Of a stretch of 64,000 nucleotides of DNA, positions 1-64,000 are shown piece by piece. The notes beneath the pieces are model-generated. The model did not search any database, had not been told where the DNA came from, and was given only the letters and a program-made list of their open reading frames with translations. Source of the DNA: Patescibacteria group bacterium. Lineage in GTDB: Bacteria; Patescibacteriota; Patescibacteriia; 2-01-FULL-39-33. The translations under genes and the position numbers were made by a program. The number at the start of each line of letters is the position of its first letter. The stretch's first letter is position 1. The stretch is from contig JBAZKF010000001.1 of NCBI GenBank assembly GCA_041650895.1, positions 17,685 through 81,684 on the forward strand, in the 5' to 3' direction.

Positions 1-18
1 GTAGAGTTAGATAAGTAT

Positions 19-270
19 ATGACCGGATCCAACGTAACTCTGCCCGATGGTTCATTGGTCAAAATAGACCCCAAGGCATTGAAAGTCAAAACTAAAGAAG
101 CTCTGGCCGCTGCCAGTACGGTTTATGTTATTTCGCACGGTAAACGTTTGCCTATTATTTCCGGCGCAGTATTCAAACAGATGGGCTACAACAGTAAGAG
201 TATTAAGGTTGTTTCCGAAGCGACTCTCAATACTCATGATTTAGGTCCTCTCATCACCGGACAACAGTAA
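19..270 (+). CDS. hypothetical protein; ORF is open back to window start, so it may be the 3' part of a longer gene
   Basis: 83-aa ORF; no stop between base 1 and the first ATG in this frame; no recognisable motif. Confidence 0.3.
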   Translation: MTGSNVTLPDGSLVKIDPKALKVKTKEALAAASTVYVISHGKRLPIISGAVFKQMGYNSKSIKVVSEATLNTHDLGPLITGQQ

Positions 271-280
271 TTACAAACAT

Positions 281-1072
281 ATGTCACTCATATTTGCAGC
301 TATTACGCCGCATCCGCCGATTTTGATACCGGCTATTGGCAAAGACAACATCAAACAGATTGATAAAACCAAATTGGCCATGGAAAAATTGGAGGAAGAA
401 TTGTATTCGGCCAAACCGGACATTATCATGATTATTTCACCTCATGGCGAAATGAGCGCGGATTCTTTTACGGTGAATTTAAGCGACAGTTATGAGGTTA
501 ATTTTGAGTCGTTCGGCGATTTTACCACTAAACTTAAATTGAAGGGGGAAACCGTCTTGATGACTATGGGTAAAGAAAAGATTGCCGCTAAATCACCATT
601 AAATATCATTTCTGAGTCAATACTTGATCATGGCGCCGGTGTTCCCCTATTTTATTTGATGCGTCACCTGCCGCAGGTGCCGATTATTCCGCTGTCGTTT
701 TCTATGTTAGATAATCAGGCTCATGTGGAGTTTGGCAAGAGTTTGAAAGAGCTTATTTTGAGCACCGATAAGCGCGTGGCCGTTATTGCTTCCGGCGATT
801 TATCGCACTGTTTGACTAAGAATGCCCCCGTCCCCTATAATCCGGCCGGTAAGGATTTCGATCAGACATTAATTGAGTTGGTTAAGAAATGCGATACACA
901 AGGCATAACCAATCTTGATCGTAAACTGGTTAATGACGCAGCCGAATGCGGTTTACGTTCCATCCTGATATTATCCGGTATCTTAAGCGATATGAAGTGT
1001 CAGCCCGAGGTCTTGAGCTATGAAGGGCCGTTCGGCGTCGGTTATCTGGTAGTAGAAATAAAATTGGATTAA
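281..1072 (+). CDS. MEMO1-family protein (AmmeMemoRadiSam system protein B-like, LigB/class III extradiol dioxygenase fold)
   Basis: 263 aa; N-terminal ITPHPPILIP and SGDLSHC His motifs typical of the Memo/LigB fold. Confidence 0.6.
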   Translation: MSLIFAAITPHPPILIPAIGKDNIKQIDKTKLAMEKLEEELYSAKPDIIMIISPHGEMSADSFTVNLSDSYEVNFESFGDFTTKLKLKGETVLMTMGKEKIAAKSPLNIISESILDHGAGVPLFYLMRHLPQVPIIPLSFSMLDNQAHVEFGKSLKELILSTDKRVAVIASGDLSHCLTKNAPVPYNPAGKDFDQTLIELVKKCDTQGITNLDRKLVNDAAECGLRSILILSGILSDMKCQPEVLSYEGPFGVGYLVVEIKLD

Positions 1073-1084
1073 AATTTTTATAAA

Positions 1085-1118
1085 ATCACTCCGGCGGAAT
1101 GCTCGGAGTGATTTTTTA
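1085..1118. terminator. bidirectional intrinsic terminator between convergent genes
   Basis: perfect 9-bp stem ATCACTCCG/CGGAGTGAT with an A-run before and a T-run after. Confidence 0.5.
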
Positions 1119-1123
1119 TTGTG

Positions 1124-1399
1124 TTATTTTTTTGCATTAGTCGGGTTATCTATTAGTTTGAAAAAATACCGCCATTTCGCTCCGCTTCGGCAAAGCTCCT
1201 TAGTTTCATTGAGTGCTCGTTCTACTGGTTCCTTGGGGTTGTCGCGGCAAACTTTAAAGACCGAGCTTTTTTTGAAAGCCGGTACGCCTAACTCTTGAAT
1301 GATTTGTAAAGCTAAGTCTTGCCATTGGTAAGCGGGAGCTTTCCTAATTTGTCTTTTTTGCAAGAGCAAGCCTATTTTCTGCGGTTGAGTTTTGAACAT
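1124..1399 (-). CDS. hypothetical small basic protein
   Basis: 91-aa ORF convergent with the upstream gene; no motif recognised. Confidence 0.4.
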   Translation of the reverse strand: MFKTQPQKIGLLLQKRQIRKAPAYQWQDLALQIIQELGVPAFKKSSVFKVCRDNPKEPVERALNETKELCRSGAKWRYFFKLIDNPTNAKK

Positions 1400-1448
1400 A
1401 TTATCATTTTATCAAGTAAGATTAAGTTAGTAAAGTTTGATTTTTTTC

Positions 1449-1476
1449 TTGAAACATGTTATAATTTTTTTATAAT
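1449..1476 (+). promoter_or_regulatory. sigma70-like promoter for def-fmt
   Basis: TTGAAA-N16-TATAAT lying 9 nt upstream of the def ATG (short or no leader). Confidence 0.4.
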
Positions 1477-1484
1477 TTAAAATA

Positions 1485-1946
1485 ATGTTAAAAATACTGA
1501 CCATACCCCATCCCCTACTAAGGAAAAAGGCTCTGACGATTAAAAACCCCTTAGATAAGGAAATACAGAAGCTTATTCCTCAGATGGTAGAAATTATGCT
1601 GGCTAAAGATGGAGTCGGCTTAGCCGCGCCCCAGATCGGCCAGGGCATCAGATTAATAACCGTCCGCCATAAGGATGGTAATTTAGTCATGCTTAATCCT
1701 CAAATTATCAAAAAGTCAATGATTAAAGAGTGGGACGAAGAGGGCTGTTTGTCGGTGCCTAATATTTATGGCGATGTCAGGCGTTGCAAAAAGATCACAG
1801 TCAAGTTTGTTGATAGTACCGGTAAATCAAGGAAGCTAACCGGCGAGGGGTTATTAGCCCGTGTTGTCCAACATGAGGTTGATCATTTAGACGGGGTGTT
1901 GTTTATTGATAAGGCTAAGAACTTAAGAAAATTGGAAACAGTATAA
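1485..1946 (+). CDS. def: peptide deformylase
   Basis: GVGLAAPQIG, EGCLS and HEVDHLDG metal-binding motifs. Confidence 0.9.
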   Translation: MLKILTIPHPLLRKKALTIKNPLDKEIQKLIPQMVEIMLAKDGVGLAAPQIGQGIRLITVRHKDGNLVMLNPQIIKKSMIKEWDEEGCLSVPNIYGDVRRCKKITVKFVDSTGKSRKLTGEGLLARVVQHEVDHLDGVLFIDKAKNLRKLETV

Positions 1947-1951
1947 ATAAA

Positions 1952-2896
1952 ATGAAACCACTTAAGATAATTTTCGTTGGTACGCCGGAATTCGCTGTTC
2001 CCTACTTGCGCGGCTTGTTGGCTGATGCCGATTTTGAGGTTATCGGTGTGATCACTCAGCCGGATCGTCCTAGTGGGCGCAAGCAAGAATTTACTTCTCC
2101 ACCGGTCAAGTTTTTGGCGGTGGAAAAAAAACTAAATATTTGGCAGCCGGAAAGATTAAGGGGTAATCAAGAATTATTGGAAGAAATTAAGAAAATAGAT
2201 TTTGATTATTTGGTAGTCACGGCTTACGGCTTGATTATTCCCGCAGAATTTTTGGCTTTGGCTAAGTCCGGCAATATTAATGTCCATCCGTCCCTATTGC
2301 CTAAATACCGGGGCGCTTCCCCTATTCAGAGTGCCATACTTAATGGCGAGACCGAGACCGGTGTGACTATTATGTTAATGGACGAGAAAATGGATCATGG
2401 AGCGATTTTAACGCAAAAAAGTATTATTTTAACTGGTGAAGAAACTAATGAGTCATTGCATTTTCAGTTAGCCGAGTTGGGCGTGCCCTTATTGGTTGAA
2501 ACCATTAAGGATTTTACCGCCGGAAAGATTAAGCCACAGAAGCAGGATCATGAGATGGCGACATTTTGCACTACAATCGATAAGGAACAGGCGCAGATTG
2601 ATTGGAATAAGACGGCTGAAGAAATAAAAAGGAAAATTTATGCTTTTTATCCTTGGCCGGTGGCGTGGACGACTTTAGGCGGTTTGCGACTTAAAATTTT
2701 TCCGCCGGTCGCGATTATTGCCAACGTTATGGGCAGTTCTGAGCCGGGGCAAATCAAAGTTGACGGCGGTTTGGCTGTTTGTTGTGGCGAGAGGTGGCTG
2801 GAATTAAAACAATTACAGTTGGCAGGTAAAAAGGCTATGTCTGCATCGGATTTTGTCAGGGGTTATGCCGGCTTGGCTGGCCAAGTATTGAAATAA
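1952..2896 (+). CDS. fmt: methionyl-tRNA formyltransferase
   Basis: KIIFVGTPEFAVP N-terminus, NVHPSLLPKYRGASPIQ formyltransferase core; 6 nt after def. Confidence 0.9.
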   Translation: MKPLKIIFVGTPEFAVPYLRGLLADADFEVIGVITQPDRPSGRKQEFTSPPVKFLAVEKKLNIWQPERLRGNQELLEEIKKIDFDYLVVTAYGLIIPAEFLALAKSGNINVHPSLLPKYRGASPIQSAILNGETETGVTIMLMDEKMDHGAILTQKSIILTGEETNESLHFQLAELGVPLLVETIKDFTAGKIKPQKQDHEMATFCTTIDKEQAQIDWNKTAEEIKRKIYAFYPWPVAWTTLGGLRLKIFPPVAIIANVMGSSEPGQIKVDGGLAVCCGERWLELKQLQLAGKKAMSASDFVRGYAGLAGQVLK

Positions 2897-2919
2897 ATAT
2901 TGAAATAAAGTGGTAAAAT

Positions 2920-4230
2920 TTAGGAACGTCCTTGCGGGCGTTTTTTTGTTTGTCTGGTTATTAAATAAATACACAGTAAAGCGGTTAAATCCATGAATAA
3001 TTCTTCCCGTTGGAAGTAGTTGGTATAAATGGACATAATACAGACGAAAGAAAAATAGGCGAATAACATGGTGGTCAGCGGATTAGGCCGGCGCCAGGCA
3101 AAAGCGTAAATCACTCCCAATAGCACGCCCCAGCCCAGTCCGGCTAAAGCAATCCCCCACCAACCGAAGTCCAGAAAGTATGCAAACAAGAAAGTAGCAG
3201 TAATCCACCAGGGTAAAAATATTGCCGGCCAATCAATGGGCGCGGAAAATTGTGGCCAGTGAAAAATTTTTAAAGCTGAATTAAAAACCGCTAACTCGGT
3301 TCGGCCGAGATAATATTGTCCCGCATAGAGTTCCATTCCCCTGTCCAGCGCCTGCAGATTGAAAGACGGGATTAAATAGATCGGCGTTAAGAATTGCAAG
3401 TAAGGCGGTAAGCTGACTTGGGAAATGGTTGTCAGATAAGAAAAAGGATTATACTCTCCGGTATAGTTGTAATCGCGATAAGTGATGAATTGCCGAAAAG
3501 CCGGAATGGCAATGGAAACGCTTAAGATTACTACTCCAGCTAAAACAGTGCTAACTAAGAATTTTTTGAATTTAATGGTCTCCAGGTTAATAATAAGATA
3601 ACCGAAATAGCACAAGAGTACAGTAATTACGATGATTAGGCGGGAGGCATACAAGGATAAGGTGATGAAACCGATAATAATCGTCAGCCAATAAAAAATT
3701 TTCTTTCCGCGAGTCAGACGTTGTTTGTCTAAGATTAATTCCAAGAAAGACAGCGGAATAAATAAACGGGGTAAAAGAGATAGCCACTCAAAAACACCGA
3801 AGATTTCTTTGTTAATGATAAAGCGCATTTTGTCGGGAATGGAAGATAGGATGGGCAGAGTGCCGAAGCGGCTGAAGATGTAAATATTAGCCGCAATACT
3901 GGCCAAAACCATCAGGCCGATTACCCAAGTTATTAGGCGATTATCCATTCGTGGTCTTTTTTCTGTAGTCGCCAGCTTTTTGGCAGTTAAATGCTTGGCT
4001 AAATAATATGCCGCAATAAAGAGCGGGAAAAACAGGCTTAATGCCAGCCATAAGCGCCAGGTCAAAGGCCGCTCCAGCGGACTTAAATGCAACTGGCTGA
4101 CGGCCAGAGCGGCAGACCAGAGAGATAATAAAAGTTTGGCCGGAGAGAATCTTTCCCGGCCAAAAAAATAAAACCAGCCGAAGATAATTGCGGCTAGAAT
4201 AAAAATAAAAAATAGAAACCAAGACAGCAT
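2920..4230 (-). CDS. polytopic membrane protein, possibly O-antigen ligase/polymerase-like
   Basis: 436 aa with many predicted TM helices; directly downstream of a GT2 gene. Confidence 0.45.
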   Translation of the reverse strand: MLSWFLFFIFILAAIIFGWFYFFGRERFSPAKLLLSLWSAALAVSQLHLSPLERPLTWRLWLALSLFFPLFIAAYYLAKHLTAKKLATTEKRPRMDNRLITWVIGLMVLASIAANIYIFSRFGTLPILSSIPDKMRFIINKEIFGVFEWLSLLPRLFIPLSFLELILDKQRLTRGKKIFYWLTIIIGFITLSLYASRLIIVITVLLCYFGYLIINLETIKFKKFLVSTVLAGVVILSVSIAIPAFRQFITYRDYNYTGEYNPFSYLTTISQVSLPPYLQFLTPIYLIPSFNLQALDRGMELYAGQYYLGRTELAVFNSALKIFHWPQFSAPIDWPAIFLPWWITATFLFAYFLDFGWWGIALAGLGWGVLLGVIYAFAWRRPNPLTTMLFAYFSFVCIMSIYTNYFQREELFMDLTALLCIYLITRQTKKRPQGRS

Positions 4231-4239
4231 AAAAAATAA

Positions 4240-5019
4240 TTAGCTCAAGCTGTTTTTTATAAAATATAGCAAGGCTGACTTAAAGAAACGCCATTGATTA
4301 GTTACGACTTTTTGTTGCCCAAAGCTTTTTCCGCCGTAGTGGACGATTTTTGTTTCCGGCGTATAGATTATTTTGTAACCGGCTCGGCTGACGCGTCGGC
4401 AGAAGTCAACCTCCTCAAACCAGACAAAAAATCTTTCATCCAATAACCCGACTTTATCCAGAACTATGCGCGGAATGAGCATAAAAGCGCCCATCACCTG
4501 TTCTACTGCTTGTTCTTTCGTGTAATCGAAATCTTCAGCCAAGTAATGGCCGATTGATTTTAAATGAGGGAAGAGCTTAGGCAGTTTTAGGAGCATAAGG
4601 ATTACCGGCCAAAGAGTCGGCAAACGCCTGACTGAGGGTTGTAAACGGCCATCGGGATAAACCATTTGCACACCCAGAACTCCGCAGGTTGAATGACGTT
4701 TAGCGGCCGCCAATGATTTGCTTAAGGTGTCGGGAAATATTTCGGTGTCAGGATTAAGCAATAGAACATACTCCCCCGCCGCTTGCTTAATGGCCAGATT
4801 GTTGGCCCTAGCAAAGCCAAGATTCCTGTCACTGGCGATTAAGTGTGATTGGGGGAATCTTTTATTAACCATTTCCGTCGTGCCATCGCTGGAAGCGTTG
4901 TCCACGACAAAAACTTCCACAGTCAAGTCGCCTTGATTCCGGTAAATTGAGTCAAGGCATTTCTCCAATAGGTCTTTAACTTTATAGGAGACAATGATGA
5001 TGGAGAGTTGCGGTTTCAT
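4240..5019 (-). CDS. family 2 glycosyltransferase (alternative TTG start at 5061)
   Basis: MKPQLSIIIVSYK...VVDNASSDGT GT-A fold motifs; ATG at 5019 preceded by TGGTATAAT. Confidence 0.75.
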   Translation of the reverse strand: MKPQLSIIIVSYKVKDLLEKCLDSIYRNQGDLTVEVFVVDNASSDGTTEMVNKRFPQSHLIASDRNLGFARANNLAIKQAAGEYVLLLNPDTEIFPDTLSKSLAAAKRHSTCGVLGVQMVYPDGRLQPSVRRLPTLWPVILMLLKLPKLFPHLKSIGHYLAEDFDYTKEQAVEQVMGAFMLIPRIVLDKVGLLDERFFVWFEEVDFCRRVSRAGYKIIYTPETKIVHYGGKSFGQQKVVTNQWRFFKSALLYFIKNSLS

Positions 5020-5100
5020 AACTGTTACAATTATACCATGCTCTGGCGTCAGAGCAAACAAAACGCCGCCCTCTTTGCGGGAGAGCGGCGGCGGAAAAAA

Positions 5101-5406
5101 TTAAATTTTTTCAATTATGATCTCGGTGAAACACTGGCGATGGCCGAATTTCTTGCGGTATCTTGTTTTTCTTTTGTATTTAATGCCGGTAACCTTGTCG
5201 GCGCGTCCTTGGCCGATTATTTTGGCCAGGACTTTGCCAGCCAAAGTCGGTTCGCCCATCTCAACTTTTTCGCCATCGGCGACAAGCAGAGTTTCCAGTT
5301 CAATTTTGGAGCCGTCGGCGTCAACCAACTTTTCCACTTTAATCTTATCGTTTTCTTTAACCAGGTATTGTTTCCCACCGGTCTTGATAACAGCGATTTT
5401 TGCCAT
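5101..5406 (-). CDS. rplU: 50S ribosomal protein L21
   Basis: MAKIAVIKTGGKQYLVKENDKIKVEKL matches the L21 family. Confidence 0.9.
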   Translation of the reverse strand: MAKIAVIKTGGKQYLVKENDKIKVEKLVDADGSKIELETLLVADGEKVEMGEPTLAGKVLAKIIGQGRADKVTGIKYKRKTRYRKKFGHRQCFTEIIIEKI

Positions 5407-5482
5407 ATTTGTTTGTTTTGGTATTTACTTAACTATTTTAGCTCAATTGGCGTCTTTTGTCAAGGCGGTTATTCAGGGGTAT

Positions 5483-5523
5483 AAAAAAAACTCTTTCCGG
5501 CTTAATTGAGCCAAAAAGAGTTT
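5483..5523 (-). terminator. intrinsic terminator after the radical SAM operon
   Basis: AAACTCTTT...AAAGAGTTT stem with a nested GGCT/AGCC hairpin, followed on the minus strand by an 8-T run. Confidence 0.45.
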
Positions 5524-5533
5524 GCCTAATGTC

Positions 5534-6724
5534 CTAAATCACTTTTAATTTTACATCTGATCGTACCGTATCTTTATAGAGTACGCCATATTTGCCCCAC
5601 AAGTATTCATCAATAATCCTACAGGATTCCAGGTAGTGGCTATCCCACTCTCTAATTTTTTTAGCGCTGAATTCTTTCGGATCCTTGCCCTCCCTTAAGG
5701 CCTTGGCCTTGAGTCGGGCGACAGTCGGTCCGTAGGACTTTATCGGGCCAATATGGACGCGCAAAGCGAAGTTATCAATGTGTTTTTCAATCATTTCCAG
5801 CCAACCTTTTAAGGTGGCCGGATTTGGGTTATACATCTGCGGATAAATATCCAACCCCGCTTCAACTAGCGTGCGCAGGCAGAAGACTTGATCGGAAATG
5901 GTGGCATTGGCTTGGACGTTATCATGAAGATTGGCGTTGTCGGTGCCCTTAATGGCAGCCAAAACTTTAACCGGAAAAACTGCCAGGTGGCGGTAATAAT
6001 CAATCGGCCATAAATGGGGTGTGGAAAGATTGGTGTCCACTTGCCCGACAATATCTTCTCCTCGTTCTTCAATTCGGCGCCAGAGTTTAATGATCCAATC
6101 CAGCGCTACAGTCGGCTCACCGCCGGAAACGCGCAGGACCTTAATATTCAAATCAATTCCGGTTTGTTCCCTATAGATTTCCCGTACTTTGTCTCTGGCT
6201 ATTAGAAAGCTGTCAATAACATCGTCAGCATCAACCAGCCATTTCTTTCTGGTTTCCTGTAGGCCGTCATTGAGTTCATTATCCACGAAGCAGTATAAAC
6301 ATCCGCCGTCACAGGTTCCGGAATGGAAATTACAGCCGGCCACTTGCAGAATGAATGGCGCGTTATAATCCAGGGCGCGGGACAGCTCATAACCGGCTAC
6401 ATGTTTATACCATAGGGCAAAATCAAATTCCTGACGTTTGAGGTATTCCTCGACTTCACCTGGTGACATTCTACTGAGATCAACAAAATTCTTGCCGTAA
6501 GCTTTAGCCGCCAAGGGATCAACATCTTTGGCATTGAATTTAAAACGAAAAACCTTTCGCCCGTCTTTGTTAGGCATTAATTCTATAACCTTGCTGGTGT
6601 CTTTGCCCTGCAAGGTAGCGGAAAAATCAGCCACTAACAGCCGGCCGCCAGGCGTGATTAGTGTCTGGCGTAAGGCTTGAGCACGGTCTAAAGGACTTTG
6701 GACATACGATGGATTTTTAGGCAT
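5534..6724 (-). CDS. radical SAM enzyme of unknown function (AdoMet radical core with ~130-aa N-terminal extension)
   Basis: CDGGCLYC (CxxxCxxC) preceded by GCN, glycine-rich VSGGEPT SAM motif; AAGGAG Shine-Dalgarno; start overlaps the upstream ORF by 8 nt. Confidence 0.75.
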   Translation of the reverse strand: MPKNPSYVQSPLDRAQALRQTLITPGGRLLVADFSATLQGKDTSKVIELMPNKDGRKVFRFKFNAKDVDPLAAKAYGKNFVDLSRMSPGEVEEYLKRQEFDFALWYKHVAGYELSRALDYNAPFILQVAGCNFHSGTCDGGCLYCFVDNELNDGLQETRKKWLVDADDVIDSFLIARDKVREIYREQTGIDLNIKVLRVSGGEPTVALDWIIKLWRRIEERGEDIVGQVDTNLSTPHLWPIDYYRHLAVFPVKVLAAIKGTDNANLHDNVQANATISDQVFCLRTLVEAGLDIYPQMYNPNPATLKGWLEMIEKHIDNFALRVHIGPIKSYGPTVARLKAKALREGKDPKEFSAKKIREWDSHYLESCRIIDEYLWGKYGVLYKDTVRSDVKLKVI

Positions 6725-7181
6725 AATGCTTTTCTCCTTTCTTCAGCAGTTTTACGAGTTCATTGGTTAGTGCCTGTATTTTTTGGCATTTTTCCGGTGT
6801 TAGCGTTTCTAGAACCTGTTGTCCTTGATAATGCAATTTTTTTAAGAAAATGTATTCCGACTTGTTCTGCGTGTTAATTTCAGTAATTAAATCGGCCATT
6901 TCCATACACCATAAAGCAGTCCCTATTGAATCCTCGTACCAATCGCCATTGCATCCCGAGTAGTGGTAGAACCGGCAATTTTGGAAAAAATCAGCAAAGC
7001 GTTTCTGACTGCTTAATTCTTTCAGTACATTGCATATCCTGCCTATACGACTGTCAATTATTGCCTCGCAATCGCTCAGGCGGCTGATTAGTTTTGGTCC
7101 GGATAAATGGAAAACCACGATCAGTAGATCCAGTATGTCAAGTTTTTTAGCCGGTGTCTTGTTGCGCGTTTTTGTTGGCAT
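6717..7181 (-). CDS. Cys-rich hypothetical protein translationally coupled to the radical SAM gene
   Basis: 154 aa with 8 Cys (e.g. YHYSGCNGDW, WCMEM); stop overlaps the radical SAM start. Confidence 0.5.
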   Translation of the reverse strand: MPTKTRNKTPAKKLDILDLLIVVFHLSGPKLISRLSDCEAIIDSRIGRICNVLKELSSQKRFADFFQNCRFYHYSGCNGDWYEDSIGTALWCMEMADLITEINTQNKSEYIFLKKLHYQGQQVLETLTPEKCQKIQALTNELVKLLKKGEKHYA

Positions 7182-7273
7182 ATCTGTTGCCTCCCTCGGT
7201 TGTCGCTGGTTTATTAAGTTTTAATGTTCGGTTGAGTTATCTTACTATATTGAGGCCAAATGTCAAATAAATT

Positions 7274-7304
7274 AAAAATATCCCCGCAGATCATGTCTGC
7301 GAGG
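7274..7304 (-). terminator. intrinsic terminator after secF
   Basis: CGCAGA-TCATG-TCTGCG hairpin with flanking A/T runs. Confidence 0.4.
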
Positions 7305-7319
7305 ATGTTATTATGTCGA

Positions 7320-8225
7320 TTATTTTTTTAATTTTTTGTCCCAGATATTCCAGTCTACCAATAGACAGGAAGCAATAAAGATTGAGGAGTAAGTGCCGAT
7401 AAGAATACCAACCAGAAGCGCCAGAGTAAAGTTTTTGGTGCTGGCTCCGCCGAACAGGTAGAGGCAGAATAAAACCAATAATACTGTTAAGGAAGTGTTA
7501 ATGGAACGCGTTACGGTTTGGTTGATTGAATCATTAACTACCTCATCAAATTTTCCGGTATAAAATCTGCCTAAATTTTCTCTGGTGCGGTCAAACACCA
7601 CAATAGTATCATGAACGGAAAAACCCATAATAGTCAGTAGCGCGGTAATAAACAGGCCATCAACTTCTATGCCGACAAAATGTCCCAGGACGGCAAATAA
7701 ACCGACGACAATGGTAATATCATGAATCAAAGCTAAAATCGCCGTGATGCCGTATTTCCAGGACTCTACCGGTTTGGACACCTTACGAAAAGCGAAAGCA
7801 ATGTAAAGGATAATACATAAAGAAGCCACGGCGATGGCCATCCAGGCTTTTTTTTGCAGTTCTTGCCCGATTACCGGGCCGATTGATTCAAATCTTAATT
7901 CTTGGGTTTGGCCGGGGAACTTTTCGTCAATTGACTGCAAAACTTGCTGATGTTGATCTTCATTAACATTTTGAAATTTCAAGATGACATTTTTGTCTCC
8001 TGACGGTTGAATGATTACTTCGCCCAAGTCAAGATGATTAGTCGCTTCTTGGATTTCCGCATTTTGCGGCCGGTTGTCGGCAAAAGATAATTCTAAGAGC
8101 GAGCCGCCGGTAAAGTCTAGACCTGGTTTCAATCCCCAGGCGATGATGGCTAAAACGGAAGCGACAAATAAAACGCCTGATGCCAAGTAGTAATATTTTC
8201 GATTCTTGATGATTTGTAGTTTCAT
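7320..8225 (-). CDS. secF: protein translocase subunit SecF
   Basis: 301 aa, 6-TM SecF topology; directly downstream of secD. Confidence 0.85.
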   Translation of the reverse strand: MKLQIIKNRKYYYLASGVLFVASVLAIIAWGLKPGLDFTGGSLLELSFADNRPQNAEIQEATNHLDLGEVIIQPSGDKNVILKFQNVNEDQHQQVLQSIDEKFPGQTQELRFESIGPVIGQELQKKAWMAIAVASLCIILYIAFAFRKVSKPVESWKYGITAILALIHDITIVVGLFAVLGHFVGIEVDGLFITALLTIMGFSVHDTIVVFDRTRENLGRFYTGKFDEVVNDSINQTVTRSINTSLTVLLVLFCLYLFGGASTKNFTLALLVGILIGTYSSIFIASCLLVDWNIWDKKLKK

Positions 8226-8252
8226 ATGTTCTTTGTAAATGAGAATCGTTGA

Positions 8253-10124
8253 TTAAATTTTTTTCTTGACTCCATATAGCCACTTGTTTTGAGCCCATTT
8301 CCATTTAGCGGTCAAGAGCAGGAATTGCCGGCTGATGACAATAGCCGAGAACATGGAAACAGCGATACCCAGGGCCAGAGTAAAAGCAAAGCCGCGGATG
8401 ATACTGGAGCCGAACCAGAATAGAATAGCGCAAGTAATCAAGGAAGAGAAATTGGAATCGCGGATAGAAGTCCAGGCACGGCCAAAACCCTCATCAATCG
8501 CCTTCATTAAGTCTTTACCGGTGCGTAGCTCTTCTTTTAGGCGTTCAAAAATTAAAACGTTGGCATCCACGGCCATACCGATAGACAAAATGAAACCAGT
8601 GATACCGGCCAAAGTCATGGTTACATGAACGATTTTAAACAAAGCTAAGGAGATGGCGGTATAAATTACCAAAGCGACAACCGATAGTAAGCCGGGTAAG
8701 CGATAAAAGCCGATCATAAATAAAGCCACGGCCAGCAAGCCGATAAAACCGGCGAATAGGCTCTTTTGCACCGCTGCTTGACCTAGAGTGGCTCCGACAG
8801 TGGTTTGGGAAACTAATTTAATCGGCACAGGCAAGGCTCCGGCATTTAAGCGTTGGGCTAATTTTTTAGCTTCGTCTTGGGTAAAATTGCCTTGGATTAC
8901 GGCTTGGCCGCCTAAAATCGGTTCATTGACTTTAGGGATGGAAATCGCCGTACCGTCCAAGAAGATAGCGACCGGTTTGCCTACGTTTCTAGTGGTGATA
9001 TCAGCAAACAACTGTGCTCCCTCATTGTCAAATTCTAAAGATACCTGTGGCACTAAAGCGGTTTGATCATACTCTACGGAAGCTTTTTTTAGATTTTTTC
9101 CCGAAAGTTTGGTGTTAATCCATTCTGGTTCTTGGGCTATGCCTAAGTCAGTCGAGGTCTTGGTTTTTAGTAAAATATGGCGGACACTAACCGTACGGTT
9201 ATCCCCTGTCCCCTGATCCCCTTCCAATTTAATAATGTGATAACCAAAGGTAGTTTTGACCAAATCGGTATAAACCTCGCCAACTTTTAATTTATTGAAA
9301 GCAACATCGTCAAATTCAGTAACGAATTGTCCCTTTTTAACGCCTTCATATAACCCACCACTGTCTTTACTGCCGGGATCTTCGCTGTATTGTTTGGCTA
9401 AAGCGGAAAAATCACCGCCATTTTTTATCTGTTGTAAAACATCTACGGCTTGCTTACGCACTGTCAGATTCATGTCATCCAATTGTTTTTGTTGTTCCGG
9501 AGTCAATTGTTGCGCTTGCGGATTCTCTTCTTTGAATTCCAAAAGCGGCGTTTCGCCGATTATTTTGATGGCGGAATTAATGTCATAAACTCCGGCCAAC
9601 TCCACGCTGATGCGTGGATTATCGCCGGACATGGATGTTTGGACGACCGGTTCGGAAACACCTAAGGTATTGACACGTCGTTCAATTACATCTTTGACCC
9701 CGGCTAAAGCGTCGTTTTTGCCAGCTAGAGAGATTTGAGATAAATCGGCGTCATAAGTCAGTTGAGCACCGCCTAGAAGATCAAGGCCTAAACGGAAGGG
9801 CAGGCCGTAAGATGATAATTCGATTTGTTTGATATTGCGCCAAACCAACCGACTGCTATTATCGGAAACGTTTTTTTCCATTTTGGGAAAAACATTCAGA
9901 TTGGAGACGACGGGAATAGCTGATAGTCCGGCGTCTATCGTGTCGGCTGCTTTATTTTTGAAGCCAATAATATCAATATAGGCGGTAATCAAAAATAAAA
10001 CGGCAATACCAAAAAGCACCCAGCGGAGTCGGCCTCTTTGACCGGGTTTTAGCAGTTTTTCGAAGAAATTTTGCGGCATGTGTTTCTGTGGATAAGAGTT
10101 AAAATGATGGATAAATCTTAACAA
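8253..10124 (-). CDS. secD: protein translocase subunit SecD with an inserted parvulin-type PPIase domain
   Basis: GLDLLGG SecD motif and C-terminal 6-TM bundle; periplasmic region contains SALAKQYSEDPGSKDSGGLYEGV...FGYHIIKLE parvulin signature. Confidence 0.85.
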   Translation of the reverse strand: MLRFIHHFNSYPQKHMPQNFFEKLLKPGQRGRLRWVLFGIAVLFLITAYIDIIGFKNKAADTIDAGLSAIPVVSNLNVFPKMEKNVSDNSSRLVWRNIKQIELSSYGLPFRLGLDLLGGAQLTYDADLSQISLAGKNDALAGVKDVIERRVNTLGVSEPVVQTSMSGDNPRISVELAGVYDINSAIKIIGETPLLEFKEENPQAQQLTPEQQKQLDDMNLTVRKQAVDVLQQIKNGGDFSALAKQYSEDPGSKDSGGLYEGVKKGQFVTEFDDVAFNKLKVGEVYTDLVKTTFGYHIIKLEGDQGTGDNRTVSVRHILLKTKTSTDLGIAQEPEWINTKLSGKNLKKASVEYDQTALVPQVSLEFDNEGAQLFADITTRNVGKPVAIFLDGTAISIPKVNEPILGGQAVIQGNFTQDEAKKLAQRLNAGALPVPIKLVSQTTVGATLGQAAVQKSLFAGFIGLLAVALFMIGFYRLPGLLSVVALVIYTAISLALFKIVHVTMTLAGITGFILSIGMAVDANVLIFERLKEELRTGKDLMKAIDEGFGRAWTSIRDSNFSSLITCAILFWFGSSIIRGFAFTLALGIAVSMFSAIVISRQFLLLTAKWKWAQNKWLYGVKKKI

Positions 10125-10196
10125 AATTGAGAAAAAAAGGCAAGAACAGGTTAGAGACTCGCCTTTTAAGCTATTGTATATTCAACTGGTTGCCGA

Positions 10197-11195
10197 TTAA
10201 ATGGCCATAGCCATTTCCACTAAACGATTGGAGTAACCCCATTCGTTATCATACCAAGCCAGAATTTTGACTAGATTGCCGTCAACAACTCGGGTATACT
10301 TTAAATCCACAATGGCTGATTCGGTGGTGCCGATAATATCGGAAGAAACTAACTCGTCATCGCCGTCGGCAATAGCCAGAATGTTTTTGTATAGAGGGTG
10401 TGAAGACATTTTGCGGAAAGTATCATTAATCTCTTCAATGGTAACGTTTTTTTTGAGGACGGCTGTGATATCTGATAGCGAACCGCAGATAACCGGTACA
10501 CGGATGGAAATGCCGTCAAATTTGTCCTTGAGTGTCGGGATAACTAAGGTTGTCGCTTTGGCAGCGCCGGTAGATGAAGGCGCCATATTGGCAGCGCCGG
10601 CTCGGCCGCGCCTTAAATCCTTGGCATCAGGTCCATCAACTAGGCGTTGGCTGGCAGTATAGGCATGGACTGTAGTCATAATTGATTTAATGACACCAAA
10701 CTTTGATTCCAAAATTTGCATCACTGGAGCAATACAGTTAGTAGTGCAGGAAGCATTGGAGATTATTTTGTCTTGGCCGATCTTTTTTTTCGTTAATTCG
10801 GTGCCGAATACCAGAGTCGTTACTTCATCCTTGGCCGGCGCGGACAGGATGACTTTTTTGGCTCCGGCTAAGGTGTGTTTTTTTAGGTCTTCAGCTTTTT
10901 CAAAGACACCGGTGCATTCCAAGACTGCGTCAACCTTGTATTTTTTCCAAGGTAGTCTAGCTGGATCTTTCTCAGCAAAAACCGGTATTTTTTTACCGTC
11001 GACAATAATATTTTGCTTGTCGTAGGTGACTTTTTTACCGTACCGGCCGTAAACCGTATCATGCTTGAGCATGTAAGCTAAAGTTCGGGTATCGGTCAGA
11101 TCGTTGATGGCGACAATTTGCACCCCTCTCTTTTCCAGAGCTATTTTAAAGGCACAGCGGCCGATACGGCCAAAGCCGTTAATGGCTATTCTCAT
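10197..11195 (-). CDS. gap: glyceraldehyde-3-phosphate dehydrogenase
   Basis: MRIAINGFGRIGR NAD-binding motif and ASCTTNCIAP catalytic Cys motif. Confidence 0.9.
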   Translation of the reverse strand: MRIAINGFGRIGRCAFKIALEKRGVQIVAINDLTDTRTLAYMLKHDTVYGRYGKKVTYDKQNIIVDGKKIPVFAEKDPARLPWKKYKVDAVLECTGVFEKAEDLKKHTLAGAKKVILSAPAKDEVTTLVFGTELTKKKIGQDKIISNASCTTNCIAPVMQILESKFGVIKSIMTTVHAYTASQRLVDGPDAKDLRRGRAGAANMAPSSTGAAKATTLVIPTLKDKFDGISIRVPVICGSLSDITAVLKKNVTIEEINDTFRKMSSHPLYKNILAIADGDDELVSSDIIGTTESAIVDLKYTRVVDGNLVKILAWYDNEWGYSNRLVEMAMAI

Positions 11196-11347
11196 AGATT
11201 TGTATTAGTTAGCTTGATTTGTTGGTATTATAGCATAAAAATAAGAAATCAGGAAAATAATAGGCCGAGGAGATTATGGCGGAAGAAACAAAAAAAACCG
11301 CCAAGCGCATAGAGCGCGAGGCGGTGGTAAGGTGCGTGCATTCTCAG

Positions 11348-11560
11348 CTATTCATCGGGCGGTTTTATTTCTGATTCTAATCTTTGCAGTTCTTGCTGTA
11401 ATTGCTGGATTATTAGCTGATCTTTGTTAATCAGGCTTTTTAGACGTTGACGGAATCTCAGCGTAATCGGTTCATTCAATAGTTCTTCCCATTGACGATT
11501 AGCTAAAGTTAATTGCGCCAGCGTTTTTCTTATTTGTTTGATGCGGCGCTTGACACACAT
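11348..11560 (-). CDS. hypothetical coiled-coil protein
   Basis: 70-aa ORF rich in Q/L/E heptads. Confidence 0.3.
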   Translation of the reverse strand: MCVKRRIKQIRKTLAQLTLANRQWEELLNEPITLRFRQRLKSLINKDQLIIQQLQQELQRLESEIKPPDE

Positions 11561-11575
11561 ACCAGTCCCCCTGTC

Positions 11576-11824
11576 TTAGGCGGACGGTTCAGTGGCCGAG
11601 GCGTTATTGCCGTCGCGTAGCAGTTTTCGTGTTTCGATTAACACTCGATAGCATAAATCTAAACTAGTCTCATAGGTTATTTTTACTCCCGGTTTTATTA
11701 CCATCGGTAGAGCGACGGAACAGGTTCCGGGAAATTCTTTCGACATTTCATCCATTAACCCAATTATCTGTCGGATTTTTTTCTTTATTTGTTTTTGTTT
11801 CGGTGATTTGGGAACGGTACCCAT
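11576..11824 (-). CDS. hypothetical protein
   Basis: 82-aa ORF 15 nt upstream of the previous one. Confidence 0.35.
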   Translation of the reverse strand: MGTVPKSPKQKQIKKKIRQIIGLMDEMSKEFPGTCSVALPMVIKPGVKITYETSLDLCYRVLIETRKLLRDGNNASATEPSA

Positions 11825-12011
11825 GACGCTTTCTCCTTTTTGGTTGCCGACATTGAATTAATCTATGGTTTTAAAAGCCAAACTTTGTTATTTTGTTGTA
11901 ATGTCCTTATTGGTGCCGACCTGAATGGAATGAAAAATTTAGTTTAATCTTAAATTTTTCACTTTATCCAGATCAACAATGGAAAGCGGAAGCCAGTTAT
12001 GATGGCGCAGG

Positions 12012-12815
12012 TTAATCCTTAGTTATTGGAATTTCTACAACTACTGCTTTATTTTGATCTCGTTCCTTATCCAGCTCCACATCAACGCTACAACGCAGGA
12101 CGTGCCAGCCGACGACTACGCCGCGGCCGTGTTTGGTTTTAACTTTAGTGCCTAAGGCCGGTAACTTTGCTATCAGATCTTGATAGTAGGATTCTTCGTA
12201 AGCCAGACAGCATTTGAGGCGGCCACAAATGCCGGACAAGCGTTCGGCTCCGCGATGCACTATTTGCTGGTCTTCGGCGAAATCTGAAGACACGTTGCCG
12301 AGTTTTTTCAGATGACCGCGACAACATTGTCCAAGTCCGCAAGAGCCGACATCGCCCACCAACTTGGCTTCATCTCTGACGCCGATTTGTTGTAAACGTA
12401 TTACGCGATTAAAAGTTCGGCTTAATTCTTTGACTAGTTCACGGAAATCAATACGGCCGTCAGCGATGAATGCAAAAGATAATCTTTGGCCGTCAATAGA
12501 AAAATGAGCATCAACGATTTTCATTTCCAGCCCGTAGCGTTTAACCGCCTCTCGGCAATCCCGAATCACTTCGTTTTTATTTTGGCGGTTTTTTTCCAAC
12601 GCTTCCCAATCGTCGGCCTTGGCTAATCGCTCAACGTTATTGGCGATGGCTTTAGCCTCTTCCTCTCCCGCTTCTTTGAGTTCTGTGATCTTTCCCGCTT
12701 CTTCGCCATATTCGGTATTGATAACGGCAAAATCACCGATAGACAAAGTCAGGCCGCCAGTATTGGCGGCACTGAGCTTTTCCCATTGGTTTATTTCAAC
12801 TGTGGCGATGATCAT
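12012..12815 (-). CDS. ricT: PSP1 C-terminal domain protein RicT (YaaT-like)
   Basis: DGRIDFRELVKELSRTFNRVIRLQQIGVRDEAK plus CGLGQCC...GICGRLKCCLAYE Cys motifs, matching YaaT. Confidence 0.8.
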   Translation of the reverse strand: MIIATVEINQWEKLSAANTGGLTLSIGDFAVINTEYGEEAGKITELKEAGEEEAKAIANNVERLAKADDWEALEKNRQNKNEVIRDCREAVKRYGLEMKIVDAHFSIDGQRLSFAFIADGRIDFRELVKELSRTFNRVIRLQQIGVRDEAKLVGDVGSCGLGQCCRGHLKKLGNVSSDFAEDQQIVHRGAERLSGICGRLKCCLAYEESYYQDLIAKLPALGTKVKTKHGRGVVVGWHVLRCSVDVELDKERDQNKAVVVEIPITKD

Positions 12816-12833
12816 ATTTACTGATAGGCGGTA

Positions 12834-13622
12834 TTAACAGCTGGACGTGCCTTCCAAAATGTATTTGGCCCAGTTGGATATTTTGGCTTCACCCAGAAGA
12901 TCTTTGATTTTTTTGCTGTCGTCCTTAATGAAGATTTGATTAAGCAGGCAGTTTTCTTCGTAAAATTTATTGAGTTTGCCTTCAATAATCTTATCCCAGA
13001 TTTGTTCCGGTTTGTTTTCGCTTTTGAGCTGTTCGCGATAGATTTCTTTTTCTTTTTCAATTACGGCAGCATCAACGGCAGACGGTTCCAGCCAGCGCGG
13101 GCTCATAGCCACTATTTGCATGGCAATGTCATTAGCTAATGTTTCATTGCCACCGGTTAAAACGCAGATGCCGGCCACTTTGAGGTTGGCATGGATATAG
13201 CGCCCCACGACTTCGCCTTCATAAATCCCGAAACCGGAAAGTTGCATATTCTCCCCTACTTTCATCACTAATTCCTTAAGCTGATTTTCTGCCCAAATTT
13301 TAAATTCCTCGGGTTGAGAAACTAAAAGTTTATCCGCAAAGGATTGAACGGTATTGCGGAAATCTTCCGTACGCGATACGAAATCCGTTTCGCAAGCCAA
13401 GCCCACGATAGCGGTTTTCTTGCTGTCGCCGGAAACGGCGATAACGCCTTCTTTGACAGCGCGGTCGGCTTTTTTGGCGGCCTTGATTTCGCCTTTCTTG
13501 CGCATGATTTCGACTGCTTGATCCAGATTGCCCCTCGCTTCTTCTAAGGCAGTTTTGCAATCGCTTAAACCGGCGCCGGTTTTTTCGCGCAGTTGGGAAA
13601 TGAGCTTAACATCAATGGACAT
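12834..13622 (-). CDS. tsf: elongation factor Ts
   Basis: MSIDVKLISQLREKTGAGLSDCKTALEEARGNLDQAVEIMRKKG UBA-like N-terminus. Confidence 0.9.
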   Translation of the reverse strand: MSIDVKLISQLREKTGAGLSDCKTALEEARGNLDQAVEIMRKKGEIKAAKKADRAVKEGVIAVSGDSKKTAIVGLACETDFVSRTEDFRNTVQSFADKLLVSQPEEFKIWAENQLKELVMKVGENMQLSGFGIYEGEVVGRYIHANLKVAGICVLTGGNETLANDIAMQIVAMSPRWLEPSAVDAAVIEKEKEIYREQLKSENKPEQIWDKIIEGKLNKFYEENCLLNQIFIKDDSKKIKDLLGEAKISNWAKYILEGTSSC

Positions 13623-13708
13623 ATGATAGAAAATTAAAATTTTATAAAGTCAAAGCCATAAGATCAATAATGATTTTGTTCATTACTTTACAGGCTTTGG
13701 ATTACGGA

Positions 13709-14410
13709 TTATACTGTTTCCTTTTTTTGTTTCACCTTGCCAAAATTAATGGCCTCGGCGATAACGCGAGTGATCAGATCAACTGAGTTAAGGGCGTCAT
13801 CGTTGGCCGGAATGGGATAGGTGAATAAATCAGGATTGATGTTAGTGTCGCACGGCCCGATAATCGGAATTTTTCTTTTTTTTGCTTCTAAAACGGCGGT
13901 TTTTTCCCGTTTGGCATCAAGAACAAAGACGGCGTCGGGCAAACGATTCAAGCTTTCCAGTCCACCGACCATCTTATCTAAGCGTTCAATCTCTTTACTG
14001 ATCATTACTTGCTCTTTTTTGGTGTATTTTGCCAAGGCGCCGGAATCACGTTGTTCTTTCAATGAGCGGTATTTTTTTATCAGTTTTCCGACATTGACGA
14101 AATTAGTGAATAGTCCGCCGACCCAGCGTTCTTTAATGTAAGGCATGCCGGCCTGTTTGGCATACTTTTCAATCAACGGTTTGGCTTGGCTTTTGGTGCC
14201 AACAAAAAGAATATTGCCGCCGTTAGCGCCGATTTTCTCGGCAAACTCGGCTGCCTCTTTAAGTTTGGCCAGAGTTTGTTCCAAATCAATGATATGGACC
14301 CCGTTGCGTTCGGCAAAGATGAATGGTTTCATCTTGGGATGCCAGCGGCCTTTTTGATGGCCGAAGTGGACTCCTGCCTGGAGGAGTTCCATTAATGTTG
14401 GTAAATTCAT
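13709..14410 (-). CDS. rpsB: 30S ribosomal protein S2
   Basis: GVHFGHQKGRWHPKMKPFIF and VLFVGTK motifs; rpsB-tsf order. Confidence 0.9.
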   Translation of the reverse strand: MNLPTLMELLQAGVHFGHQKGRWHPKMKPFIFAERNGVHIIDLEQTLAKLKEAAEFAEKIGANGGNILFVGTKSQAKPLIEKYAKQAGMPYIKERWVGGLFTNFVNVGKLIKKYRSLKEQRDSGALAKYTKKEQVMISKEIERLDKMVGGLESLNRLPDAVFVLDAKREKTAVLEAKKRKIPIIGPCDTNINPDLFTYPIPANDDALNSVDLITRVIAEAINFGKVKQKKETV

Positions 14411-14584
14411 AGTTTTCCTTTCTTTCTTTGCAGTCCCTAATCCGCGGGTTGGCCGCAGATTGGCCCGATTTTAGTTGATTTTATATTACGGGCAAGGATT
14501 GATTCGGGGCTGCTGTTTATTAATAAAATGTATTAAAAGATTATCATAAATCAACGGATAAGTCAAATCTTGATCTGCTGGAAA

Positions 14585-14609
14585 TAAAAACCACCCCCGG
14601 AGGGAGTGG
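14585..14609 (-). terminator. intrinsic terminator
   Basis: GC-rich hairpin CCACCCCCGGAGGGAGTGG followed on the minus strand by TTTTTATTT. Confidence 0.4.
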
Positions 14610-14641
14610 TGTAAAATGAGCTATTTTGGCTTTAGCCGTCG

Positions 14642-15958
14642 TTACTTTTTCGGCCAGGACCTGTCAGCCGGCCATTCGGCGATGGAAACAGTATCAATCT
14701 TAGCGCCAGTTTCAGTCAAGTAAAGTTGAGTATTTGAGGTAATGGCGTCAATGATATACCCTCTGTATCGCGCCGATTCTTCGGATATATTGGTCATAAT
14801 ACTACCGGCGCTGTCTATTGCCGGATCGGCGAGATTTGACCATACCGTCTCTACCGGCAGACATTCTGCCAATACCTGCATTGCCTCATTTTCGACAATG
14901 CCGGTAATATACTCTTCAAGAGCTTCTTGATGGCCGAAGGCTTGGAGATTTTTCAGATAACTCTCATCACTGAGCAGAGTGTAGCCAACGGTTAATCGTA
15001 GTTTATTTTTCCCGATTTGGGGTACTTCAACTGCGATGCCGTTTCTGGCGGCGGCTATGCCCGGAGCGTATTTCTTGGTAAATAGATTTATCCATGATCC
15101 GTTATAAACTAACAGTTTATCATTATTATTGGTGGCAAAACGGGCGCAGAATTCTCCATTAGATCGATTAACAAGAACAACCGGGTTGAGCCGATTGGCT
15201 AAAGTGTAAGTCGGGACCTTAAACACCATAAAGGCGGATATAATAAGGGCCGTAATAAAAAATGTCTTAATCGATTTTCTTCTAATACCTGCTTCCTCTA
15301 TTGCTAAACTCAATAACATCGCCGGGAATAAGACCGTAAGAATGATGAATAGTAAACTAAGAGTAGTATCTGCCAGAAAAATATTGAACAATATGCACAG
15401 GTAGATTGTCAGGCCGATAACGGCAATAATTGTGACTATGGGGATTATCAATTCTATAATAAAATCCATGACGTCCGGACCGAATTCATTCCACCAGTTC
15501 TTTGTTCCTTTGGTTGCTTGGGTAAAGCCATAAAATAGCCAGCCTAGAATCAGACCGAATGGACTGATGGTTCTCTTTAACATTCGCACTGCCTTATTGG
15601 GCGGTTTTAGCAAGGCTTTGGCTTGCGACAGACTGACAATTCGATTGGACGTCAATGAAGCGATCAATCTCCTGTATTGCGAGTTCAAAGAAGGTAAGAG
15701 TTCGGGTTGCCATTCCATTCCCGTGGCTAAATGAAATAATGTTAGACCTAATTGATGGAAGGCTTCGCGTACATCCTTGACCGAATTTGTCTGGCCGTAA
15801 CCAACTTTATTATTATGGTTGATGAAAATATTTCCTGGTTCGTACCTTACTAATTCTTTTCCTTCTTTCAGACGCTCTTCCATATCTTCCAGCAGTCCCG
15901 ACGCAATAGTATACAGCAGGTCATCGTTTAACTTGACTTCGAAACTTTTCTTCCTCAT
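14642..15958 (-). CDS. membrane protein with N-terminal kinase C-lobe-like (pseudokinase) remnant; paralog of the downstream gene
   Basis: GNIFINHNNKVGYG and LGLTLFHLATG resemble kinase subdomains VIb/IX; 2 TM helices; C-terminal extracytoplasmic domain; AAGGAG before the ATG at 15958 (ORF track begins at 16063). Confidence 0.55.
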   Translation of the reverse strand: MRKKSFEVKLNDDLLYTIASGLLEDMEERLKEGKELVRYEPGNIFINHNNKVGYGQTNSVKDVREAFHQLGLTLFHLATGMEWQPELLPSLNSQYRRLIASLTSNRIVSLSQAKALLKPPNKAVRMLKRTISPFGLILGWLFYGFTQATKGTKNWWNEFGPDVMDFIIELIIPIVTIIAVIGLTIYLCILFNIFLADTTLSLLFIILTVLFPAMLLSLAIEEAGIRRKSIKTFFITALIISAFMVFKVPTYTLANRLNPVVLVNRSNGEFCARFATNNNDKLLVYNGSWINLFTKKYAPGIAAARNGIAVEVPQIGKNKLRLTVGYTLLSDESYLKNLQAFGHQEALEEYITGIVENEAMQVLAECLPVETVWSNLADPAIDSAGSIMTNISEESARYRGYIIDAITSNTQLYLTETGAKIDTVSIAEWPADRSWPKK

Positions 15959-16137
15959 CGTGCCGTTCTCCTTCATGGTTATGGCAACAATTGTTCCGGT
16001 TAAAGTTTGAGACCAAAATTGTAAGGTGCTTGTTATCCATATAACAATACGGTAACTTAGCATAATACCACAAAAATGTCAAATAACATAAATAAAAAAG
16101 CCGCTTTCCAGAGAAAAGCGGCGCTGAATGAACTGTA

Positions 16138-17697
16138 TTATTTGGCTTCCTGCTCGGCCATGACTTTGGCCGGCGGGTTGCACGGTGAAGCGGATGAATC
16201 GGCCTGCGTTTGTTTTGCGGCCATCTCTCCTGGCCCCCTTGGCTCCTTGATCTCAAGATAATTGTATTGATCCTGGAATTGTTCGCGCAGTTGGTTTTGG
16301 ATATTATCCATAATTCCCCGGCGTTTATTGTTTATTGCTTTTTGCCGGCGCGACAGGAGTTCGTTTCTGACTAAATTAACAGTGACATCGCGTATGACTT
16401 GGTAATCAACTTCTGACAGTGTGCCGTCCGCGCCTTTGGCTTCTACGGTTATGCCGCTAAGTTCTTGATCAATTACCTCAAGCGGTTTAACGGCGCCGCT
16501 TTCGGTTATGGCCTTTTTAGCCGCGGTTTGGCCGGCGTTAATAAGCTCTTGTTCCAGATCGGCTTGCGTCTGCTTATTTTTCATCATCCGCTTCCAGTCG
16601 CTTTCAAATGTCGCCTGGTCTGTTATGGCATACTTGATCCAGAAGCAGAACTTTTCTCCGTTTTTATCATTGTCCAGCGGCACCTCAACTGGGATGCCCT
16701 CGCGTTGGATGATTATGCCCGGCGCATAGCTTCTGGTGAACAAATTGACATACGCGTTTTCGTAATGCGGGATGTAATGTTTGTCTCCGCTATCGGCGAT
16801 ACGGCCGATTAAATTGCCGTTGGAACGATCAATTACCACTAAGGGAGGACAAAAGCCAGCCGTTGGAGTCTCAAAGACTTCATAAATTGAAAGCGAGGTG
16901 ATTAAGATCAAAAAGACAAAAAATCCCCTGGAGATGCAGTCATCCTCTGTCATGTTGGTAAGCATAGCGCACATTAAGGATACTGTGGCTCCTAGTATAA
17001 AGGAGGCAACTATAATTAGAAGGCCACAAAACCAAGCCAGACTAAAGCTGAAATAAGCAATATTGACAACAGCCAAGCAAATAAATGAAGCAACAGCAAT
17101 AACAATCAGCGTTATGTAGATAATAAGCGAAAACTTACGCTTTATAAGTTTCAATAATTTCAATAGTTTGGTTGCCGTTTTTTTTGTTTGCGGATAAACA
17201 TCGCCGGCCTTAGTCATTAGCCATTTGAAAGTCAAAACCACCCCCTGGCCAGCTAAAGCAATCAGCCAAAGCATAGCCATTATTATCGGCTTCAAAGCGC
17301 CATTGGCGAGACGTTTTATAGCCGGCGGCGGTTTGAGCATGGCTTCCACTTGGGGCAAGCTGGCCGCCGATTGCGATAACAGCAACCTAAGGAGGGGCCA
17401 CATTTTTGATTTGAACGGCTCATAAACAAAACCGCCTTCATTATAAGATGATCGGCCGGTGGCTAAGTGGTAAAGGGTAACACCTAAGGCGTAGAGCCCG
17501 TCACAAACATTGTTGGCCGTTTTGATTTTAGCCGATTGCTCACAGCGGACCCGACCCTTGTTGTCAATAAAAATATCTCGCGGGTCGTAGATGATATAAG
17601 TGCCATTTTCCGCCTGCTCCTGGAATTGCTGGAAGATGAAGCGAGCGACTTTGCCCAAGTCATCATCAAGCATTAACCGATTCGATACTTTTTGCAT
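16138..17697 (-). CDS. membrane protein with kinase C-lobe-like remnant (tandem paralog)
   Basis: YDPRDIFIDNKGRV, LGVTLYHLATG; shares the C-terminal motif NLFTxxYAPGI...G(I)xVEVP with the 14642 gene. Confidence 0.55.
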   Translation of the reverse strand: MQKVSNRLMLDDDLGKVARFIFQQFQEQAENGTYIIYDPRDIFIDNKGRVRCEQSAKIKTANNVCDGLYALGVTLYHLATGRSSYNEGGFVYEPFKSKMWPLLRLLLSQSAASLPQVEAMLKPPPAIKRLANGALKPIIMAMLWLIALAGQGVVLTFKWLMTKAGDVYPQTKKTATKLLKLLKLIKRKFSLIIYITLIVIAVASFICLAVVNIAYFSFSLAWFCGLLIIVASFILGATVSLMCAMLTNMTEDDCISRGFFVFLILITSLSIYEVFETPTAGFCPPLVVIDRSNGNLIGRIADSGDKHYIPHYENAYVNLFTRSYAPGIIIQREGIPVEVPLDNDKNGEKFCFWIKYAITDQATFESDWKRMMKNKQTQADLEQELINAGQTAAKKAITESGAVKPLEVIDQELSGITVEAKGADGTLSEVDYQVIRDVTVNLVRNELLSRRQKAINNKRRGIMDNIQNQLREQFQDQYNYLEIKEPRGPGEMAAKQTQADSSASPCNPPAKVMAEQEAK

Positions 17698-17824
17698 GAT
17701 TTCTCCTTTGGCTGTTCGGCCGGTTGTTTGTCTATAGACTTAATATCTTTTTAAATTTTAAGGTGCCAATCCGACTATGCCGGAATAGAGAATCTTAGCA
17801 TATTTTAGATAAAATGTCAATCTA

Positions 17825-17853
17825 TTGACATTTTGGCTAAAATCAGATATAAT
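17825..17853 (+). promoter_or_regulatory. consensus sigma70 promoter for rpmE, with -35 inside a 24-bp palindrome
   Basis: TTGACA-N17-TATAAT; palindrome AAATGTCAA-tcta-TTGACATTT at 17811-17834. Confidence 0.45.
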
Positions 17854-17886
17854 TAGCCATATTATCAATTAACGTATTAAGCGTTT

Positions 17887-18189
17887 ATGAAAAAAGAAGT
17901 CCACCCTCAGTATTATCCTCAAGCCAAGGTCATCTGCGCCTGCGGCAATGTTTTTGGTGTCGGGTCCACCCAAGAAGAGATTCATGTTGAAATCTGCTCT
18001 GCTTGCCATCCGTTTTATACCGGTAAACAGAAGTTATTGGATACGGCGCGCCGTGTTGACAAGTTCGTCAAGCGCGTTGAAGCTAAGGCTGTTAAAGTCG
18101 GCGGCAAGAAGGTTAAGAAAGAAAAACAAAAAGCCATCAAAGCCGCTAAGAAAGCCGACCAAGAAGGAGTCAAAATCATCAAAAAATAA
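17887..18189 (+). CDS. rpmE: 50S ribosomal protein L31 (Zn-ribbon form) with Lys-rich C-terminal extension
   Basis: [14 protein letters not shown]...[10 protein letters not shown] four-Cys ribbon; about 35 extra K/A-rich residues. Confidence 0.85.
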
Positions 18190-18265
18190 CTGCGATAGAT
18201 AAAAGGATCCCCAGCGCCTTAGCGGTGGCGGATTCTTTTTATTTAAGGTATAATGTAAGAGAAAT

Positions 18266-19336
18266 ATGCAAGATAAATTGCAACAATTGCAAATCAGGTT
18301 TGAGGAATTAGAACGTCTACTGCAGCTAGACGCCGTGATTAACGATCCTGCCAAAATCAAAGAAGTGTCGCAGGAGTATGATGATTTGAAAGAAATTATC
18401 GCCGCCAAGAAGCAATTGGATAAAACCAATGCGGAGTTGGCGGGAGTGGAAAAGATGTTTTTGGATAATAAAGATGACCAGGAATTATACAAGATATCAC
18501 TGGAAGAGAAAACTGATTTAACACGCCAAAAAGAAGAAACAGAAAAATTAATCAAATCGTTATTAATTCCCAAAGACCCGGCTGATAAGAAGAATGTTAT
18601 TGTGGAGATTCGCGCCGGCGCCGGTGGCGATGAAGCGGCGCTGTTTGCGGCCGAGTTGTTCCGTCTTTATAACCGCTATGCGGAAAAACATAATTGGAAA
18701 ACCAAGCTGATTTCTGACAGTCGTATTGGCATTGGCGGATTCAAGGAAGTGATTTTTGAAATCGCCGGCAATGGCGTTTACGGCCGGTTGAAATTTGAAA
18801 GCGGTGTGCATCGTGTCCAGCGCGTACCGGAAACCGAGAAAAAGGGTCGCGTCCATACTTCCACCGTTACTGTCGTTGTGTTGCCGGAGGTGGAGGAAAT
18901 GGATATGAGAATTGAATCCAAAGACATCCGCATCGACACTTTTTGCGCCGGCGGTCATGGCGGCCAGTCGGTCAATACCACCTACTCGGCCGTACGCATC
19001 ACCCATCTGCCTACCGGACTGGCTGTGTCTTGCCAGGACGAACGCAGCCAGTTGCAGAATCGTGAGAAAGCCATGTTAGTACTGCGCTCCCGCTTGTATG
19101 ATCTGAAACGCCAAGAAGAAGAAGCCAAACTTTCGGCGACTCGCAAATCGCAAATCGGTACCGGCGATCGGAGTGAAAAAATCCGCACTTACAATTTCCC
19201 TCAGGATCGCATTACTGATCATCGCATCAATGAGAATTTTTCCAATATTCCCGGAGTTATGGATGGCGATTTAGACAGGATTTTGGATCGTCTTAAAGAA
19301 TATTATGACGCCCAAGCCATTAGCGGGCAGGAATAA
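18266..19336 (+). CDS. prfA: peptide chain release factor 1
   Basis: GGQ motif [20 protein letters not shown]; RF1-type tripeptide region reads PET. Confidence 0.9.
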
Positions 19337-19342
19337 TCAAGA

Positions 19343-19378
19343 AATAAAATAAAAAGCGTTCCTTTTAGGGAACGCTTT
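19343..19378. terminator. intrinsic terminator (10-bp stem) between convergent genes
   Basis: AAAGCGTTCC-loop-GGAACGCTTT with A/T-rich flanks. Confidence 0.5.
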
Positions 19379-19396
19379 GTTAGTCAAAGTGCTTAC

Positions 19397-20002
19397 TTAA
19401 TAACGACTGTTAGGGCTGTCGGGCAGATTTTTATGCGGACGGAGTTGAATGGCATCATCCAATTTGAAGCGTTTACGTGTAGATTGATAATGAGCCTGTA
19501 AGAGTAGCGGTTGTTTGCCTTCCAATTGATTACCCCAACGCAGTTTACAGAGCCCGATGAGATACTCGGCATGGCCGTTCTGAAACGCCGGTGACTCATG
19601 GATGGCGCGAATCGGACGCCATTCATCATCCGTTAAGATTAAAATACTATTTTTGTAAGGCGAGACGCGGAAGAGACGGGTAAGATAATCAATTTTGCTG
19701 GTGTAATGCATGAGCGAGAATAGCCACATCCAATATTGGTGCAGTTCGTTATCTTGAATCGGTTCGCCGTTTAGGCGGCAGGTCATAGCTATTGCCGGTG
19801 GCAATTTGAATTCTTTAATAAGAAGTGAGCGCGGTATTTTGGCGTAATTCATGCTGGCAAGGCATAGGGTTACCATTATATCTTTATTCGGCCGTTGGCC
19901 GGTTGCTTTGGCCTCCCAGAATTGAACTACGGCCTTCAGGTAATTATCAATAATTTGTCTGTATTCTTCCAAAGCGTCGCTACAGCCACAAGACATGTTC
20001 AA
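19397..20002 (-). CDS. hypothetical protein inserted between prfA and prmC
   Basis: 201-aa ORF, Cys/Trp-rich; no recognisable domain. Confidence 0.45.
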   Translation of the reverse strand: MNMSCGCSDALEEYRQIIDNYLKAVVQFWEAKATGQRPNKDIMVTLCLASMNYAKIPRSLLIKEFKLPPAIAMTCRLNGEPIQDNELHQYWMWLFSLMHYTSKIDYLTRLFRVSPYKNSILILTDDEWRPIRAIHESPAFQNGHAEYLIGLCKLRWGNQLEGKQPLLLQAHYQSTRKRFKLDDAIQLRPHKNLPDSPNSRY

Positions 20003-20073
20003 GTCCTCCTTCGTTTATTGTTTTTGTTAAGGTTCTATTTAGTAAATAATATATTATCATCTTTGTTTCCATT

Positions 20074-20931
20074 ATGTCAATAGCTGAAATATTGCAGCCA
20101 GCTGTCAAAAAATTAAAAAATCGGAATATCATTTCGGCTGAACTGGACGCAGAATTGCTTCTGGCTTCTGTTTTAGCTCGGTCGCGCGAGTTTGTTTTGG
20201 CTCATCCGGAATTTAAGCTGACTGCCAAGCAATTGGGCAGGTTTAAAAGTCTGCTGGAACGTCGGATTAATTATGAACCGATAGCCTATATTCTGGGGAG
20301 TAAAGAGTTTTTTGGCTTGGAACTCAAGGTTAACAGAAACGTCCTAATCCCCCGCCCAGAAACTGAAACCGTGGTGGAAATGGCGCTTGATTATTGTCGC
20401 CGTTTAAAAATTAAGAAGCCGTGGTTGATTGATGTCGGCACTGGTTCTGGTGCCATTGCTTTAGCCCTGAAAAAAACCTTGCCTCAAGCGGAAGTTTTGG
20501 CTGTAGATAATTCAACACCGGCTGTGGCTTTAGCTAAACAGAATGCCAAACATCATGAATTGGAGATAAAGTTTATAAAAAGCGACTTACTTAGTCGGGT
20601 TAGTGATACTGAGCTAAAAGGTTCAGTAATTGTCGCCAATCTGCCTTATTTGAGTCCGATAACGATTAAACGGTATGCTCCGGCCTTAAAACGACAGTTA
20701 GCTTATGAGCCCAAAGTTGCTCTTTATGCCGGCCGTTACGGCACTGACGCTTATGACAATCTATTCCGGCAGTTGGTTTCTCGTCCGGTTCGGCCACGGG
20801 CCGTGTTTTGCGAAATCGGGCCATGCCATTGGCGAGAATATTACCGAGTGGCTAAGAAATATTTTCCTCTGCAGAAGCTGGAAATCAAGCCTGATCTGGC
20901 TGGCAAGAAAAGGTGTTTGATTATCTATTAG
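20074..20931 (+). CDS. prmC: release factor glutamine N5-methyltransferase
   Basis: LIDVGTGSGAIALAL SAM-binding motif and VIVANLPY (NPPY-type) motif. Confidence 0.85.
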   Translation: MSIAEILQPAVKKLKNRNIISAELDAELLLASVLARSREFVLAHPEFKLTAKQLGRFKSLLERRINYEPIAYILGSKEFFGLELKVNRNVLIPRPETETVVEMALDYCRRLKIKKPWLIDVGTGSGAIALALKKTLPQAEVLAVDNSTPAVALAKQNAKHHELEIKFIKSDLLSRVSDTELKGSVIVANLPYLSPITIKRYAPALKRQLAYEPKVALYAGRYGTDAYDNLFRQLVSRPVRPRAVFCEIGPCHWREYYRVAKKYFPLQKLEIKPDLAGKKRCLIIY

Positions 20932-20941
20932 TAGTTAGTAT

Positions 20942-20975
20942 AAAAAAACAACCCGCTTGCGCAGGTTGTTTTTAA
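20942..20975. terminator. bidirectional intrinsic terminator
   Basis: AACAACC...GGTTGTT stem flanked by an A7 run and a T5 run. Confidence 0.45.
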
Positions 20976-20982
20976 TTTCAAA

Positions 20983-21657
20983 CTATTTTTTATCCTTGTC
21001 TTCATTAGCGGTTGCAGTTTCGCCTTCGGCAGGAACAGTTTCGCCTTCGGCAGGAACAGTTTCGCCTTCGGCAGGAACAGCCGGAGTTTCTTCCACTTCA
21101 ACTTTCGGTCGAGCCACATTAGCTATAGCATCGTCAGGATGATGATGTAGAACTTCCAGGGTTGCCGGGATTTTTAGGTCGGCTAAGGTGATGACATCGT
21201 CAAAAGTATTCAAAGGTGTGATATCAACTACGATTTCATGGATCAAATCAGTCGGTAAACAGTGCACTTCCAATTCGGAAACATTATGCACTAATACTCC
21301 GGCGTCTTCCTTAACGGCGCGGGATTCGCCGGTGAATGTTAGAGGAATGGTGGCGTGCATCTTTTCTTTCATATTGATCTGATGCAAGTCGGCATGGGTA
21401 ATGCGTCCTTTGACCGGTTCAAATTGGACTTCGGAAATAATCGTTTTGATCGGCGCTCCGCCGTCAATACTTAAGTCAATAATGGTGCTCTCGCCAGCTT
21501 CTTTCAATACCTTTTCAAATTCAATATAATTGAATTCTAGATTCTGATTGGTTTGGCCGTGGCCGTAGATTACCGCCGGGACAGAGCCTTGGGCTCTTAG
21601 TGCTTGGACTTTTTTGCCCAATTCTTTACGGGTTTTAGCTTTTAGATTCAATGTCAT
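20983..21657 (-). CDS. rplY: 50S ribosomal protein L25/general stress protein Ctc with C-terminal PAEGETV repeats
   Basis: MTLNLKAKTRKELGKKVQALRAQGSVPAVIYGHGQTNQNLEF L25 N-terminus. Confidence 0.85.
   Translation of the reverse strand: MTLNLKAKTRKELGKKVQALRAQGSVPAVIYGHGQTNQNLEFNYIEFEKVLKEAGESTIIDLSIDGGAPIKTIISEVQFEPVKGRITHADLHQINMKEKMHATIPLTFTGESRAVKEDAGVLVHNVSELEVHCLPTDLIHEIVVDITPLNTFDDVITLADLKIPATLEVLHHHPDDAIANVARPKVEVEETPAVPAEGETVPAEGETVPAEGETATANEDKDKK
21015..21077. repeat. 3 x 21-bp perfect tandem repeat inside the rplY coding region
   Basis: CAGTTTCGCCTTCGGCAGGAA x3, encoding (V)PAEGET x3. Confidence 0.8.
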
Positions 21658-21763
21658 ATATGGATGTTAATTCGTAATAACCAGGTTACTTTAGCATTAA
21701 ATTATTTTTTTGTCAAATTAGCGTTACCTGCTTGCAGTATGGCGAATAACTAGCTTTAAAATA

Positions 21764-21797
21764 AGAAAAAAAGCCCCATTAATTGGGGCTTCGTTTG
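21764..21797 (-). terminator. intrinsic terminator after the rSAM/SPASM operon
   Basis: AGCCCCA-TTAAT-TGGGGCT perfect hairpin; 7-T run on the minus strand. Confidence 0.55.
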
Positions 21798-21816
21798 GTT
21801 TAATTAAAGGTGCTGA

Positions 21817-22425
21817 TTATTCGGCGGGAACGGAAGGTTCGGTGTTAGTGTTCTTTTTAGTAAAGGCGCCGTATTTAATCATTGCTGTCCCTGAACCGCC
21901 GGGCCAGTCAGAGAAAGCTCCATAAAAAGTCATTATGCCGTCCGGCGTACTGGGCGGGAAAAATGGTCGCCTCCTCAGTTGCCGGGGAAGGGGCGAGCTT
22001 TCCGGAGGTAGTTCCGGGATGGGGGGTAAATTATTGTTTTGGTCTAGCTGTTCAATTAGCACTTGTTCCGCCGTCTTGAAAACAATTTCTTGTTTCTCGT
22101 GATCATAATCAGCAAACAAGCGGTTAAAGGCAAAAACAATTTGCAAATCATCATTAAGCAGGACGCCGTAGTCGCAAATAGTTTCTTCGGCACCAAAAAT
22201 TCTAATGGCTAAATTGATCATCCCGGTTTCTTGGGGATAAGTGGCCATAAATTCTTCAGCTAATTTGGTTTGGCCTCGCATGACAATTAAATAATAATCT
22301 CGCGTCATTTCTTCCATAGAGTCTTGGGGATTCTGCCGATTCGGTAACTTTACTTCGACTTGATGACGCTGTAGGTCAAGCCGTAAAAAATTAAGGGCAC
22401 CGTCGCCAGTTTTTGGGTTGCTCAT
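21817..22425 (-). CDS. hypothetical protein with Pro-rich linker and C-terminal YGAF repeats; co-transcribed with the rSAM/SPASM gene
   Basis: 202 aa from an ATG with GGAGAG Shine-Dalgarno (ORF track begins at 22515, overlapping upstream); C-terminus FYGAFSDWPGGSGTAMIKYGAFTKK. Confidence 0.55.
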   Translation of the reverse strand: MSNPKTGDGALNFLRLDLQRHQVEVKLPNRQNPQDSMEEMTRDYYLIVMRGQTKLAEEFMATYPQETGMINLAIRIFGAEETICDYGVLLNDDLQIVFAFNRLFADYDHEKQEIVFKTAEQVLIEQLDQNNNLPPIPELPPESSPLPRQLRRRPFFPPSTPDGIMTFYGAFSDWPGGSGTAMIKYGAFTKKNTNTEPSVPAE

Positions 22426-22462
22426 CTTTTCTCTCCTTCTCGATTGTTGATTGACGTTTAAA

Positions 22463-23482
22463 TTAGTTAGATAAGCTATGCATGCAACAGAATGGCGCTC
22501 GTCCGAACTTATCAAAATGAGCTAAGGCCATGGATTTGCACCCGCCTTGGCACCAGGAGTATTCCTGGCAGTTTTGGCAAATTCCCGCCGCTTGGCAAAT
22601 TTTATCATCTCGAAAAAATCTCATAACTTCGCTGTCTTGTTGCCAGATCTCCCGCAATGTTTTTTGCCGTATGTTACCGAGAATAAAGCGTTCGTCCATT
22701 AGTGATAAACAAGGTAATACGTTGCCACAGGCATCAATGCCGACGGTCTGTTTGCCGGCAGTGCAGCCGGGCCAGTCAGAGCCGCGCAAGATGTTGCAAT
22801 CGTAGTTGAAGCAATCAGCCGCTCTAATATCCAAACGATGATCGTAGTTCCGTCGCAACCACGCCAAGGTGAGGCAAACATGGCGAAAGATTCTTTCATT
22901 AATCATTAGTTTGCTGTTACCCTTGGCTCGATCTATCGGTGAGATCAACTGGACTTGCCAGCCGGAAGCCCCGACTTGATATAATGTATTAGCCAAGTTG
23001 TGTAGCATCATATAGTTTAGGCGGTTGACAGTAGTAATGGCGGTAACTGGCAGGCCGATAGAGTTAGCTGTGGCGATGGCGTTTAGCGCTCTGCGCCAAG
23101 ACTGGCAGTTGCCACGGATATAATTATGCACAGTCGCATCGCCGTCAATGGAAACGCCGATGGTGTAGGCCCCGGAATCTTTAAGACGTTTAGCCAAATC
23201 ATCGGTCATAGTCAGACCGTTGGTGATTAAGGCGAAGCCAAGCTGTTTTTCCTTTAAGCCATCAAGCAGTTGCGGAAAATCATCTTTAATAGTCGTTTCA
23301 CCGCCGGATAAAGCCAACTGTTTTAATCCTAGTTCTCGCAGTTGATCAAAAACTCCCAGCCATTCATCGGCTGTCAGCTCATTAGCTTTAAGGGCTTTTA
23401 CGCAACCGGAGCCACAGTGCCTGCAATTGAGGTTGCAGCTTGCGGTCGTTTCTATCACTGCGTTAGTAATCTTATCAAACAA
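22463..23482 (-). CDS. radical SAM/SPASM-domain maturase-like enzyme
   Basis: CNLNCRHC (CxxxCxxC), ALSGGE; C-terminal Cys cluster CQNCQEYSWCQGGC...FCC typical of SPASM; TTG start with AAGGAGG Shine-Dalgarno. Confidence 0.8.
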   Translation of the reverse strand: MFDKITNAVIETTASCNLNCRHCGSGCVKALKANELTADEWLGVFDQLRELGLKQLALSGGETTIKDDFPQLLDGLKEKQLGFALITNGLTMTDDLAKRLKDSGAYTIGVSIDGDATVHNYIRGNCQSWRRALNAIATANSIGLPVTAITTVNRLNYMMLHNLANTLYQVGASGWQVQLISPIDRAKGNSKLMINERIFRHVCLTLAWLRRNYDHRLDIRAADCFNYDCNILRGSDWPGCTAGKQTVGIDACGNVLPCLSLMDERFILGNIRQKTLREIWQQDSEVMRFFRDDKICQAAGICQNCQEYSWCQGGCKSMALAHFDKFGRAPFCCMHSLSN

Positions 23483-23582
23483 TACATTATCCTCCTTTCT
23501 ATTTTTTGTTGAATTGCCTGGTTATACTGTTAGGTTGTAAGGATCTTTTGATGTTTCATCTTATTCCTAAAAGCAAAAGTTG

Positions 23583-24692
23583 TCAAGTGGTGCGATGGCC
23601 ATATCTGGCGATGGATAAATTGATGCCGATAAGTATCATCATGGTCAGCAAAAAACTGCCACCGTAAGAAACTAACGGTAAAGAAATTCCGGTTACCGGC
23701 AATAAGCCGACGCACATACCGATATTAATGAAGACATGGGAAAACACCAGGGCGGCGGTCAGCAGGGCAATAAACATGCCCAAGTCATCGGGCGCGCGCG
23801 TGGCAATGCGATATAAGCGAAAAAAGAACAAACTGAATAATCCTAAGACTAGGCAGACGCCGACAAAGCCGATTTCTTCAGCGACGACGGAAAAAATAAA
23901 ATCTGTCTGGCTTTCCGGAATAAACTTAAGCTGGCTTTGGCTGCCGAAGCCTAATCCTCGACCCATCAGTTTTCCGGCGCCGACGGCAATGATGGACTGG
24001 CGCACATTGTATCCCCTGCCTTGCGGATCCAGTGACGGGTTAATAAAAGTGAAGATGCGGGCTTGCTGATAATCTTGAAAAACAAAAAACCAGGCAAAGA
24101 GCAATGAGGCTGTAATTAAACCGAAGATTAAAAAGATTTGCCAGCGTTTTTGGACGATTAATATGAATGCCGCTAGCCAGATAAAAAACAGTACCATGGC
24201 TGATCCGAAGTCCGGCTGTAAGGCGACTAAGCATAACGGTACGGCTACGATAGCTCCCAAGAATATCAAATGCCAGAATTTGTATAAGGTGCGGCTGTAG
24301 CGACTGCAAATGTCAGCCAGAACGATAATTAAGAATATTTTGGTCAGTTCTACCGGTTGGAAACTCATAAAGCCAAAATCAAACCAACCGCGAGCCCCGT
24401 TGACCACCTGACCCAAAGGAGTTAAAACCAAAATCAATAGCACAATGGATACGGCATAACCGATCCAGCCGACATAGCGGAAAACCCGGTAATCCAGAAA
24501 AGAGATCGCGCCGGCTGCGCTCAGGGAAATAAACAACCAGAGGATTTGTTTGCGGAAATTATCAAATTCGCCCAAACCGCGGCCCAAGGCAACACTATAA
24601 ATGGCGGCTAAGCCGAAAAGCATTAAAAAAATCGAGCTAGCCAAAAGCCACCAATCGATTTTTTTGAATAAATTTGTAATTAAAGTTTGCAT
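23583..24692 (-). CDS. ftsW: SEDS-family peptidoglycan glycosyltransferase FtsW/RodA
   Basis: 10-TM protein with the conserved ...LPVTGISLPLVSYGGS C-terminal motif; ends with TGA. Confidence 0.8.
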   Translation of the reverse strand: MQTLITNLFKKIDWWLLASSIFLMLFGLAAIYSVALGRGLGEFDNFRKQILWLFISLSAAGAISFLDYRVFRYVGWIGYAVSIVLLILVLTPLGQVVNGARGWFDFGFMSFQPVELTKIFLIIVLADICSRYSRTLYKFWHLIFLGAIVAVPLCLVALQPDFGSAMVLFFIWLAAFILIVQKRWQIFLIFGLITASLLFAWFFVFQDYQQARIFTFINPSLDPQGRGYNVRQSIIAVGAGKLMGRGLGFGSQSQLKFIPESQTDFIFSVVAEEIGFVGVCLVLGLFSLFFFRLYRIATRAPDDLGMFIALLTAALVFSHVFINIGMCVGLLPVTGISLPLVSYGGSFLLTMMILIGINLSIARYGHRTT

Positions 24693-24766
24693 GTTTACTT
24701 ATTTTATCAAATACGGCGAATATGAAAAAAAATGGCGTAATATTTTTGTGTAATATCCGTAGTTGA

Positions 24767-26005
24767 TTATTCGTGTCTTAAGGCCGCAATGGGATTCATA
24801 TTGGCCGCATGGCGCGCGGGATAGTAGCCGAAAATCAGGCCAACAGCGCCACAGAAGCCGAAAGCGATAATAATGGATTGCGGCGGTAAAATGAATTGCC
24901 AACTATAACCCAATAGTCCGGCGGCAAAACTGATAAAATAGGCAAAACTGATGCCGACAATTATGCCCAAAGCCCCGCCTATCAAAGTGATTATAATCGC
25001 TTCATAAAGAAATTGCCAGAGGATTTGGGCTTTCTTGGCTCCGACGGCTTTACGCAGGCCGATTTCAAAGGTGCGTTCGGAAACCGACACGTACATAATG
25101 TTCATAATGCCCACGCCGCCGACCAGCAATGAAATGCCGGCAATGGCGATTAGAAGCAAAGTGATGCCATCAAAAATAGTATTAATCATATCCCGAGCCT
25201 CGGTCATAGTGGTTACGGAAAAGTCATCGTATTGGGCATCATCTATTTCATGACGGGTACGTAATAGGTAGATAATATCATCAGCCGTTTGGTCCTCTTT
25301 GGAAGTGTCAGTAATATTAGTAGTAACGGTTTGGATATAATCAATGCCCATGATGATTTTTTGCAAAGTTTTTACCGGCACATAAGCTAATTGGTCAAAA
25401 TCAAAACCGAAAGTGGCTCCAGCCTCATCCATTACGCCGACAACGCGAAATTTATTTTTGCCGATTTTTATTTCTTGCCCCAATGGTTCTTGATTGCCGA
25501 ACAATTTAGCTGATAGTTTACTGCCTAAAACCACTACGCGCGCCAATTCATTATCCTCATCTAAAGTGAAAAACCGGCCGGTTTTGACTTTAGTCTTACC
25601 CATCTCCACATAAGCCGGCAAAGTGCCCATCAGGTTGACTGATTTTTGTTGATCCTGAAATGATATCACTTCCTGATCCATAATCATCACATAGTAGTTT
25701 TCAATATTGGGCAGTTTGCCGATAGCTTCAGCGTCTTCCATAGTCATAGTGGTTACGGCTACACCCTGCGCCATGCTGGTGGCATTTTGAGCGGAGTTTT
25801 TGCCCGTGGTCGGCACTTTGACTTCTATTTGGATTATTTTTGAACCAAATGCTTCCAGTTGGCCGAGAATTTCTCCCTTGAGTCCTTCCCCTGCCGACAT
25901 GACGATAATCACCGCGGCAATGCCGATAATAATGCCGATCACCGTTAAAACGGTACGGGTTTTGTTATTTTGCAATGATTTTAAAGCAATGTTAAGCGAT
26001 TGCAT
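24767..26005 (-). CDS. ABC transporter permease, FtsX/MacB family
   Basis: N-terminal TM, large periplasmic MacB-like domain, C-terminal FtsX 3-TM bundle. Confidence 0.75.
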   Translation of the reverse strand: MQSLNIALKSLQNNKTRTVLTVIGIIIGIAAVIIVMSAGEGLKGEILGQLEAFGSKIIQIEVKVPTTGKNSAQNATSMAQGVAVTTMTMEDAEAIGKLPNIENYYVMIMDQEVISFQDQQKSVNLMGTLPAYVEMGKTKVKTGRFFTLDEDNELARVVVLGSKLSAKLFGNQEPLGQEIKIGKNKFRVVGVMDEAGATFGFDFDQLAYVPVKTLQKIIMGIDYIQTVTTNITDTSKEDQTADDIIYLLRTRHEIDDAQYDDFSVTTMTEARDMINTIFDGITLLLIAIAGISLLVGGVGIMNIMYVSVSERTFEIGLRKAVGAKKAQILWQFLYEAIIITLIGGALGIIVGISFAYFISFAAGLLGYSWQFILPPQSIIIAFGFCGAVGLIFGYYPARHAANMNPIAALRHE

Positions 26006-26020
26006 ATTGCGGTATGTGAT

Positions 26021-29000
26021 TTAAGCGCGGAAATCGCAGATGCCGTTGTAGTCGCACCATTTACAGGTGTTTTCCGACGGTTGAGGCGGGAATTTTCCGC
26101 GTTTTATTTTAGTTACGGTATCAATTATTTTTTCTTTCATTTTTTCCAGTTCTTTGGCCGTGCCCAAAAATGATAATTCCGAATTGTTATCAAAGTAATA
26201 ATAGGCTAATTCTTTGACTGGTTGTCGTAGTATCTGTTCGGCGGCCAATTGATAAATTAATAATTGATCTTTGTCGTCCGTTTCCAGCTTTTTTTTGGGA
26301 CTGCCGGTTTTGTAGTCAATCAGCCGCAATCCGCCGTTAACTTCATCGATGCGGTCAATGGCGCCACGCACCGACACCTCCGGTGCCAGCTTGACAGTGA
26401 AGCCTTTTTCCAGTTCCAGAGCCAGGGTCGGCGTTTGTTGCCAATGGCCAAAAAAATTTTTCAGGCAGTCCAGGCCGTGATCATGGTATTTGCGTTTGGT
26501 CAGCACATCAGGATACCATTCATCCACAAATGACATTTCATAGAGATCTTTGACTTCGTCCCAGGATATCTCCAGCGATTCGCCGGTTTCGCCAAATAGA
26601 TTTTTTTGTTTGGCCTCGGCCTTGGTGCGCGCCAGAATGAAGAATTTCTGCATGGTTGAATGCATGGTCTTGCCGAAAGAAAAAACTGGTTTGCCTTTTA
26701 TGGGCAAGCGCAGGATGTGGGCGAAGCGGTATTGGTAAGGGCAAGATTCAAATGATTTCAGCTGGGTGAAGGAGATGGTGGGCAGAAGTGGTTTATTGCC
26801 GGATGGCAAAGACTCGTCTACGGCCTTGGATTTGACCGTAGACAGTAAGTCGGAACCGGATACGGCCAGCGTTGTTGCGGCCAAGGCAAAACCATCTTCA
26901 TTTAGCTCCAGCAAGAAGCGGGAAAGTTTCTTGGTTCTGGCGCCACCGTAGTCTTCGGCTGAGGAAAAGTATAACCCCTGCTTAGCCCGCGTCATAGCGA
27001 CATAAAACAGCCGTCGCTCTTCTTGCAGATGCGCGTCGCCTTCGGGCAAGATTTCCTTAGTCAGGGCCGTAGGTAATTCCAGCCGGTCGTTTCTACTGCC
27101 CGAGGGGAATTTTCTGTCAACCAAGTTGGCGATAAAAACATATTTAAACTCCAATCCTTTGGCCGAGTGAACAGTCATAATTCTGACTGAATCGGGACTG
27201 AGGTCTTCCAAATTTGGTGCCAAAGCTCCTTCCTCCCCCGCTTCCAGTTCCAGTTCCATTAGAGCGCGGAAATTGTTCAAACTATGATCCAGATTATCTT
27301 TTTCAAACATCTGCATTTTGCGATAAAACTGGTTAAGGTAATTGAGCTCTTGGCGGTTCTCCAAGTTATCCTTGGCGGTTAACCGTTTGAGATAGCCTGT
27401 TGCTTCCAGAAACTCCTGGCACAGTTCTGTCGGCCTGGCGCCGGCTTGGGCGCGGGCGGTTTGCGCTTCAATCAACCCTGCGATCTTAAGCAGTTTTTTT
27501 CTGCCTTCTTCGGATAGCCCGGATAGCAAGGAATTCTGTTTGGCGGCTTCAAATAGCGACCAGGCGTGCTTCCCCGCCTGATAATTGAGCGTGCCGAAAT
27601 CAGTCAGGTTGATTTGCCAGGCCGGCAAGCTTAAAACGCGGAACATGGCGATGTTTTCGCGGTAATCATCCAGCACCTTGAACCAGTTCATGATGTCCAA
27701 GATGATTTTTTTGCCGTAAAGCCCGCGTGAGGCCATGAAAATATAAGGGATATTGGCTGATTCCAAGAGATAACAAAAGTTGTCCGCTGAAGCGTTGGCG
27801 CGCACCAGAATGGCAAAGTCCGACCACTTGGTTTCCTTATTGGAATTATACAATTCAATTATTTTATCTACTACCGCTTTGGCCTCATCAGCAATGGTTT
27901 GACCATGAAGATGATTGATTTCTCCGACGCCCGCTAAATGAGTGGCGAGTTTTTTTGATAATTTTTTCTGTCCTTTGGATAGTTTTGCTTCCAGACGATC
28001 GGGGTTGTTCCGTTGGATGAAGTTATAAGACAAGTCCAAGATATTCTGGCAGGAACGGTAATTGTCGGTCAGCAATATTTCTTTGGCGCCGGGAAAATCA
28101 TCTTTGAACTGCAAAATATTGGATACTGATGCGCCGCGGAATTTGTAGATTGATTGGTCATCGTCGCCGACCACTGTTAAATTGTTTTTGGGTTCGGCTA
28201 AGAGCTTGACCAGCTCGTATTGCGCCCAGTTGGTGTCTTGGAATTCATCCACTAGAATATATTTGAATTGCGAACGGTATTTATATAATACTGTTTTCCT
28301 GGTTTTGAATAGTTTAAGGGTGTAATTAATCAGATCGCCGAAATCCAAGGCGTTGTTTTCCAGTAGCAGTTGCTGGTAGGTGTGGTAAGCATCGGCGATC
28401 TCCAGTTGTTTGGCGATTTCTTCCGTTTTCAGCGCAGCGATTTCTGTCGGCGACAAGTCTTCTTGCCCCCCTTCTTTGATTATTGATTTAAGAAAATCAG
28501 CCGAGTCGCAATTTAATTTTAAATTTTCCGCATATTCCAAATAAGCGTCGGCGGAGATTTCTTCATCCTTGGCGCGAGAAAATAACTTTAGCAAATCATG
28601 AATGAATTTGGTGGGATTGCCTAAGGGACGATAATGCTTAAGATTGAAACGATCCAGATTCTGGCGCACCAAAAGCCATTGCTCGGTCTGGGTGAGCAAG
28701 CGGAAGTCAGCCGGCAAACCGATTTCCAGGCCGTATTCTTTGAGAATGCGTTCGCAGAAAGCGTGGAAGGTAGAAATCCATAAGTCGTTATAGCCTAAAG
28801 GCAGAAGTTGATCCACACGTTCTTCCATTTCGGACGCGGCTTTTTCGGTAAAGGTCAGAGCCAAAATTTCCTCTGCGTGGATATTTTTTTCCATTATCAA
28901 GTAAGCGATTTTCCTGGTGATAACCGTGGTCTTGCCCGTACCCGCCCCGGCGATAATTAAAAGGGGCCCGCTGTCATGTAAAACAGCGTCTTTTTGGCTG

Positions 29001-29029
29001 GAATTCAGGTCGGCTAATTGATTATTCAT
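26021..29029 (-). CDS. UvrD/PcrA-type helicase fused to a C-terminal Cas4/AddB-like PD-(D/E)XK Fe-S nuclease
   Basis: Walker A AGAGTGKTTV, UvrD motifs; C-terminal CPYQYRF...DYKTG...CKWCDYNGIC four-Cys nuclease signature. Confidence 0.8.
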   Translation of the reverse strand: MNNQLADLNSSQKDAVLHDSGPLLIIAGAGTGKTTVITRKIAYLIMEKNIHAEEILALTFTEKAASEMEERVDQLLPLGYNDLWISTFHAFCERILKEYGLEIGLPADFRLLTQTEQWLLVRQNLDRFNLKHYRPLGNPTKFIHDLLKLFSRAKDEEISADAYLEYAENLKLNCDSADFLKSIIKEGGQEDLSPTEIAALKTEEIAKQLEIADAYHTYQQLLLENNALDFGDLINYTLKLFKTRKTVLYKYRSQFKYILVDEFQDTNWAQYELVKLLAEPKNNLTVVGDDDQSIYKFRGASVSNILQFKDDFPGAKEILLTDNYRSCQNILDLSYNFIQRNNPDRLEAKLSKGQKKLSKKLATHLAGVGEINHLHGQTIADEAKAVVDKIIELYNSNKETKWSDFAILVRANASADNFCYLLESANIPYIFMASRGLYGKKIILDIMNWFKVLDDYRENIAMFRVLSLPAWQINLTDFGTLNYQAGKHAWSLFEAAKQNSLLSGLSEEGRKKLLKIAGLIEAQTARAQAGARPTELCQEFLEATGYLKRLTAKDNLENRQELNYLNQFYRKMQMFEKDNLDHSLNNFRALMELELEAGEEGALAPNLEDLSPDSVRIMTVHSAKGLEFKYVFIANLVDRKFPSGSRNDRLELPTALTKEILPEGDAHLQEERRLFYVAMTRAKQGLYFSSAEDYGGARTKKLSRFLLELNEDGFALAATTLAVSGSDLLSTVKSKAVDESLPSGNKPLLPTISFTQLKSFESCPYQYRFAHILRLPIKGKPVFSFGKTMHSTMQKFFILARTKAEAKQKNLFGETGESLEISWDEVKDLYEMSFVDEWYPDVLTKRKYHDHGLDCLKNFFGHWQQTPTLALELEKGFTVKLAPEVSVRGAIDRIDEVNGGLRLIDYKTGSPKKKLETDDKDQLLIYQLAAEQILRQPVKELAYYYFDNNSELSFLGTAKELEKMKEKIIDTVTKIKRGKFPPQPSENTCKWCDYNGICDFRA

Positions 29030-29161
29030 GGATATACTTTAACATATTTTACTTGTCTTACCAAGGTCTTAACTCTTAATATTTTAAGTGATAAAATATT
29101 GTTATTAATTAATTTGGCGTTGTAACAGTAGATTAACAGAAGCAAAGGAAAGGATTAGAAA

Positions 29162-29431
29162 ATGGCGGAGAACATCGGAATCAAGCGAAAAAGCGGACAG
29201 GTCAAAGATGGAAAATGGTTAGTGTTGACAGAAAGTACTGGTGAGCCGGGCGTGGGTTTTCGGCATAGTTGTGGCGCGGAAATTATGGCGCAACAAGTCG
29301 CTCGTCCCATTTGGGATGGGCCATTTCCCCTTTCTGGCAGTGGCCGGTGCAGTTATGAGAAAGTTCCTTATTGTCCACAATGCGAAGAGATACCAAACTA
29401 TCATGGCGCACCGATAACTCCTCGGAGTTAA
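29162..29431 (+). CDS. small Cys4 zinc-ribbon-like protein
   Basis: 89 aa, AAGGAAAGGA Shine-Dalgarno, HSCGAE...CPQCEE; followed by a strong terminator. Confidence 0.4.
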   Translation: MAENIGIKRKSGQVKDGKWLVLTESTGEPGVGFRHSCGAEIMAQQVARPIWDGPFPLSGSGRCSYEKVPYCPQCEEIPNYHGAPITPRS

Positions 29432-29457
29432 TTTTTCTAAATAAAGTACCAACTATG

Positions 29458-29487
29458 AACGGGATGACACTATCATCCCGTTTTTTT
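29458..29487 (+). terminator. intrinsic terminator
   Basis: ACGGGATGA-CACTA-TCATCCCGT followed by TTTTTTT. Confidence 0.6.
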
Positions 29488-29569
29488 ATTTGATATGTCG
29501 TAGATATTTGAATTAGTACGCGTTAGTTTTTTTATTTGAGTTAAGACAAAACAAAAATCACGTCCATAG

Positions 29570-29640
29570 CTCGGGGACAGGGGCTCGAACCCCGATTAAC
29601 GGCTTCAAAGGCCGCTGTCCTACCATTAGACGATCCCCGA
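29570..29640 (-). tRNA. tRNA-Gln (anticodon UUG)
   Basis: cloverleaf folded by hand: U1-A72 acceptor, D-arm GTCT/GGAC, anticodon loop CUUUGAA, T-loop TTCGAGC; 71 nt, no encoded CCA. Confidence 0.8.
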
Positions 29641-29712
29641 GTTATAGACGCGATTTTTCATTAACGCCTTATCTGGTTTTAATTATTTGCTTCGGGGCAA
29701 AGCCCCTGTCCA
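29623..29712. repeat. 90-bp direct repeat copy A (tRNA-Gln leader plus first 18 nt of the tRNA)
   Basis: one mismatch versus copy B; contains hairpin GGGGC-AAA-GCCCC. Confidence 0.8.
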
Positions 29713-29806
29713 GGGTTGGCGTCCAATCTGCCACTGGCAGATTGTCCGACGCTCGACTGCGTCTACCGATTGGTCTCGCTTCCAACCAGTCGCAGATTAC
29801 TGCGAC

Positions 29807-29896
29807 CCATTAGACGACCCCCGAGTTATAGACGCGATTTTTCATTAACGCCTTATCTGGTTTTAATTATTTGCTTCGGGGCAAAGCCCCTGTCCA
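29807..29896. repeat. 90-bp direct repeat copy B, heading a 94-nt structured non-tRNA insert
   Basis: same leader plus TCGGGGGTCGTCTAATGG, then perfect hairpins GTCGCAG-TAAT-CTGCGAC and CAATCTGC-CAGTG-GCAGATTG instead of a tRNA body. Confidence 0.8.
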
Positions 29897-29903
29897 AAAT
29901 GTT

Positions 29904-30026
29904 TTACTTATTGTAAGGCCGGCCAGTCACTTTGGTTTCAAACTTCTTTTTTTTGGCGCTTTTTTTATCTTCCAGTTTAACTAAGCGAGGCACTTTGATT
30001 TTCGGATCTCTTTTTCTTTTTGCCAT
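29904..30026 (-). CDS. possible 40-aa highly basic peptide
   Basis: MAKRKRDPKIKVPRLVKLEDKKSAKKKKFETKVTGRPYNK; no clear Shine-Dalgarno. Confidence 0.2.
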   Translation of the reverse strand: MAKRKRDPKIKVPRLVKLEDKKSAKKKKFETKVTGRPYNK

Positions 30027-30179
30027 ATGATTTTATTATTCTGAGACAAAATGGGATAATCTCGGATTGTGGAGATTATTGATTTTGCTTTTATTTTAAT
30101 TTTAACCTGTATTTGATTCTAACAAATTTATTGCCATTTGGCAAGATTTTGCCAAAAAAAAGAGCCCCCGTAACTCTAG

Positions 30180-31010
30180 TCTCACACCCATGAAACATTA
30201 CTATTTATTGGTGTGTGGCCGGTTGGCGGGGGGTATAAAGGAAGGTGCTATTTCGAGTAGTGGCGGGGATCGGGGCGCCCTTCTGGCATCTCGGCCGAGT
30301 CCGGAAACGGCTCCACGTGCATGCCCAATGCATGCGACAATTCTTGAGCCGTGACATGCGAGAGCTCCGCTAAACACCGCGCAGATGCCTATTTTACTAT
30401 CTCATTATGGCAGCGCGCGATTGACAGGTGCGGACCTTATTTCACAGAATCTCCGGATAGTTCGGGCCACATCTCGCGCCCCGATCCCCAAATTTTAGCC
30501 GGTGGTGATTATTCCTGAGGGGCCCGGCTTTGCCCCTAAGTACATCGTTTTCTCTTTGGCACGGGGTTTCACTCCGTTTTTTGGTGGCCGATTTCGTTAG
30601 GCCTTTTTCTGGGCCGGCTTAACGCACCGCTTTCACTAATGGTCGGTGCGCCTAACCATCTGGCAACATGGTCGGGATACTCCCAAATCGGGTAGTCCCC
30701 TGCTATATTTTTATTCAAGTTGCCAGTTCGTTAGCCTAGGTAACTACACGAATCCTACGGGATAGCGACTCATTATGAGCCCTCCAGTAATTTTGGCCGA
30801 CGTTGGCCACGCGCCATTCTAACTGTCCGGATGGTCGCCAAAGGCGAGCCCCGGAAAAAAACGATACTACTGCTGACTGTTAAGGAGCTTAGTGAGACGA
30901 GACGGAAGCGGCCCTTTGGGCCTAGGAATGGAACGATAATGGTTGGTTCCTCCACTTTCCGTCTCGTCTCACCTTGAGCTTCAATCATATCACATCGTGA
31001 ATATTTTGTC
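30180..31010. other. ~0.8-kb GC-rich, ORF-free segment with several perfect long-range inverted repeats (candidate large structured ncRNA or gene-less mobile-element relic)
   Basis: about 60% GC versus an AT-rich genome; stems GGGGATCGGGGCGC/GCGCCCCGATCCCC (14 bp, about 200 nt apart), GTGAGACGAGACGGAAAG/CTTTCCGTCTCGTCTCAC (18 bp), CTGGCAAC/GTTGCCAG, CGCACCG/CGGTGCG; dense stops in all frames. Confidence 0.4.
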
Positions 31011-31190
31011 AATAGCTTTATCCACAGGTTAACTATAAACAATTAAAATTTAATCTAAATTTAGCTAAAATAAATTAGATTAATTTATGATTAAAATACC
31101 GATAATCCGTTATGGGCGGACTTATCACAGTAAATGTAAGTTCAATGACAGGCTTGCTCCAATAGCGTCTATCAGTTAGAATGAAGTTAT

Positions 31191-31787
31191 ATGTCCGAAT
31201 CAAATATCAAAATTCTTATTGAAAAGTTTGCCAGATTTCCCTCAATTGGCCCAAAAACAGCCGAGAGGATGGTGTATTATCTGTTAAAACAAGCGCCGGA
31301 AAGGATGGATGAGTTGGCTTTGGCCATTTCTCAACTCAGAAATAGCGTTACCACCTGCAGTATTTGCTTCAATTTTAGCGAATCCAATCCTTGTCCGATC
31401 TGCGCCGATTCCAGGCGCGATCGTCGGGTCATTTGTATCGTGGCCAAACCGCAAGACATTTCGGCCATAGAGAAAACCGGTTCATACAATGGCGTTTATC
31501 ATGTCCTGGGTGGTAACATTAATCCGTTGGAGAACATCATGCCCGAGAACCTGCGGCTCAAGGAACTTTTAGCCAGGATTAAAGATAACGAGGTGTGCGA
31601 GTTGATTTTAGCTTTAAATCCTGATATGATCGGTGGGACCACTTCTATTTATCTGTCTAAATTGTTAAAGCAGTTCTCCCATGTGACAGTAACGCGTTTG
31701 GCGCGCGGTCTGCCCATGGGCGCCGATTTAGAGTATGCTGATGAAGTAACATTAGAAAGCGCTATCTCCGGCCGCAGGGAAGTATAA
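31191..31787 (+). CDS. recR: recombination protein RecR
   Basis: HhH N-terminus FPSIGPKTAERM, C4 zinc finger CSICFNFSESNPCPIC, Toprim domain. Confidence 0.9.
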   Translation: MSESNIKILIEKFARFPSIGPKTAERMVYYLLKQAPERMDELALAISQLRNSVTTCSICFNFSESNPCPICADSRRDRRVICIVAKPQDISAIEKTGSYNGVYHVLGGNINPLENIMPENLRLKELLARIKDNEVCELILALNPDMIGGTTSIYLSKLLKQFSHVTVTRLARGLPMGADLEYADEVTLESAISGRREV

Positions 31788-31804
31788 ATTAAAAAACAAC
31801 CGGT

Positions 31805-32284
31805 TTAAACCGGTTGTTTTTTAATCGCGTCTTTTTTTTCGTAATGTTCTTTTTCCGCTTCAGAAAACATTTTTGCCCCGCGTTTGAATTCATCAATTAG
31901 TATGTCAATAAAATCATTGAATATTTGGCAATGCTTCTGATCGGTTTGCAGTTTTCTGTCTCTTAAACTTAAGATTATGTCGCTGTTTCTTCTTTGCGCA
32001 AATTCCAAAACATTAGTCATAGCTGAATTAATCCGACGGATAAGATCTCTTTTTTCCTCATCGGGCAGATTTTCATTTTCTAACATACCCAGTAGTTCTT
32101 CATAGATTTCATAAAAATGACCAATGGCGGTTTTTCGGGCAATTTCTATATCCTCATCGTTGATGTAAGAGTTGCGTTCTTTTGCCTGAGAAACCCAATC
32201 GGTGAAGAATTCCTCTTTCCCCCATTTGGTGTCGGGCATGATATCTTCCACTAAAGAAATTTCTTTTCCTTCAAAAATAGCCAT
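31805..32284 (-). CDS. hypothetical protein
   Basis: 159-aa acidic ORF upstream of rluB on the same strand. Confidence 0.45.
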   Translation of the reverse strand: MAIFEGKEISLVEDIMPDTKWGKEEFFTDWVSQAKERNSYINDEDIEIARKTAIGHFYEIYEELLGMLENENLPDEEKRDLIRRINSAMTNVLEFAQRRNSDIILSLRDRKLQTDQKHCQIFNDFIDILIDEFKRGAKMFSEAEKEHYEKKDAIKKQPV

Positions 32285-32288
32285 AAAT

Positions 32289-32972
32289 TTATGATAAAAA
32301 AGCTTTTTGAGGCGTTATTATTTGATATTCCCCTTCTTTTAATCCTCCCAATTTCAGTTTGCCTATTCTAATTCTTTTTAAATCCTTCACTTCGTAACCC
32401 AGTTGTTCGGCCATGCGGCGGATTTGGCGATTGACGCCTTCTTTCAGAATCAAAGTTACTTGGTTGCCTCGCTGTTTTACGATTTTTATCGGTTGGAGTT
32501 TTTTGCCGTCCAAAATCAATCCCCGCTCTATTTTTTGTGCGTCGGTTTTATTCAGAGGCCGATCCAGCTCAACTTTGTATTCTTTTTCGTGGCCGAACTT
32601 GGCTTGGGTCAAGCGATAGGCGAAATCGCCGTCATTGGTTAGGATAATCAGCCCGCGCGAATCTTTGTCCAGCCGTCCGACCGGATAGATGCGTTGCTTG
32701 ATTTTAACTAAATCCAATACCGACTTGCCTTGCGAACCGGTGGAAGAAGTGATATATCCCATGGGCTTGTTAAGCGCCAGATAGATTTTCTTCGTTTCTG
32801 CCGCCAGTTTCTTGCCGGCTAACTCCACTGTGTCATTGTTTTCATCAATTGCCAAGCCCAAATCCTTGACGCTTTGGCCGTTGACTTTCACCTTGCCGGC
32901 CTTAATCAGCTCATCGGCTTTCCGTCGCGAGCACACGCCAGCTTGAGCAATGTATTTGTTTAAACGAATCAT
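32289..32972 (-). CDS. pseudouridine synthase, RsuA/RluB family
   Basis: S4 domain N-terminus MIRLNKYIAQAGVCSRRKADELI and catalytic VGRLDKDSRGLI motif. Confidence 0.85.
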   Translation of the reverse strand: MIRLNKYIAQAGVCSRRKADELIKAGKVKVNGQSVKDLGLAIDENNDTVELAGKKLAAETKKIYLALNKPMGYITSSTGSQGKSVLDLVKIKQRIYPVGRLDKDSRGLIILTNDGDFAYRLTQAKFGHEKEYKVELDRPLNKTDAQKIERGLILDGKKLQPIKIVKQRGNQVTLILKEGVNRQIRRMAEQLGYEVKDLKRIRIGKLKLGGLKEGEYQIITPQKAFLS

Positions 32973-33006
32973 AATTTTTCGTCATTGTGAACGGAGTCAG
33001 TCCCTT

Positions 33007-33093
33007 GTCATTTCGACCGGATCGAAGCGGAGTGGAGAAATCGCTTGCATTTAATTAATAACCAAGGGATTTCTCGACTACGCTCGAAATGAC
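33007..33093 (-). promoter_or_regulatory. ~87-nt imperfect long hairpin in the rluB leader / GT2 3'UTR
   Basis: GTCATTTCGA...GAGAAATC // GATTTCTC...TCGAAATGAC nested inverted repeats. Confidence 0.35.
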
Positions 33094-33130
33094 ACTGTGG
33101 TCGCATTTTAGAATACGAAAATAAAATAAA

Positions 33131-33814
33131 TTAAATTCCATGTTTTTCTTGCACAATCTTTTTCCACTTCTCATAATTTTCTTTAGCCGGCAACTTCAGC
33201 CAAGGCAACTTGTACACAAACGATGGCAGCCATTGGCTCATGGTTCCGCCGGTCGTGACTTTAAACAATACTTCGGGAATAAAGACGCCCTTGCCGCCTC
33301 TTTCGGCCAGAGTTAAAAACAGATCCCAGTCTTGGAATTTTTTTAAGGTCGCATCAAAGCCGGGAAGTTTTTCCCGCCTAATTAAAGAGCAAGTATGAAT
33401 ATATGGCTGCTGTTTTAATTTTTCCGCATCAAACGGCCAGAGTTTGAATTTTTTCCAGCCCCAAAGGAATTGGCTGTAAGCAAAGCTGGCTTCGGATATG
33501 GTCTTAAGCGCCAAATGCATTTTTTCTAAGGCCTGGGGCTTAAGAACGATATCAGCGTCAACAAAAATCACTTCCTTACCGGAAGATTGGCTGAAACCGT
33601 AGTTACGCGCCGCCGGAGCGCCTTTGTTTTCTTGGTTCAAGATGGTTAAACGATGACTGCAAGTGGTTAAAGCTAAAAGCAAATCATCGGTGGATCCGTC
33701 GTTGACTATAATAATCTCGTAATCCTTAAAGGTTTGGTTAAAGATGCTGTCTAAGCAGGCGGTGATGGTCTTGCTGGCGTTATATGCCGGGATGATGATG
33801 GATATTTGCGGCAT
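33131..33814 (-). CDS. family 2 glycosyltransferase
   Basis: MPQISIIIPAYNASKTITACLDSI...VNDGSTDD GT-A motifs. Confidence 0.8.
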   Translation of the reverse strand: MPQISIIIPAYNASKTITACLDSIFNQTFKDYEIIIVNDGSTDDLLLALTTCSHRLTILNQENKGAPAARNYGFSQSSGKEVIFVDADIVLKPQALEKMHLALKTISEASFAYSQFLWGWKKFKLWPFDAEKLKQQPYIHTCSLIRREKLPGFDATLKKFQDWDLFLTLAERGGKGVFIPEVLFKVTTGGTMSQWLPSFVYKLPWLKLPAKENYEKWKKIVQEKHGI

Positions 33815-33817
33815 AGC

Positions 33818-34933
33818 TTAATTATCAATTGTATTTTTGATTTTTTCAATTTGTTTGCTCCAATCAAACTCTCGCGCTCTTTTTTGTCCGGCCTCTGTCA
33901 GGCGTCGCCACAATTCCCGATCGGTGGCGATTTTAATTATCGCCTCTTTTATCTCTCTAGTGATCTGCGGGTCAACTAGAATGCCGGTCACCCCGCCTAT
34001 TACCGCCTCCTTGGAACCGCCGAATTTTGACGCGATGACGGCGGTTTTGGTCGCTGCGGCTTCCAGATAACCAATACCGAAGCCCTCGGGTTTTAATGAT
34101 GCTGTAACATAAATATGAGCTAATTGCAAGTAAAAAGCTTTAGCCTCAGGAATATTAGTCACTTCTCCGGCGAAGATTACATTGTATTTCAATCCTAATT
34201 GTTGAGCTAAGTTTTTTAATTTTTCTTCTTGCGAACCGCCGCCGACGATAATATATTTGAGTTCCGGCACGACAGATAACAGTTCTGGCATTATTTTAAT
34301 AATTGCTTCAATGTTTTTTTCCGGCTCCAGCCGGCACATGGACAGCATAATAGTGTCATTGTCATCCAGCCCCAACAGCTTTTTCTTACCGGCAAAATCT
34401 TCGTCCGGCTTATTGAGTGCTTCATAGTTGATGCCCGGATAAATTACTGTTACCTTCTGTTTGTTGCCGATTAATTTACTTATTTCCTCGCCCAGATATT
34501 CGCTATTGGCGATAAATTTGCGACATAAGGGGCTGTTATAGACTTGTTTCAGCATCCTTTTTTGCCACCAATTGTTGCCTATTTGGGTAATGTCCGTGCC
34601 ATGGGTAAAGACATAAAATGGCAGTTTAAATTTGCCGGCTAAAGAATTATAAGGGTGGAAATGGCCAAAAATTAACCGTTCTATTTTTTCTGTTTGGATG
34701 ATACCGCTAATGTCTTTGGCCAGCGGCCGCCAGCGTGGCGGGATTTTGCCACTAAAAAAATCAGTGCGGTAAATGTGGTAAGGTTGAGTTTGATCAAATT
34801 CTTTCTCCCCCGCTTGAGCTTGCGCCAGGACGCAAATCTCGGCCGGCGCCAAACGCGACAGCAGGTTAAGGTAATAATTTTGCACTCCCCCGGCTTGTGG
34901 CGGGAAAAAGTTGGTAATTAGCAGTTTTTTCAT
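33818..34933 (-). CDS. family 4 (GT-B) glycosyltransferase
   Basis: EGFGIGYLEAAATKTAVIAS retaining GT4 motif. Confidence 0.8.
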   Translation of the reverse strand: MKKLLITNFFPPQAGGVQNYYLNLLSRLAPAEICVLAQAQAGEKEFDQTQPYHIYRTDFFSGKIPPRWRPLAKDISGIIQTEKIERLIFGHFHPYNSLAGKFKLPFYVFTHGTDITQIGNNWWQKRMLKQVYNSPLCRKFIANSEYLGEEISKLIGNKQKVTVIYPGINYEALNKPDEDFAGKKKLLGLDDNDTIMLSMCRLEPEKNIEAIIKIMPELLSVVPELKYIIVGGGSQEEKLKNLAQQLGLKYNVIFAGEVTNIPEAKAFYLQLAHIYVTASLKPEGFGIGYLEAAATKTAVIASKFGGSKEAVIGGVTGILVDPQITREIKEAIIKIATDRELWRRLTEAGQKRAREFDWSKQIEKIKNTIDN

Positions 34934-36516
34934 AATTCGCTTTTCCCTTTAAAATCCCTCACTAAGTCTTTAAACGAGCCCAAACGGAACAAGCCCAAGG
35001 CGTAGGCCGCGGCAAAATAAGTCATACCGCCAACGGCAATTGCCACAATAAAATGTGTTCGTTCCTTAAGCAACCAGACCGCTAAATACATTATAAGGCA
35101 GGCTAGAAGAATTTTTGAGGCCGACCAAAGCAGGAATTTCCAGTCATAATCAATCACTTGGCCGACAACAATAGTACCCAAGCCGAATAATAAAGCATAG
35201 CTGGCAATATTGGCTATGGCCGATCCGTTATAACCCCAGATAGGAATCAGGATTAGATTGGCGATGAAAGAAAAGCCGGCCACTATTCCCAGATGCCAAG
35301 TGTTTCTGGCTTGGCGATCGCAGGCATTGAGCATGGCGCCGACGGGAAAACACAAGAAGACGAAAACCAATGACAGCATTAGGATATCCAGGGGTAAAAC
35401 AGAAGCCGTATAATGGTTGCCAAAAACCGGACCAATTACCTTGTCAGCGATGGAAATTACGCCAATAGATATGGGTAAAGAAAAAAACATCAGCCAATAC
35501 ATGGATTTGACAAAAAGTTTGGATAATTTTTCCTTGCTGTGGGCGAAGTAATTGGCGAATGCCGGGTAGATTGAAGCGGAAAAAGCCAGGGCGATGAATT
35601 GCAGAGCAAAGGCCACCTTAAAAGCCACGGAATAGATGCCCACGGCGTAATCTCCGGCCAGCTTTGATAGCAAGACAATATCAATGGCTGAAAAAATACG
35701 ATTAAAAATTCCAGCTAAGGCAAAAGGAATGGAAATAAGCACTAATTGCCTGATTGTCAGCCAGTCAAAAGAAAAAATTATCGGCACACTATATTTGTGG
35801 CGTAAATTAATTGTGGACCATAAAAAATTGATCAGACTGCCTAAAACATAAACAGCCATTACCCAGGTCAGCGGCGCGCCACAGAACAATAATCCTCCGC
35901 CAATAATTAAAACCGTTAGTTGATTAATGATAACTCCCAAACTTTCATACATGAGATCCTGGTGTCCGCGCAGAGTGCCATAGACGCTTAATGAAAGTGA
36001 ATCTAACAGCATGACAAAACCGGAAATATACACTAGCGACTTAGTGAGCGGTGGATAACCCAGAATATTAACCAGAATCACAATAATCAAATAAACCAAG
36101 GCCGAAGCTACGAGTTTATAACCGAGGATATTGGCGAGGTATTTGGCGGAATGTTCGCGATTCTTGGCCACTTCGCGGATCAGTACTTGGGTCAGTCCTA
36201 AATCCAAGAACATGGCAAAAATGGAGGTAAAGCTCAAAGCAAAAGTAAATCTTCCTTGATCGGCCACGCCGATGGAACGCGCTAAGATAATGAAATATAA
36301 AAACGACAGCGCCTTTTGGACAGCCAGTGATGCGCTGTAAAAAAAAGTATTTTTGGCTAAACTTCTGTTGGACATAATGGCAATCAGACGATAAGTCAGG
36401 AGTATTAAAACATATGAATTATACCATAAAAATAAGCAAAAAATAAAGCCCGCTAAAGATAGTGGTAGCGGGCGGGAAAGGTGCAAAATGTTGCGATTAT
36501 GATTCTGCCGGCGCAT
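34930..36516 (-). CDS. polysaccharide biosynthesis flippase, MOP/Wzx family (start uncertain; alternative ATG at 36375)
   Basis: 12-14 TM protein; SLAKNTFFYSASLAVQKALSFL is a Wzx-like N-terminus. Confidence 0.6.
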   Translation of the reverse strand: MRRQNHNRNILHLSRPLPLSLAGFIFCLFLWYNSYVLILLTYRLIAIMSNRSLAKNTFFYSASLAVQKALSFLYFIILARSIGVADQGRFTFALSFTSIFAMFLDLGLTQVLIREVAKNREHSAKYLANILGYKLVASALVYLIIVILVNILGYPPLTKSLVYISGFVMLLDSLSLSVYGTLRGHQDLMYESLGVIINQLTVLIIGGGLLFCGAPLTWVMAVYVLGSLINFLWSTINLRHKYSVPIIFSFDWLTIRQLVLISIPFALAGIFNRIFSAIDIVLLSKLAGDYAVGIYSVAFKVAFALQFIALAFSASIYPAFANYFAHSKEKLSKLFVKSMYWLMFFSLPISIGVISIADKVIGPVFGNHYTASVLPLDILMLSLVFVFLCFPVGAMLNACDRQARNTWHLGIVAGFSFIANLILIPIWGYNGSAIANIASYALLFGLGTIVVGQVIDYDWKFLLWSASKILLACLIMYLAVWLLKERTHFIVAIAVGGMTYFAAAYALGLFRLGSFKDLVRDFKGKSEL

Positions 36517-36829
36517 TAGTCATAGCGTCATAGAATTTCCAATCAATACCGGACAGTAAGATGGAGGTAGAAGAGTTGCCGCAGATTAGGGCAAAAATCG
36601 GAAAGAGCCGCGGGAGTTCCTTGGGGCAGTGCTTAAGGCAATTGGAATAGAGCTCCGATATGATCTGTTGCAAACAACCGACGCAGATTTTAGTATCTTT
36701 GTCAACCAATTGCGCTCGTTTGACCATTAAAGCGGACATTAATTCTTGTAGAATCATTTGTCGTTCATGTGGTTTAGCGGATTGTTTTGCCGCCTTGACC
36801 AGTAATTCGTAGATTCTTTCTTCAGTCAT
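36497..36829 (-). CDS. hypothetical protein
   Basis: 110-aa ORF with CVGC/CLKHC pairs. Confidence 0.4.
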   Translation of the reverse strand: MTEERIYELLVKAAKQSAKPHERQMILQELMSALMVKRAQLVDKDTKICVGCLQQIISELYSNCLKHCPKELPRLFPIFALICGNSSTSILLSGIDWKFYDAMTNAPAES

Positions 36830-36960
36830 GGCGGGTACCTCCTAAGGTTAACAACCTGGCTTAACTTTAGCAGATCTAAACCTTAGTGGCAATTAAGTTA
36901 TCCCCCAAGATAAAAAGCGTCCGCAATGGACGCTTGTAATTAAAGTTCTCTTATTAGCGA

Positions 36961-37989
36961 TTAAGGCGCCAAGTTGATATCAAGGCCGTGCTCCGGATAG
37001 AGATATTGAAAGTTCAATCCGGCAGTCGGGATCCAAAAGCCGTCGTCGCTGATAATTCTATCCACTTCAACTCCCAGTCTTTCCTTTAGCAATTCGTCTA
37101 TGCCAGGCATTAACGATCCTTCGCCGGTTAGCCAGATTTGGCAGATTTTTCGGCTGTCACGCAAACCGTTGAAGTAGGCTATGGATCTGGAGATTTCTGA
37201 AACCAGATTACTCAATATTTTTTGGACGGCTGGTCCTGTACAACGCAAGGGAATCAAGCCCATTTTACCTTTTTCTGCCTCAGGATATGCTATCCCCAGC
37301 TCCTGGCTTAGGGCCGAAGTGATATCGGCGCCACCCAAACTGATTGAACGGAATAAGGGCGAACAGTGACCGCTTTGTGCATAAGGTTTTCCCAGGCATA
37401 AAACTTCGGTATGTTGGCAGCCAACATCAACAACAGCAAGGCCTGGTTGGATAAGTCCGTAACGATTCAGCCAATTGTAGGTAGCGATGGAGTTAACTCC
37501 CAGAAAATTGACCCTGTAGCCGGCGTCGTTTACCATTTTTATCTTTTGGAGAGCTACATCTCTCTTGACGGCGACGATAAGCACTTCATATCCGCCGTCA
37601 TCGTCCCGATCGAGGATATCAAAATCATAAATGATTTGATCAAGACTAAACGGAATTTGCTGCAGAAGTTCAAATTCAACAAATAGTCTTAACTTTGAGT
37701 TGGCCGCCAGAGCCGGAGAAAGATGGCGTACGCGGCTGAAAACCGCCGTACTAGGCAAAAGTGTGGCCACCCTTTTCCGTCTGTCAATGCCGCCAAAAAC
37801 AGTGTTTAATGCCTCGGCTGTTGCCCTATTTTGTTCTTCTTTATCCGCGGGGTTTTCAATGGTTATGCTACTGGAACGGTTATTCCACCCCTGACGCATT
37901 AAACGCACTGTTCCAGCACCGACATCAAGAAATAATTCACTCTGTCGATTAGCTCTTTTCTTTTTGAATTGTTTTTCCGTCTGACTCAT
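36961..37989 (-). CDS. pilM: type IV pilus assembly ATPase-fold protein PilM (actin/FtsA-like)
   Basis: ELFLDVGAGTVRLM N-terminal phosphate loop and LGGADITSALSQELGIAYPEAEKGK PilM signature. Confidence 0.6.
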   Translation of the reverse strand: MSQTEKQFKKKRANRQSELFLDVGAGTVRLMRQGWNNRSSSITIENPADKEEQNRATAEALNTVFGGIDRRKRVATLLPSTAVFSRVRHLSPALAANSKLRLFVEFELLQQIPFSLDQIIYDFDILDRDDDGGYEVLIVAVKRDVALQKIKMVNDAGYRVNFLGVNSIATYNWLNRYGLIQPGLAVVDVGCQHTEVLCLGKPYAQSGHCSPLFRSISLGGADITSALSQELGIAYPEAEKGKMGLIPLRCTGPAVQKILSNLVSEISRSIAYFNGLRDSRKICQIWLTGEGSLMPGIDELLKERLGVEVDRIISDDGFWIPTAGLNFQYLYPEHGLDINLAP

Positions 37990-38140
37990 GTCGCGTCCCT
38001 TTCTTTGGTTGGTGAGCCTATTAAGATTGTTAATGTACTTTTCTCACTATTTGATCCGTTTGTATTATAGCACTATTAATTAATTTGTCAATAGCGAGTG
38101 GCGGGGGTTTTAATCAGCCGATAAAAATAGATTTTCAAAT

Positions 38141-38176
38141 AAAAAACCGCATAATATTGAATTACGCGGTTTTTTA
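38141..38176. terminator. bidirectional intrinsic terminator after rpsI
   Basis: AAAAAACCGC-loop-GCGGTTTTTT. Confidence 0.5.
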
Positions 38177-38195
38177 TTATAACATTTAAGATATT

Positions 38196-38636
38196 TTAGC
38201 GTTTAGACCACTGCGGAGCGCGACGGGCGCGTTTCAAGCCAGGTTTTTTTCTTTCTTTGACTCTGGGATCGCGAGTCATTAATCCCTCGGCTTTCATAGC
38301 CGGTCGCAATTCCGGATTGAGTTGTTCCAATGCTCGGGCAATGCCGTGGCGGGAAGCCGCAGCTTGGCCATTTTTACCGCCGCCGGCTACATGGATGGAA
38401 ACAGTGGTATTCTTATCGTGGCCGGTCAGAACTAACGGCTTTAAGACGACATCTTGCAGGTCTTTGGTGGGAAAATAAACCTTATAATCAAGATTATTGA
38501 CTATGATTTCTCCTTTGCCCTTCAGATACAGGCGGACATTGGCGGAGGATGTTTTTCGGCCACCTCGGCCATAAAAAAACTTGCCTTCCGGCTTAACAAT
38601 CTCGACTTCTTTAATTTCTTTCTTTTTGGTAACCAT
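38196..38636 (-). CDS. rpsI: 30S ribosomal protein S9
   Basis: C-terminal GGGKNGQAAASRHGIARAL...RDPRVKERKKPGLKRARRAPQWSKR. Confidence 0.9.
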   Translation of the reverse strand: MVTKKKEIKEVEIVKPEGKFFYGRGGRKTSSANVRLYLKGKGEIIVNNLDYKVYFPTKDLQDVVLKPLVLTGHDKNTTVSIHVAGGGKNGQAAASRHGIARALEQLNPELRPAMKAEGLMTRDPRVKERKKPGLKRARRAPQWSKR

Positions 38637-38657
38637 AATATATTATTGCCAAAACAA

Positions 38658-39017
38658 TTAGTTAGTGGTTTTTAACCGCTTAATCATCTGATCGCGCAGT
38701 TTATTCTTGGGTAACATACCCCAAACGGCTCGTCTGAGGACTTCGCCGGCATTCTCTTTCATAACCACGCTGGCTTTTTTGATTCTTAATCCGCCGGGGT
38801 GGGTGGTATGCCATTTGTATTCTTTTTGATCCATTTTCTTTCCGGTTAACTTCAGTTTGGAACAATTAGCAACTTCAACGAAGTCGCCGGCATCAATATT
38901 CGGAACAAAGGTGGCTTTGTTTTTACCGCGTAAGATAATGGCGATGCGCGTGGCTAAGCGCCCGACCGGTTGGTCAGTGGCATCAAGCTGATGGGTTTTT
39001 CTTTCTATTTCCTTCAT
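38658..39017 (-). CDS. rplM: 50S ribosomal protein L13
   Basis: QPVGRLATRIAIILRGK, HPGGL, GMLPKN L13 motifs; start trimmed to the ATG at 39017 to avoid overlap with rplQ. Confidence 0.85.
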   Translation of the reverse strand: MKEIERKTHQLDATDQPVGRLATRIAIILRGKNKATFVPNIDAGDFVEVANCSKLKLTGKKMDQKEYKWHTTHPGGLRIKKASVVMKENAGEVLRRAVWGMLPKNKLRDQMIKRLKTTN

Positions 39018-39030
39018 AAAATAAGTTAAA

Positions 39031-39381
39031 TTAGACGAATTCAATAATAGCCACTTCCGCTCCGTCATTGACGCGCGGAGCCAATTTGACGATTCTGGTG
39101 TAGCCGCCTTTGCGGTCTTTATACTTCGGGCCCAAAACCTCAAACAACTTTTTGACCGCACCCTGAGTGTAAAGCACTCTTAAGGCCTCACGGCGATTGT
39201 GCAGGGTGTCGTTCTTGGCCAAGGTGATTAGTTTTTCCACTTTGGGGCGGGTTACTTGGGCTTTGGCTTTAGTGGTTTTGATTTTTTCATATACCACAAG
39301 AGAGGTAGCCAAGCTGCGTAACAATGCTTCTCTTGGCGCCTTTTCACGACCTAGTACTTTTCCTTTTCTGTTATGTCTCAT
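39031..39381 (-). CDS. rplQ: 50S ribosomal protein L17
   Basis: MRHNRKGKVLGREKAPREALLRSLATSL L17 N-terminus. Confidence 0.9.
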   Translation of the reverse strand: MRHNRKGKVLGREKAPREALLRSLATSLVVYEKIKTTKAKAQVTRPKVEKLITLAKNDTLHNRREALRVLYTQGAVKKLFEVLGPKYKDRKGGYTRIVKLAPRVNDGAEVAIIEFV

Positions 39382-39493
39382 AATATATTGGTCATAAAGT
39401 CTAATGGCCTATAAAGTCTAAAGTTTGTCAGGCCGGTTATATTTCTCCGGCTGTTAGTTTTACGGACTTTACGGATACTTGACTTTGTTCTGT

Positions 39494-40372
39494 TTATTCT
39501 TCGATTTTTTTGGGTCGGCCGCGCTTCTTGGGTTTAGGTTCTTCCCCGGTTTCTTCGCCGATTTTTTCTTCGGTCTCCTCAACGACTCCGGTGTTTTCTT
39601 CCAAAATCTCCTCCGCTTTTTCTTCAGCGGCGATTTCCGGCAGAATGATCGGCGCCTCAATATCAATTTCTTCCATTTCTCTGGCTCCGCCTTCCATAAT
39701 CCAGCTGAATTGATTGGTTAGGATTTCAGCCGCTTTTTTTACGGCGTCTTCCGGAGAGATGGTGCCGTCAGTTTCAATAGTCAAAATTAGTTTGTCATAA
39801 TCGGTGCGTTGGCCGACGCGAGTCGCCTCTACTTCTAAACCGACATTAATAACCGGAGTAAAAATAGAATCAGTCAAAATCGTGCCGATTTCTCCCTTGC
39901 CCTTACTCTGATCCTCTACTGGAACATAACCAATGCCTTTAGCTACGGTTAATTCCATTTCTATTTCGGCGTTTTCCGCGCTTAGCGAGGTAATGACGGC
40001 GTCTTTATTGACCACCTCAGCATCAATTGATTGCTGGATGTCGGCGCCGGTAACTTTCTTTTTTCCCTCGGCCTTAAGCTGCAGGGTAACCGGTTCATCG
40101 GAGTAGACTTTGAATCTCAGGGTTTTTAGGTTAAGAATGATCTCCAGGACATCCTCCGGTACATTTTCCATGGCCGAAAATTCGTGTTTGACACCCTTGA
40201 TTTTAACAGCGGTAACAGCGCCACCCGGTAAAGATGACAGGATGATTCGTCTTAGGGCATTGCCCAAAGTCAGACCGTAACCGGGAAAGCAGGGCTCGAT
40301 TACAATTTGAGCCGATTTGCCCGGAACTGATTCTTCAACGATGAATTTTTTAGGCAAAGGAATGTGTTTCAT
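39494..40372 (-). CDS. rpoA: DNA-directed RNA polymerase alpha subunit, N-terminal domain only, with acidic/AT-hook-like tail
   Basis: alpha-NTD dimerisation motifs (LGNALRRILLSSLPG); 292 aa; C-terminus is E-rich then KPKKRGRPKK and lacks the HhH alpha-CTD. Confidence 0.85.
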   Translation of the reverse strand: MKHIPLPKKFIVEESVPGKSAQIVIEPCFPGYGLTLGNALRRIILSSLPGGAVTAVKIKGVKHEFSAMENVPEDVLEIILNLKTLRFKVYSDEPVTLQLKAEGKKKVTGADIQQSIDAEVVNKDAVITSLSAENAEIEMELTVAKGIGYVPVEDQSKGKGEIGTILTDSIFTPVINVGLEVEATRVGQRTDYDKLILTIETDGTISPEDAVKKAAEILTNQFSWIMEGGAREMEEIDIEAPIILPEIAAEEKAEEILEENTGVVEETEEKIGEETGEEPKPKKRGRPKKIEE

Positions 40373-40443
40373 AATATTTCCTCCTTGGCTGCCGGAGCTT
40401 TAGCGCAGACAGCTCGTTAACTTAAAAGTAATTAAATTATTTA

Positions 40444-41082
40444 TTATTTGCTGTAGTACTCGACGATGGTTCGCCAGTCAATATTGACTGCAATATCTCC
40501 CAATTTAGGCTGGCTGGTAATCTTGCCTTCAATTTTTTCCGAGTCAATAGTCAGCCAAGCGGGGATATTAGTCAGTTTGCTTAATTTTTGTTTAATTTCT
40601 TTGTAGCCGGAGCTCTTTAAGATTTTGTCGGATAGAGTAATGATATCGCCGACTTTCATTTGATAAGAAGGGATATTGACTTTTTTGTTATTAACTCTGA
40701 CATTGCCGTGGCTGACTAATTGGCGGGCGGCGCGTCGGGAAGTGGCAAAGCCCAGGCGATAAACCGTATTGTCCAAGCGTCCTTCCAGAAATCTGAAGAG
40801 CCATTCGCCGGTGTTGCCGACTTTGCTTAATGATTTTTTGAAGTAAATCAAGAACTGCGCTTCATAAATTCCATACATGCGCTTAGCTTTCTGTTTTTCC
40901 ATCAATTGTTTGCCGAAATTGGTTTTTTTACCAACACGTTGCAATGGGCCGTGCATGCCGGGCGGAAAATTACGTTTCACCATGGGGCATTTGGCGGAAT
41001 TGCATTTTTCGCCTTTCAAAAATAATTTTTCACCGGCGCGGCGGCAAGATTTGCATTGGAGATTTCTAGTGAAGTTAGACAT
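40444..41082 (-). CDS. rpsD: 30S ribosomal protein S4
   Basis: CKSCRRAGEKLFLKGEKCNSAKC zinc ribbon, S4 RNA-binding domain; start at MSNFTRNL. Confidence 0.85.
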   Translation of the reverse strand: MSNFTRNLQCKSCRRAGEKLFLKGEKCNSAKCPMVKRNFPPGMHGPLQRVGKKTNFGKQLMEKQKAKRMYGIYEAQFLIYFKKSLSKVGNTGEWLFRFLEGRLDNTVYRLGFATSRRAARQLVSHGNVRVNNKKVNIPSYQMKVGDIITLSDKILKSSGYKEIKQKLSKLTNIPAWLTIDSEKIEGKITSQPKLGDIAVNIDWRTIVEYYSK

Positions 41083-41120
41083 AAGAGGATAAGAAATAAA
41101 GAAATAGGTATAAGATAAAA

Positions 41121-41597
41121 TTAAACGCGGCGAGGTCTGGGCGCGCGACAACCGTTATGAGGAATCGGAGTAATGTCTTTAATAGTGGAAACAATAAAGC
41201 CGTTAGCGTTAATGGCGCGAACTGCTGATTCGCGACCGCCGCCAATACCGCGAACAAATACCGAGACTTCTCTTAAGCCGTATTTTTTAACTTTTTCCGC
41301 AGCTGTTCTGACGATGATCGTCGCGGCGTAAGGAGTGGCCTTTTTAGGTCCTTTAAAACCGCATTGGCCGGCTGAACACCAGGACAACACATTGCCGTTT
41401 TGATCGGTAAAAGTGACAATAGTATTATTGTAGGTGGACTTAACATAAGCCCGGCCGCTGGATACCTGGCGGGCGGCTACGGTTTTTTTGACTTTCTTTT
41501 TCGACTTGTCGGCCGGTTTAGCGGCTACGGTGTCAGCGTTGGCTTCCACTGGAGCAGTCATAACGGTCGGTTCGTTTGTCAACAATTCTTCAGACAT
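41121..41597 (-). CDS. rpsK: 30S ribosomal protein S11 (with ~35-aa N-terminal extension)
   Basis: GRAYVKSTYNNTIVTFTDQNGNVLSWCSAG...PHNGCRAPRPRR. Confidence 0.85.
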   Translation of the reverse strand: MSEELLTNEPTVMTAPVEANADTVAAKPADKSKKKVKKTVAARQVSSGRAYVKSTYNNTIVTFTDQNGNVLSWCSAGQCGFKGPKKATPYAATIIVRTAAEKVKKYGLREVSVFVRGIGGGRESAVRAINANGFIVSTIKDITPIPHNGCRAPRPRRV

Positions 41598-41627
41598 AAT
41601 TATATTGGTATTTGGCTATTATATTGA

Positions 41628-42023
41628 TTAAGTTTTTTGGCTGGTATCTTTTCTGCCAGAACCCATGGTCTTTCGGACATTGCCTCGCACAGTGCGATTG
41701 TTGGTTTTGGTGCGTTGGCCGCGAGCCGGCAATCCTTTCATGTGGCGGATTCCTCGGTAGGCTTTGATTTCTTTCAAGCGTTTGATATTGCTCATGACTT
41801 CACGACGCAAATCGCCTTCAATACTAAAGCCGCCTTTTTCTACGGCTGTTCTTAAGGCGATTACTTGTTCTTCAGTCAAATCGTTAACTCTGGTGTCAGG
41901 ACTGATTTTGATGCTGGCCAGGATTTTGCTGGCGCGCGGTTTACCTACGCCAAAAATATAAGTTAAAGCGATTTCTACTCTTTTATTATTGGGGATGGTA
42001 ACTCCTGCGATTCTAACTGCCAT
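41628..42023 (-). CDS. rpsM: 30S ribosomal protein S13
   Basis: [27 protein letters not shown]. Confidence 0.9.
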
Positions 42024-42068
42024 AATATTTTAGTTTATAAAGTTTATAAAGTCTGCTTGACTTGATTA

Positions 42069-42182
42069 TTACCCTTGGCGTTGCTTATGCTTGGGATTTT
42101 TACAAATAACAACCAGGCGCTTCTTGCGTCTGATAACTTGGCAATCCTTGCAGATTTTTTTAACTGAAGCTCTAACTTTCAT
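42069..42182 (-). CDS. rpmJ: 50S ribosomal protein L36
   Basis: 37 aa [37 protein letters not shown]; not in the ORF track (shorter than 60 aa). Confidence 0.8.
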
Positions 42183-42277
42183 AAAGATAAAAATTGAGAA
42201 ATAAGAAATTAAGGTAGGCAAAACTCACTCTTGGCTTTTAGCCATTAGCTGTATGCTGTATGCCATAAGCTACTGAA

Positions 42278-42517
42278 TTAATAACGATAAGTAATGCGTC
42301 CGCGAGTCAGATCATAAGGCGTCATTTGGATTTTGACTTTATCGCCGGGTAACAGGCGGATGTTAAACATTCGCATTTTGCCGGACAAATGAGCCAAGAT
42401 TTCATGGCCGTTCATTAACTTAACGCGGAAATTGGCTGACGGCAATGATTCCGTCACCTCGCCATCTAACTCCAAGAAATCCTTAGAGTCGGCGGCATTT
42501 TCTGGTTGTTGTGACAT
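42278..42517 (-). CDS. infA: translation initiation factor IF-1
   Basis: [22 protein letters not shown]...[13 protein letters not shown]; start at MSQQ. Confidence 0.85.
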
Positions 42518-42706
42518 TGTAAGGTTATTCTTTAATAACAAATTACTTTAATGATCCTTGTTTTAGCCTTTGATTGGTTAAAACAGTGAATAAAGCTAAA
42601 TTTTTTTCAGATAAAACAAAAACTCACGGCTCCCCTCTTTGCATCCAAAATCTGTCATACTTTTAAGGAAATTAAGCCAAATTTTGTCTTTTTCAAATCT
42701 GAGATA

Positions 42707-42734
42707 ATTATAGCAGATTGAGTATATTTGTCAA
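42707..42734 (-). promoter_or_regulatory. consensus sigma70 promoter for the infA-rpmJ-rpsM... operon
   Basis: on the minus strand, TTGACA-N16-TATAAT directly after an upstream terminator hairpin. Confidence 0.45.
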
Positions 42735-42812
42735 TACTTGCCGAATTTAATTTAATTTTATAGTAATTTCGGCTTATTGTCAAGAAAAACCCGCCGCCAA
42801 ATGGCAAACGGG

Positions 42813-43010
42813 TTAGGGTTTTGTCTTACCAGCCCCATTTTGCTCATTTAGCTTTCTTTTCAGGCCTTTGTTTTCTCGACGCAAACGTTCGTTATCATTA
42901 ATGATTTGCATCATGCCGTAAAGCAGGAAGCCAAAAAGCGCTAATACTAAAGTAAAAACGAAATAGTGTTGGCAAAATATTAAAAGAACTAAATAAGCTG
43001 ATTCTTTCAT
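42813..43010 (-). CDS. small membrane protein
   Basis: 65 aa, one TM helix; followed by a hairpin plus T-run terminator at about 42785-42812. Confidence 0.35.
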   Translation of the reverse strand: MKESAYLVLLIFCQHYFVFTLVLALFGFLLYGMMQIINDNERLRRENKGLKRKLNEQNGAGKTKP

Positions 43011-43084
43011 TATCCCCTCCTTTCACGATTATTGTTCCGCCGGGATGTCTATTTAGACAACGGCGGGTATTAGGATTTTTACAA

Positions 43085-44863
43085 TTAATCAAGAATTGCC
43101 TTGATGCGCCTGATGCCGGATGAAGATGCTTCCTCTTTGACAATTTTAAAATGTCCGATTTCTCCGGTATTTTTAGCGTGTGGTCCGCCACAGATTTCTT
43201 TGGAAAAGCATTGTTCAAAGGTGGCATCGCCGCCAATGCTGTAAACTTTGACGCGGTCGCCGTATTTGCTGTCAAAAATTCCCATGGCTTCACATTTGCG
43301 GGCTTTTTCAATGGACAACTCTTCACTGACAACGGGTAGATTCTTTTTTATTTGCTCATTGACTAGATTTTCTATTTGTTCCAGTTGTTCAGGCGTAACT
43401 TTTTCCGGATGCGAAAAATCAAACCGAATGCGTTCGGCGGTGATATTGGAACCGCGTTGAAAAACATGATCACCCAAGATTCGGCGCATGGCCGCCAGCA
43501 TTAAGTGGGTGGCAGTGTGCATACGCGCCGATAATTCGGAGTTGTCAGCCAGGCCACCCTTGAATTTTTTTTCCGCTCCTTGGCGCGAGGTCTGCTGATG
43601 TTTGGCAAATTCTCTTTGGTACTCTTCTTCGTCGATTGTTAATCCTTTCTCTTTGGCTAATTCCCGCGTCATCTCAATCGGAAAACCGTAAGTAGAAAAG
43701 AGCTGGAAAGCGTCTGTGCCGGAGATTTTTTTGTTTTCTATTTTTAACTTATCAAATTTTTTTAAGCCGTTCTCTAAAGTAGTATTGAACTTTTCTTCTT
43801 CTTTATTGAGCTCATCAATGATTTGATCGCGCTTCTCTCGCAGTTCCTTGTAGAAACCGCCTTGCAGTTCAATCACTGCTTCGGCTACTTGGTAAGTGAA
43901 GGGAGAGTTGACGCCCAGTTCGACTCCAAACCGAATGGCTCGGCGCAATAAACGACGTAAGACATAACCTTGCTCTACATTAGACGGAACTACGCCGTCA
44001 GCCAAAAGAAAGGTGGCGGCGCGCAAATGGTCGGCGATAATTCTGACCGGTTTTAATTCTTCCGGTCCTAATTCAGCAGGCAAGAGGCCGCATAAGGCGC
44101 AGACCTGGGCGACAATACTATAAAGCGGGTCAATGTCATAAGCACTGGATTTGCCGTCCAAAGTGGCCACGGTGCGTTCCACACCCATGCCGGTGTCCAC
44201 GTTTTTCTGTGTCAGCTCGTCATATTTGCCGTCGGCTGTCTTGTTATAAACCATGAATACGTTATTCCAGATTTCCACCCAGTGTTTGTCGCTCGGATCA
44301 AATTCCGCCGGTGCCGGCTCTTCGCCGGACCAATAAAACATTTCCGTATCCGGGCCACATGGGCCGGTCTGGCCGGCCGGGCCCCACCAATTGTCGGCTT
44401 TGGGCAGGTAAGCGATGCGCGCCGGTTGAACCCCCAGTTCCTGCCAGAGAGCGAATGATTCTCTGTCTTGTGGCGCATCATCATCACCGGCAAAACAAGT
44501 AAAAGCCAGTTTGTCCAAAGAAATTCCTAATTCCTTGGTTAAAAAATTAAAACTTAAAGTGATAGCCTCTTTTTTGCCATAATCGCCCAATGACCAATTG
44601 CCCAACATTTCAAATAAGGTCAGATGCCAAGCATCGCCGACATCGTCAATATCGCCGGTACGAATGCATTTTTGGACATTGACTAACCGTTTGCCGCAGG
44701 GATGTTTTTCACCTAATAAGTATGGTACTAAGGGGTGCATGCCGGCAGTAGTGAATAGGGCGGTTGGATCATTCTCCGGCACTAACGGCGCGCCGGGAAT
44801 AATGGCGTGGCCGTTCTTTTCAAAATACTCAAGAAATTTTGTTTTGAGATCTTTGGCAGTCAT
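43085..44863 (-). CDS. alaS: alanine--tRNA ligase, short form (catalytic plus editing domains, no C-Ala domain)
   Basis: FTTAGMHPLVPY class II motifs; editing-domain HxxxH (HTATH) and CGGPH; only 592 aa. Confidence 0.85.
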   Translation of the reverse strand: MTAKDLKTKFLEYFEKNGHAIIPGAPLVPENDPTALFTTAGMHPLVPYLLGEKHPCGKRLVNVQKCIRTGDIDDVGDAWHLTLFEMLGNWSLGDYGKKEAITLSFNFLTKELGISLDKLAFTCFAGDDDAPQDRESFALWQELGVQPARIAYLPKADNWWGPAGQTGPCGPDTEMFYWSGEEPAPAEFDPSDKHWVEIWNNVFMVYNKTADGKYDELTQKNVDTGMGVERTVATLDGKSSAYDIDPLYSIVAQVCALCGLLPAELGPEELKPVRIIADHLRAATFLLADGVVPSNVEQGYVLRRLLRRAIRFGVELGVNSPFTYQVAEAVIELQGGFYKELREKRDQIIDELNKEEEKFNTTLENGLKKFDKLKIENKKISGTDAFQLFSTYGFPIEMTRELAKEKGLTIDEEEYQREFAKHQQTSRQGAEKKFKGGLADNSELSARMHTATHLMLAAMRRILGDHVFQRGSNITAERIRFDFSHPEKVTPEQLEQIENLVNEQIKKNLPVVSEELSIEKARKCEAMGIFDSKYGDRVKVYSIGGDATFEQCFSKEICGGPHAKNTGEIGHFKIVKEEASSSGIRRIKAILD

Positions 44864-45094
44864 AGTTCGATGCGTGGCTTATGGCGTATAGTTAATGACC
44901 AAAACCTTGATTAATTTAGTTTATTGGAAGTCCTTTAAATACTCCGTCCGCTTGGCGGCGGGATCAACTTCATATATGAAATGATAACAAAATCAGCTGA
45001 TTTTGGCAAATTTAAACTAATTAAAATGTGGTTGAATAAATTGCGTAAAATGAAAACGCCCGGCGGATGTATACCGCGCGGGCGTTAAAGTGCG

Positions 45095-45880
45095 TTATAC
45101 AGTCGGTTTAGTCGGCTCCGGGGTGGCCAGTCCCCTCTTGATGAGCTTCGTTGCTTCCTCAGTATTCAGTGACCCGAAAAAAGCATAATTCATCTCCTTT
45201 AAAATTACCAAGCTTAGTATTTCTGTTCCAGCCAGGTAATCGAATTGCTCACGGACGCGACTTGATAAGTCCCCGATATTAACAGAGGTAAAAACCTTGC
45301 TGTGGTCGCTGCAACGAAAACATCTCTTTATCGCATTGCTTAATCGACCGCGATATTTTTCATCAAGCAGATGTTTCGATATTCCTTGTGCGTTATTCAC
45401 TAAGTGAACAAGAATGTCGTCCAGGCCATCATTAAAATCCTGGGGTATTCGACGGTCCCATGATCCTGCCAATTCCAATAAAGATAAAATAAGACCAAGC
45501 TTGAATTCATCACTGCAGTAAAAATAATTCTGGCATAGGGCCTCCATCCACTTCTTAATCGTAAGGCCGTTTATGTTGTTTTGACTATCTAAAACATGTT
45601 TAGTCACTATGTTGATAATACGGCAGGTATCGTCTATCCCATGGTCACATGATTTTATTGTGCCATCAATACTTCTGACGATTTTCTTAAAATCTAGTTT
45701 ACCGCCATGAAGGAGTATTATTATTTTCGATACCTCGCCATCTATCGCTTGGAGTCCCTTACATAGGACTTTCACCAGACAACCCAATGCTTCCGGAGTT
45801 GCCATTCCTAAACAATCGATCAGGTTCAGGGTTGGGTCTGTGCCGGCAACCGCCGTTGATTGCGAATCTTCATTAGCCAT
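45095..45880 (-). CDS. hypothetical protein
   Basis: 261-aa ORF, Cys-containing, no motif recognised. Confidence 0.45.
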   Translation of the reverse strand: MANEDSQSTAVAGTDPTLNLIDCLGMATPEALGCLVKVLCKGLQAIDGEVSKIIILLHGGKLDFKKIVRSIDGTIKSCDHGIDDTCRIINIVTKHVLDSQNNINGLTIKKWMEALCQNYFYCSDEFKLGLILSLLELAGSWDRRIPQDFNDGLDDILVHLVNNAQGISKHLLDEKYRGRLSNAIKRCFRCSDHSKVFTSVNIGDLSSRVREQFDYLAGTEILSLVILKEMNYAFFGSLNTEEATKLIKRGLATPEPTKPTV

Positions 45881-46102
45881 GATGCGTTCCTTCCTGGCCT
45901 ATCGGCCATCTTCTTCTTTCAAAGAACATTCTCCCTCTCAGGAGATGAATACGGAACATCCGTATATCTGATCTATGATAGCATAATTTTATAGATAAGT
46001 CAAGTTGCTGTTTGAAGATTAAATAATTTTATCTAATTTTAAATAAAAAGCACCGATTAATCGGTGCTAAAAAGTGCTGTTAACATTGACCATAGGCGGT
46101 CG

Positions 46103-46621
46103 TCAGAATTTGTCAATTAATTCTTCAACTCTTTTATGATCCAGTTCTTTTTGTCGGTTTTTGGCCTCGGCCACCTCTGTTTCTGTGGCCGGATAAAAGT
46201 CGTAGCTGGCCTGGCACCATCCTCCTGTTTCAGCTAATTGGAGACAGAGAGAGTTCAAATAGCGTAAATAATAACTCGGCCATTTACCTGTTAATCGCAC
46301 TAAATCAAATCCGGTCGGGTCCAGTGGTTTTTTTGCTTGTTCATCATTATGGGTAGTCTGGAAATAATATTCCCCCGCTTTAATGTCTTTCACCGGCAAG
46401 CGCAATCGTGATTTTTCCTCTTTGGCCAGGCGTTTTAAGGCTGCTTGATATTTCTTATAGCCGGGAAAATAATCCCTGACTTTTTGGACTGCCCCGCTAA
46501 CGCTGTTGCAGGTTTGTTCCATTACTGTGTCGCAATCTTTGCAACCGAACCAGTTTAAACCGCTATGGCGGTATAATTTAGGCAGGAGATCCATTGGCTT
46601 GCCGCATTTCGGACAGAGCAT
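46103..46621 (-). CDS. hypothetical protein with N-terminal zinc ribbon
   Basis: MLCPKCGKPM...GCKDCD. Confidence 0.45.
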   Translation of the reverse strand: MLCPKCGKPMDLLPKLYRHSGLNWFGCKDCDTVMEQTCNSVSGAVQKVRDYFPGYKKYQAALKRLAKEEKSRLRLPVKDIKAGEYYFQTTHNDEQAKKPLDPTGFDLVRLTGKWPSYYLRYLNSLCLQLAETGGWCQASYDFYPATETEVAEAKNRQKELDHKRVEELIDKF

Positions 46622-46651
46622 GATTCTTTCCTCCCTTGTCTTGTTGTTGTT

Positions 46652-47398
46652 TTATGCAAGTGCTTGAGCTATAACTGTTTCCAATTTTTTTCTCAATTCA
46701 TTAAAATCAAAATTCTCATATTCCGCGGGTAGAATCGGCGGCAGGAATTCAAAAGTTATGATCCCCGGTCTGACCATTAAGCTGCCGCGCCTCCATGACT
46801 GATAGGCACCTCTGATTACGCAAGGAATGATAACGGGCTGGGCATTTTTTGCCAAATGAAAAGCGCCTTTTTTAAACTCTTGCAACCGGCCGGTTTTGCT
46901 TCTCTCGCCTTCCGGAAAGACCGCTAGTGATTCGCCGGCATTGATCGCCTTTTCTATTTTTTTCATAGAGGCGATTGCTTGTTTGCGATCTTTATTGTCT
47001 ACGGGAATAATGCCGTGGGCCTTCATCATCCAGCCCCAAATCGGCAATCGGAAGTATTTGGCGGCACCGACGCCGGTGATTCTTTCCGGCATGGCGTATG
47101 CCACCAAAAAGGCGTCCAGAAAAGATTGATGATTAATCAGATACAGATATGGTCCGTCGGCCGAGTTCGGTATTTGTCCCTTGAACTCCACTCGTTGGCC
47201 GAGAATTTTCAGGCAAAGCCAGCCACAGGGTCGAATCCAGAAGTGCCATAAGAATTCCCGTGGCAGAAACAGTAGCCAGACAATATAAAGGATACAGCAA
47301 ATGGCTGCAGAACAGCAGAAAATCGGAAGGAGAATTAACGACCTTAAGGCGACAAGAAGCCAAGCGATTAACTCGCCGATTTGTTTCAATAAGCGCAT
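46652..47398 (-). CDS. plsC: 1-acyl-sn-glycerol-3-phosphate acyltransferase
   Basis: NHQSFLD (HxxxxD) and FPEGERS acyltransferase motifs. Confidence 0.8.
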   Translation of the reverse strand: MRLLKQIGELIAWLLVALRSLILLPIFCCSAAICCILYIVWLLFLPREFLWHFWIRPCGWLCLKILGQRVEFKGQIPNSADGPYLYLINHQSFLDAFLVAYAMPERITGVGAAKYFRLPIWGWMMKAHGIIPVDNKDRKQAIASMKKIEKAINAGESLAVFPEGERSKTGRLQEFKKGAFHLAKNAQPVIIPCVIRGAYQSWRRGSLMVRPGIITFEFLPPILPAEYENFDFNELRKKLETVIAQALA

Positions 47399-47475
47399 TA
47401 GTCATCTCCTTTTGTTTTTATTTTTCAAAGGACTTGGTGTTGACGCAATATACCATAAATAATCCCGTTAGTCAA

Positions 47476-48570
47476 TCATTCTATAACACCTCCGCCGAGC
47501 AATTGATTATTGTCGTAAAAAACGATTGATTGTCCGGGGGTGGCGGCGCGAGGAGACTGGACGAATTCCGCCAGATAGCGCCGACCGATTTTTTTGACTC
47601 GGCATTTTTCCGGCCGGACATGATAGCGGATCTGCGCTTCGCAGGATAAGGGTAGCTGGATTTTTCCCGTCAGCCAGTTGGCGGACTTAAAAAATACCCG
47701 TCGATTATACAGTTTATCGCTATCGAATTTTTTTGACACTACTAACTTGTTTTTTTTGCGGTTAAAGCCGATGACATACCAAGGCCCGCCCGATAAGCCG
47801 ATGCCACTGCGTTGGCCCAGGGTATAAAGGGATAGTCCTTGATGCTTGCCGACAGCCTCGCCTTTTTCATTAATAATTTCTCCTTCTTTCAGTCCCAAAT
47901 ATTTTTTTAGGAATCTCGTGTGGCTTTGGCCGACAAAACAGATTTCTTGGCTATCGGGTTTGGCGTGCACGGCCAATTTGAATTTTTTGGCTAATCCCCT
48001 AACCTGGTCCTTGGTGTAACCGGCTAAGGGGAACAAGAGATGTTTTAATTGTTCTTGCTTTAGGTTGTATAAAAAATATGTTTGATCTTTGTTTTTATCT
48101 TTGGGGCGGTATAAATCAAATTGGCGTATGGCTCCTGTTTTTAGATTTTTAACTTGCGGTTTGAGCCGCACATAATGTCCCGTGGCGACATAATCCGCAT
48201 CAAAAACTGTCCGCGCATAATCCAGTAGTAATTTGAACTTGATGAACTTATTGCAAGCTACGCAGGGGTTGGGCGTCCGGCCGGCTTTGTATTCGGCCAA
48301 GAATTCGTCAACAATTATTTTTTTGAACTCTTTGCCGAAGTTGACTTTATGGATCGGGATATCCAGTAGGTGCGCCACCTCTTTGGCCTCATTCCAGGCC
48401 GCCAAACTGCAACAGCGATTCTCGCCATACTTCTCTCCGCTGGGAAACCAAAATTGCATAAAAACGCCCATGACATTATAGCCTTGGTTTTTTAATAGTG
48501 CCGCAACTACCGAGGAATCCACTCCGCCGGACATGGCCACTACGACTTTTTTGTCTTGATTTTTTTTCAT
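47476..48570 (-). CDS. mnmA: tRNA 2-thiouridine(34) synthase MnmA
   Basis: PP-loop VVVAMSGGVDSSV, catalytic Cys, C-terminal barrel. Confidence 0.9.
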   Translation of the reverse strand: MKKNQDKKVVVAMSGGVDSSVVAALLKNQGYNVMGVFMQFWFPSGEKYGENRCCSLAAWNEAKEVAHLLDIPIHKVNFGKEFKKIIVDEFLAEYKAGRTPNPCVACNKFIKFKLLLDYARTVFDADYVATGHYVRLKPQVKNLKTGAIRQFDLYRPKDKNKDQTYFLYNLKQEQLKHLLFPLAGYTKDQVRGLAKKFKLAVHAKPDSQEICFVGQSHTRFLKKYLGLKEGEIINEKGEAVGKHQGLSLYTLGQRSGIGLSGGPWYVIGFNRKKNKLVVSKKFDSDKLYNRRVFFKSANWLTGKIQLPLSCEAQIRYHVRPEKCRVKKIGRRYLAEFVQSPRAATPGQSIVFYDNNQLLGGGVIE

Positions 48571-48680
48571 ACTTCAATCATAGCCGATATTTTTCAGAAA
48601 AACAAACAAGGGAGGGAAGATTATTTTTATAGACCCGATGTTTACTGAGATTGTTATCAGACTGCTTAAAAATTATCAAT

Positions 48681-48706
48681 AAAAAATGCCGGAATGGATT
48701 TCCGGC
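48681..48706 (-). terminator. intrinsic terminator
   Basis: GCCGGAA-TGGAT-TTCCGGC perfect hairpin; T6 on the minus strand. Confidence 0.5.
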
Positions 48707-48748
48707 GTGGTGCTTGAATGGTCAGATTTTAAAAGCGTAATTTTTTAC

Positions 48749-49480
48749 CTAACAGCCTTTGCTTTTCGGCTGGTTGAATTTAGCAAAGCTGGACAGTAAA
48801 ATTCGTTCAAAATATCCCTTGCAGAAATTGTACAAGTTTTCATATAACCTGACCACGAATTCTCGCAGGATCGTATGTGGCATTGATAGCGGCCACCAAA
48901 CCCACCAGAAGAGCAGCTTCTCCTTGTATTTTTCGAGACTGGGTTTGTTATCGACGCTATATGTATCGCAAGAGTTATCCCATTCTCGCAATAGATCATC
49001 GGGGATTTGGGCTCCCTTAATATTTTTATGGTTAAGGAACCATTCAAGGTGCTTGCCATATTTTTCCGCCAAAGAAATACTCAGCAACTTTAATTTGATG
49101 CTTGCATAAACCAGGCCGATCACGATGTAGCCGACAATAATGCCGACGATAACCCAGGGATTGGCGTAGGCGTATTTAAATAGCATCATAAAGGGATTAA
49201 AGGCGCCAACAAGCCACATAATAACCAGGCCGACCGCAATCAAAATTATGGGCGTTCGCCATTCGTCATCAGTGCAGTAGCATATAAGGATAACCAGCCA
49301 GACGGAACAATAAATCCAGAAGCCCAGTCCGCCGAATACGAAAAGATTGAATATGGTCCAACTGCTCAACCCCGCGAAGAACGATGAAGCTGGGACACTA
49401 TCGGCCTGACTGACCACGCAACCAGACATAGCTATTGCACCCAGTGAGAATAACAGAGTCAACAACAACGCCTTTTTCAT
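48749..49480 (-). CDS. hypothetical membrane protein
   Basis: 243 aa, N-terminal signal/TM and 3-4 TM helices. Confidence 0.5.
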   Translation of the reverse strand: MKKALLLTLLFSLGAIAMSGCVVSQADSVPASSFFAGLSSWTIFNLFVFGGLGFWIYCSVWLVILICYCTDDEWRTPIILIAVGLVIMWLVGAFNPFMMLFKYAYANPWVIVGIIVGYIVIGLVYASIKLKLLSISLAEKYGKHLEWFLNHKNIKGAQIPDDLLREWDNSCDTYSVDNKPSLEKYKEKLLFWWVWWPLSMPHTILREFVVRLYENLYNFCKGYFERILLSSFAKFNQPKSKGC

Positions 49481-49751
49481 TTGTCCGTCTCCCTTGCCTT
49501 GTTTGTTCCTTTATTTTTTTATCAAACAAATTGATTATTAAAGAGCGTCGATCGTCATTAATTAATTGTCTAGCGCATCCCTTCCTCCTTTGGTTGTCTC
49601 AACTTTATCTGGAATGATAATTAAGCTTAGCAAAGATGTCGCATATTGTCAATATATAGCGAATAACTGACAGTATTCCAACAAAAGTCGGCAATTTTAA
49701 AGATTTTATTTAAAAAACAATGATTTTTGGTATTTGGGATATTTGGATTTT

Positions 49752-50984
49752 TTAGGCGGCGTTGTCGCCGGCGACATAGCCGGTGGTCCAGCAGATTTGT
49801 AAATTGAAACCGCCCGTCGGTCCGTCTAAATCCAAGATTTCTCCGGCTAAATATAAGTTAGCAATGATTTTTGAACGCATGGTTTTAGGGTCGATTTCAT
49901 TGATTTTGACTCCGCCCTTGGTGATTATGGCTCTGTCATACCCTTCTAATCTATTAATGGCGGCCTTAAGTCCCTTGAATGATGAAACCAATGATTTTCT
50001 TTCTGCGCGAGTAACAACGTTGGCTTGCTTGTCAGGATCGATTCCGGCTGACTTTAAGGCAACATCAATCAGTTTGGTTGGCGCCAAAACGGTTAGAGAA
50101 TTTTTTATGGTTTTATTTTTTTGTGCTTGCCATAATTCCCTAAGATTAGTATCAATTTGGCTCTCGGTTTTCGATGGAAAAAAGTCCACAATGATGGCGG
50201 TGTCGGAGCTTAGCCTGTCAGTAATCAGTCGGCTTAGGTTAATCGCGGCCGGACCGCTGATGCCGTTAGCGGTAAAGATGATATCGCCGTTTTCTTGAGC
50301 TATTAAGCGGTTGTTTTGTTTGACTGTTAACTTGATTTTTTTAAAGCTTACGCCCTCTAATGATTTATTGGTCCTTTCTTGCAAGACGATCGGAGTTAAG
50401 GCTGGCCGCGGCTCAATGATTGTGTGTCCTAATTTTTGCAACCAAGCATAGGCTTCGCCGGTTGAGCCGGTCAAGGGGTAAGATTTGCCCCCGGTTGCCA
50501 ACAGATAGTTTTTAGCTGTTATTTCTTCGCCCTTGGCTAAAATAATTTTTTGGATTTTATTATTTTGAGCAACGATTTTTTTTACGGCTGAGTCGGTTTT
50601 TATTTTTATCTGATATTTTTTTAAGTCAGCAAGCAGGGCTTTTAGGATGTCTCGCGCCTGATCGCTTTGAGGCAGGACCCGATTATTGTCCTCTACTTTC
50701 GTTTTGACTCCCCTGGCGGCAAAAAAAGCGATTGCATCTGCGGCGTCAAATTGGCTGAAGCCGGATAGTAAAAATTTGCCATTATTGCCGTAGCAATCAG
50801 CCAGTATTCTATGGTTGTCAATTTTATTGGTTAGGTTGCAACGGCCATTGCCGCTAAGCAGCAATTTTATTCCCGGTTGGCGGTTTTTTTCAATTATAAT
50901 CACTTTAGCGCCGAGTTCCCCGGCGCGATTGGCGGCCATTAGTCCGGCTGGTCCGGCACCGATTATCGCTAAATCATAAATCAT
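49752..50984 (-). CDS. HI0933-like FAD-dependent oxidoreductase
   Basis: MIYDLAIIGAGPAGLMAA Rossmann FAD motif, GNGRCNLTN, C-terminal GGFNLQ motif. Confidence 0.8.
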   Translation of the reverse strand: MIYDLAIIGAGPAGLMAANRAGELGAKVIIIEKNRQPGIKLLLSGNGRCNLTNKIDNHRILADCYGNNGKFLLSGFSQFDAADAIAFFAARGVKTKVEDNNRVLPQSDQARDILKALLADLKKYQIKIKTDSAVKKIVAQNNKIQKIILAKGEEITAKNYLLATGGKSYPLTGSTGEAYAWLQKLGHTIIEPRPALTPIVLQERTNKSLEGVSFKKIKLTVKQNNRLIAQENGDIIFTANGISGPAAINLSRLITDRLSSDTAIIVDFFPSKTESQIDTNLRELWQAQKNKTIKNSLTVLAPTKLIDVALKSAGIDPDKQANVVTRAERKSLVSSFKGLKAAINRLEGYDRAIITKGGVKINEIDPKTMRSKIIANLYLAGEILDLDGPTGGFNLQICWTTGYVAGDNAA

Positions 50985-51059
50985 ATTGATAATTATATCA
51001 TGGTTTATGTTATTTATATATTGTTTATTTAATAGTGAAATAAAAACCACTGAAATTAA

Positions 51060-51452
51060 TCAGCGGTGTTTAATTAGTAGCTTAGGAATAAACAATTGGC
51101 AAGCTTCTGCTAGAAGCCGGCGATGGCAATGTTCGCATGTTTCTTCAATACACAGCAAAGTCACGTCATTTTTTATCGCCAAACAAGCCAAGTAATTTAT
51201 TAATGAACATTTTGGTTCTTGTTTGATCTCGTTAAGATATCTTGTTTCAAACTCCGCCCAAGAAATGCCTCTCTTGCAGTAATCACCGATGAGTTTAGGC
51301 GACGGACCCAGAATAGGCATATGAATATCAAATTTTTGTATCCGCGCATCAGGAGTGATGCCGTCTGAAAGTGTATGCCGGCTCATAATTGATATCCGTA
51401 TTCCGTCTTGGGGCTCAGGACTTTCCAGAATGCATTTGGTGAATAAAGCCAT
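51060..51452 (-). CDS. DUF488-family protein
   Basis: 131 aa from an ATG with AAGAAAGGA Shine-Dalgarno; C-terminal CEHCHRRLL typical of DUF488. Confidence 0.55.
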   Translation of the reverse strand: MALFTKCILESPEPQDGIRISIMSRHTLSDGITPDARIQKFDIHMPILGPSPKLIGDYCKRGISWAEFETRYLNEIKQEPKCSLINYLACLAIKNDVTLLCIEETCEHCHRRLLAEACQLFIPKLLIKHR

Positions 51453-51552
51453 TATGGATTCCTTTCTTAGGTACGAACGAACTATATGAAGTGTTAGCTT
51501 ACAATTTTTAATTGTTTCCGTCAATACTAATACTTATTTGCTTAGAATATCC

Positions 51553-52209
51553 CTATTTAACTCCTTTCCATTCATTGAAAAATTCCTGCAAAAATTGTTC
51601 CATATATTTGTGCCTTTTAGCGGCCATTTTCTTGCCCGTAACCGTGTTCATATTATCTTTTAGTTTCAATAATTTGCTATAGAAATGATGAATGGTGGAT
51701 ATATCCTCTTTATTTTCATCAAAGTATTTGCGTTTAAACGATTTTTCCGGAACCCACATATTTAAAGATTGAGCGCCTCCGTATGCAAATGTCCGACCAA
51801 TTCCAATAGCTCCCATAGCATCTAAGTTATCGGCATCCTGAATAATCAAGGTTTCAATGTCCGAGACGGTTTTGCCTCTTTTAGAAAAATTATATTCCTC
51901 GTGGTATTCAATACAATGCAGTATTTTATTTTTTTGTTCAGAAGTCAATTTTGTCTCATTAATAATTTTATTGATTTTTGGCAATGAATTTTTTGGCGAG
52001 CAAAAATTGCCAGTCTCGTTTCCTATGATTCTGTGGATGTCGTGCAAAAACGCTCCAACGGCAATAACTGTCCTATCCCCCCCTTCCTTCTTTTGCAAAT
52101 AATTAGCGATGTTCAGAACCCTTTTCAAATGGTAAATATCGTGCCCACTACTTTCATTAGAAAATAATGATTTTATTTTTTTTTCAATTTTACTAATAAT
52201 CATTTCCAT
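51553..52209 (-). CDS. HD-domain phosphohydrolase
   Basis: H..HDIYHLKR ... HDIHR HD motifs. Confidence 0.75.
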   Translation of the reverse strand: MEMIISKIEKKIKSLFSNESSGHDIYHLKRVLNIANYLQKKEGGDRTVIAVGAFLHDIHRIIGNETGNFCSPKNSLPKINKIINETKLTSEQKNKILHCIEYHEEYNFSKRGKTVSDIETLIIQDADNLDAMGAIGIGRTFAYGGAQSLNMWVPEKSFKRKYFDENKEDISTIHHFYSKLLKLKDNMNTVTGKKMAAKRHKYMEQFLQEFFNEWKGVK

Positions 52210-52266
52210 AAGTATTTTTTATTCATAACATAATGTTACCAAAACATCATAAAAAAATCCAATGTT

Positions 52267-52315
52267 CACATCTCGGTATCAAAAATATCCCTAAGGGGGT
52301 GTTTTGTCGCATCTG
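52267..52315 (-). promoter_or_regulatory. conserved ~50-nt upstream element, copy 1 (terminator hairpin plus promoter region), upstream of the HD gene
   Basis: about 85% identical to 56112-56164; minus-strand sense CAGATGCGACAAAA-hairpin-TATTTTTGATACCGAGATGTGAAC. Confidence 0.5.
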
Positions 52316-52326
52316 CGGGACAGGGA
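52313..52326. repeat. 14-nt direct repeat of the tRNA-Gln(CUG) 3' end (putative distal att site of the island)
   Basis: CTGCGGGACAGGGA identical to 61635-61648. Confidence 0.55.
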
Positions 52327-52489
52327 TTTACGCGCTCGGTTGTCGCCAAAAAGCGACAACCCCACTTGTCCTGAGTAGCCGTCAATCGCTCCCAGGGTCG
52401 CGATTGCCGTCGCTCAATTATCCGTCTCGGCTTCTGCCTCGACTTATATCTCGCTCGCTACCTGTTCGAATCACTCACATAGACAAATA

Positions 52490-52520
52490 AAAATACAGCT
52501 AATTAAGCTGTATTTTTATT
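52490..52520. terminator. bidirectional intrinsic terminator
   Basis: ATACAGC-TAATTAA-GCTGTAT perfect hairpin flanked by an A-run and a T-run. Confidence 0.55.
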
Positions 52521-52629
52521 TGCTGACTGACTCGGTCTAGAACCGATCCATATCAAGTATTATAAGGGTTTTCGGAATTATTTTCAGAGGCAATTTTAGG
52601 CGTCTCGGTCGGGTATAAATATGTTATGA

Positions 52630-52781
52630 AATGCGACAAATGCGACAGTACTTTGATACTATTTTAAATATAGAATTTTGGACAAAAAAATGAGACAAAT
52701 GAGACACTAAAACAGGATTTTCAAAAAGAAACACAAAAGTGTAATTTGTGTCTAATTTTAGATTAAAATTTGATGAGACAG
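52630..52781. repeat. iteron-like short direct repeats in a non-coding AT-rich stretch
   Basis: AATGCGACA x2 (tandem), AATGAGACA x2 (tandem) plus a third TGATGAGACAG; hairpin ACACAAA...TTTGTGT. Confidence 0.5.
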
Positions 52782-52871
52782 TAAAAAATTGACTGCCTCA
52801 TTTTCAATAAATAAAAACCGCCACCCAAGGATAAACCCTGAGTGGCGTGATGTGTGCAATTGCCGCGTTGC

Positions 52872-53243
52872 TTAGCGACTGATTGGCAGGAATCCCAGCG
52901 ATCCCCAATGATCGCGTTCGAGGGAGCGATCAAACGTCAATCCGTCGGAGCCGAAGTGGCCAATAGAAACGCGATCGTAGTTTCCGCCATAAGAGACTGT
53001 CGGCGTTGCAGGCGGAATCAAATCGGGTTGATTGAAATGAGCGCTGAGCAGCTCGTCGAGCGTGGCCAGCCGATAACCCCACCACTTGGAAAGGATGGAG
53101 ATTCGTCTGAAATTCGCGCCGCGCGCCGCTTGGAAGAAGGCCAATTCGCCTGCACCTTGCGGGCGGTAAGCCTTTTGCCGCAGCACTTTGCCGCGCAAAT
53201 AGGCCACGATAACCCACAAATAATCCAGAATAGTCTGTTTCAT
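52872..53243 (-). CDS. hypothetical protein
   Basis: 123 aa; AGGAGAG Shine-Dalgarno 7 nt before the ATG; lies in a locally GC-rich patch with overlapping alternative ORFs. Confidence 0.5.
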   Translation of the reverse strand: MKQTILDYLWVIVAYLRGKVLRQKAYRPQGAGELAFFQAARGANFRRISILSKWWGYRLATLDELLSAHFNQPDLIPPATPTVSYGGNYDRVSIGHFGSDGLTFDRSLERDHWGSLGFLPISR

Positions 53244-53257
53244 GTCGTATCTCTCCT

Positions 53258-53779
53258 TTATTGGATTTCGTTGATGGCTTTAGTGAGCGAATCGCTGTCT
53301 TTTGCGTAGCTGACGCGTTGCGCCGTTTCAAAAAGTTTGAATATACCATCACAGAAGTTTCCGCGATGAGTATTCTGATAGAGGGCAATCATCTTTTGGA
53401 TAACGATCATGAGCGCCCGCGCCTTCTTGGAATCTTTCGATTCATCCAAGATATGGTCAGTTCTGAGCTCTTCCTCGAATCTCATCTCGCCCTTGCGAGT
53501 ATCGGAGAGATAGTATATGGATACTCTGACGTTTTCATTCTTGTAATCCTTCGGTTCGACGACGATTCCCTCGATTTCCCAAATCGTTGCGGTCGGATGC
53601 CGCCTTCTGGCGGAAACAATCTTGACGGTAATATCATACGCGTCATGGGTGTGGATATAGTCGGGCGTATGAAATTCTACTGTCCGCTCACCCAGCTCAG
53701 TATCGAAAAGGGCAAGCATGAGATCGAGTTTTGATGGACCGCCGTCCACCAGGTGTGTTTCTTCTTTTCTTTGTGTCAT
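53258..53779 (-). CDS. hypothetical protein
   Basis: 173 aa; AAGGAG Shine-Dalgarno before the ATG. Confidence 0.5.
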   Translation of the reverse strand: MTQRKEETHLVDGGPSKLDLMLALFDTELGERTVEFHTPDYIHTHDAYDITVKIVSARRRHPTATIWEIEGIVVEPKDYKNENVRVSIYYLSDTRKGEMRFEEELRTDHILDESKDSKKARALMIVIQKMIALYQNTHRGNFCDGIFKLFETAQRVSYAKDSDSLTKAINEIQ

Positions 53780-54036
53780 ACGACACTCCTTTCAATGTGC
53801 TGCTGCGCATTAGCCGAGGAACGCGCACAACCTCCTTATTCCCCGCCATTCAAGCAAGGAAACGACTTAGCCATACAGCTAAGAATTACTATATATTAGC
53901 ATATAGACATTATTTTGTCAAGTATTTTATCCACAATTAATCGAAATATTATGTATATTTACCTAAAATTAAACAAAAAAATGCCAGTAATTATTGGCAT
54001 TTTTATCGCAAATATTAATAATTCTATCTTTTCTTA

Positions 54037-54342
54037 CTATTTCTGCTTTTCCTGGTATTCTAACACTTTTTCCATCGGAGAAAGGCCGCCCAAAGCCATA
54101 TGAGGGAAGTAATTCCAAGCGTCAGTTATTGTTTCTAAAATATTACTTAATTCCGAGACATCACCGCCCCGGTCGAACCTAGCAATAATCGTCGACATAT
54201 CATCATTATCTTCTTCTTGATAAATGGCATCAAGAATATCTTCCAGTGCAAAGTCGCTCTCGGTTTCTGCAAGCAAATCAATAATGTCTTGTTGGATTGC
54301 TTCGCCTTCAGATAGGATTTGTTGTTGGGAAAGGGGTTGCAT
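54037..54342 (-). CDS. hypothetical acidic protein
   Basis: 101 aa, D/E-rich. Confidence 0.4.
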   Translation of the reverse strand: MQPLSQQQILSEGEAIQQDIIDLLAETESDFALEDILDAIYQEEDNDDMSTIIARFDRGGDVSELSNILETITDAWNYFPHMALGGLSPMEKVLEYQEKQK

Positions 54343-54603
54343 AATGATTTATTATAAAATATATACCACTTGAAAATGAAAAAGATTTTACGCCTGAAGA
54401 TTTTGCTTGGTATAATATGACAATAATAATTGCTGATAATAAAAAACATGACATCTCAAATGATGAGTTGAAGAACAGAGTCAAAGATTTCCTTTTATTT
54501 GCAATAAGATAATATTGAATACTAAAAATACCACGGCAAAACCGTGGTATTTTTGAAGCTAAATAATTGAGGGGACTCAGTCATTTGAATTAGCGTGTAT
54601 TGG

Positions 54604-54750
54604 CTGGAGGTTTTTAATAAAATCCGAACCGAATTTCAGAAAAGCTTGCCCTGAGCGAAGTCGAATGGGTCATAATCGGTCGGGCGGAACCTGCCTGCCG
54701 GCAAACAGGCGAAACATTTGGACGACTGAGGCGGAATTGCAATTTCCAAT
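54604..54750 (+). repeat. ~150-bp island repeat element R1
   Basis: about 90 nt near-identical to R2 (AAATCCGAACCGAATTTCAGAAAAGCTTGCCCTGAGCGAAGTCGAATGGGTCATAA...), shared 3' end GAAACATYTGGACGRCTGAGGCGRAATTGCAATTTCCAAT containing palindrome GAAATTGCAATTTC. Confidence 0.75.
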
Positions 54751-54775
54751 CTTTTAGTGATATTAATAATAGAAT

Positions 54776-55525
54776 CTAGAAATGTTCATTCGGTTTTTCT
54801 CTCAATTCATTCTTAATCCCATATTCGGGATGCTTCTTTATCCAGTCTGAAATGTCAGTCCATTTAAGGCCATGAAAACCAAATTGACCATTCCATTTGG
54901 CACCGTATTCTTTATTTTTTTCAAAACTGAATTTGTGCGCTAATTTAACTGGAGCGAATTTTATGCCTAAGTTTTCTAAATATTTACGTTTAATGACAGA
55001 AATAATCCAATCTTCATTTTCCGCATATTTGTGGCTTGGTGAATCTTCAATATTAATACTTGGATCATTTTGCAATATTTCTAGCAGTTTCTTGCTTCGC
55101 AGACTAAAACCGCCATTGCCAACAACCAACTTATCTTTTACCCATAATGGTGCACCAATATAATCGTATTTCAAATATTCATCATCCCAAGCAGTGGAAT
55201 TCAAAATAAAACCGTCATATTGAATAATCAAAACAAAATCAGTCTTTATATAATTATTCAACTCCTTGAGAATGAATTGCGAGTATTTTTTAATCGATTC
55301 TACGGGGTTGATTTTGATGACATTTTTATTATCGGAAGAAATTGATGATAATAATTTAATATCGGCAAATTCAAAATCTTTGCAACAAATTTCTGCGGCT
55401 TTTATAAGTCGATCAATATCAACACAGTCAAGACCAAACAGTGTTACATTTTTTAGTTTTTTCATTTCTATGGATTGATAAAATGTTTTTGAGTTCTGAA
55501 AATTGTAATTAGCTAACACTGACAC
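54776..55525 (-). CDS. hypothetical protein (GTG start at 55525; alternative ATG at 55465 giving MKKLKNVTLFGLDC...)
   Basis: 249-aa ORF in cassette between R1 and R2. Confidence 0.5.
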   Translation of the reverse strand: MSVLANYNFQNSKTFYQSIEMKKLKNVTLFGLDCVDIDRLIKAAEICCKDFEFADIKLLSSISSDNKNVIKINPVESIKKYSQFILKELNNYIKTDFVLIIQYDGFILNSTAWDDEYLKYDYIGAPLWVKDKLVVGNGGFSLRSKKLLEILQNDPSINIEDSPSHKYAENEDWIISVIKRKYLENLGIKFAPVKLAHKFSFEKNKEYGAKWNGQFGFHGLKWTDISDWIKKHPEYGIKNELREKPNEHF

Positions 55526-55588
55526 GGTCTCATAATAGTTATCTAAAAAATTATTGCCCCATCACGCCACTCACTATAGCTTTTGTAA

Positions 55589-56065
55589 TCATTTTTTAAT
55601 TGAATGCTTATCGGAAAATTTAGGGTTTGCAATGAATTCAGAAGTATCCGTATTGATAAATCCGATGATGTTTTCTGGAGAAATAACATTACTATCTTCC
55701 GTTTTAGAAAAAATATGTTCACTTGATGCCTTGATTGATCTTTCACGTGCTGAATATCCTCCAAAATCAGAAGAGTCGAATCCTTTGGGTACTGCAATTA
55801 GAATAATAATTGTTCTGCCACCATAATCCCAACCATCTAACTTGTGTAGCAAAGAATCTTGATTTTCTGGAATTCTACAGGCGATATCATGTATGGCGTT
55901 CCATTTGGTTCGAAGTCCTTTTTCAAGAATACTATCAGCTATTTCTCGATTTGAAACTCCATGACCCCAAATATCAACTGATTGTTGATATGTTTCCAAT
56001 GTTTTTAACAAATGGGTGTGTCGACTTTCAGAAGATTTTTTTTCAAACTTGTTCATAAATCTCAA
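55589..56065 (-). CDS. hypothetical protein
   Basis: 158-aa ORF preceded by upstream-element copy 2. Confidence 0.5.
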   Translation of the reverse strand: MRFMNKFEKKSSESRHTHLLKTLETYQQSVDIWGHGVSNREIADSILEKGLRTKWNAIHDIACRIPENQDSLLHKLDGWDYGGRTIIILIAVPKGFDSSDFGGYSARERSIKASSEHIFSKTEDSNVISPENIIGFINTDTSEFIANPKFSDKHSIKK

Positions 56066-56111
56066 GTTTATTTTACTATCTTGTTGTTAAAATATCAAAC
56101 AGTTCTAACGT

Positions 56112-56164
56112 CCACATTTCGGTATACAAAAATACCCCTAAAATAGGGGCATTTTGTCGCATCT
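56112..56164 (-). promoter_or_regulatory. conserved upstream element copy 2
   Basis: CACATTTCGGTATACAAAAATACCCCTAAAATAGGGGCATTTTGTCGCATCTG; hairpin CCCCTAAAATAGGGG. Confidence 0.5.
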
Positions 56165-56318
56165 GGAGGTCTTTAATCAAATCCGAACCGAATTTCAGAA
56201 AAGCTTGCCCTGAGCGAAGTCGAATGGGTCATAACCGGTCGGGCGGAATTCCCCCCCAAACCCCTCCTTCCGCCCGACCGAAACATCTGGACGGCTGAGG
56301 CGAAATTGCAATTTCCAA
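56162..56318 (+). repeat. ~150-bp island repeat element R2
   Basis: contains a perfect 12-bp hairpin GGTCGGGCGGAA-(TTCCCCCCCAAACCCCTCC loop region)-TTCCGCCCGACC. Confidence 0.75.
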
Positions 56319-56338
56319 TTTTTCTTTGGCGGCATTAA

Positions 56339-56773
56339 TTATATAATTTTATCAACCCACAGAACAGTGCCTTCTCTTTTAAATCCATATCTTTCGATAA
56401 ACTTAGAAAATAACTCCTGATCTTCGGCATTCACACAAAGCATAATATAAGTATATCCAAGATCTTTAACTTGCTTCAATCCTTCCTCTGTTAATTTTGC
56501 GGCCACTCCCAATCCGCGAGCGGATGGTGTCACGTAAAGATTTTCCCAAGTAATTTTCTTTGTTGGTATGTGAGCGGAATAAAAAGAAAAGCCAATAATT
56601 TCATTTTTTGTTTTTGCCACTAACAGAACATCACTAGGACTTTGACACCATTTTTTTAATTGTTCTTTACTCCAAAAAATTCCACTAGCACTAGCAAATT
56701 CTTTCTGTAAAGCACCTAGTTTATAAATCTCATCAATGTCCGTAATATTCATTCTAGATATTTGAAAATCCAT
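56339..56773 (-). CDS. GNAT family N-acetyltransferase
   Basis: acetyl-CoA binding motif region ...ARGLGVAAKLTEEGLKQVKDLGY...; 4 nt after the cyclodipeptide synthase gene. Confidence 0.8.
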   Translation of the reverse strand: MDFQISRMNITDIDEIYKLGALQKEFASASGIFWSKEQLKKWCQSPSDVLLVAKTKNEIIGFSFYSAHIPTKKITWENLYVTPSARGLGVAAKLTEEGLKQVKDLGYTYIMLCVNAEDQELFSKFIERYGFKREGTVLWVDKII

Positions 56774-56776
56774 ATA

Positions 56777-57478
56777 TTATTCGATATCGGCTATGCCTGT
56801 TTTATTTATAATTCTTAATTTATTCCTTAAACCATTATACTCATTACTTTTAATAATTTTTACTACTAATTCATCAAATTTACCTAATCCCGGATACAAA
56901 ATAACTGAATACAATTCACCACGATTAATAATCGAAACTCCATTCAAAAATAATGGCAATTCTTGTAGGACATAAAGAGCCACTGACTCGGCTCGATCTT
57001 TTGAAATAGTGCGTCCTCGTATTTTTAGCATTTCGTTAGAAATTTCCATTACCGAATTATAAAAAGCCTTTTGTTCAGAAAATTCCCTCATTAATACCTC
57101 TCGTTGTTTAACAAATTTTGGCGTTAAAGCATCATCATAGTTGGCGATAACAACCTTCTTTTGATCTTTTGCGGGCAATCTTGAGACGATTACTTCGACT
57201 TCTTGTCTTTTCTCATCTTCCATTTCGAAAGCCTTTTTTAATGATTGTGCTCTGCTTAAATTATCAATATACCTTAAATTAGAAACCTGAAGTCTCCCTG
57301 GGATTAAAATTAACAAGGATTTTTTAGTATGTATGAGGCCAAAATCAATAAGTTTTTCAAGATTATTTTTCGTGAACCATTTATTACCAAAACTTAAACC
57401 TATCCAAAGATTATATCTTTTTTTAAAGATATAATCTTTGGGAATTAATAATGTTTCTTTTATTTGAATTATTTCCAT
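56777..57478 (-). CDS. tRNA-dependent cyclodipeptide synthase (CDPS), XYP-type
   Basis: IGLSFGNKWF (catalytic Ser in the G-x-S-x-GN-x-x-F motif, compare AlbC IGISAGNSYF), LYVLQELPLF (AlbC NYVLAEAPLF; Tyr/Glu catalytic pair), SVILYPG (Y-P); about 233 aa as expected. Confidence 0.75.
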   Translation of the reverse strand: MEIIQIKETLLIPKDYIFKKRYNLWIGLSFGNKWFTKNNLEKLIDFGLIHTKKSLLILIPGRLQVSNLRYIDNLSRAQSLKKAFEMEDEKRQEVEVIVSRLPAKDQKKVVIANYDDALTPKFVKQREVLMREFSEQKAFYNSVMEISNEMLKIRGRTISKDRAESVALYVLQELPLFLNGVSIINRGELYSVILYPGLGKFDELVVKIIKSNEYNGLRNKLRIINKTGIADIE

Positions 57479-57514
57479 ATACGATTAATCTTATATGATC
57501 ATACCAAAATTATT

Positions 57515-57739
57515 TTATTCACAATAATAAAATACGCCACCATATTGATTTTTTTCTTGAAAGCTTAGGCTATCATAATCTTCAACACAGCTTCTAAATT
57601 TATCGTATTTATCTTCAGATTCATAATAATTATCTGACCACTCCTCAGCAGTCATACTTTCATATTTACCAATACTACAACCACTTAAAAACAGGAGAAA
57701 TAGTAATGACATAAATACAATGTAATATTTTTTTATCAT
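57515..57739 (-). CDS. small lipoprotein
   Basis: 74 aa; signal peptide with lipobox LSGC; acidic, 4 additional Cys. Confidence 0.5.
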   Translation of the reverse strand: MIKKYYIVFMSLLFLLFLSGCSIGKYESMTAEEWSDNYYESEDKYDKFRSCVEDYDSLSFQEKNQYGGVFYYCE

Positions 57740-57789
57740 AACAAATATACATTTTATTTTAGATTCAAACTAATATTATAAAATTAACT

Positions 57790-59604
57790 TTATTTAATCC
57801 CAGCCACTTTTTTTTCTTCGTCTGTCATTAGATGCGCGGGATTAATAGACTCCCACCAATAATTATTAAGACCTCTTTTTTGTATCGTTGTGATGTATTC
57901 AATTAATTTTAGTCTTACCTCAGTTTCTTGTAAATTCATTAATCCTGCAAGCTGTATACGAATATTTTTATCAAATAGAATTTTTTTTACGAATGGCATA
58001 ATTCTCTCTCCATAATATCTGCCAAAATCAGCCCATAAAGGTTCCCCATTATGCTCGGACAGTACAACAAGTAGGAAATTGGCCTGAAATTGAAAATTTT
58101 CAATTTTTCCATCCATTTTTGGTACTAATTCAATAAGCCAATCTTGATTTTTTAAATATTCCCTAATGTATTCATTCACTTTAGTTGAATGACCAGTCAG
58201 GGCACGAGTATAATGAAAATGATTATCTTCTAAAAAAGACATCGGTGGCTGATCAAAGTAATTTGGATTATCGAACTTAGTTTCAAGTAAAATTTTGAGT
58301 GGCGCATAATTATCTCTGGCTATACAAATAGTAGCTATAATGTATAAGATTTCAACAATTATAACTTCCGGAACCGCAATCAGAGAAATTAGACCGGATT
58401 TATTATTTGTAAGTTCAACTAAAGCTGTCAGATATTCACAGTATATTTTTATCTGATTTTTGTTGCCATATACTGAAATTGTAGCACCTAAATATATATA
58501 CTGATAACTACTCGCTTCCATGCGCGAAATAGCCTCTGGTATGCGATCCACATCCTGACCAATTTCCTGAAAAATTATTTCCCATTCCTTTTTTATTTTA
58601 GTGATTAATTTGTGGCACAATCTCTCAAAATTTAATATATTAATAGTTTCCACACTAGACCCGGAAGAACCAACAACAAAATTAATTGTTTCCTGCAAAA
58701 GTTTGTTTTTTTCATCCATCGTTAAATCAATCACTGGCACAGAAAAAATAGCATTTTGTAATTCTGGCGTTTTTGGTATCTCAATGGTTTCGGGCTTTAA
58801 ATGCAACCTCTTTTTAAACACTGGGAGAGTGAGATTACCCTCTAATTTACCTAACATGGTTGGTGTTTGAGTGTGTTTCCATTTGTCCCTAGCACGAGAG
58901 CTTACACCTTCTGCGATTGGACTAAAAATGTCTGTAGCTGAAAAATATTCACTAGGACGATTTTTTTGGAGTTCATCAAGTACATAATATGTAAATAAAC
59001 CATTTTTAAGTTCAGGATCTTCGATTGAAAGTTCATCATCTTTACTGGCAGTAAAAATCATACTACCATTACCAATTACTGTATTTGAAAATGATTTAAT
59101 ATTTTTAAATCCCTTGGTATTGGGGATTGGGTAATTTTTGGCATTTTTACTTACTGACCCACTAAAACAAGAATCAATAAAAATTAAATTTACTTTTGAT
59201 TTTAGGGATGTGAAAATATTTTTTATATCCTCTACTGATAAACAAGTATTTACAATATCATGAGTTGCATCATACGGCACTAAAAAGCTAAGTCCTGAAT
59301 TAATATTATTAGGATCATCAACTAATGCTCCGTGACCGGAATAGAAAAAGAAGAAAACGTCATCTGACTCGATATTATCCAGTAATTCTTTTCCTAACGC
59401 AGTCTTGATTTCTGAAAGAGTCGCCTCTTCATCAACTAAAAGTTTATTATACCCAATATTGCTAATATTTTGTTGAAATAATGAGAAAAACTCTGTTGCA
59501 TCTTTTTCTGCAAACGCTAGATTTGTAATTTGATTCTTATGCTTAGAAATTCCAATCGCAACAATATGATGTTTCATGAAATTAATTATTTTAGTAATTC
59601 CCAC
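57790..59604 (-). CDS. caspase-like (peptidase C14) domain protein with ~350-aa unknown C-terminal domain
   Basis: HIVAIGISKH...FFFYSGHGA (His) ... LIFIDSCFSG (Cys) dyad; GTG start with GGGAG Shine-Dalgarno, alternative ATG at 59577. Confidence 0.7.
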   Translation of the reverse strand: MGITKIINFMKHHIVAIGISKHKNQITNLAFAEKDATEFFSLFQQNISNIGYNKLLVDEEATLSEIKTALGKELLDNIESDDVFFFFYSGHGALVDDPNNINSGLSFLVPYDATHDIVNTCLSVEDIKNIFTSLKSKVNLIFIDSCFSGSVSKNAKNYPIPNTKGFKNIKSFSNTVIGNGSMIFTASKDDELSIEDPELKNGLFTYYVLDELQKNRPSEYFSATDIFSPIAEGVSSRARDKWKHTQTPTMLGKLEGNLTLPVFKKRLHLKPETIEIPKTPELQNAIFSVPVIDLTMDEKNKLLQETINFVVGSSGSSVETINILNFERLCHKLITKIKKEWEIIFQEIGQDVDRIPEAISRMEASSYQYIYLGATISVYGNKNQIKIYCEYLTALVELTNNKSGLISLIAVPEVIIVEILYIIATICIARDNYAPLKILLETKFDNPNYFDQPPMSFLEDNHFHYTRALTGHSTKVNEYIREYLKNQDWLIELVPKMDGKIENFQFQANFLLVVLSEHNGEPLWADFGRYYGERIMPFVKKILFDKNIRIQLAGLMNLQETEVRLKLIEYITTIQKRGLNNYWWESINPAHLMTDEEKKVAGIK

Positions 59605-59792
59605 GCTTCAACTCCCAAGGCATTGGCTAATTTATATAAATTTTCTAATGTAGGGTTTACCCGGCCACTTTCCACCCGGCAGATATAGGCGCGGTCAATT
59701 CTGCTTGAACGAAAAACGTCGCCTTGAGTTAGGCCTTTTTCCTCTCGTATCCGTTTAAAATTAACGGCAAGTTTTTTGCTTAATTTATGCAT
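59586..59792 (-). CDS. XRE-family helix-turn-helix transcriptional regulator
   Basis: 68 aa; IREEKGLTQGDVFRSSRIDRAYICRVESGRVNPTLENLYKLANAL. Confidence 0.75.
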   Translation of the reverse strand: MHKLSKKLAVNFKRIREEKGLTQGDVFRSSRIDRAYICRVESGRVNPTLENLYKLANALGVEAWELLK

Positions 59793-59951
59793 AGTTATTC
59801 ACAGATATTTTACCAATTATTGTATATCTTAACAATATTGTTGTATAATACAATAGAGAAGTGGGGGTTTGTGTTAAAAAAAAGAAAAAGTTTGATTTTG
59901 TCCAAAATATAGTTCGAGCCGATTTTTTTAATCTGGTTCTTTGGCGGTTTT

Positions 59952-60069
59952 ATTCCGCCTCAGCCGTCCAGATGTTTCGGTCGGGCGGAAGGAGGGGTTT
60001 GGGGGGGGAATTCCGCCTGACCGATCATAATTTTTGTTGAAATTCGGTTCGGATTTGTTCATAAACACC
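59952..60069 (-). repeat. island repeat element R3 (inverted orientation relative to R1/R2)
   Basis: reverse complement shares AAATCCGAACCGAATTTCA and the GG(T)CRGGCGGAATTCCCC...CCTCCTTCCGCCCGACCGAAACATCTGGACGGCTGAGGCGGAAT hairpin region with R2. Confidence 0.7.
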
Positions 60070-60144
60070 CAGCCAGTTTCGCTTTTCATTTTTTAAAACA
60101 GAATTCCAACCGTTTTTTGGCTTAAATTCAAATTTTTTGCCTTG
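60070..60144. repeat. 75-bp perfect inverted repeat, left copy (flanks the recombinase gene)
   Basis: exact reverse complement of 61563-61637, checked base by base. Confidence 0.85.
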
Positions 60145-60206
60145 GTTCCGATTACTATCGGAACGCCAGAATCAAACTTTTTCTTTTTCTTTAATTCAAT
60201 ACAAAT

Positions 60207-61694
60207 ATGAAATACTTTCTTTACGCCCGCAAGTCGACAGACGAAGAGGAGCGTCAAGTCCTTTCAATTGAAGCCCAGCTCGCAGAGCTGAAGGAGTTAG
60301 CCGCCAAAGAAAAATTGGAAATTGCTGACTCGCTCTGCGAGTCTAAAACCGCCAAAGAACCAGGCCGAAAAATTTTCGGCGAAATGCTCGCTCGGATTGA
60401 AAAAGGTGAAGCCGACGGAATTTTAGCGTGGCACCCAGATAGATTGGCCAGAAATAGCGTTGATGGTGGGAAGATTATCTACATGGTGGATATTGGCCAG
60501 ATTAAAACGCTGAAATTCCCGACTTTTTGGTTTGAGAATACTCCGCAAGGTAAATTCATGCTCAATATCGCTTTCGGCCAGAGCAAATACTATATTGATA
60601 ATTTAAGCGAAAATGTTAAGCGCGGATTCAGACAAAAGTTAAGGCGTGGCGAATATCCCAACAAAGCGCCTATTGGCTATCTTAATGACCGCATGGCTAA
60701 AACCGTGCTTATTGATCCTCTGCGCGCCAAGCTGATAATCAAGATGTTTGAGATGTACAGCACGGGAGAATTTTCGCTTAAATTTCTAAAAGATAAGTTT
60801 TGCGATATCGGTCTGACCAGTAAGCGAGGAAAAATCCTGACTGTCGGCATGATTTCTAATATATTGAGCAATCCCTTTTATTGCGGAGTATTCAAGTTTA
60901 ATGGCGAAATATACCAAGGCAAGTACGAGCCGATTATTTCCAAGAAGCTTTTTGATGAAGTTCAGGCGGTAATGCGGGATCGCGGCCGGCCGCTCGGGCA
61001 AGACAAGCACGACTACGCATTTACAGGACTAATGAAATGCAAATGCGGCGCCTGCATTACCGCTGAACGGCAAAAAGGCCATATCTATTATCGCTGTACG
61101 AAAAAGCTCGGAGCCTGCGATGAAAAGTATATCCGCGAAGAAAACTTGCTGGAGCAATTCTATGGCCTTTTTCAAAAAGCTTCTTTGTCTGATGACTGGA
61201 TTGACAAGATGCTCGCCAAACTGGACGAGGAACAGAAAAGCGATATGAAGTCATCTATTGGTCTGATTGATGAGGTTAAAGCGCAAATTGGTGGCCTAGA
61301 GAGCAAGTTAGACAAGTTATTAGATGACCGATTAGAAGGGTTATTGGACAAGGACGACTATTTGCGCAAGAAAGAACAGCTCATCAATCAAAAAATCACT
61401 TTTGAGGACAAAATCCAGTCAATCAGGCAAACAGGAAATAATTGGCTCGAACCGATGAGAGAATTCCTTTTCGCCAATAAACAAACCAAAAAAGTCGCCA
61501 ATGGCGGCGACCTTCTAGAGATTAGAGCATTTATTAAAAAAATCGGCTCGAACTTTATTTTGCAAGGCAAAAAATTTGAATTTAAGCCAAAAAACGGTTG
61601 GAATTCTGTTTTAAAAAATGAAAAGCGAAACTGGCTGCGGGACAGGGACTCGAACCCCGATACCACCCTCCAGAGGGGCGTGTCCTACCATTAG
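60207..61694 (+). CDS. large serine recombinase (resolvase/invertase catalytic domain plus recombinase and zinc-ribbon/coiled-coil domains)
   Basis: N-terminal YARKSTDEEERQVLSIEAQ (catalytic Ser region), RLARN, CxxC...CxxC zinc ribbon; 3' end runs through the right IR and antisense into the tRNA. Confidence 0.85.
   Translation: MKYFLYARKSTDEEERQVLSIEAQLAELKELAAKEKLEIADSLCESKTAKEPGRKIFGEMLARIEKGEADGILAWHPDRLARNSVDGGKIIYMVDIGQIKTLKFPTFWFENTPQGKFMLNIAFGQSKYYIDNLSENVKRGFRQKLRRGEYPNKAPIGYLNDRMAKTVLIDPLRAKLIIKMFEMYSTGEFSLKFLKDKFCDIGLTSKRGKILTVGMISNILSNPFYCGVFKFNGEIYQGKYEPIISKKLFDEVQAVMRDRGRPLGQDKHDYAFTGLMKCKCGACITAERQKGHIYYRCTKKLGACDEKYIREENLLEQFYGLFQKASLSDDWIDKMLAKLDEEQKSDMKSSIGLIDEVKAQIGGLESKLDKLLDDRLEGLLDKDDYLRKKEQLINQKITFEDKIQSIRQTGNNWLEPMREFLFANKQTKKVANGGDLLEIRAFIKKIGSNFILQGKKFEFKPKNGWNSVLKNEKRNWLRDRDSNPDTTLQRGVSYH
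61563..61637. repeat. 75-bp perfect inverted repeat, right copy, abutting the tRNA-Gln 3' end
   Basis: CAAGGCAAAAAATTTGAATTTAAGCCAAAAAACGGTTGGAATTCTGTTTTAAAAAATGAAAAGCGAAACTGGCTG. Confidence 0.85.
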
Positions 61695-61705
61695 ACGATC
61701 CCGCA
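61635..61705 (-). tRNA. tRNA-Gln (anticodon CUG)
   Basis: hand-folded cloverleaf; U1-A72; anticodon loop CUCUGGA; T-loop TTCGAGT; about 80% identical to the tRNA-Gln(UUG) at 29.6 kb. Confidence 0.8.
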
Positions 61706-61761
61706 TTATTTTTTCTATTTAGCAGTATAGCACATAAATCAGGATAAATCAAGGCGTAGTC

Positions 61762-61790
61762 TTGACAAAATTAAACATCTGTGATAAAAT
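61762..61790 (+). promoter_or_regulatory. promoter for rnpB
   Basis: TTGACA-N17-(TG)-TAAAAT, about 10 nt upstream of the predicted RNase P RNA 5' end. Confidence 0.4.
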
Positions 61791-61799
61791 TATAACACT

Positions 61800-62150
61800 G
61801 AGTATGACGGATAGTTACTCTTTGGCCTTAGGCCGAAGAGAGGAAAGTCCGAACACCCTTTTCGGCGCAAGCCGGAATGTCGCGGTAATGGGTAACGCCC
61901 ACCCGGACAGTCGTAAGGCTGGCCGAGGACCAGTTCCACAGAGACAATACTAACGAGATGCGCAAGTATTTCGCGAAAGGTGAAAAGTGTAGCGAAGTAT
62001 TAAGTTGAGAGTGAGATATCTCCTCAAATTAATGCCACCCTACTCAACTCCCAGCGATGGGCAGTTGTGGTAAACTCTACCTGGTGCAACCCCGTTTCGG
62101 GGGCTTGATCATGCCGGTAACGGCAATGACAGACAGATGACTATCGTTTT
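61800..62150 (+). ncRNA. rnpB: RNase P RNA (bacterial type A-like)
   Basis: universally conserved GAGGAAAGTCCG(AAC)... P4 strand, GGTAACGCC, terminal P1 pairing GGATAGT/ACTATC, followed by T-run. Confidence 0.7.
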
Positions 62151-62206
62151 TTACGGCCGCAAGGTTAGTAAAAAATACAGAATTCGGCTTATAGTCATAT
62201 TCAGTT

Positions 62207-62239
62207 AAAAAATACTTCGCTGCTGCGAGGTATTTTTTT
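62207..62239. terminator. bidirectional intrinsic terminator between rnpB and rnhA
   Basis: A6-TACTTCGC-TGCT-GCGAGGTA-T7. Confidence 0.6.
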
Positions 62240-62243
62240 ATAT

Positions 62244-62639
62244 TTATTCGTGTCTATCAATCGCTTCGTTGACTAGTTTGTCCGCTAATTTGTTTTGCTC
62301 GCGATAGATGTGTTTGAAAGTGACTCTTTTGAATTTGGTGCTTAGGTTATAGACTTTAATGAACAGTACTCCCAGATCCTTATCTTTGACTCGGTATTCG
62401 CGATTTAATTGCTTTACCACCAGTTCGGAATCCAAAAGGCATTCAGCCTCGGTTACCCCGTTTTCTAAGGCATGCTCCAGAGCCAAAATTAAAGCGCGAT
62501 ACTCCGCCTGGTTATTGGTGGCTTCGCCGATATAGCGTTTAAGTTCCAGTTGTTTCTCGCCGATTTTTATTACGGCTCCGATACCGGCCGGACCGGGATT
62601 GCCCCGCGCTCCGCCATCAGAATAAATTATTGCTTTCAT
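62244..62639 (-). CDS. rnhA: ribonuclease HI
   Basis: MKAIIYSDGGARGNPGPAGIG ... catalytic DEDD residues. Confidence 0.85.
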   Translation of the reverse strand: MKAIIYSDGGARGNPGPAGIGAVIKIGEKQLELKRYIGEATNNQAEYRALILALEHALENGVTEAECLLDSELVVKQLNREYRVKDKDLGVLFIKVYNLSTKFKRVTFKHIYREQNKLADKLVNEAIDRHE

Positions 62640-62787
62640 ATTGACTTTTTCAGTATAAAGAGTTATGTTTCTATTATTGTTCTTTAATTATAACTTCAAA
62701 TAGCGTAATCAACAACCTGAAAGGAGAAAGCCATGATCGTTAAATCCGATCCGATAAGAATTTTCACACCGCCCATATGAGGCGGTT

Positions 62788-64000
62788 TTATTTTTCACTT
62801 ATTTTTAAATCTTCAATTTTCAATTGCAATTCTTTATTGCCGTTCCATTCATTTACGCCAAGCTCAAAAACTATATCAATCTTGTCCCCCGCTTTGAGTC
62901 GCGCGCACCATTCGCCAAAAGAAAAGCCAATTAACTTGTGTAAGTTGGATAAATCCCCGTTTTGCGACACTAACACCTTAAGATGTTTGCCGTCGACTCC
63001 GACCGTCTGCACTTGCTCCACCGACAAACCGAAAGCGGCAAATAGCGGTTGTTCGTTATCTTCGCCGAACGGTTCAAATTTACTGACTTCCTCTAATAAT
63101 TGCCAATCGATTTGGGATAGTTTTATTTCCGTATCAATCAACAAAGTCGGAGTCAGATCAAGCCCGATTAATTTTCCTTTCGCCAATTGTCGGATTTTCT
63201 CTTTAAATTTTTGAAAATTATCCTCGCCAATAATCGTCAAACCGCAAGCCTGGGGATGTCCGCCATATTTGGCGAGCAAGTCATGGCATTGCTTAAGCGC
63301 CTCGGTAATGTCAAATTCCTCAATGCTTCTTCCAGATGCCAAATACTTGTCGCCTTCTTTGGTGAATACCAGGGCCGGCCGGCGATGCTTGTCAGCCAAA
63401 CGTCCGGCTACCAGCCCGACTACTCCTGCCGCCCAACCCTCGCCTTCAGCGATTAGAATATGTTCTTCTTCGGCGGTTTTAGCTATTTGAATGAAGGCGG
63501 CTTCTAGAATCTTACTGGTGATCTGCTGCCTTTCCTTGTTGTTATTTTCAAGAAATTGCGCCCATTTTTCCGCCTCTTCCTCCGATTCGGCAGTCAATAG
63601 ATTAAATGCCACGGAAGCGTGGCCAACTCGTCCGGCGGCGTTGATTCGCGGTACAATCCGCCAACCTAAGTATTCGGTGTCTAAGCTGTTGTGGCGATTA
63701 TTAACTAATTCCATCATTTTTGCCAAACCCAAGTTGCGGGTCTTCTCCATTACCATCAAGCCGTATTTGACTATAATCCTATTTTCGCCCAGTAGCGGTA
63801 CAATGTCGCCGACCGTAGCGATTGCCGCCAAATCCAACAGCCATTTTTCGTAACCCTCAGGCAATTGAATCGGACTATTATTCTCCTGCTGATATTTAAT
63901 GATGGCCTGTATGAATTTAAAAGCTACGCCAGCGCCGCATAACGGGCTTTCGGGATAACCGCAAGATTTGACCTGAGGGTCAATAATTGCCAACGCCTGA
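62788..64000 (-). CDS. recJ: single-stranded-DNA-specific exonuclease RecJ (C-terminal part; N-terminus lies beyond window end)
   Basis: DHHA1 domain GGGH motif (YGGHPQACG) and RecJ OB-fold region; ORF open at 64000. Confidence 0.8.
   Translation of the reverse strand, partial: QALAIIDPQVKSCGYPESPLCGAGVAFKFIQAIIKYQQENNSPIQLPEGYEKWLLDLAAIATVGDIVPLLGENRIIVKYGLMVMEKTRNLGLAKMMELVNNRHNSLDTEYLGWRIVPRINAAGRVGHASVAFNLLTAESEEEAEKWAQFLENNNKERQQITSKILEAAFIQIAKTAEEEHILIAEGEGWAAGVVGLVAGRLADKHRRPALVFTKEGDKYLASGRSIEEFDITEALKQCHDLLAKYGGHPQACGLTIIGEDNFQKFKEKIRQLAKGKLIGLDLTPTLLIDTEIKLSQIDWQLLEEVSKFEPFGEDNEQPLFAAFGLSVEQVQTVGVDGKHLKVLVSQNGDLSNLHKLIGFSFGEWCARLKAGDKIDIVFELGVNEWNGNKELQLKIEDLKISEK

Follow-up and report, generated by a model that had tools for sequence, protein, structure and literature searches.

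A radical SAM/SPASM enzyme and a co-encoded protein with an invariant tail tyrosine: a candidate enzyme-substrate pair of Patescibacteria and DPANN archaea

The locus described here raises the question of whether a radical SAM enzyme with a SPASM domain (rSAM) and the protein encoded directly downstream of it (the partner) are an enzyme and its substrate. Both genes lie in the window, a 64,000-nucleotide stretch of a contig from a Patescibacteria group bacterium, and a preliminary description had read them as a RiPP-like enzyme-substrate pair, a reading that sequence comparison, within its limits, supports. We regard it as probable that the two genes constitute a self-contained enzyme-substrate cassette, in which the partner tail would be the substrate of the rSAM, an invariant tyrosine the candidate site of modification and the partner N-terminal domain a putative docking element. 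A full-text literature search returned no description of the rSAM-partner pair or of its core motif, and the pair appears to represent a previously undescribed peptide- or protein-modification family.

Table 1. Positions of the features of the rSAM-partner locus in the window, with the evidence for each.
Feature	Positions	Strand	Basis
Intrinsic-terminator-like hairpin, 9-bp stem, 5 G-C pairs, then TTTTCTTATT	21770..21792	-	25 nt past partner stop; T-run
Partner gene, 202 aa, ATG start; putative substrate/precursor	21817..22425	-	Identical 202-aa database entry; homologue alignment
Core 2, AMIKYGAFTKK (Y185)	21853..21885	-	47-sequence alignment; motif frequencies
Core 1, IMTFYGAFSD (Y168)	21907..21936	-	Homologue comparison
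Pro/Arg-rich disordered linker, partner residues 131-163	21937..22035	-	pLDDT 46-72, no secondary structure; alignment gaps
Folded alpha/beta domain, partner residues 1-130; proposed leader/docking domain	22036..22425	-	AlphaFold2; conserved columns
Shine-Dalgarno GGAGAG (extended form AAGGAGAG), 5' of partner ATG	22431..22436	-	Direct sequence reading
Radical SAM/SPASM enzyme gene, 339 aa, TTG start	22463..23482	-	Open reading frame and sequence; Pfam; Cys conservation
Shine-Dalgarno AAGGAGG, 8 nt 5' of rSAM TTG	23491..23497	-	Direct sequence reading
Promoter-like TTGACA-17-TAAGAT, 10/12 matches	23558..23586	-	Consensus scan

The start codon, ribosome-binding site, CNLNCRHC motif and SPASM cysteine cluster that had been reported for the rSAM gene are all in place on the minus strand, and the partner reading frame, equipped with a ribosome-binding site of its own, begins exactly 37 nt past the rSAM stop, again as reported (Table 1). 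The longest mechanically called partner frame runs to 232 aa from an upstream TTG; the homologue alignment and the database entry favor the 202-aa form. The terminator that had been placed after the partner is borne out by the hairpin and T-run. At the opposite end of the unit, the ~100 nt that separate the rSAM start from the ftsW/rodA stop contain the promoter-like site; since shuffled sequence is expected to give as many such sites as the region has, it is only suggestive of a separate transcription start for the rSAM-partner unit. The window contains no second copy of either gene.

The rSAM is a member of the radical SAM superfamily with a SPASM domain. The SAM-cluster motif CX3CX2C (C16-x3-C20-x2-C23) is accompanied by a GGE motif (LSGGETT), and the set of SPASM cysteines is complete (C240, C258, C302-x2-C305-x5-C311-x3-C315 and C332), these residues and the additional C224 being 98-100% conserved within the clade. 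Taking as the definition of SPASM the seven-cysteine pattern CX9-15GX4C...CX2CX5CX3C...C together with a Pfam score over cutoff, the protein displays both, with Pfam SPASM (PF13186) spanning residues 240-306 (43.8 bits, cutoff 21.5) and Radical_SAM (PF04055) spanning residues 10-162 (75.9 bits, cutoff 29.5). The radical SAM core starts as early as residue ~10, so that an N-terminal RRE domain is lacking. A role in defense as a prokaryotic viperin (pVip) was rejected, since the PADLOC match (63 bits) covers the generic core only (residues 12-202) and the enzyme has a SPASM domain, which viperin-type rSAM enzymes do not.

The partner is predicted to be built from a folded N-terminal domain, a disordered linker and a tail. 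In the AlphaFold2 model the domain has the secondary structure order H-E-E-H-H-E-E-E-E-H, with pLDDT >90 over residues ~10-130 (>95 in P0132, a short member of the family), and the family signature FAFNRxFADYD falls at residues 98-108. The preliminary description had assigned the N-terminal ~150 residues to a leader or recognition part; a folded domain on a disordered tether fits this assignment, although the fold itself accounts for only ~125-130 residues. The linker is disordered and Pro/Gly/Arg in composition, and it varies in length, with P0003 carrying a 26-residue deletion there. The two YGAF copies (residues 168-171 and 185-188) lie in a tail whose letters had been quoted correctly but which had been taken for the C-terminal end of the protein, whereas 11 further residues (NTNTEPSVPAE) come after it. 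Neither a signal peptide nor a hydrophobic segment is found in the partner sequence. An RRE-like fold was considered for the domain and rejected, as its order of elements is not that of a winged helix and no PqqD structure is matched, and a self-cleaving protease was rejected because an invariant catalytic-type residue set is absent.

A full HMMER scan places the partner in a family of ~115 representative clusters that is visible only by this route, a word-index search recovering three relatives with a single sequence and six with an alignment. The partner has no match in Pfam, NCBIfam (E <= 0.1) or PADLOC, and a Nif11-type leader was not found in it (Pfam/NCBIfam, E <= 0.1). Run as a profile against the PDB, the partner family gave nothing even at E <= 10, and Foldseek comparison of two partner models with the PDB gave a best E of 0.4 with TM <0.25. 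The cassette is hosted by ultra-small Patescibacteria and by DPANN archaea; partner relatives were not found on viral contigs.

Co-occurrence of the two genes in relatives had been set beforehand as a test of the enzyme-substrate reading, and it holds in every informative locus. Starting from the partner alone (genome loci located with a 12-sequence partner alignment and the pattern FAFNRxFAD), the next gene upstream is a same-strand rSAM belonging to the same group in all 14 genome loci and equally in all 21 metagenome loci having upstream DNA. Starting from the rSAM, the partner is found downstream in four of four clade members and is absent from two outgroup rSAMs (33-35% identity). The rSAM and the partner are the only genes common to 17 non-redundant loci, the flanks being otherwise unrelated (purL, integrase, argS, ftsW/L25). 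As judged from pairwise identities, enzyme and partner co-diverge (Spearman 0.75 for 15 single-module loci and 0.53 for 12 double-module loci). A rough neighbor-joining tree does not bring the partner-linked rSAMs of bacteria and archaea together in a single clean clade. No protease, exporter, RRE protein or PqqD-like gene is conserved near the pair in the 17 loci. For a secreted RiPP it is unusual that none of the first three is conserved.

The element of the tail that is conserved differs from the one first proposed. The repeated YGAF had been put forward as the substrate core; a conserved tail core with a tyrosine does exist, but the family-wide unit is hh[KR]-Y-[ASG]-[LIV] and the phenylalanine is unconserved. 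Similarly, both YGAF copies are present, but only the second (core 2) is family-wide, whereas core 1 is an extra, lineage-specific core limited to close Buchananbacteria-like relatives (where it reads TLYGIFPD or TLYGGFPE). Y185 is shared by all 47 aligned sequences as the sole invariant residue of the tail, and a matching core is present in 129 of the 145 family modules. The consensus over 171 cores is G-[TM]-V-I-[RK]-Y-[AS]-L-x-G-K-K, with Ala (40%), Ser (39%) or Gly (18%) at Tyr+1 and Leu (51%), Ile (24%) or Val (9%) at Tyr+2; a few cores have Gly (e.g. P0003/P0221) or Ser at Tyr+2, Cys is missing from most, and Gly-rich stretches stand ahead of many. Copy number ranges from one to four, with two to four cores in members such as P0108, P0111, P0212 and P0213. 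As a repeated tetrapeptide also turns up in shuffles (16% of whole-protein shuffles, 1% for the last 51 residues), the YGAF repeat alone is weak evidence; the weight of the evidence lies in motif conservation (Y185 and the module cores).

In archaeal partners the whole domain-linker-core module is duplicated. RiPP precursors do not usually duplicate a leader-like domain along with each core, and the arrangement could mean that domain and tail act together as one protein.

Related cores also occur next to sister enzymes. The sister rSAMs P0025 and P0038 adjoin unrelated precursors that repeat an x-Y-G-x-x-P-like core, one of them a 79-aa peptide with two copies of V-x-x-IYGGPS and the other carrying three copies of hhh[IK]YG[VI]xP, so that the Tyr-Gly/small core tracks the enzyme group and not the partner domain. 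The best NCBIfam profiles of the rSAM are the peptide maturases TIGR04103, TIGR04133 and TIGR03913. The best-scoring named family, TIGR04103 (Nif11-class peptide radical SAM maturase 3), gives 179.5 bits against a cutoff of 725 (222-232 bits for the archaeal and sister relatives); no named NCBIfam family cutoff is reached, and no QhpD or 3-CyFE model is among the 25 best NCBIfam matches. The closest solved structure is SkfB, followed by PqqE.

In the mechanism that we propose, an rSAM/SPASM enzyme in which a SAM cluster is joined by two auxiliary clusters, both fully ligated, and which lacks an RRE, would recognize the partner via the latter's own folded ~125-residue N-terminal domain, while the disordered Pro/Gly/Arg tether would present hh[KR]-Y-[A/S/G]-[L/I/V] to the active site, where the 5'-deoxyadenosyl radical would abstract a hydrogen, leading to modification at or beside the invariant tyrosine (Y185 and probably also Y168 of the extra core). 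The most likely outcome would be an intramolecular Tyr-ring crosslink of the cyclophane type (-2 Da), with epimerization or C-beta modification also possible; a universal Tyr-to-(+2)C-beta triceptide link is excluded by the Gly at +2 in some cores. The modified tail would then either be cut off, as in a true RiPP, or be kept on the protein as a protein modification.

Among known rSAM-RiPP systems (SkfB/SkfA, PqqE/PqqA, TIGR04103), the likeness extends to the CX3CX2C motif with a full SPASM domain, an adjacent precursor on the same strand, and a short conserved core at the C-terminal end of the substrate that is repeated in some members. The cassette differs from them in that the enzyme lies under every family cutoff, has no RRE and has no PqqD-like gene nearby, while the 'leader' is a ~125-residue folded domain without a known family or fold match. 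It further differs in the joint repetition of leader and core in archaea, in a neighborhood where neither protease nor exporter is conserved, and in its Patescibacteria and DPANN hosts.

Triceptide (3-CyFE) motifs have the form aromatic-X-X, characterized examples being HTK, HAA, HNR, YDR and FTK, with mostly polar or basic X3 (PMC11499958). The cassette core fits aromatic1-X2-X3 as Y-[A/S/G]-[L/I/V], the cores are repeatable and the enzyme is of the SPASM type, and an aryl-to-C-beta link of -2 Da would be chemically plausible for most cores. In contrast to the characterized motifs, X3 is aliphatic here; Gly at +2 (P0003/P0221 and the sister YGGPS) precludes a C-beta link at those cores, and the large folded leader is without counterpart.

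Two further systems invite comparison. QhpD, a model for modification at the protein level, is an rSAM/SPASM enzyme that introduces Cys-to-Asp/Glu thioether crosslinks into the small protein subunit QhpC, and like the cassette it combines a SPASM enzyme with a protein-sized partner encoded alongside; the QhpC product stays a functional protein. In the cassette, however, the invariant residue is Tyr, most cores are without Cys and dehydrogenase subunits are absent nearby. Mycofactocin (MftC/MftA) and PQQ (PqqE/PqqA) are Tyr-based, peptide-derived cofactors in which the SPASM enzyme modifies a Tyr near the precursor C-terminus. The cassette shares with them a Tyr near the C-terminus of a ribosomal precursor as (putative) SPASM target, but this Tyr lies short of the C-terminus and a conserved Glu is missing four residues before it, and MftB/D/E/F and PqqB/C/D genes are absent from the cassette loci.

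The alternative that survives best shares the enzyme-substrate step with the cassette model and differs only in product fate and role. The partner would be a functional protein that is left uncleaved, its tail Tyr being turned in situ into a crosslink or redox-active group, and the domain would work jointly with the modified tail inside the cell, by analogy with QhpD and QhpC or with a peptide-derived cofactor. We consider this possible, with a distinctly minor share of the probability. A two-gene cassette without conserved protease or exporter, a partner free of signal peptide or hydrophobic segment, the strong conservation of its domain with the polar FAFNRxFADYD signature and the joint duplication of domain and core in archaeal forms are all consistent with it, as are hosts with reduced genomes, which seldom retain secondary metabolism. 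AlphaFold2, however, leaves the tail undocked on the domain even in the short-linker member, and the one to four cores per member are typical of precursor peptides. Among the sister rSAMs a like core is carried by short peptides or follows unrelated leaders, so that the domain is dispensable for that chemistry; the rSAM itself falls far under the MftC and PqqE cutoffs and downstream cofactor genes are absent.

It is improbable that the rSAM acts instead on a small molecule, as AhbD and NirJ do on tetrapyrroles, with the partner serving as accessory, scaffold or carrier. Although its scores against the heme-pathway SPASM enzymes (AhbD 129.9 bits, NirJ2 126.3 bits) are in the range of several peptide maturases and no family cutoff is reached, the top three profiles are all peptide-associated maturases and the sister enzymes are paired with short repeat peptides. 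Were the partner an accessory protein, it would be difficult to account for a disordered tail that is prone to repeats and bears an invariant Tyr, and neither tetrapyrrole nor other pathway genes are conserved nearby.

There is very little chance that the rSAM is an anSME or a known quinone or redox-cofactor maturase (PqqE, MftC or QhpD-like) acting on an unrelated substrate, although the generic SPASM architecture is in common and PqqE is the second-best solved relative. Clustering with these enzymes, which the preliminary description had named as contrary evidence, is not seen, the scores lying far below cutoff for anSME (TIGR03942; 67.6 bits, cutoff 349), PqqE (TIGR02109; 105.6 bits, cutoff 381) and MftC (TIGR03962; 121.6 bits, cutoff 265). 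Its statement that no sulfatase lies nearby also stands, with no C/S-x-P-x-R-type motif in window ORFs of at least 150 aa. No pqq, mft or other companion pathway genes are conserved in the 17 loci, and the partner tail has neither the E-x3-Y motif of PqqA nor the C-terminal GVY of MftA.

Finally, the notion that the adjacency is inherited synteny in a few close relatives and the YGAF repeat a chance product of a low-complexity tail, as the three word-index homologues (all in the same UvrD-MacB-FtsW-rSAM-partner-L25 neighborhood) and the shuffle frequency for the whole protein might suggest, has practically no probability left, being refuted by the HMMER family size, by pairing that holds without exception in the 35 informative loci, whose flanks are unrelated and which span two domains of life, and by the invariant tyrosine.

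The genomes of Patescibacteria and DPANN archaea are tiny and retain few genes that are not essential, and to our knowledge very little is known about their specialized chemistry. A tentative picture, which we think unlikely enough to be offered with reserve, is of a minimal two-gene system exchanged between the two groups, in which the rSAM would permanently modify the tail Tyr of a protein whose domain is without detectable relatives, yielding for use inside the cell either a crosslink borne by the protein or a redox or structural group derived from Tyr; if true, the system would stand for a new class of rSAM modification acting on proteins and not for a secreted natural product. The cassette is compact and experimentally tractable: its linkage is strict across two domains of life, its Tyr is invariant, and its putative recognition domain is unmatched in Pfam, NCBIfam and the PDB. 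It could reveal new rSAM tyrosine chemistry, and it could show RRE-free substrate recognition via a folded leader domain that the substrate itself carries. Current mining rules for rSAM-RiPP clusters seek short precursors and RRE domains and would therefore miss this family; either finding would extend them.

The rSAM/SPASM gene of the window had been described together with a 202-aa protein ending in duplicated YGAF motifs as a possible RiPP-like pair, and the sequence features behind that description were confirmed: a TTG start preceded by AAGGAGG, the CNLNCRHC motif, the SPASM cysteines, the partner gene exactly 37 nt on with GGAGAG ahead of its ATG, and a terminator-like hairpin behind it. 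The SAM-cluster motif reads C16-x3-C20-x2-C23, a GGE motif is also present, and the SPASM cysteines are complete (C240...C258, C302-x2-C305-x5-C311-x3-C315 and C332, plus an upstream C224), these being 98-100% conserved among relatives. Both Pfam domains lie above cutoff (Radical_SAM, residues 10-162; SPASM, residues 240-306), and the enzyme is a genuine rSAM/SPASM protein. Its rSAM core starts as early as about residue 10, which leaves no space for an N-terminal RRE, the RiPP-type recognition domain.

Coordinates of features in the window
Feature	Position	Strand	Basis
rSAM/SPASM gene, 339 aa, TTG start	22463..23482	-	ORF and sequence
Shine-Dalgarno AAGGAGG 5' of the rSAM TTG	23491..23497	-	sequence
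Partner gene, 202 aa, ATG at 22425, end 21817	21817..22425	-	ORF; database entry; homologues
Terminator-like hairpin 3' of the partner gene	21792..21770	-	
L25/Ctc gene	20983..21657	-	
Perfect 21-bp tandem repeat in L25, 3.1 copies	21015..21080		
prmC	20074..20931		
201-aa ORF, no Pfam match	19397..20002	-	
prfA	18266..19336		
519-aa ORF	16138..17697	-	
tRNA-Gln genes (anticodons UUG and CUG)	29569..29640; 61632..61705	-	
RNase P RNA, bacterial class A (137.8 bits)	61799..62207	+	

The enzyme attained none of the curated family cutoffs, scoring 179.5 bits (cutoff 725) for TIGR04103, Nif11-class maturase 3, 173.8 (425) for TIGR04133, 153.6 (592) for TIGR03913, 129.9 (500) for AhbD, 121.6 (265) for MftC, 105.6 (381) for PqqE and 67.6 (349) for anSME, so that it falls short of both the anSME and the cofactor maturases; no sulfatase motif was found in the window, in line with the remark that no sulfatase lies nearby. 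Among solved structures it comes closest to SkfB (E = 9e-17) and PqqE (E = 9e-12). A viperin reading, raised by a PADLOC match, was discarded as reflecting only generic core similarity. A longer partner ORF from an upstream TTG, the longest by mechanical calling, was also set aside, homologues and an identical database entry favouring the 202-aa form.

The enzyme and partner are strictly linked. Three rSAM homologues of about 40% identity (P0007, P0008 and P0012) sit in unrelated contexts, beside purL, an integrase and argS, and each is followed 3' by a partner-homologous gene of 150-170 aa. A scan from the partner side for the pattern FAFNRxFAD picked up 14 loci among genomes taken one per species and 26 in metagenomes; the gene directly 5' of the partner, in the same orientation, is a same-group rSAM at 14/14 of the former and at 21/21 of the metagenome loci having upstream DNA, the other 5 of 26 starting at a contig edge. 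In an all-against-all comparison of neighbours, only the rSAM and partner are common to 17 non-redundant loci, and no conserved protease, transporter or PqqD-like protein was found there. Loci whose enzymes share more sequence identity also tend to share more in their partners (Spearman 0.75 and 0.53 within the two architecture classes), and the partner is absent beside the outgroup rSAMs P0024 and P0027 (33-35% identity). The rSAM P0019 likewise has a partner, uncalled as a gene, which seems split over two frames (L054:4013-4527) with the core VLLKYGLMD intact; a frameshift, an error of sequencing or gene decay could account for the split.

The genome loci are labelled Patescibacteria, Buchananbacteria, Magasanikbacteria, Woesearchaeota, Pacearchaeota, Nanoarchaeota and unclassified archaea. 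One label of the 14 falls outside Patescibacteria, DPANN and unclassified, that of an 'uncultured Gammaproteobacteria' MAG (L019, contig CAYIBK010000002.1); wrong labelling, faulty binning or genuine transfer could explain it. The cassette was not found in the viral contigs searched. Phage-integrase or serine-recombinase genes adjoin it in some genomes (L008/L009, 3114-3887; L054, 4603-7029), which hints at mobility, consistent with the patchy spread over bacteria and archaea.

The partner has no match in Pfam, NCBIfam or PADLOC, and its family profile has no sequence-level relative among PDB entries. Beyond the protein itself, a word-index search returned just two relatives (54-57% identity), both from Buchananbacteria-like genomes with the neighbourhood of the window: UvrD, MacB-type permease, FtsW/RodA, rSAM, partner and L25. 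In the window's gene for ribosomal protein L25, the tandem repeat codes for (ETVPAEG)x3 within the C-terminal tail; the 201-aa ORF between prmC and prfA has its position held by a 199-aa gene in each of the two related genomes (L001/L002 and L003/L004), and the 519-aa ORF, kinase-like over an N-terminal stretch and with several hydrophobic segments, by homologous, unannotated genes of 500-515 aa. When 1.84 billion representatives were scanned in full with HMMER, 115 clusters fell into the partner family at E <= 1e-3 and 83 at 1e-10, in two size classes of about 150-200 and 300-380 aa; the family is sizeable and unnamed.

AlphaFold2, run on a 54-sequence alignment, predicts a confident alpha/beta domain at partner residues ~10-130 (pLDDT above 90), followed from 131 on by a low-confidence tail free of secondary structure; the predicted folded part is thus shorter than the N-terminal leader of ~150 aa proposed earlier. 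P0132, a 152-aa homologue with a short linker, gives the same picture (domain pLDDT above 95, tail unstructured), and its core does not dock onto the domain. The domain carries the signature FAFNRxFADYD at residues 98-108, the linker is Pro/Gly/Arg-rich and highly variable in length, and only L46, F100 and Y185 are invariant in a 47-sequence alignment. The archaeal partners of ~300-380 aa hold the whole module twice in tandem, the first copy consisting of domain, linker and core (e.g. ...MLIRYALQGRED...) and the second of a further domain and linker with one or more cores.

The tail of the window partner reads ...IMTFYGAFSDWPGGSGTAMIKYGAFTKKNTNTEPSVPAE, its two YGAF copies holding Y168 and Y185. 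Repeated tetrapeptides are not rare by chance (16% of whole-partner shuffles; 1% for the last 51 residues), so the repeat needs comparative support. Cores of one consensus type, G-[T/M]-V-I-[R47/K25%]-Y-[A40/S39/G18%]-[L51/I24/V9%]-x-[G52/E16/D9%]-[K/P]-K over 171 cores, are present in 129/145 modules; together with the invariance of Y185 this identifies the second YGAF as the family-wide core. The first (TFYGAFSD) has aligned counterparts only in close relatives, TLYGIFPD and TLYGGFPE, and is an additional core of this lineage, and the Phe is not conserved, so the YGAF repeat as such is no conserved unit. Other members have two to four cores (e.g. P0108, P0111, P0212 and P0213). A few cores carry Gly or Ser at +2 from the Tyr (first core of P0003/P0221, P0109, P0183); only the Tyr and a small +1 residue are truly general.

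Sister enzymes are accompanied by other precursors with a comparable Tyr core. In a rough NJ tree, its deep nodes unreliable, partner-linked rSAMs fall into two groups, a bacterial one with the window enzyme and an archaeal one whose nearest neighbours are P0025 and P0038. A 79-aa peptide 3' of P0025, matching no NCBIfam model, contains VSVIYGGPS and VALIYGGPS; the protein 3' of P0038 has an Ala-rich N-terminus and PVLIYGVISP, LTLKYGIAPA and IVMKYGIWPH. These precursors (L053:2637-2876 and L056:1161-1679) show 2-3 repeats of an hhh-x-Y-G-x-x-P core, and both lack the partner domain; they look like a second, likewise unnamed, precursor family of the same enzyme group. Since they keep the Tyr core, a hydrophobic-x-Tyr-small-x core tracks the enzyme group while the leader varies. 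This is the strongest comparative argument for the Tyr core as the probable target, and it argues that the folded domain is a leader or recognition element, not the functional end product.

Starting from the directly observed enzyme architecture, pairing, partner architecture and Tyr invariance, we consider it probable that the enzyme docks on the partner's folded domain, which would make up for the missing RRE, that the flexible tether then offers it the core, and that the 5'-deoxyadenosyl radical takes a hydrogen at the Tyr or beside it. As for the chemistry, the simplest guess, held tentatively, is a crosslink involving the Tyr ring. Triceptides follow an aromatic-X-X rule (PMC11499958), and the partner core is likewise aromatic-X-X in form; a universal link from Tyr to the +2 C-beta is excluded by the cores with Gly or Ser at +2 and by the sister YGGPS. 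As to the product, retention of the modification on the protein is favoured by the lack of a conserved protease or exporter near the cassette, by the cytoplasmic look of the partner and by whole-module duplication, whereas the varying core number, Gly-rich stretches ahead of cores and the domain-free sister precursors favour release of a modified peptide.

Co-occurrence of the pair and comparison of the rSAM families, both proposed in the preliminary description, support its interpretation once the relevant motif copy, the consensus and the length of the folded part are corrected, and rSAM and partner together are, on sequence grounds, a predicted rSAM/SPASM enzyme-substrate cassette. Unusually for a cassette of this kind, it has a large, folded, leader-like domain without detectable relatives, lacks an RRE and tailoring and export genes, shows module duplication in archaea and resides mainly in Patescibacteria and DPANN. 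A full-text literature search found no description of the pair, domain or motif, which does not by itself prove them unpublished. To RiPP research the cassette brings no conceptual surprise; what it offers is a testable system, clean and compact, in hosts whose biochemistry is largely unexplored.

Follow-up and report, generated by a model that had tools for sequence, protein, structure and literature searches.

A candidate gene for a large structured non-coding RNA next to recR in a lineage of Candidatus Buchananbacteria

The DNA analyzed here, a stretch of 64,000 nucleotides referred to as the window, contains at positions 30180-31010 a segment that is probably an independent minus-strand gene for a stable and highly structured non-coding RNA belonging to no described family. 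The RNA would measure approximately 826 nt in the window and approximately 980 nt in the most divergent of its four lineages, which comes from the Logan run SRR27710297. The marks of a structured RNA gene were found together: a promoter and a terminator conserved on one strand, base pairs maintained by compensatory changes, and no coding signal except for a 9-codon open reading frame (ORF). A preliminary description of this DNA had proposed either a large structured RNA or the remnant of a foreign element that carries no genes. The first proposal has gained a promoter and terminator, conservation, covariation, folding stability, and a non-coding pattern, the transcript itself being a prediction. 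The second fits the absence of the segment from the locus of distant relatives but is disfavored because the segment looks constrained where it is present.

On the basis of its RecR protein, the window was placed in Candidatus Buchananbacteria, a member of the CPR bacteria. The genomes of this group are of approximately 1 Mb. The recR gene occupies positions 31191-31787 of the plus strand, and its product shares 88-90% identity with the RecR proteins of L001 and L002, two separate species-level relatives (Candidatus Buchananbacteria / Patescibacteria MAGs), and at most 66% with those of the next relatives. The neighbors of the segment are recR, an ORF of 40 amino acids, the gene for tRNA-Gln(UUG), and a UvrD-like helicase gene. 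Downstream of the segment, the minus strand carries in this order: a promoter (TTGCCA-17 nt-TAGAAT, 30144-30116), which lies outside the RNA and marks its boundary; the basic 40-aa ORF served by it (30026-29904); a repeated leader; and, approximately 0.5 kb from the segment, the tRNA-Gln(UUG) gene (29640-29570). The original placement of the segment between the tRNA leader and recR is right in broad terms, except that the 40-aa ORF intervenes on the leader side. No phage or prophage genes were found at the locus.

Homologous segments occur in three other species-level relatives, giving a total of four lineages. Those of L001 and L002 are found at the same place and share 75-81% identity; the L002 lineage is the same as that of L082 and L084. 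The fourth and more divergent lineage is represented by two overlapping contigs (L081 and L092) of SRR27710297. Its RecR protein is 88% identical, yet only about one third of its RNA can be aligned by nhmmer, that is, the RNA diverges faster than the neighboring proteins. The sequence has been seen in separate assemblies, among them the Logan contig L091, which is 100% identical to the window. Several routes were followed to find them: a GTDB scan via RecR (80 loci), a metagenome scan with the invariant 18-mer GTTTAGCGGAGCTCTCGC, every RecR cluster at or above 86% identity in a collection of 5.8 billion, and the full membership of the 40-aa ORF cluster. Every one of them led to the same four lineages, the 18-mer scan returning two already-known lineages and six chance hits. 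A profile nhmmer search over 0.92 Mb of related loci and the window gave no further copy, and a covariance model (R1, built on positions 30658-30790) run over the same 0.92 Mb found the four known copies and none besides. GC-rich, ORF-free stretches at other RecR loci proved to be tRNA clusters.

The segment has a GC content of 52.3% over 30180-31010 versus 42.5% for the whole window, the top value of all 831-nt intervals (about +2.4 SD), and its richest part (30210-30660) reaches 56%; the value of approximately 60% given at first was too high. All frames are interrupted, as had been described, with 8-16 stop codons per frame on both strands, and the longest open stretch has 78 codons. It is also highly palindromic. 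The numbers of perfect inverted k-mer pairs (12, 8, 4, and 1 at k = 10, 12, 14, and 16, respectively) lie far above those of 200 dinucleotide shuffles (means of 0.4, 0.04, 0, and 0), which agrees with the initial impression. The individual repeats that had been pointed out are present, some with corrections. The 14-nt pair is perfect and joins GGGGATCGGGGCGC (30265-30278) to 30476-30489, with a shift of 1 nt from the coordinates first assigned to it. The repeat described as 18 bp long exists as a perfect 16-nt pair inside a longer imperfect helix, formed by GTGAGACGAGACGGAA (30892-30907) and positions 30957-30972, with GGCCCTTTGGGCC (30910-30922) inside. The third pair was found as described, CTGGCAAC (30660-30667) being complementary to GTTGCCAG (30719-30726). 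The minimum folding energy of the segment is well below that of its shuffles on both strands (z = -7.3 for the plus strand and -6.3 for the minus strand), and the predicted transcript reaches z = -8.8, compared with -1.9 to +0.15 for eight equally long control segments of the window. The conserved unit extends from approximately 30154 to 31026, so the ends proposed initially (30180 and 31010) were roughly correct but fall slightly short on both sides.

No strand had been assigned in the preliminary description; the signals for transcription favor the minus strand. Within 29400-31400, the best sigma-70-like site is a promoter with the structure TTGACA-17 nt-TATGAT and a TG extended -10 element (31012-30984, minus strand), which matches the consensus in 11 of 12 positions. 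Its hexamers, spacing, and TG are retained in all four lineages while the sequence of the spacer varies; in SRR27710297 it reads TTGACA-17-TAATAT with TG. At the other end, the unit finishes in a structure resembling an intrinsic terminator (30233-30154, minus strand), composed of a long hairpin (30233-30164) followed by a run of eight U residues (30161-30154), and both parts are invariant in the window, L001, and L002. SRR27710297 carries a different but canonical terminator at the same position, CCCTCTCATC...GATGAGAGGG, with a 10-bp GC stem and T7, directly before the next promoter. The conservation of the position of the terminator despite the replacement of its sequence is good evidence for transcription of the minus strand. 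On the plus strand, no conserved promoter or terminator was found. Neither the balance of wobble pairs in the shared helices (16 G.U versus 11 A.C) nor the consensus folding energies (-230 versus -228 kcal/mol by alifold) decides the strand. Nonetheless, several conserved small hairpins depend on G.U pairs, which the plus strand would present as A.C mismatches.

Five nucleotides upstream of the -35 element of the promoter there is a perfect DnaA-box consensus, TTATCCACA (31018-31026), which overlaps a weak -35-like site of recR. All four lineages have it unchanged (SRR27710297 being represented by the composite of its contigs); L024, a Buchananbacteria MAG without the segment, has no such box ahead of its recR gene. 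The window has three perfect DnaA boxes, none of them clustered around this one. The expression of the RNA may be tied to DnaA.

The predicted primary transcript (30980-30154, minus strand) is a multi-domain molecule whose ends were placed by means of the promoter and the terminator. All of its modules are read on the minus strand. A long hairpin with a branched top would form at the 5′ end (30886-30976), the GGCCC-UUU-GGGCC element being one of the branches; its basal helix is kept in the four lineages with compensatory changes of A-U to G-C, G-C to A-U, and C-G to U-A. The most conserved part is a core block (30744-30786) which contains a Shine-Dalgarno-like motif and a mini-ORF, as well as two small hairpins. 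The helix CUGGCAAC/GUUGCCAG (30660-30726) is invariant in the four lineages as an outer helix and encloses a variable hairpin with five compensatory pairs. The next block, GAAAACGAUGUACUUAGGGGC-AAAGCCGG-GCCCC (30519-30554), is nearly invariant in the four lineages and would fold as a hairpin whose loop contains CCGG. The AACGAU motif of this block might tentatively pair at long range with AUCGUUUU (30855-30865), an interaction predicted in the four-sequence consensus alone. The central domain, of approximately 225 nt (30265-30489), is closed by a helix of 14-15 bp that corresponds to the 14-nt inverted repeat mentioned above, and its interior is expanded to about 290 nt in SRR27710297. Between this lineage and the window, the closing helix shows three double changes, including a G-C/A-U pair. 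At one pair of this helix, the window has G-C, L001 and L002 have G.U, and SRR27710297 has A-U, a series compatible with pairing in a minus-strand RNA. For the same stretch, a MITE with 14-bp terminal inverted repeats was rejected since its arms are not fixed but covary from G-C to G.U to A-U. A mimic of a tRNA acceptor or RNase P substrate was considered because the 15-bp helix of the window precedes a GCCA, and was discarded because SRR27710297 does not retain this motif.

The pattern of conservation is that expected for a structured RNA. Among the three close species, the identity of the RNA is 75-81%, versus 52-67% at the four-fold degenerate sites of recR, and 76% of the paired columns are invariant versus 40% of the unpaired ones. 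In the three-species alignment, RNAalifold predicts 218 pairs, with 94.9% of the cells paired. Double-sided changes occur in 20 of the 218 pairs, compared with 9.3 ± 2.2 in shuffled alignments (none of 500 reached 20) and 2-4 in slid controls. The covariation analysis suggested in the preliminary description thus favors a conserved fold, on three to four sequences. With four lineages, one of them partly alignable, these statistics are weak, supportive but not conclusive. For the fourth sequence, MAFFT misaligns the 3′ half; hence, the 5′ 550 columns were used and the closing helix was inspected by hand. Within those columns several helices are kept with further compensatory changes. The helices kept across the four lineages are the 5′ hairpin, the two core hairpins, CUGGCAAC/GUUGCCAG with its inner hairpin, and the GGGGC...GCCCC hairpin. 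A protein-coding gene or pseudogene was rejected, given the stop codons in all frames, the lack of any Pfam match among the ORFs of the segment, gap runs that are not in threes (8 of 49 have a length multiple of 3), and substitutions that are not periodic (69, 82, and 79 substituted columns in the three codon phases).

The only coding-like feature is the mini-ORF of the core block. At 30786-30744 (minus strand), the sequence reads UGGAGGG-N7-AUG AGU CGC UAU CCC GUA GGA UUC GUG UAG, encoding MSRYPVGFV followed by a stop, and this is the sole ORF of at least six codons on either strand with both start and stop conserved in the three close species. Ribosome loading at GGAGG-N7-AUG, or the 9-codon peptide, might then be the central function of a dual-function or translation-coupled RNA, in the manner of RNAIII/hld or of leader-peptide sensors. 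This explanation is unlikely, although several observations speak for it. Besides being unique as a conserved ORF and residing in the best-conserved part of the RNA, the mini-ORF varies among the three close species in five columns, all of them synonymous third positions (including TAG/TAA), and the same phasing was found in no other gap-free 30-column window of the alignment. GGAGG-type Shine-Dalgarno sequences are in use in this genome (12 of 49 genes), and the fourth lineage retains both the length of the ORF (MSCYFVGYT and a stop) and a Shine-Dalgarno-like GGAGG, with a distance to the start of 7-9 nt overall and 9 nt in SRR27710297. Nonetheless, the phasing comes from only five columns, with roughly p = 0.004-0.01, and was spotted post hoc. 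In SRR27710297, 4 of the 9 residues differ and the nucleotide changes are distributed 3/3/2 over the codon positions, even though RecR is 88% identical; the peptide is therefore not conserved. The substitutions of this lineage preserve the core hairpins through C-G to U.G changes, so that RNA structure alone suffices to explain the conservation of the block. In addition, the ORF lies before the terminator, with no downstream gene that a leader peptide could regulate, and nine residues are very short for a functional peptide. Translation of the mini-ORF as a minicistron is possible, but the data can be explained without it.

A structured RNA gene must also be weighed against a decaying, non-functional relic of GC-richer foreign DNA that would have entered the interval from the 40-aa ORF to recR in an ancestor of the small clade, which is improbable. 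The distribution agrees with such an origin. Relatives with RecR identities of 66% or less lack the element at this locus; in L024 (RecR 58%), the spacer from the promoter of the 40-aa ORF to recR consists of 138 AT-rich nucleotides, and neither the profile nhmmer search nor the core covariance model found the element in any further locus among the 80 RecR loci. The GC content 10 points over that of the genome, the fast turnover with large indels, and the fact that tRNA-adjacent loci are common integration sites would also fit a relic. On the contrary, the near-consensus promoter and the terminator are kept in four lineages, the conservation exceeds that of synonymous sites, and helices are preserved by compensatory changes. 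No donor was found by blastn against 50,697 phage records and against plasmids, in four IMG/VR motif scans (no hits, or chance hits), or in the metagenome 18-mer scan; a phage or plasmid origin is thus without support. The segment is not flanked by any integrase, transposase, target duplication, or terminal repeats. The absence of the element from the L024 locus indicates that the RNA gene was gained in the ancestor of the small clade or lost elsewhere, and, since relatives with RecR identities of up to 66% have no copy between the 40-aa ORF and recR, the RNA is evidently dispensable for the wider group.

It is very improbable that the segment is a long cis-acting leader or attenuator, from which readthrough of a regulated terminator would reach the 40-aa ORF and tRNA-Gln unit. 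The segment has the same orientation as this unit and lies immediately upstream of it, with the terminator directly before the two genes. However, a conserved promoter of its own precedes the downstream unit; it is also found in L024 and so serves relatives that lack the segment. The terminator, a hairpin followed by U7-U8, looks constitutive, no conserved anti-terminator pairing was found, and 800 nt is far above the known lengths of bacterial leaders.

With regard to known families, cmscan was run with all 4227 Rfam 15 families. The whole window was searched at the gathering threshold, and a limit of E ≤ 10 was applied to 29300-31300, to 30120-31030, and to the L001 and L002 homologs. The segment matched no family at the gathering threshold, and the relaxed search gave few weak hits, inconsistent between sequences. 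This search had been recommended at the outset, and it assigned no Rfam family to the segment. The suspected kinship with GOLLD and ROOL found no support, since neither GOLLD (RF01998) nor ROOL (RF03087) was matched at either threshold in the window and the two homologs. The segment could not at first be matched by eye to RNase P RNA, tmRNA, or SRP RNA, and Rfam and ARAGORN gave no match either: tmRNA was detected by neither of them in the window, and the models of SRP RNA, 6S RNA, and RNase P RNA had no match in the segment, the class A RNase P RNA of this genome being encoded elsewhere (61799-62207, 137.8 bits by Rfam). OLE RNA (RF01071) was rejected as well, without a model match or an adjacent oapA-type partner gene, as was an ORF-less group II intron, with no Intron_gpII or group-II-D1D4 match at E ≤ 10 and with a promoter belonging to the unit. 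A replication origin or terminus was likewise discarded. The DnaA box is single, and the minus strand carries nearly all the genes of the window on both sides of 30 kb, which means that the direction of replication does not switch here; without a DnaA-box cluster or a switch in gene orientation, the locus is not an origin. A strongly diverged member of one of these families (GOLLD, ROOL, OLE, tmRNA, SRP RNA, 6S RNA, or an ORF-less group II intron) or a DNA site (origin, terminus, or cruciform) is scarcely credible, despite the tRNA-adjacent position shared with GOLLD and ROOL, the adjacent perfect DnaA box, and a peak of cumulative GC skew near 29.5 kb, considering the inconsistent Rfam noise, the negative ARAGORN result, the lone DnaA box, and the many conserved helices with G.U pairs, whose A.C mismatches on the other strand would be weak in DNA.

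Comparison with well-characterized RNAs is still instructive for the structured RNA proposed here. GOLLD and ROOL RNAs often adjoin tRNA genes and usually reside in phage or prophage DNA. The candidate RNA resembles these RNAs, which are described in PMC12286853, in its length of hundreds of nucleotides, its multi-domain and very stable predicted fold, its organization as a stand-alone unit next to a tRNA gene, and its conserved cores with variable peripheral stems. It differs from them in the lack of a model match, in its chromosomal location with no phage genes nearby and no counterpart in phage or IMG/VR sequences, and in its confinement to four CPR lineages. OLE RNA (approximately 600 nt) is also large and structured, with conserved blocks of its own, and both RNAs are presumably abundant. 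OLE serves as a ribonucleoprotein scaffold, the same role that would be assigned to the candidate RNA; in contrast, the latter has no match to the OLE model and no oapA/B/C-like neighbor, and its host is a CPR bacterium instead of an extremophilic Firmicute. RNAIII of Staphylococcus aureus, which encodes delta-haemolysin, shares with the candidate the possession of a promoter and a terminator, a structured length of hundreds of nucleotides, and an embedded Shine-Dalgarno sequence with a short ORF. This is an analogy, without sequence or model similarity: the ORF of the candidate has only 9 codons and encodes a peptide that the fourth lineage does not conserve, and the RNA lacks the repeated C-rich loops for target pairing. 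Similarly, tmRNA, SRP RNA, 6S RNA, and RNase P RNA share a GC content above that of the genome, a strong promoter, and a domain closed by pairing between 5′ and 3′ segments, whereas the candidate gives no Rfam or ARAGORN match, is 2-4 times too long, and is absent from the locus of sister lineages.

Combining these data, a model can be proposed in which transcription would start approximately 7 nt downstream of the near-consensus sigma-70 promoter, with the DnaA box adjacent, and would end at the hairpin and U-run, just ahead of the promoter of the next gene. The RNA would then fold into at least four modules: the 5′ hairpin, the core with GGAGG/mini-ORF and CUGGCAAC/GUUGCCAG, the closed central domain, and the 3′ hairpin. 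In it, conserved cores would be joined by fast-changing peripheral stems, as in other large “ornate” bacterial RNAs. The molecule would act as an RNA, neither as a messenger nor as a DNA site, and most likely as the scaffold of an RNA-protein or RNA-only assembly, possibly with a link to ribosome binding at the mini-ORF. The adjacent genes offer no obvious candidate for a protein partner. Transcription, the exact ends, the details of the fold, and the role as a scaffold are all inferred from the sequence. The full form of the model is tentative and has somewhat less than even chances: a new class of large (0.8-1.0 kb) ornate RNA of one Buchananbacteria lineage, with a DnaA box beside its strong promoter, a core that holds a ribosome-binding site and a 9-codon minicistron, and a function as a machine or scaffold coupled to ribosome loading.

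Conserved bacterial RNAs of more than approximately 500 nt with complex folds are rare. To our knowledge, all classes described to date (rRNA, RNase P RNA, group II introns, OLE, GOLLD, and ROOL) have proved to be ribozymes, scaffolds of ribonucleoproteins, or surprising assemblies made of RNA alone. The genomes of CPR bacteria are tiny and hold little spare DNA, and the non-coding RNAs of these bacteria are almost unexplored; a literature search on the large ones found nothing. The immediate impact of the present candidate is limited by its narrow distribution, the lack of a functional clue, and the small alignment. The segment most likely represents a new family among the large structured bacterial RNAs without an assigned function, found so far in one small groundwater lineage of the CPR. 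The retention of a 0.8-kb RNA gene in a genome of approximately 1 Mb would suggest a function specific to the lineage.

The promoter of the large RNA (the predicted structured non-coding RNA gene of about 0.8 kb) and that of recR are divergent, and between them lies a perfect DnaA box (TTATCCACA, window 31018-31026). This box is kept in all four of the RNA-bearing lineages, namely the window, its close relatives L001 and L002, and SRR27710297, and is absent upstream of recR in L024, the locus of a Buchananbacteria MAG which lacks the large RNA. On the other side of the gene, the minus strand encodes a very basic ORF of 40 aa with its own conserved promoter (MAKRKRDPKIKVPRLVKLEDKKSAKKKKFETKVTGRPYNK, window 29904-30026). 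Across the same four lineages its product shows either complete or at least 90% identity; in other Buchananbacteria, without the large RNA, the identity is 68-73%. The product belongs to no Pfam family. The protein is deposited in NCBI as MFA5124248.1 (locus tag WC473_00260) on a MAG contig of 957,791 bp, which would be a nearly complete CPR chromosome in one piece.

The preliminary description had proposed a comparison of composition between the 0.8-kb RNA segment and an island, which corresponds to the AT-rich stretch at window positions ~54000-59500 (GC 27-38% against 42.5% window-wide, with a strongly negative GC skew). The two turned out to be opposite in composition, and no BLAST similarity was found between them.

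Among the standard RNA genes, the window contains a class A RNase P RNA (61799-62207, 137.8 bits), which carries several insertions that the model lacks and is adjoined on the opposite strand by a second tRNA-Gln, with anticodon CUG (61632-61705). A SAM-I riboswitch was found in L024 (4740-4845, 64.6 bits), which shows that standard RNAs of this group are within reach of the Rfam models.

A small structured RNA motif of ~95 nt recurs in the window (29710-29806, minus strand) and in seven related loci: L001 (4538-4636), L024 (5585-5681), L077 (3473-3556), L004 (3706-3805), L016 (3194-3288), L028 (3183-3278) and L017 (3827-3922). The consensus fold obtained with RNAalifold from these eight sequences has 23 pairs, and compensatory changes occur in 15 of these. 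In seven of the eight loci a tRNA-Gln(UUG) or tRNA-Lys(UUU) follows in the same orientation, 40-75 nt downstream. The motif is preceded at its 5' side by a copy of the initial 19-20 nt of that tRNA, ending at the GG of the D-loop, and followed at its 3' side by a sequence resembling the 3' strand of the D-stem. These flanks give it the appearance of having been inserted into the D-loop of an upstream, truncated copy of the tRNA. In the window, the motif sits between the two copies (99% identical) of a 90-nt direct repeat (29623-29712 and 29807-29896), whose unit comprises the tRNA-Gln leader and the initial 19 nt of the tRNA. The duplication is likewise present in L001; L002 has one copy of the repeat and no motif, an arrangement consistent with deletion of the motif through recombination between the 90-nt repeats. 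The motif has no match in Rfam and no similarity to the 0.8-kb RNA, and it may represent a new tRNA-linked RNA element.

Follow-up and report, generated by a model that had tools for sequence, protein, structure and literature searches.

A probable composite integrative island at the 3' end of a tRNA-Gln gene, and the apparent attachment site within its serine recombinase gene

Mycobacteriophages BPs and Brujita reportedly show integration-dependent immunity, with attP in the 3' end of the repressor gene; their enzyme is said to be a tyrosine recombinase, and integration is said to remove a degradation tag from the repressor. Archaeal integrases of the SSV1 type are tyrosine recombinases with a tRNA target and an attP inside int, and the gene is split on integration. 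phiRSM reportedly employs a small serine recombinase with a tRNA-Ser target. This small enzyme is resolvase-like and does not have the Recombinase and Zn-ribbon domains, and we know of no embedded attP or flanking inverted repeat in phiRSM. A design in which the last codons of a large serine recombinase (LSR) gene are themselves the attachment site was not found in the literature searched.

The locus described here comes from a Patescibacteria genome that is Buchananbacteria-like, and the window is the whole stretch of 64,000 nucleotides that was analysed. It very probably contains a composite integrative island of 7,028 bp (54607-61634) at the 3' end of tRNA-Gln(CUG), inserted by the LSR encoded next to the tRNA (Table 1). 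An accessory island placed there by the adjacent LSR is what the original prediction had proposed, and an empty site in relatives agrees with it; the span then given, 52313-61705, is reduced to these 7.0 kb by comparison with genomes L002 and L003. In both, a tRNA orthologous to tRNA-Gln(CUG) is intact and followed directly by a sequence 87% identical to the flank X3 of the window (54523-54606; 13474-13557 in L003, 12746-12791 in L002), with the gene order rnhA-rnpB-tRNA-Gln then X3 and RecJ 91% identical in amino acids. The empty site is seen in these two close relatives only. The uninterrupted tRNA had been expected, yet its neighbour is X3 and not the HD gene; moreover, the HD and DUF488 genes, taken as core flank, do not hold a conserved position in L003 and L071. 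On the other side, the tRNA was rightly recognised as intact, and rnpB lies beyond it at 61799-62207. This tRNA supplies the B' arm of attR.

Table 1. Features of the locus, in window coordinates.
Feature	Position	Strand	Remarks
X1', terminator-like flank after the RNA	52258-52312	+	80% identical to X1 (56104-56162)
Structured RNA-like segment, ~170 nt, tRNA-Gln-like ends	52313-52480	-	last 14 nt (52313-52326) are the 14-nt repeat
Ps, unoccupied pseudo-attB	52523-52549	+	CTG + actgactcggtCTAGAACCgatcc; degenerate tRNA-Gln 3' half
Site B, island attL	54523-54755	+	X3 flank with terminator 54523-54603; core CTG 54604-54606; P' arm Y2b 54607-54755, encoding LEVFNKIRTEFQKSLP-stop
DUF5672 protein, left cassette	54776-55525	-	PF18922 2.5e-23
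158-aa ORF, left cassette	55589-56065	-	called gene in L001
Site C, apparent internal fossil attL	56104-56333	+	B arm X1 56104-56162, terminator-like; core CTG 56163-56165; P' arm Y2a 56166-56307, encoding LEVFNQIRTEFQKSLP-stop; 26-nt codon repeat 56308-56333
GNAT acetyltransferase	56339-56773	-	Acetyltransf_1 6e-11
Cyclodipeptide synthase (CDPS)	56777-57478	-	Pfam CDPS 1e-13
Predicted lipoprotein, 74 aa	57515-57739	-	lipobox LSGC in translation
Caspase-like protein (Peptidase_C14), 604 aa	57790-59604	-	Pfam 6e-18
XRE/C-protein-like HTH regulator	59586-59792	-	HTH_3 1e-13; padloc Control_protein 1e-10
Site D, second inverted attP-like site	59903-60144	-	X2 copy 60073-60144; core 60070-60072; P' arm Y2' 59933-60069, encoding LGVYEQIRTEFQQKL-stop plus hairpin; 30-nt copy of recombinase codons IKKIGSNFIL 59903-59932
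LSR, 495 aa	60207-61694	+	Pfam, PHROG
Right inverted-repeat arm (P arm X2 + core)	61563-61637	+	encodes LSR C-terminal ...FEFKPKNGWNSVLKNEKRNW-L
tRNA-Gln(CUG), intact	61632-61705	-	ARAGORN; Rfam tRNA 53.7 bits; 3' end faces island
attR crossover core CTG (site E)	61635-61637	+	only block common to all junctions

The island has a GC content of 0.349 against 0.425 for the window. The predicted AT-richness of the interval holds only for 54.7-59.8 kb (0.32), while 52.3-54.6 kb (0.42) matches the window mean. Repeats had also been predicted, and further ones were found: a unit of about 150 nt in three copies (54604, 56163 and, inverted, 60072) and a 75-nt inverted repeat. Among the signs by which Islander/TIGER recognises such islands, an intact tRNA gene borders one side, the integrase gene is its near neighbour, and occurrence is sporadic, L002 and L003 having the uninterrupted site; in place of a displaced tRNA fragment of tens of bases at the far end, attL and attR share only TGGCTG. 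No PHROG structural matches indicative of a temperate phage were found in the island, and only five relatives were found in IMG/VR; the elements measure 2-10 kb.

The LSR presents the domain order of serine integrases, i.e., an N-terminal catalytic resolvase domain (PF00239, Resolvase, 8e-20 over residues 4-149) followed by Recombinase (PF07508, 9e-14) and zinc-ribbon (PF13408, Zn_ribbon_recom, 5e-7) domains. It matches the integrase family phrog_95 (9e-78) and has about 8000 homologs; the nucleophile S10 in YARKST and cysteines C278, C280, C297 and C304 are invariant in a 26-sequence alignment, and its sequence matched none of the integrase DNA-binding domains with solved structures. The predicted 495-aa recombinase is confirmed, but its ORF does not end before the tRNA: the last 20 codons (61635-61694, stop included) are antisense to it. 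By comparison of the sites, attP lies inside the LSR ORF, the P arm being the last conserved codons, which end in TGG (antisense of CCA), the core being Leu477, and the P' arm encoding the natural 16-aa LSR tail plus a terminator. The attP we infer reads ...gaaaagcgaaactgg-CTG-gaggtttttaataaaaTCCGAACCgaattt. With attP so placed, integration keeps the tRNA whole, its CCA being restored by the P arm, and swaps the tail of the enzyme: in place of its last 16 codons come 19 from the antisense strand of the tRNA acceptor and T arms.

Before insertion, the site reads ...gaattagcRtgtattgg-CTG-cgggacagggaCTCGAACC (tRNA antisense), as seen in L003 and L002, and exchange within CTG gave rise to attL at site B (54604) and attR at site E (61635). 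Site B is the true attL of the island: at its junction the native flank, CTG and then the natural tail of the recombinase (the P' arm) succeed one another, as they should in an attL made by a serine recombinase. The right junction runs from the recombinase 3' end through CTG to the tRNA. At attR, the core corresponds to the tRNA discriminator plus the first two 3'-acceptor bases (antisense), and to the recombinase Leu codon. Junctions A, Ps, B, C, D and E, together with attL and attR of L071, have only the block CTG in common; against the native tRNA-Gln attB the shared block grows to TGGCTG, whereas the Ps/X1 event has CTG. Each of the four arm combinations occurs among the junctions, the reading frame is unbroken from the recombinase into the P' arms, and Y2b and Y2a are 96.5% identical. 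At the level of sequence, comparative reconstruction with the empty attB of L003 and L002 recovers an attP x attB exchange at a short core with hybrid attL and attR.

In serine integrase sites, the ZD motif occupies positions 16-24 of attP and 11-19 of attB (PMC3783163). Here, a T-loop motif spans 12-19 nt from the core, both in the tRNA (CTCGAACC) and in Ps (CTAGAACC), and the corresponding motif of P' (TCCGAACC) spans 17-24 nt. This offset equals the 5-bp attB/attP shift described for serine integrases (PMC3783163) and holds for the right half-sites only. The zinc-ribbon domain probably reads the universal T-loop sequence. The left arms, P and B, are not clearly dyad-symmetric to the right arms. 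In P, a GGTTGGA motif occurs about 32 nt from the core.

The self-embedded attachment site recurs among LSR homologs, as their tails indicate. The antisense-tRNA signature W-x4-[DE][SL]N is present in the tails of 62 of the 120 closest homologs and absent from the other 51,757 residues. Natural tails are found in P0055/61, P0074, P0101 and P0105, and on contigs of un-integrated type (L037, L066 and L067). For this element, a collection of 15 billion proteins contains none of the three hypothetical versions that would bear a natural tail. The recombinase ORF overlaps tRNA-Gln(UUG) in L033-L035, tRNA-Asn in L036 and tRNA-Gln(CUG) in L068-L070, and an XRE gene adjoins the recombinase in L033, L034, L037 and L071-L073.

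A perfect 75-nt inverted repeat flanks the LSR gene (60070-60144 and 61563-61637, 100% complementary). Such a repeat occurs in every locus examined, with 69-127 nt and 94-100% identity. The site-D arrangement is also present in L033, L034, L036, L037, L066, L067, L068 and L071; the independent homologous elements that have it number seven. Copies are identical within an element, and 2-11 of 70 positions differ between elements; the two copies evolve in concert. The LSR gene is likely bracketed by two inverted attP-type sites with P arms kept identical, so that a circularised element would bear twin attPs in inverted orientation.

The same repeat could also mean that the recombinase is mainly an invertase that flips its own gene between sites D and E in a now immobile island. 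The repeat ends exactly at the cores, its arms evolve in concert, and site D offers an in-frame natural tail. In addition, no candidate directionality factor was found among the island ORFs with Pfam, padloc, PHROG and NCBIfam, factors of this kind being too diverse for a strong negative. Against this reading, the empty site and near-identical recombinases at three targets with different cargo show recent integration, no flipped form of this subfamily was found in databases, and serine integrases are not known to join attP-type with attR-type sites (PMC3783163). The element and its relatives of at least 90% identity all have the recombinase reading into the target, and the protein predicted for the flipped state is absent from the 15-billion-protein collection. 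We consider this alternative improbable. For this particular element, no excised circle, empty-site allele or inverted form was found.

The island is taken as composite because of the internal fossil junction at 56163. The last 26 nt of site C (56308-56333) are perfectly reverse-complementary to recombinase codons at 60300-60325. In L071, the occupied pseudo-site likewise has a B arm of X1 type. In L071-L073, a recombinase about 90% identical in DNA, with different cargo and an X1-type B arm, is integrated exactly at Ps, which matches the tRNA-Gln 3' half at 15 of 22 positions (manual count). These observations suggest that the right 5.5 kb (56166-61634) had earlier been integrated at a Ps/X1-type pseudo-tRNA site in another genome, and moved here jointly with the 1.6-kb left cassette.

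As predicted, an exact 14-nt repeat (CTGCGGGACAGGGA) has exactly two copies in the 64 kb, at 52313 and 61635, where 0.01 is expected by chance, and it equals the last 14 nt of the tRNA. The original prediction took these copies as attL and attR of a single 9.3-kb element (52313-61648). This is consistent with the distal copy of L003, which carries L003's own tRNA variant (A for T), like maintained att repeats, and with the X1-type sequence after the distal copy, which is the recombinase B arm in L071 and site C. However, the distal copy lies 2.3 kb outside the island and is present in L003, which is free of the recombinase-495 island. The sequence right of 52326 is not a P' arm, and the native flank of the tRNA, X3, lies at site B. 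Moreover, positions 52523-54356 are syntenic and of normal GC in L003, with 82-90% identity, and their 173-aa gene has homologs among core cell-wall genes of other Patescibacteria. The 14-mer forms part of a covarying RNA structure: the copy at 52313 is the 3' end of a structured, RNA-like segment with tRNA-Gln-like ends outside the recombinase island. A homolog is found at 18655-18826 of L003, whose distal 14-mer is likewise the 3' end; the RNAalifold consensus of both sequences has 40 pairs, 14 of them compensatory, with fold z-scores of -5.2 (L003) and -2.0 (window), and no Rfam family matches the segment. As a model for the recombinase island, the 9.3-kb element is largely refuted, and we regard it as very improbable.

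The interval from flavoprotein/MnmA to tRNA-Gln may instead be a multi-layer accretion hotspot, in which Ps and the RNA are displaced or duplicated pieces of tRNA-Gln from older integrations, the 14-mer is an ancient boundary and the island is the newest layer. Three tRNA-Gln-like 3' ends stand in series (the tRNA, Ps with 15/22 and the RNA 3' end with 14/14), the left-side content varies among the window, L003 and L071, and a different 437-aa serine recombinase is present in this region of L003 and L071. Furthermore, CTG...CTG borders 207 additional nt that lie between X1' and Ps here and that L071 does not have. Yet the genes lying between Ps and the tRNA appear to be chromosomal, the RNA is under purifying and compensatory evolution, unlike decay, and the ancestral empty state that such a history postulates was found in no genome, the two metagenome scans being uninformative. 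Such a history is possible but rather unlikely. The preferred reading remains the 7.0-kb island inserted at the tRNA.

The predicted cargo is all present: GNAT, CDPS, caspase and XRE by Pfam, and the lipoprotein by its lipobox. It looks accessory, and defence-related or small-molecule-related. The caspase-like protein carries the motifs YSGHG and DSCFSG and matches padloc caspase (6e-10) and PDC-S65 (2e-8), as well as NCBIfam caspase_w_EACC1 (1e-16, below the family cutoff); its C-terminal domain has no assigned function. The XRE gene, divergent from the recombinase gene, extends into the start of the caspase gene, and it probably regulates one of these two genes or both. The CDPS matches TIGR04539 (4e-18, above cutoff) and PDB 7qat (9e-19), whereas the 74-aa lipoprotein yielded a weak EexN-family match (8.5e-4, below cutoff) and the 158-aa ORF no match in Pfam, PHROG, NCBIfam or padloc.

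More tentatively, and with the odds somewhat against it, the LSR may belong to a large undescribed clade specialised in tRNA 3' ends, with a T-loop-reading zinc ribbon, a tail-rewriting attP and twin homogenised inverted attPs. The proposed clade comprises Patescibacteria and also Nitrospira, Brocadia and Thermodesulfovibrionales MAGs. If this is true, the rewritten C-terminus would let the enzyme itself sense whether the element is integrated or free, and this could control directionality or stability; the twin attPs would allow cassette flipping or entry of the element in either orientation, and variable defence cargo would be swapped between P' arms.

In comparison with phage-type large serine integrases (A118/LI, Bxb1, phiC31), the locus presents the same Resolvase, Recombinase and Zn-ribbon architecture, a short common core (here CTG) at all junctions, attP-type and attB-type half-sites whose distal motifs are offset by 5 bp, and an integrase gene adjoining attP. 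It differs from them in its target, the 3' end of tRNA genes, in an attP inside the integrase ORF, in a second inverted attP-like site flanking the gene, and in elements that are small (2-10 kb) non-phage islands. With BPs and Brujita it shares an attP within the 3' end of an element gene and an integration that alters the protein C-terminus, yet here it is the serine recombinase itself that is altered, and its new tail comes from antisense-tRNA sequence. As in the SSV1 type, attP falls within the integrase ORF and a tRNA gene is targeted, but the exchange is confined to the last 16 codons and leaves the ORF intact. As in phiRSM, a serine recombinase integrates at a tRNA gene. Finally, CcrA/B/C of the staphylococcal cassette chromosome are likewise LSRs that move non-phage cassettes, composite or tandem ones included, into the 3' end of a conserved gene. 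CcrB is the best NCBIfam resemblance of the LSR (5e-29), far below the Ccr cutoffs (CcrB 101/900 bits, CcrA 61/700, CcrC 36/900). The Ccr target is rlmH, not a tRNA, and ccr genes are neither at the junction nor flanked by their own 3' ends, unlike the LSR gene described here.

The tRNA-Gln(CUG) and the large serine recombinase of the original prediction are both present, the tRNA by an ARAGORN-type call and Rfam, the recombinase as a 495-aa ORF with Resolvase, Recombinase and Zn_ribbon_recom domains. All other sequence features of that prediction are there too: rnpB was located, and domain searches confirmed DUF5672, GNAT, a cyclodipeptide synthase (CDPS), caspase C14 and XRE. Lying on the minus strand, the tRNA has its 3' end facing into the interval. 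An integrated island does exist; what had been misread are the position of its left end and the significance of the 14-nt repeat taken as attL.

This became apparent from two relatives without the island, found by a RecJ-based scan (L002 and L003, the latter a Ca. Buchananbacteria; RecJ 91% identical to that of the window). Both have the order rnhA-rnpB-tRNA-Gln(CUG), directly followed by the sequence at window 54523-54606 (87% identity). Given this adjacency, attB is X3-CTG-tRNA, with site B as attL and site E as attR, where X and Y2 are the arms left and right of a CTG core. We infer that attP was X2-CTG-Y2b. On the evidence of these empty sites, the proposed extent of 9.4 kb is reduced to 7.0 kb, and the island comprises 7,028 bp with a GC content of 0.349. 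The features are presented in the table.

Features of the island and its surroundings, in window coordinates
Feature	Position	Composition or sequence
Island, as delimited from empty sites	54607-61634	
tRNA-Gln(CUG)	61632-61705 (-)	
Recombinase ORF	60207-61694 (+)	
rnpB	61799-62207	
Site A	52313	X1' - CTG - tRNA-like 11 nt
Site Ps	52523 (52523-52549)	terminator - CTG - actgactcggtCTAGAACC
Site B	54604	X3 - CTG - Y2b
Site C	56163	X1 - CTG - Y2a
Site D	60072, inverted	X2 - CTG - Y2'
Site E	61635	X2 - CTG - tRNA
Inverted repeat	60070-60144 / 61563-61637	75 nt
Hairpin beside left inverted-repeat arm; near tRNA 3' end in hypothetical flipped cassette	60145-60166	gttccgattactatcggaac
Structured RNA-like segment	52313-52480 (-); L003 18655-18826 (+)	tRNA-Gln-like 5' and 3' ends
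Terminator hairpin	52483-52520	
Predicted excised-circle junction		...gaaaagcgaaactggCTGgaggtttttaataaaatccgaacc (Y2b version); gaggtctttaatc (Y2a version)
Predicted restored attB after excision		...gaattagcgtgtattggCTGcgggacagggactcgaacc
Sequence recombinase 3' end would join in hypothetical flipped cassette		ggtgtttatgaacaaatcc

The AT-richness claimed for the whole interval holds only for 54.7-59.8 kb (GC 0.32), 52.3-54.6 kb being window-like (GC 0.42). Island-free relatives exist, as expected, but none has the HD gene beside the tRNA: a search with the HD gene yielded no such genome (the sequence of L038 is identical to part of the window, and the neighbours in L039 and L040 are unrelated). 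A metagenome scan for the tRNA-Gln 3' end with the X1 flank found nothing. Window 52523-54356 is syntenic in L003 (82-90% identity), and the family of its 173-aa gene is confined to Patescibacteria, with other members lying among MurG/FtsW/MraY or ribosomal genes. Given this synteny and these core-gene neighbours, the stretch is read as chromosome rather than cargo; the same neighbours weaken the alternative that 52.5-54.6 kb is an older mobile element.

The left flank varies: it holds flavoprotein-DUF488-HD at window 48607-52312, flavoprotein-589aa-small ORFs at 4085-6790 of L071 (one of three loci, L071-L073, with a close recombinase at Ps), and a 116-aa ORF only at 18606-19720 of L003. An HD protein 88% identical to that of the window is found in an unrelated context in L039. 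Another serine recombinase, of 437 aa, is found in the corresponding neighbourhood of L003 (13669-16299) and L071 (11865-15424), partnered by a 428-aa ORF in L003 and by two radical-SAM/SPASM genes in L071-L073; the window counterpart is just 167 bp (54356-54523).

The 14-nt repeat (CTGCGGGACAGGGA) is exact at 52313 and 61635 and occurs nowhere else, even with one mismatch (chance expectation 0.01). It is not attL, since L003, without the island, has its own distal copy, which carries the tRNA variant of L003 (tccctgAcccgcag in both its copies). In the window and L003 alike, the distal copy forms the 3' terminus of homologous GC-rich segments, ~170 nt long and on the same strand as the tRNA. 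The RNAalifold consensus of the two has 40 pairs, 14 of them kept via double changes. In L003, GCGGG/CCCGC and GGGACU/AGUCCC stems enclose three hairpins (fold z = -5.2), and the 5' end (TGCGGGGTGGGACTCGAATAGGAC) resembles that of tRNA-Gln (TGCGGGTTCGTCTAATGGTAGGAC); the window copy folds more weakly (z = -2.0). A terminator hairpin precedes the segment, and in the window the X1' terminator comes after it. The segment matched no Rfam family at gathering and E-value thresholds and gave no ARAGORN tmRNA call. With nhmmer over all retrieved loci it was found in the window and L003 only, and a metagenome scan for two conserved RNA motifs returned 25 loci, of which only L042, the same contig as L003, is real, the others being chance matches. 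Given the L003 copy and the conserved fold, the repeat is real and non-random, and is not part of the recombinase island. The comparison of the two copies indicates that it is part either of an RNA gene resembling tRNA-Gln or of an old, tRNA-derived remnant maintained by selection. Direct repeats of a tRNA end, however convincing they look, can hence mislead island mapping, and the covarying RNA, lacking an Rfam family, is a separate find adjoining the island.

In the repeat anatomy obtained from self-comparison of the window, the CTG triplet is the sole sequence common to all junctions of the family. X2 is the 3' coding end of the recombinase itself; translated in its frame, the arms Y2b, Y2a and Y2' give LEVFNKIRTEFQKSLP, LEVFNQIRTEFQKSLP and LGVYEQIRTEFQQKL, each ending in a stop codon, with a strong hairpin after each reading frame. 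The Y2 units thus constitute the recombinase gene's own 3' end, and as att sites are named they are the P' arms, X2 being the P arm. As integrated, the ORF runs into the tRNA, its last 20 codons (CTG CGG GAC AGG GAC TCG AAC CCC ...) being antisense to the acceptor and T arms. The attP sits within the recombinase ORF, and integration swaps the enzyme's tail.

The recombinase gene is also bracketed by a perfect inverted repeat, which ends precisely at the CTG cores, with an intact P' arm beyond the left copy (site D). The same bracket is present in every homologous locus examined (79, 79, 77, 89, 127 and 88 nt; 94-100% identity). The two copies are identical within an element (75 nt in the window, 69 nt in L071, 75 nt in L068) and differ between elements at 2-11 of 70 positions, a pattern of concerted evolution. 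Given two inverted attP-type sites around the gene, an excised circle would carry twin inverted attP flanking a recombinase cassette. Such sites could allow cassette inversion, giving a natural tail while integrated, or either-orientation entry, or could act in regulation. The hypothetical excised or inverted recombinase proteins had no exact match in the protein collection, and no flipped form was found. A swap of P' arms between the window and L071 was rejected as proof of a cassette flip, as site D and attL of L071 are both of Y2' type. The gene order in L067 (recombinase, XRE, RE_TaqI on one strand) does not establish a flipped state, the contig beginning a short way upstream of site D and the orientation of cargo being variable. 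An inverted second copy of the recombinase 5' leader (aaaagaaaaagtttgatttt) is present beyond site D, towards XRE (59874-59900 vs 60167-60194), and the pair may be operator sites shared by the two divergent promoters.

In L071-L073, a recombinase with 89% identical (~90%) DNA and different cargo is integrated exactly at Ps, which is unoccupied in the window and amounts to a degenerate 3' half of tRNA-Gln (by our own count, 15/22 positions match). The B arm of that element is of X1 type (...ggggcgtttttcatgaa-CTG-Y2'); site C is therefore best read as a fossil attL that arose in another genome, at a site of Ps type. The unit 56166-61634 (5.5 kb) would then have travelled here along with the 1.6-kb left cassette (DUF5672 and a 158-aa ORF), presumably through excision from an outer attL. 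Two further repeats were observed. The first, 56308-56333, is the reverse complement of 60300-60325 and recurs in the attL of L071 (6981-7006); when the element is free, it could permit pairing over a long range or control the recombinase mRNA in antisense. The second comprises tandem 9-mers at 52630-52790 (atgcgacaa atgcgacag; atgagacaa atgagacac; gatgagacag), 85-89% conserved in L003 and L071, and may be a protein-binding array; the word atgcgacaaaa also begins X1 and X1'.

Homologs of the recombinase number ~8000 at E<=1e-20; Patescibacteria MAGs supply most of them, and MAGs of Nitrospira, Brocadia and Thermodesulfovibrionales some. IMG/VR contains just 5 relatives. The C-termini of the homologs diverge directly past a conserved Trp. 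The motif W-x4-[DE][SL]N is found in 62 of the 120 closest homologs, with 0 matches among the other 51,757 residues, and 21 more of the 120 end at most 6 codons past the Trp. The motif is what results when CCA, discriminator, acceptor, T-stem and T-loop are translated antisense in that frame. The tRNA overlap was confirmed by direct inspection for tRNA-Gln(UUG) in L033-L035, tRNA-Asn in L036 and tRNA-Gln(CUG) in L068-L070. Natural tails (...IRTxF...) occur in a minority, as on contigs L037, L066 and L067. The second tRNA-Gln of the window (UUG, 29569-29640), of the type targeted in L033-L035, is apparently unoccupied. The two ends of the 6.5-kb contig L037 (1-107, 6365-6503) bear, one each, a natural-tail recombinase and an intact tRNA-Ser(UGA); at the 3' end of this tRNA the core and the spacing to the T-loop match (CGG + 12 nt), which places attP and a candidate attB on one short contig. 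This contig may be a circular or permuted assembly.

Beside the conserved XRE-recombinase module, the cargo of homologs is variable and often defensive-looking (MunI + MT-A70; MjaI + MTase; TaqI; AAA + S8 protease; MTase + helicase). In the window, the CDPS scores above the TIGR04539 cutoff, its closest solved relatives being the 7qa* CDPS entries (best 7qat); it is adjacent to and co-oriented with the GNAT gene (56339-57478), and the 'tRNA-dependent' label of TIGR04539 suggests it uses aminoacyl-tRNA. The caspase-like protein, encoded by a gene that overlaps XRE, keeps its His and Cys motifs and matches the padloc models 'caspase' and PDC-S65.

No description of the recombinase family was found in the literature searched, whose coverage is incomplete, so novelty is not proven thereby. 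Large DNA pieces are inserted chiefly with serine integrases, which have not been seen as tRNA-targeting (PMC7192596). What appears new here is the combination of three features: targeting of tRNA 3' ends, an attP lying inside the ORF of the enzyme itself with a tail swap, and twin inverted attP sites kept identical, the last two bearing on the control of serine-integrase directionality. A clade recognising the conserved T-loop and acceptor end could explain the spread of small defence/accessory islands in reduced Patescibacteria genomes, and would offer integrases with natural targets in every cell.

Regarding site recognition, a T-loop-derived motif lies in the right half-sites of the targets, 12-19 nt past the core (CTCGAACC in the tRNA, CTAGAACC in Ps), and recurs as TCCGAACC at 17-24 nt in each of the P' arms; the latter spacing was also read by eye in L037, L066 and L067. 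The left half-sites present no comparable symmetry, and no dyad symmetry of attP around CTG was found, the left-arm GGTTGGA being ~32 nt from the core. In LI integrase, the zinc-ribbon-domain motif is shifted by 5 bp between attB and attP (PMC3783163). The right half-sites of the present recombinase have the same 5-bp shift, and by this analogy the T-loop-derived motif would be its zinc-ribbon-domain motif.
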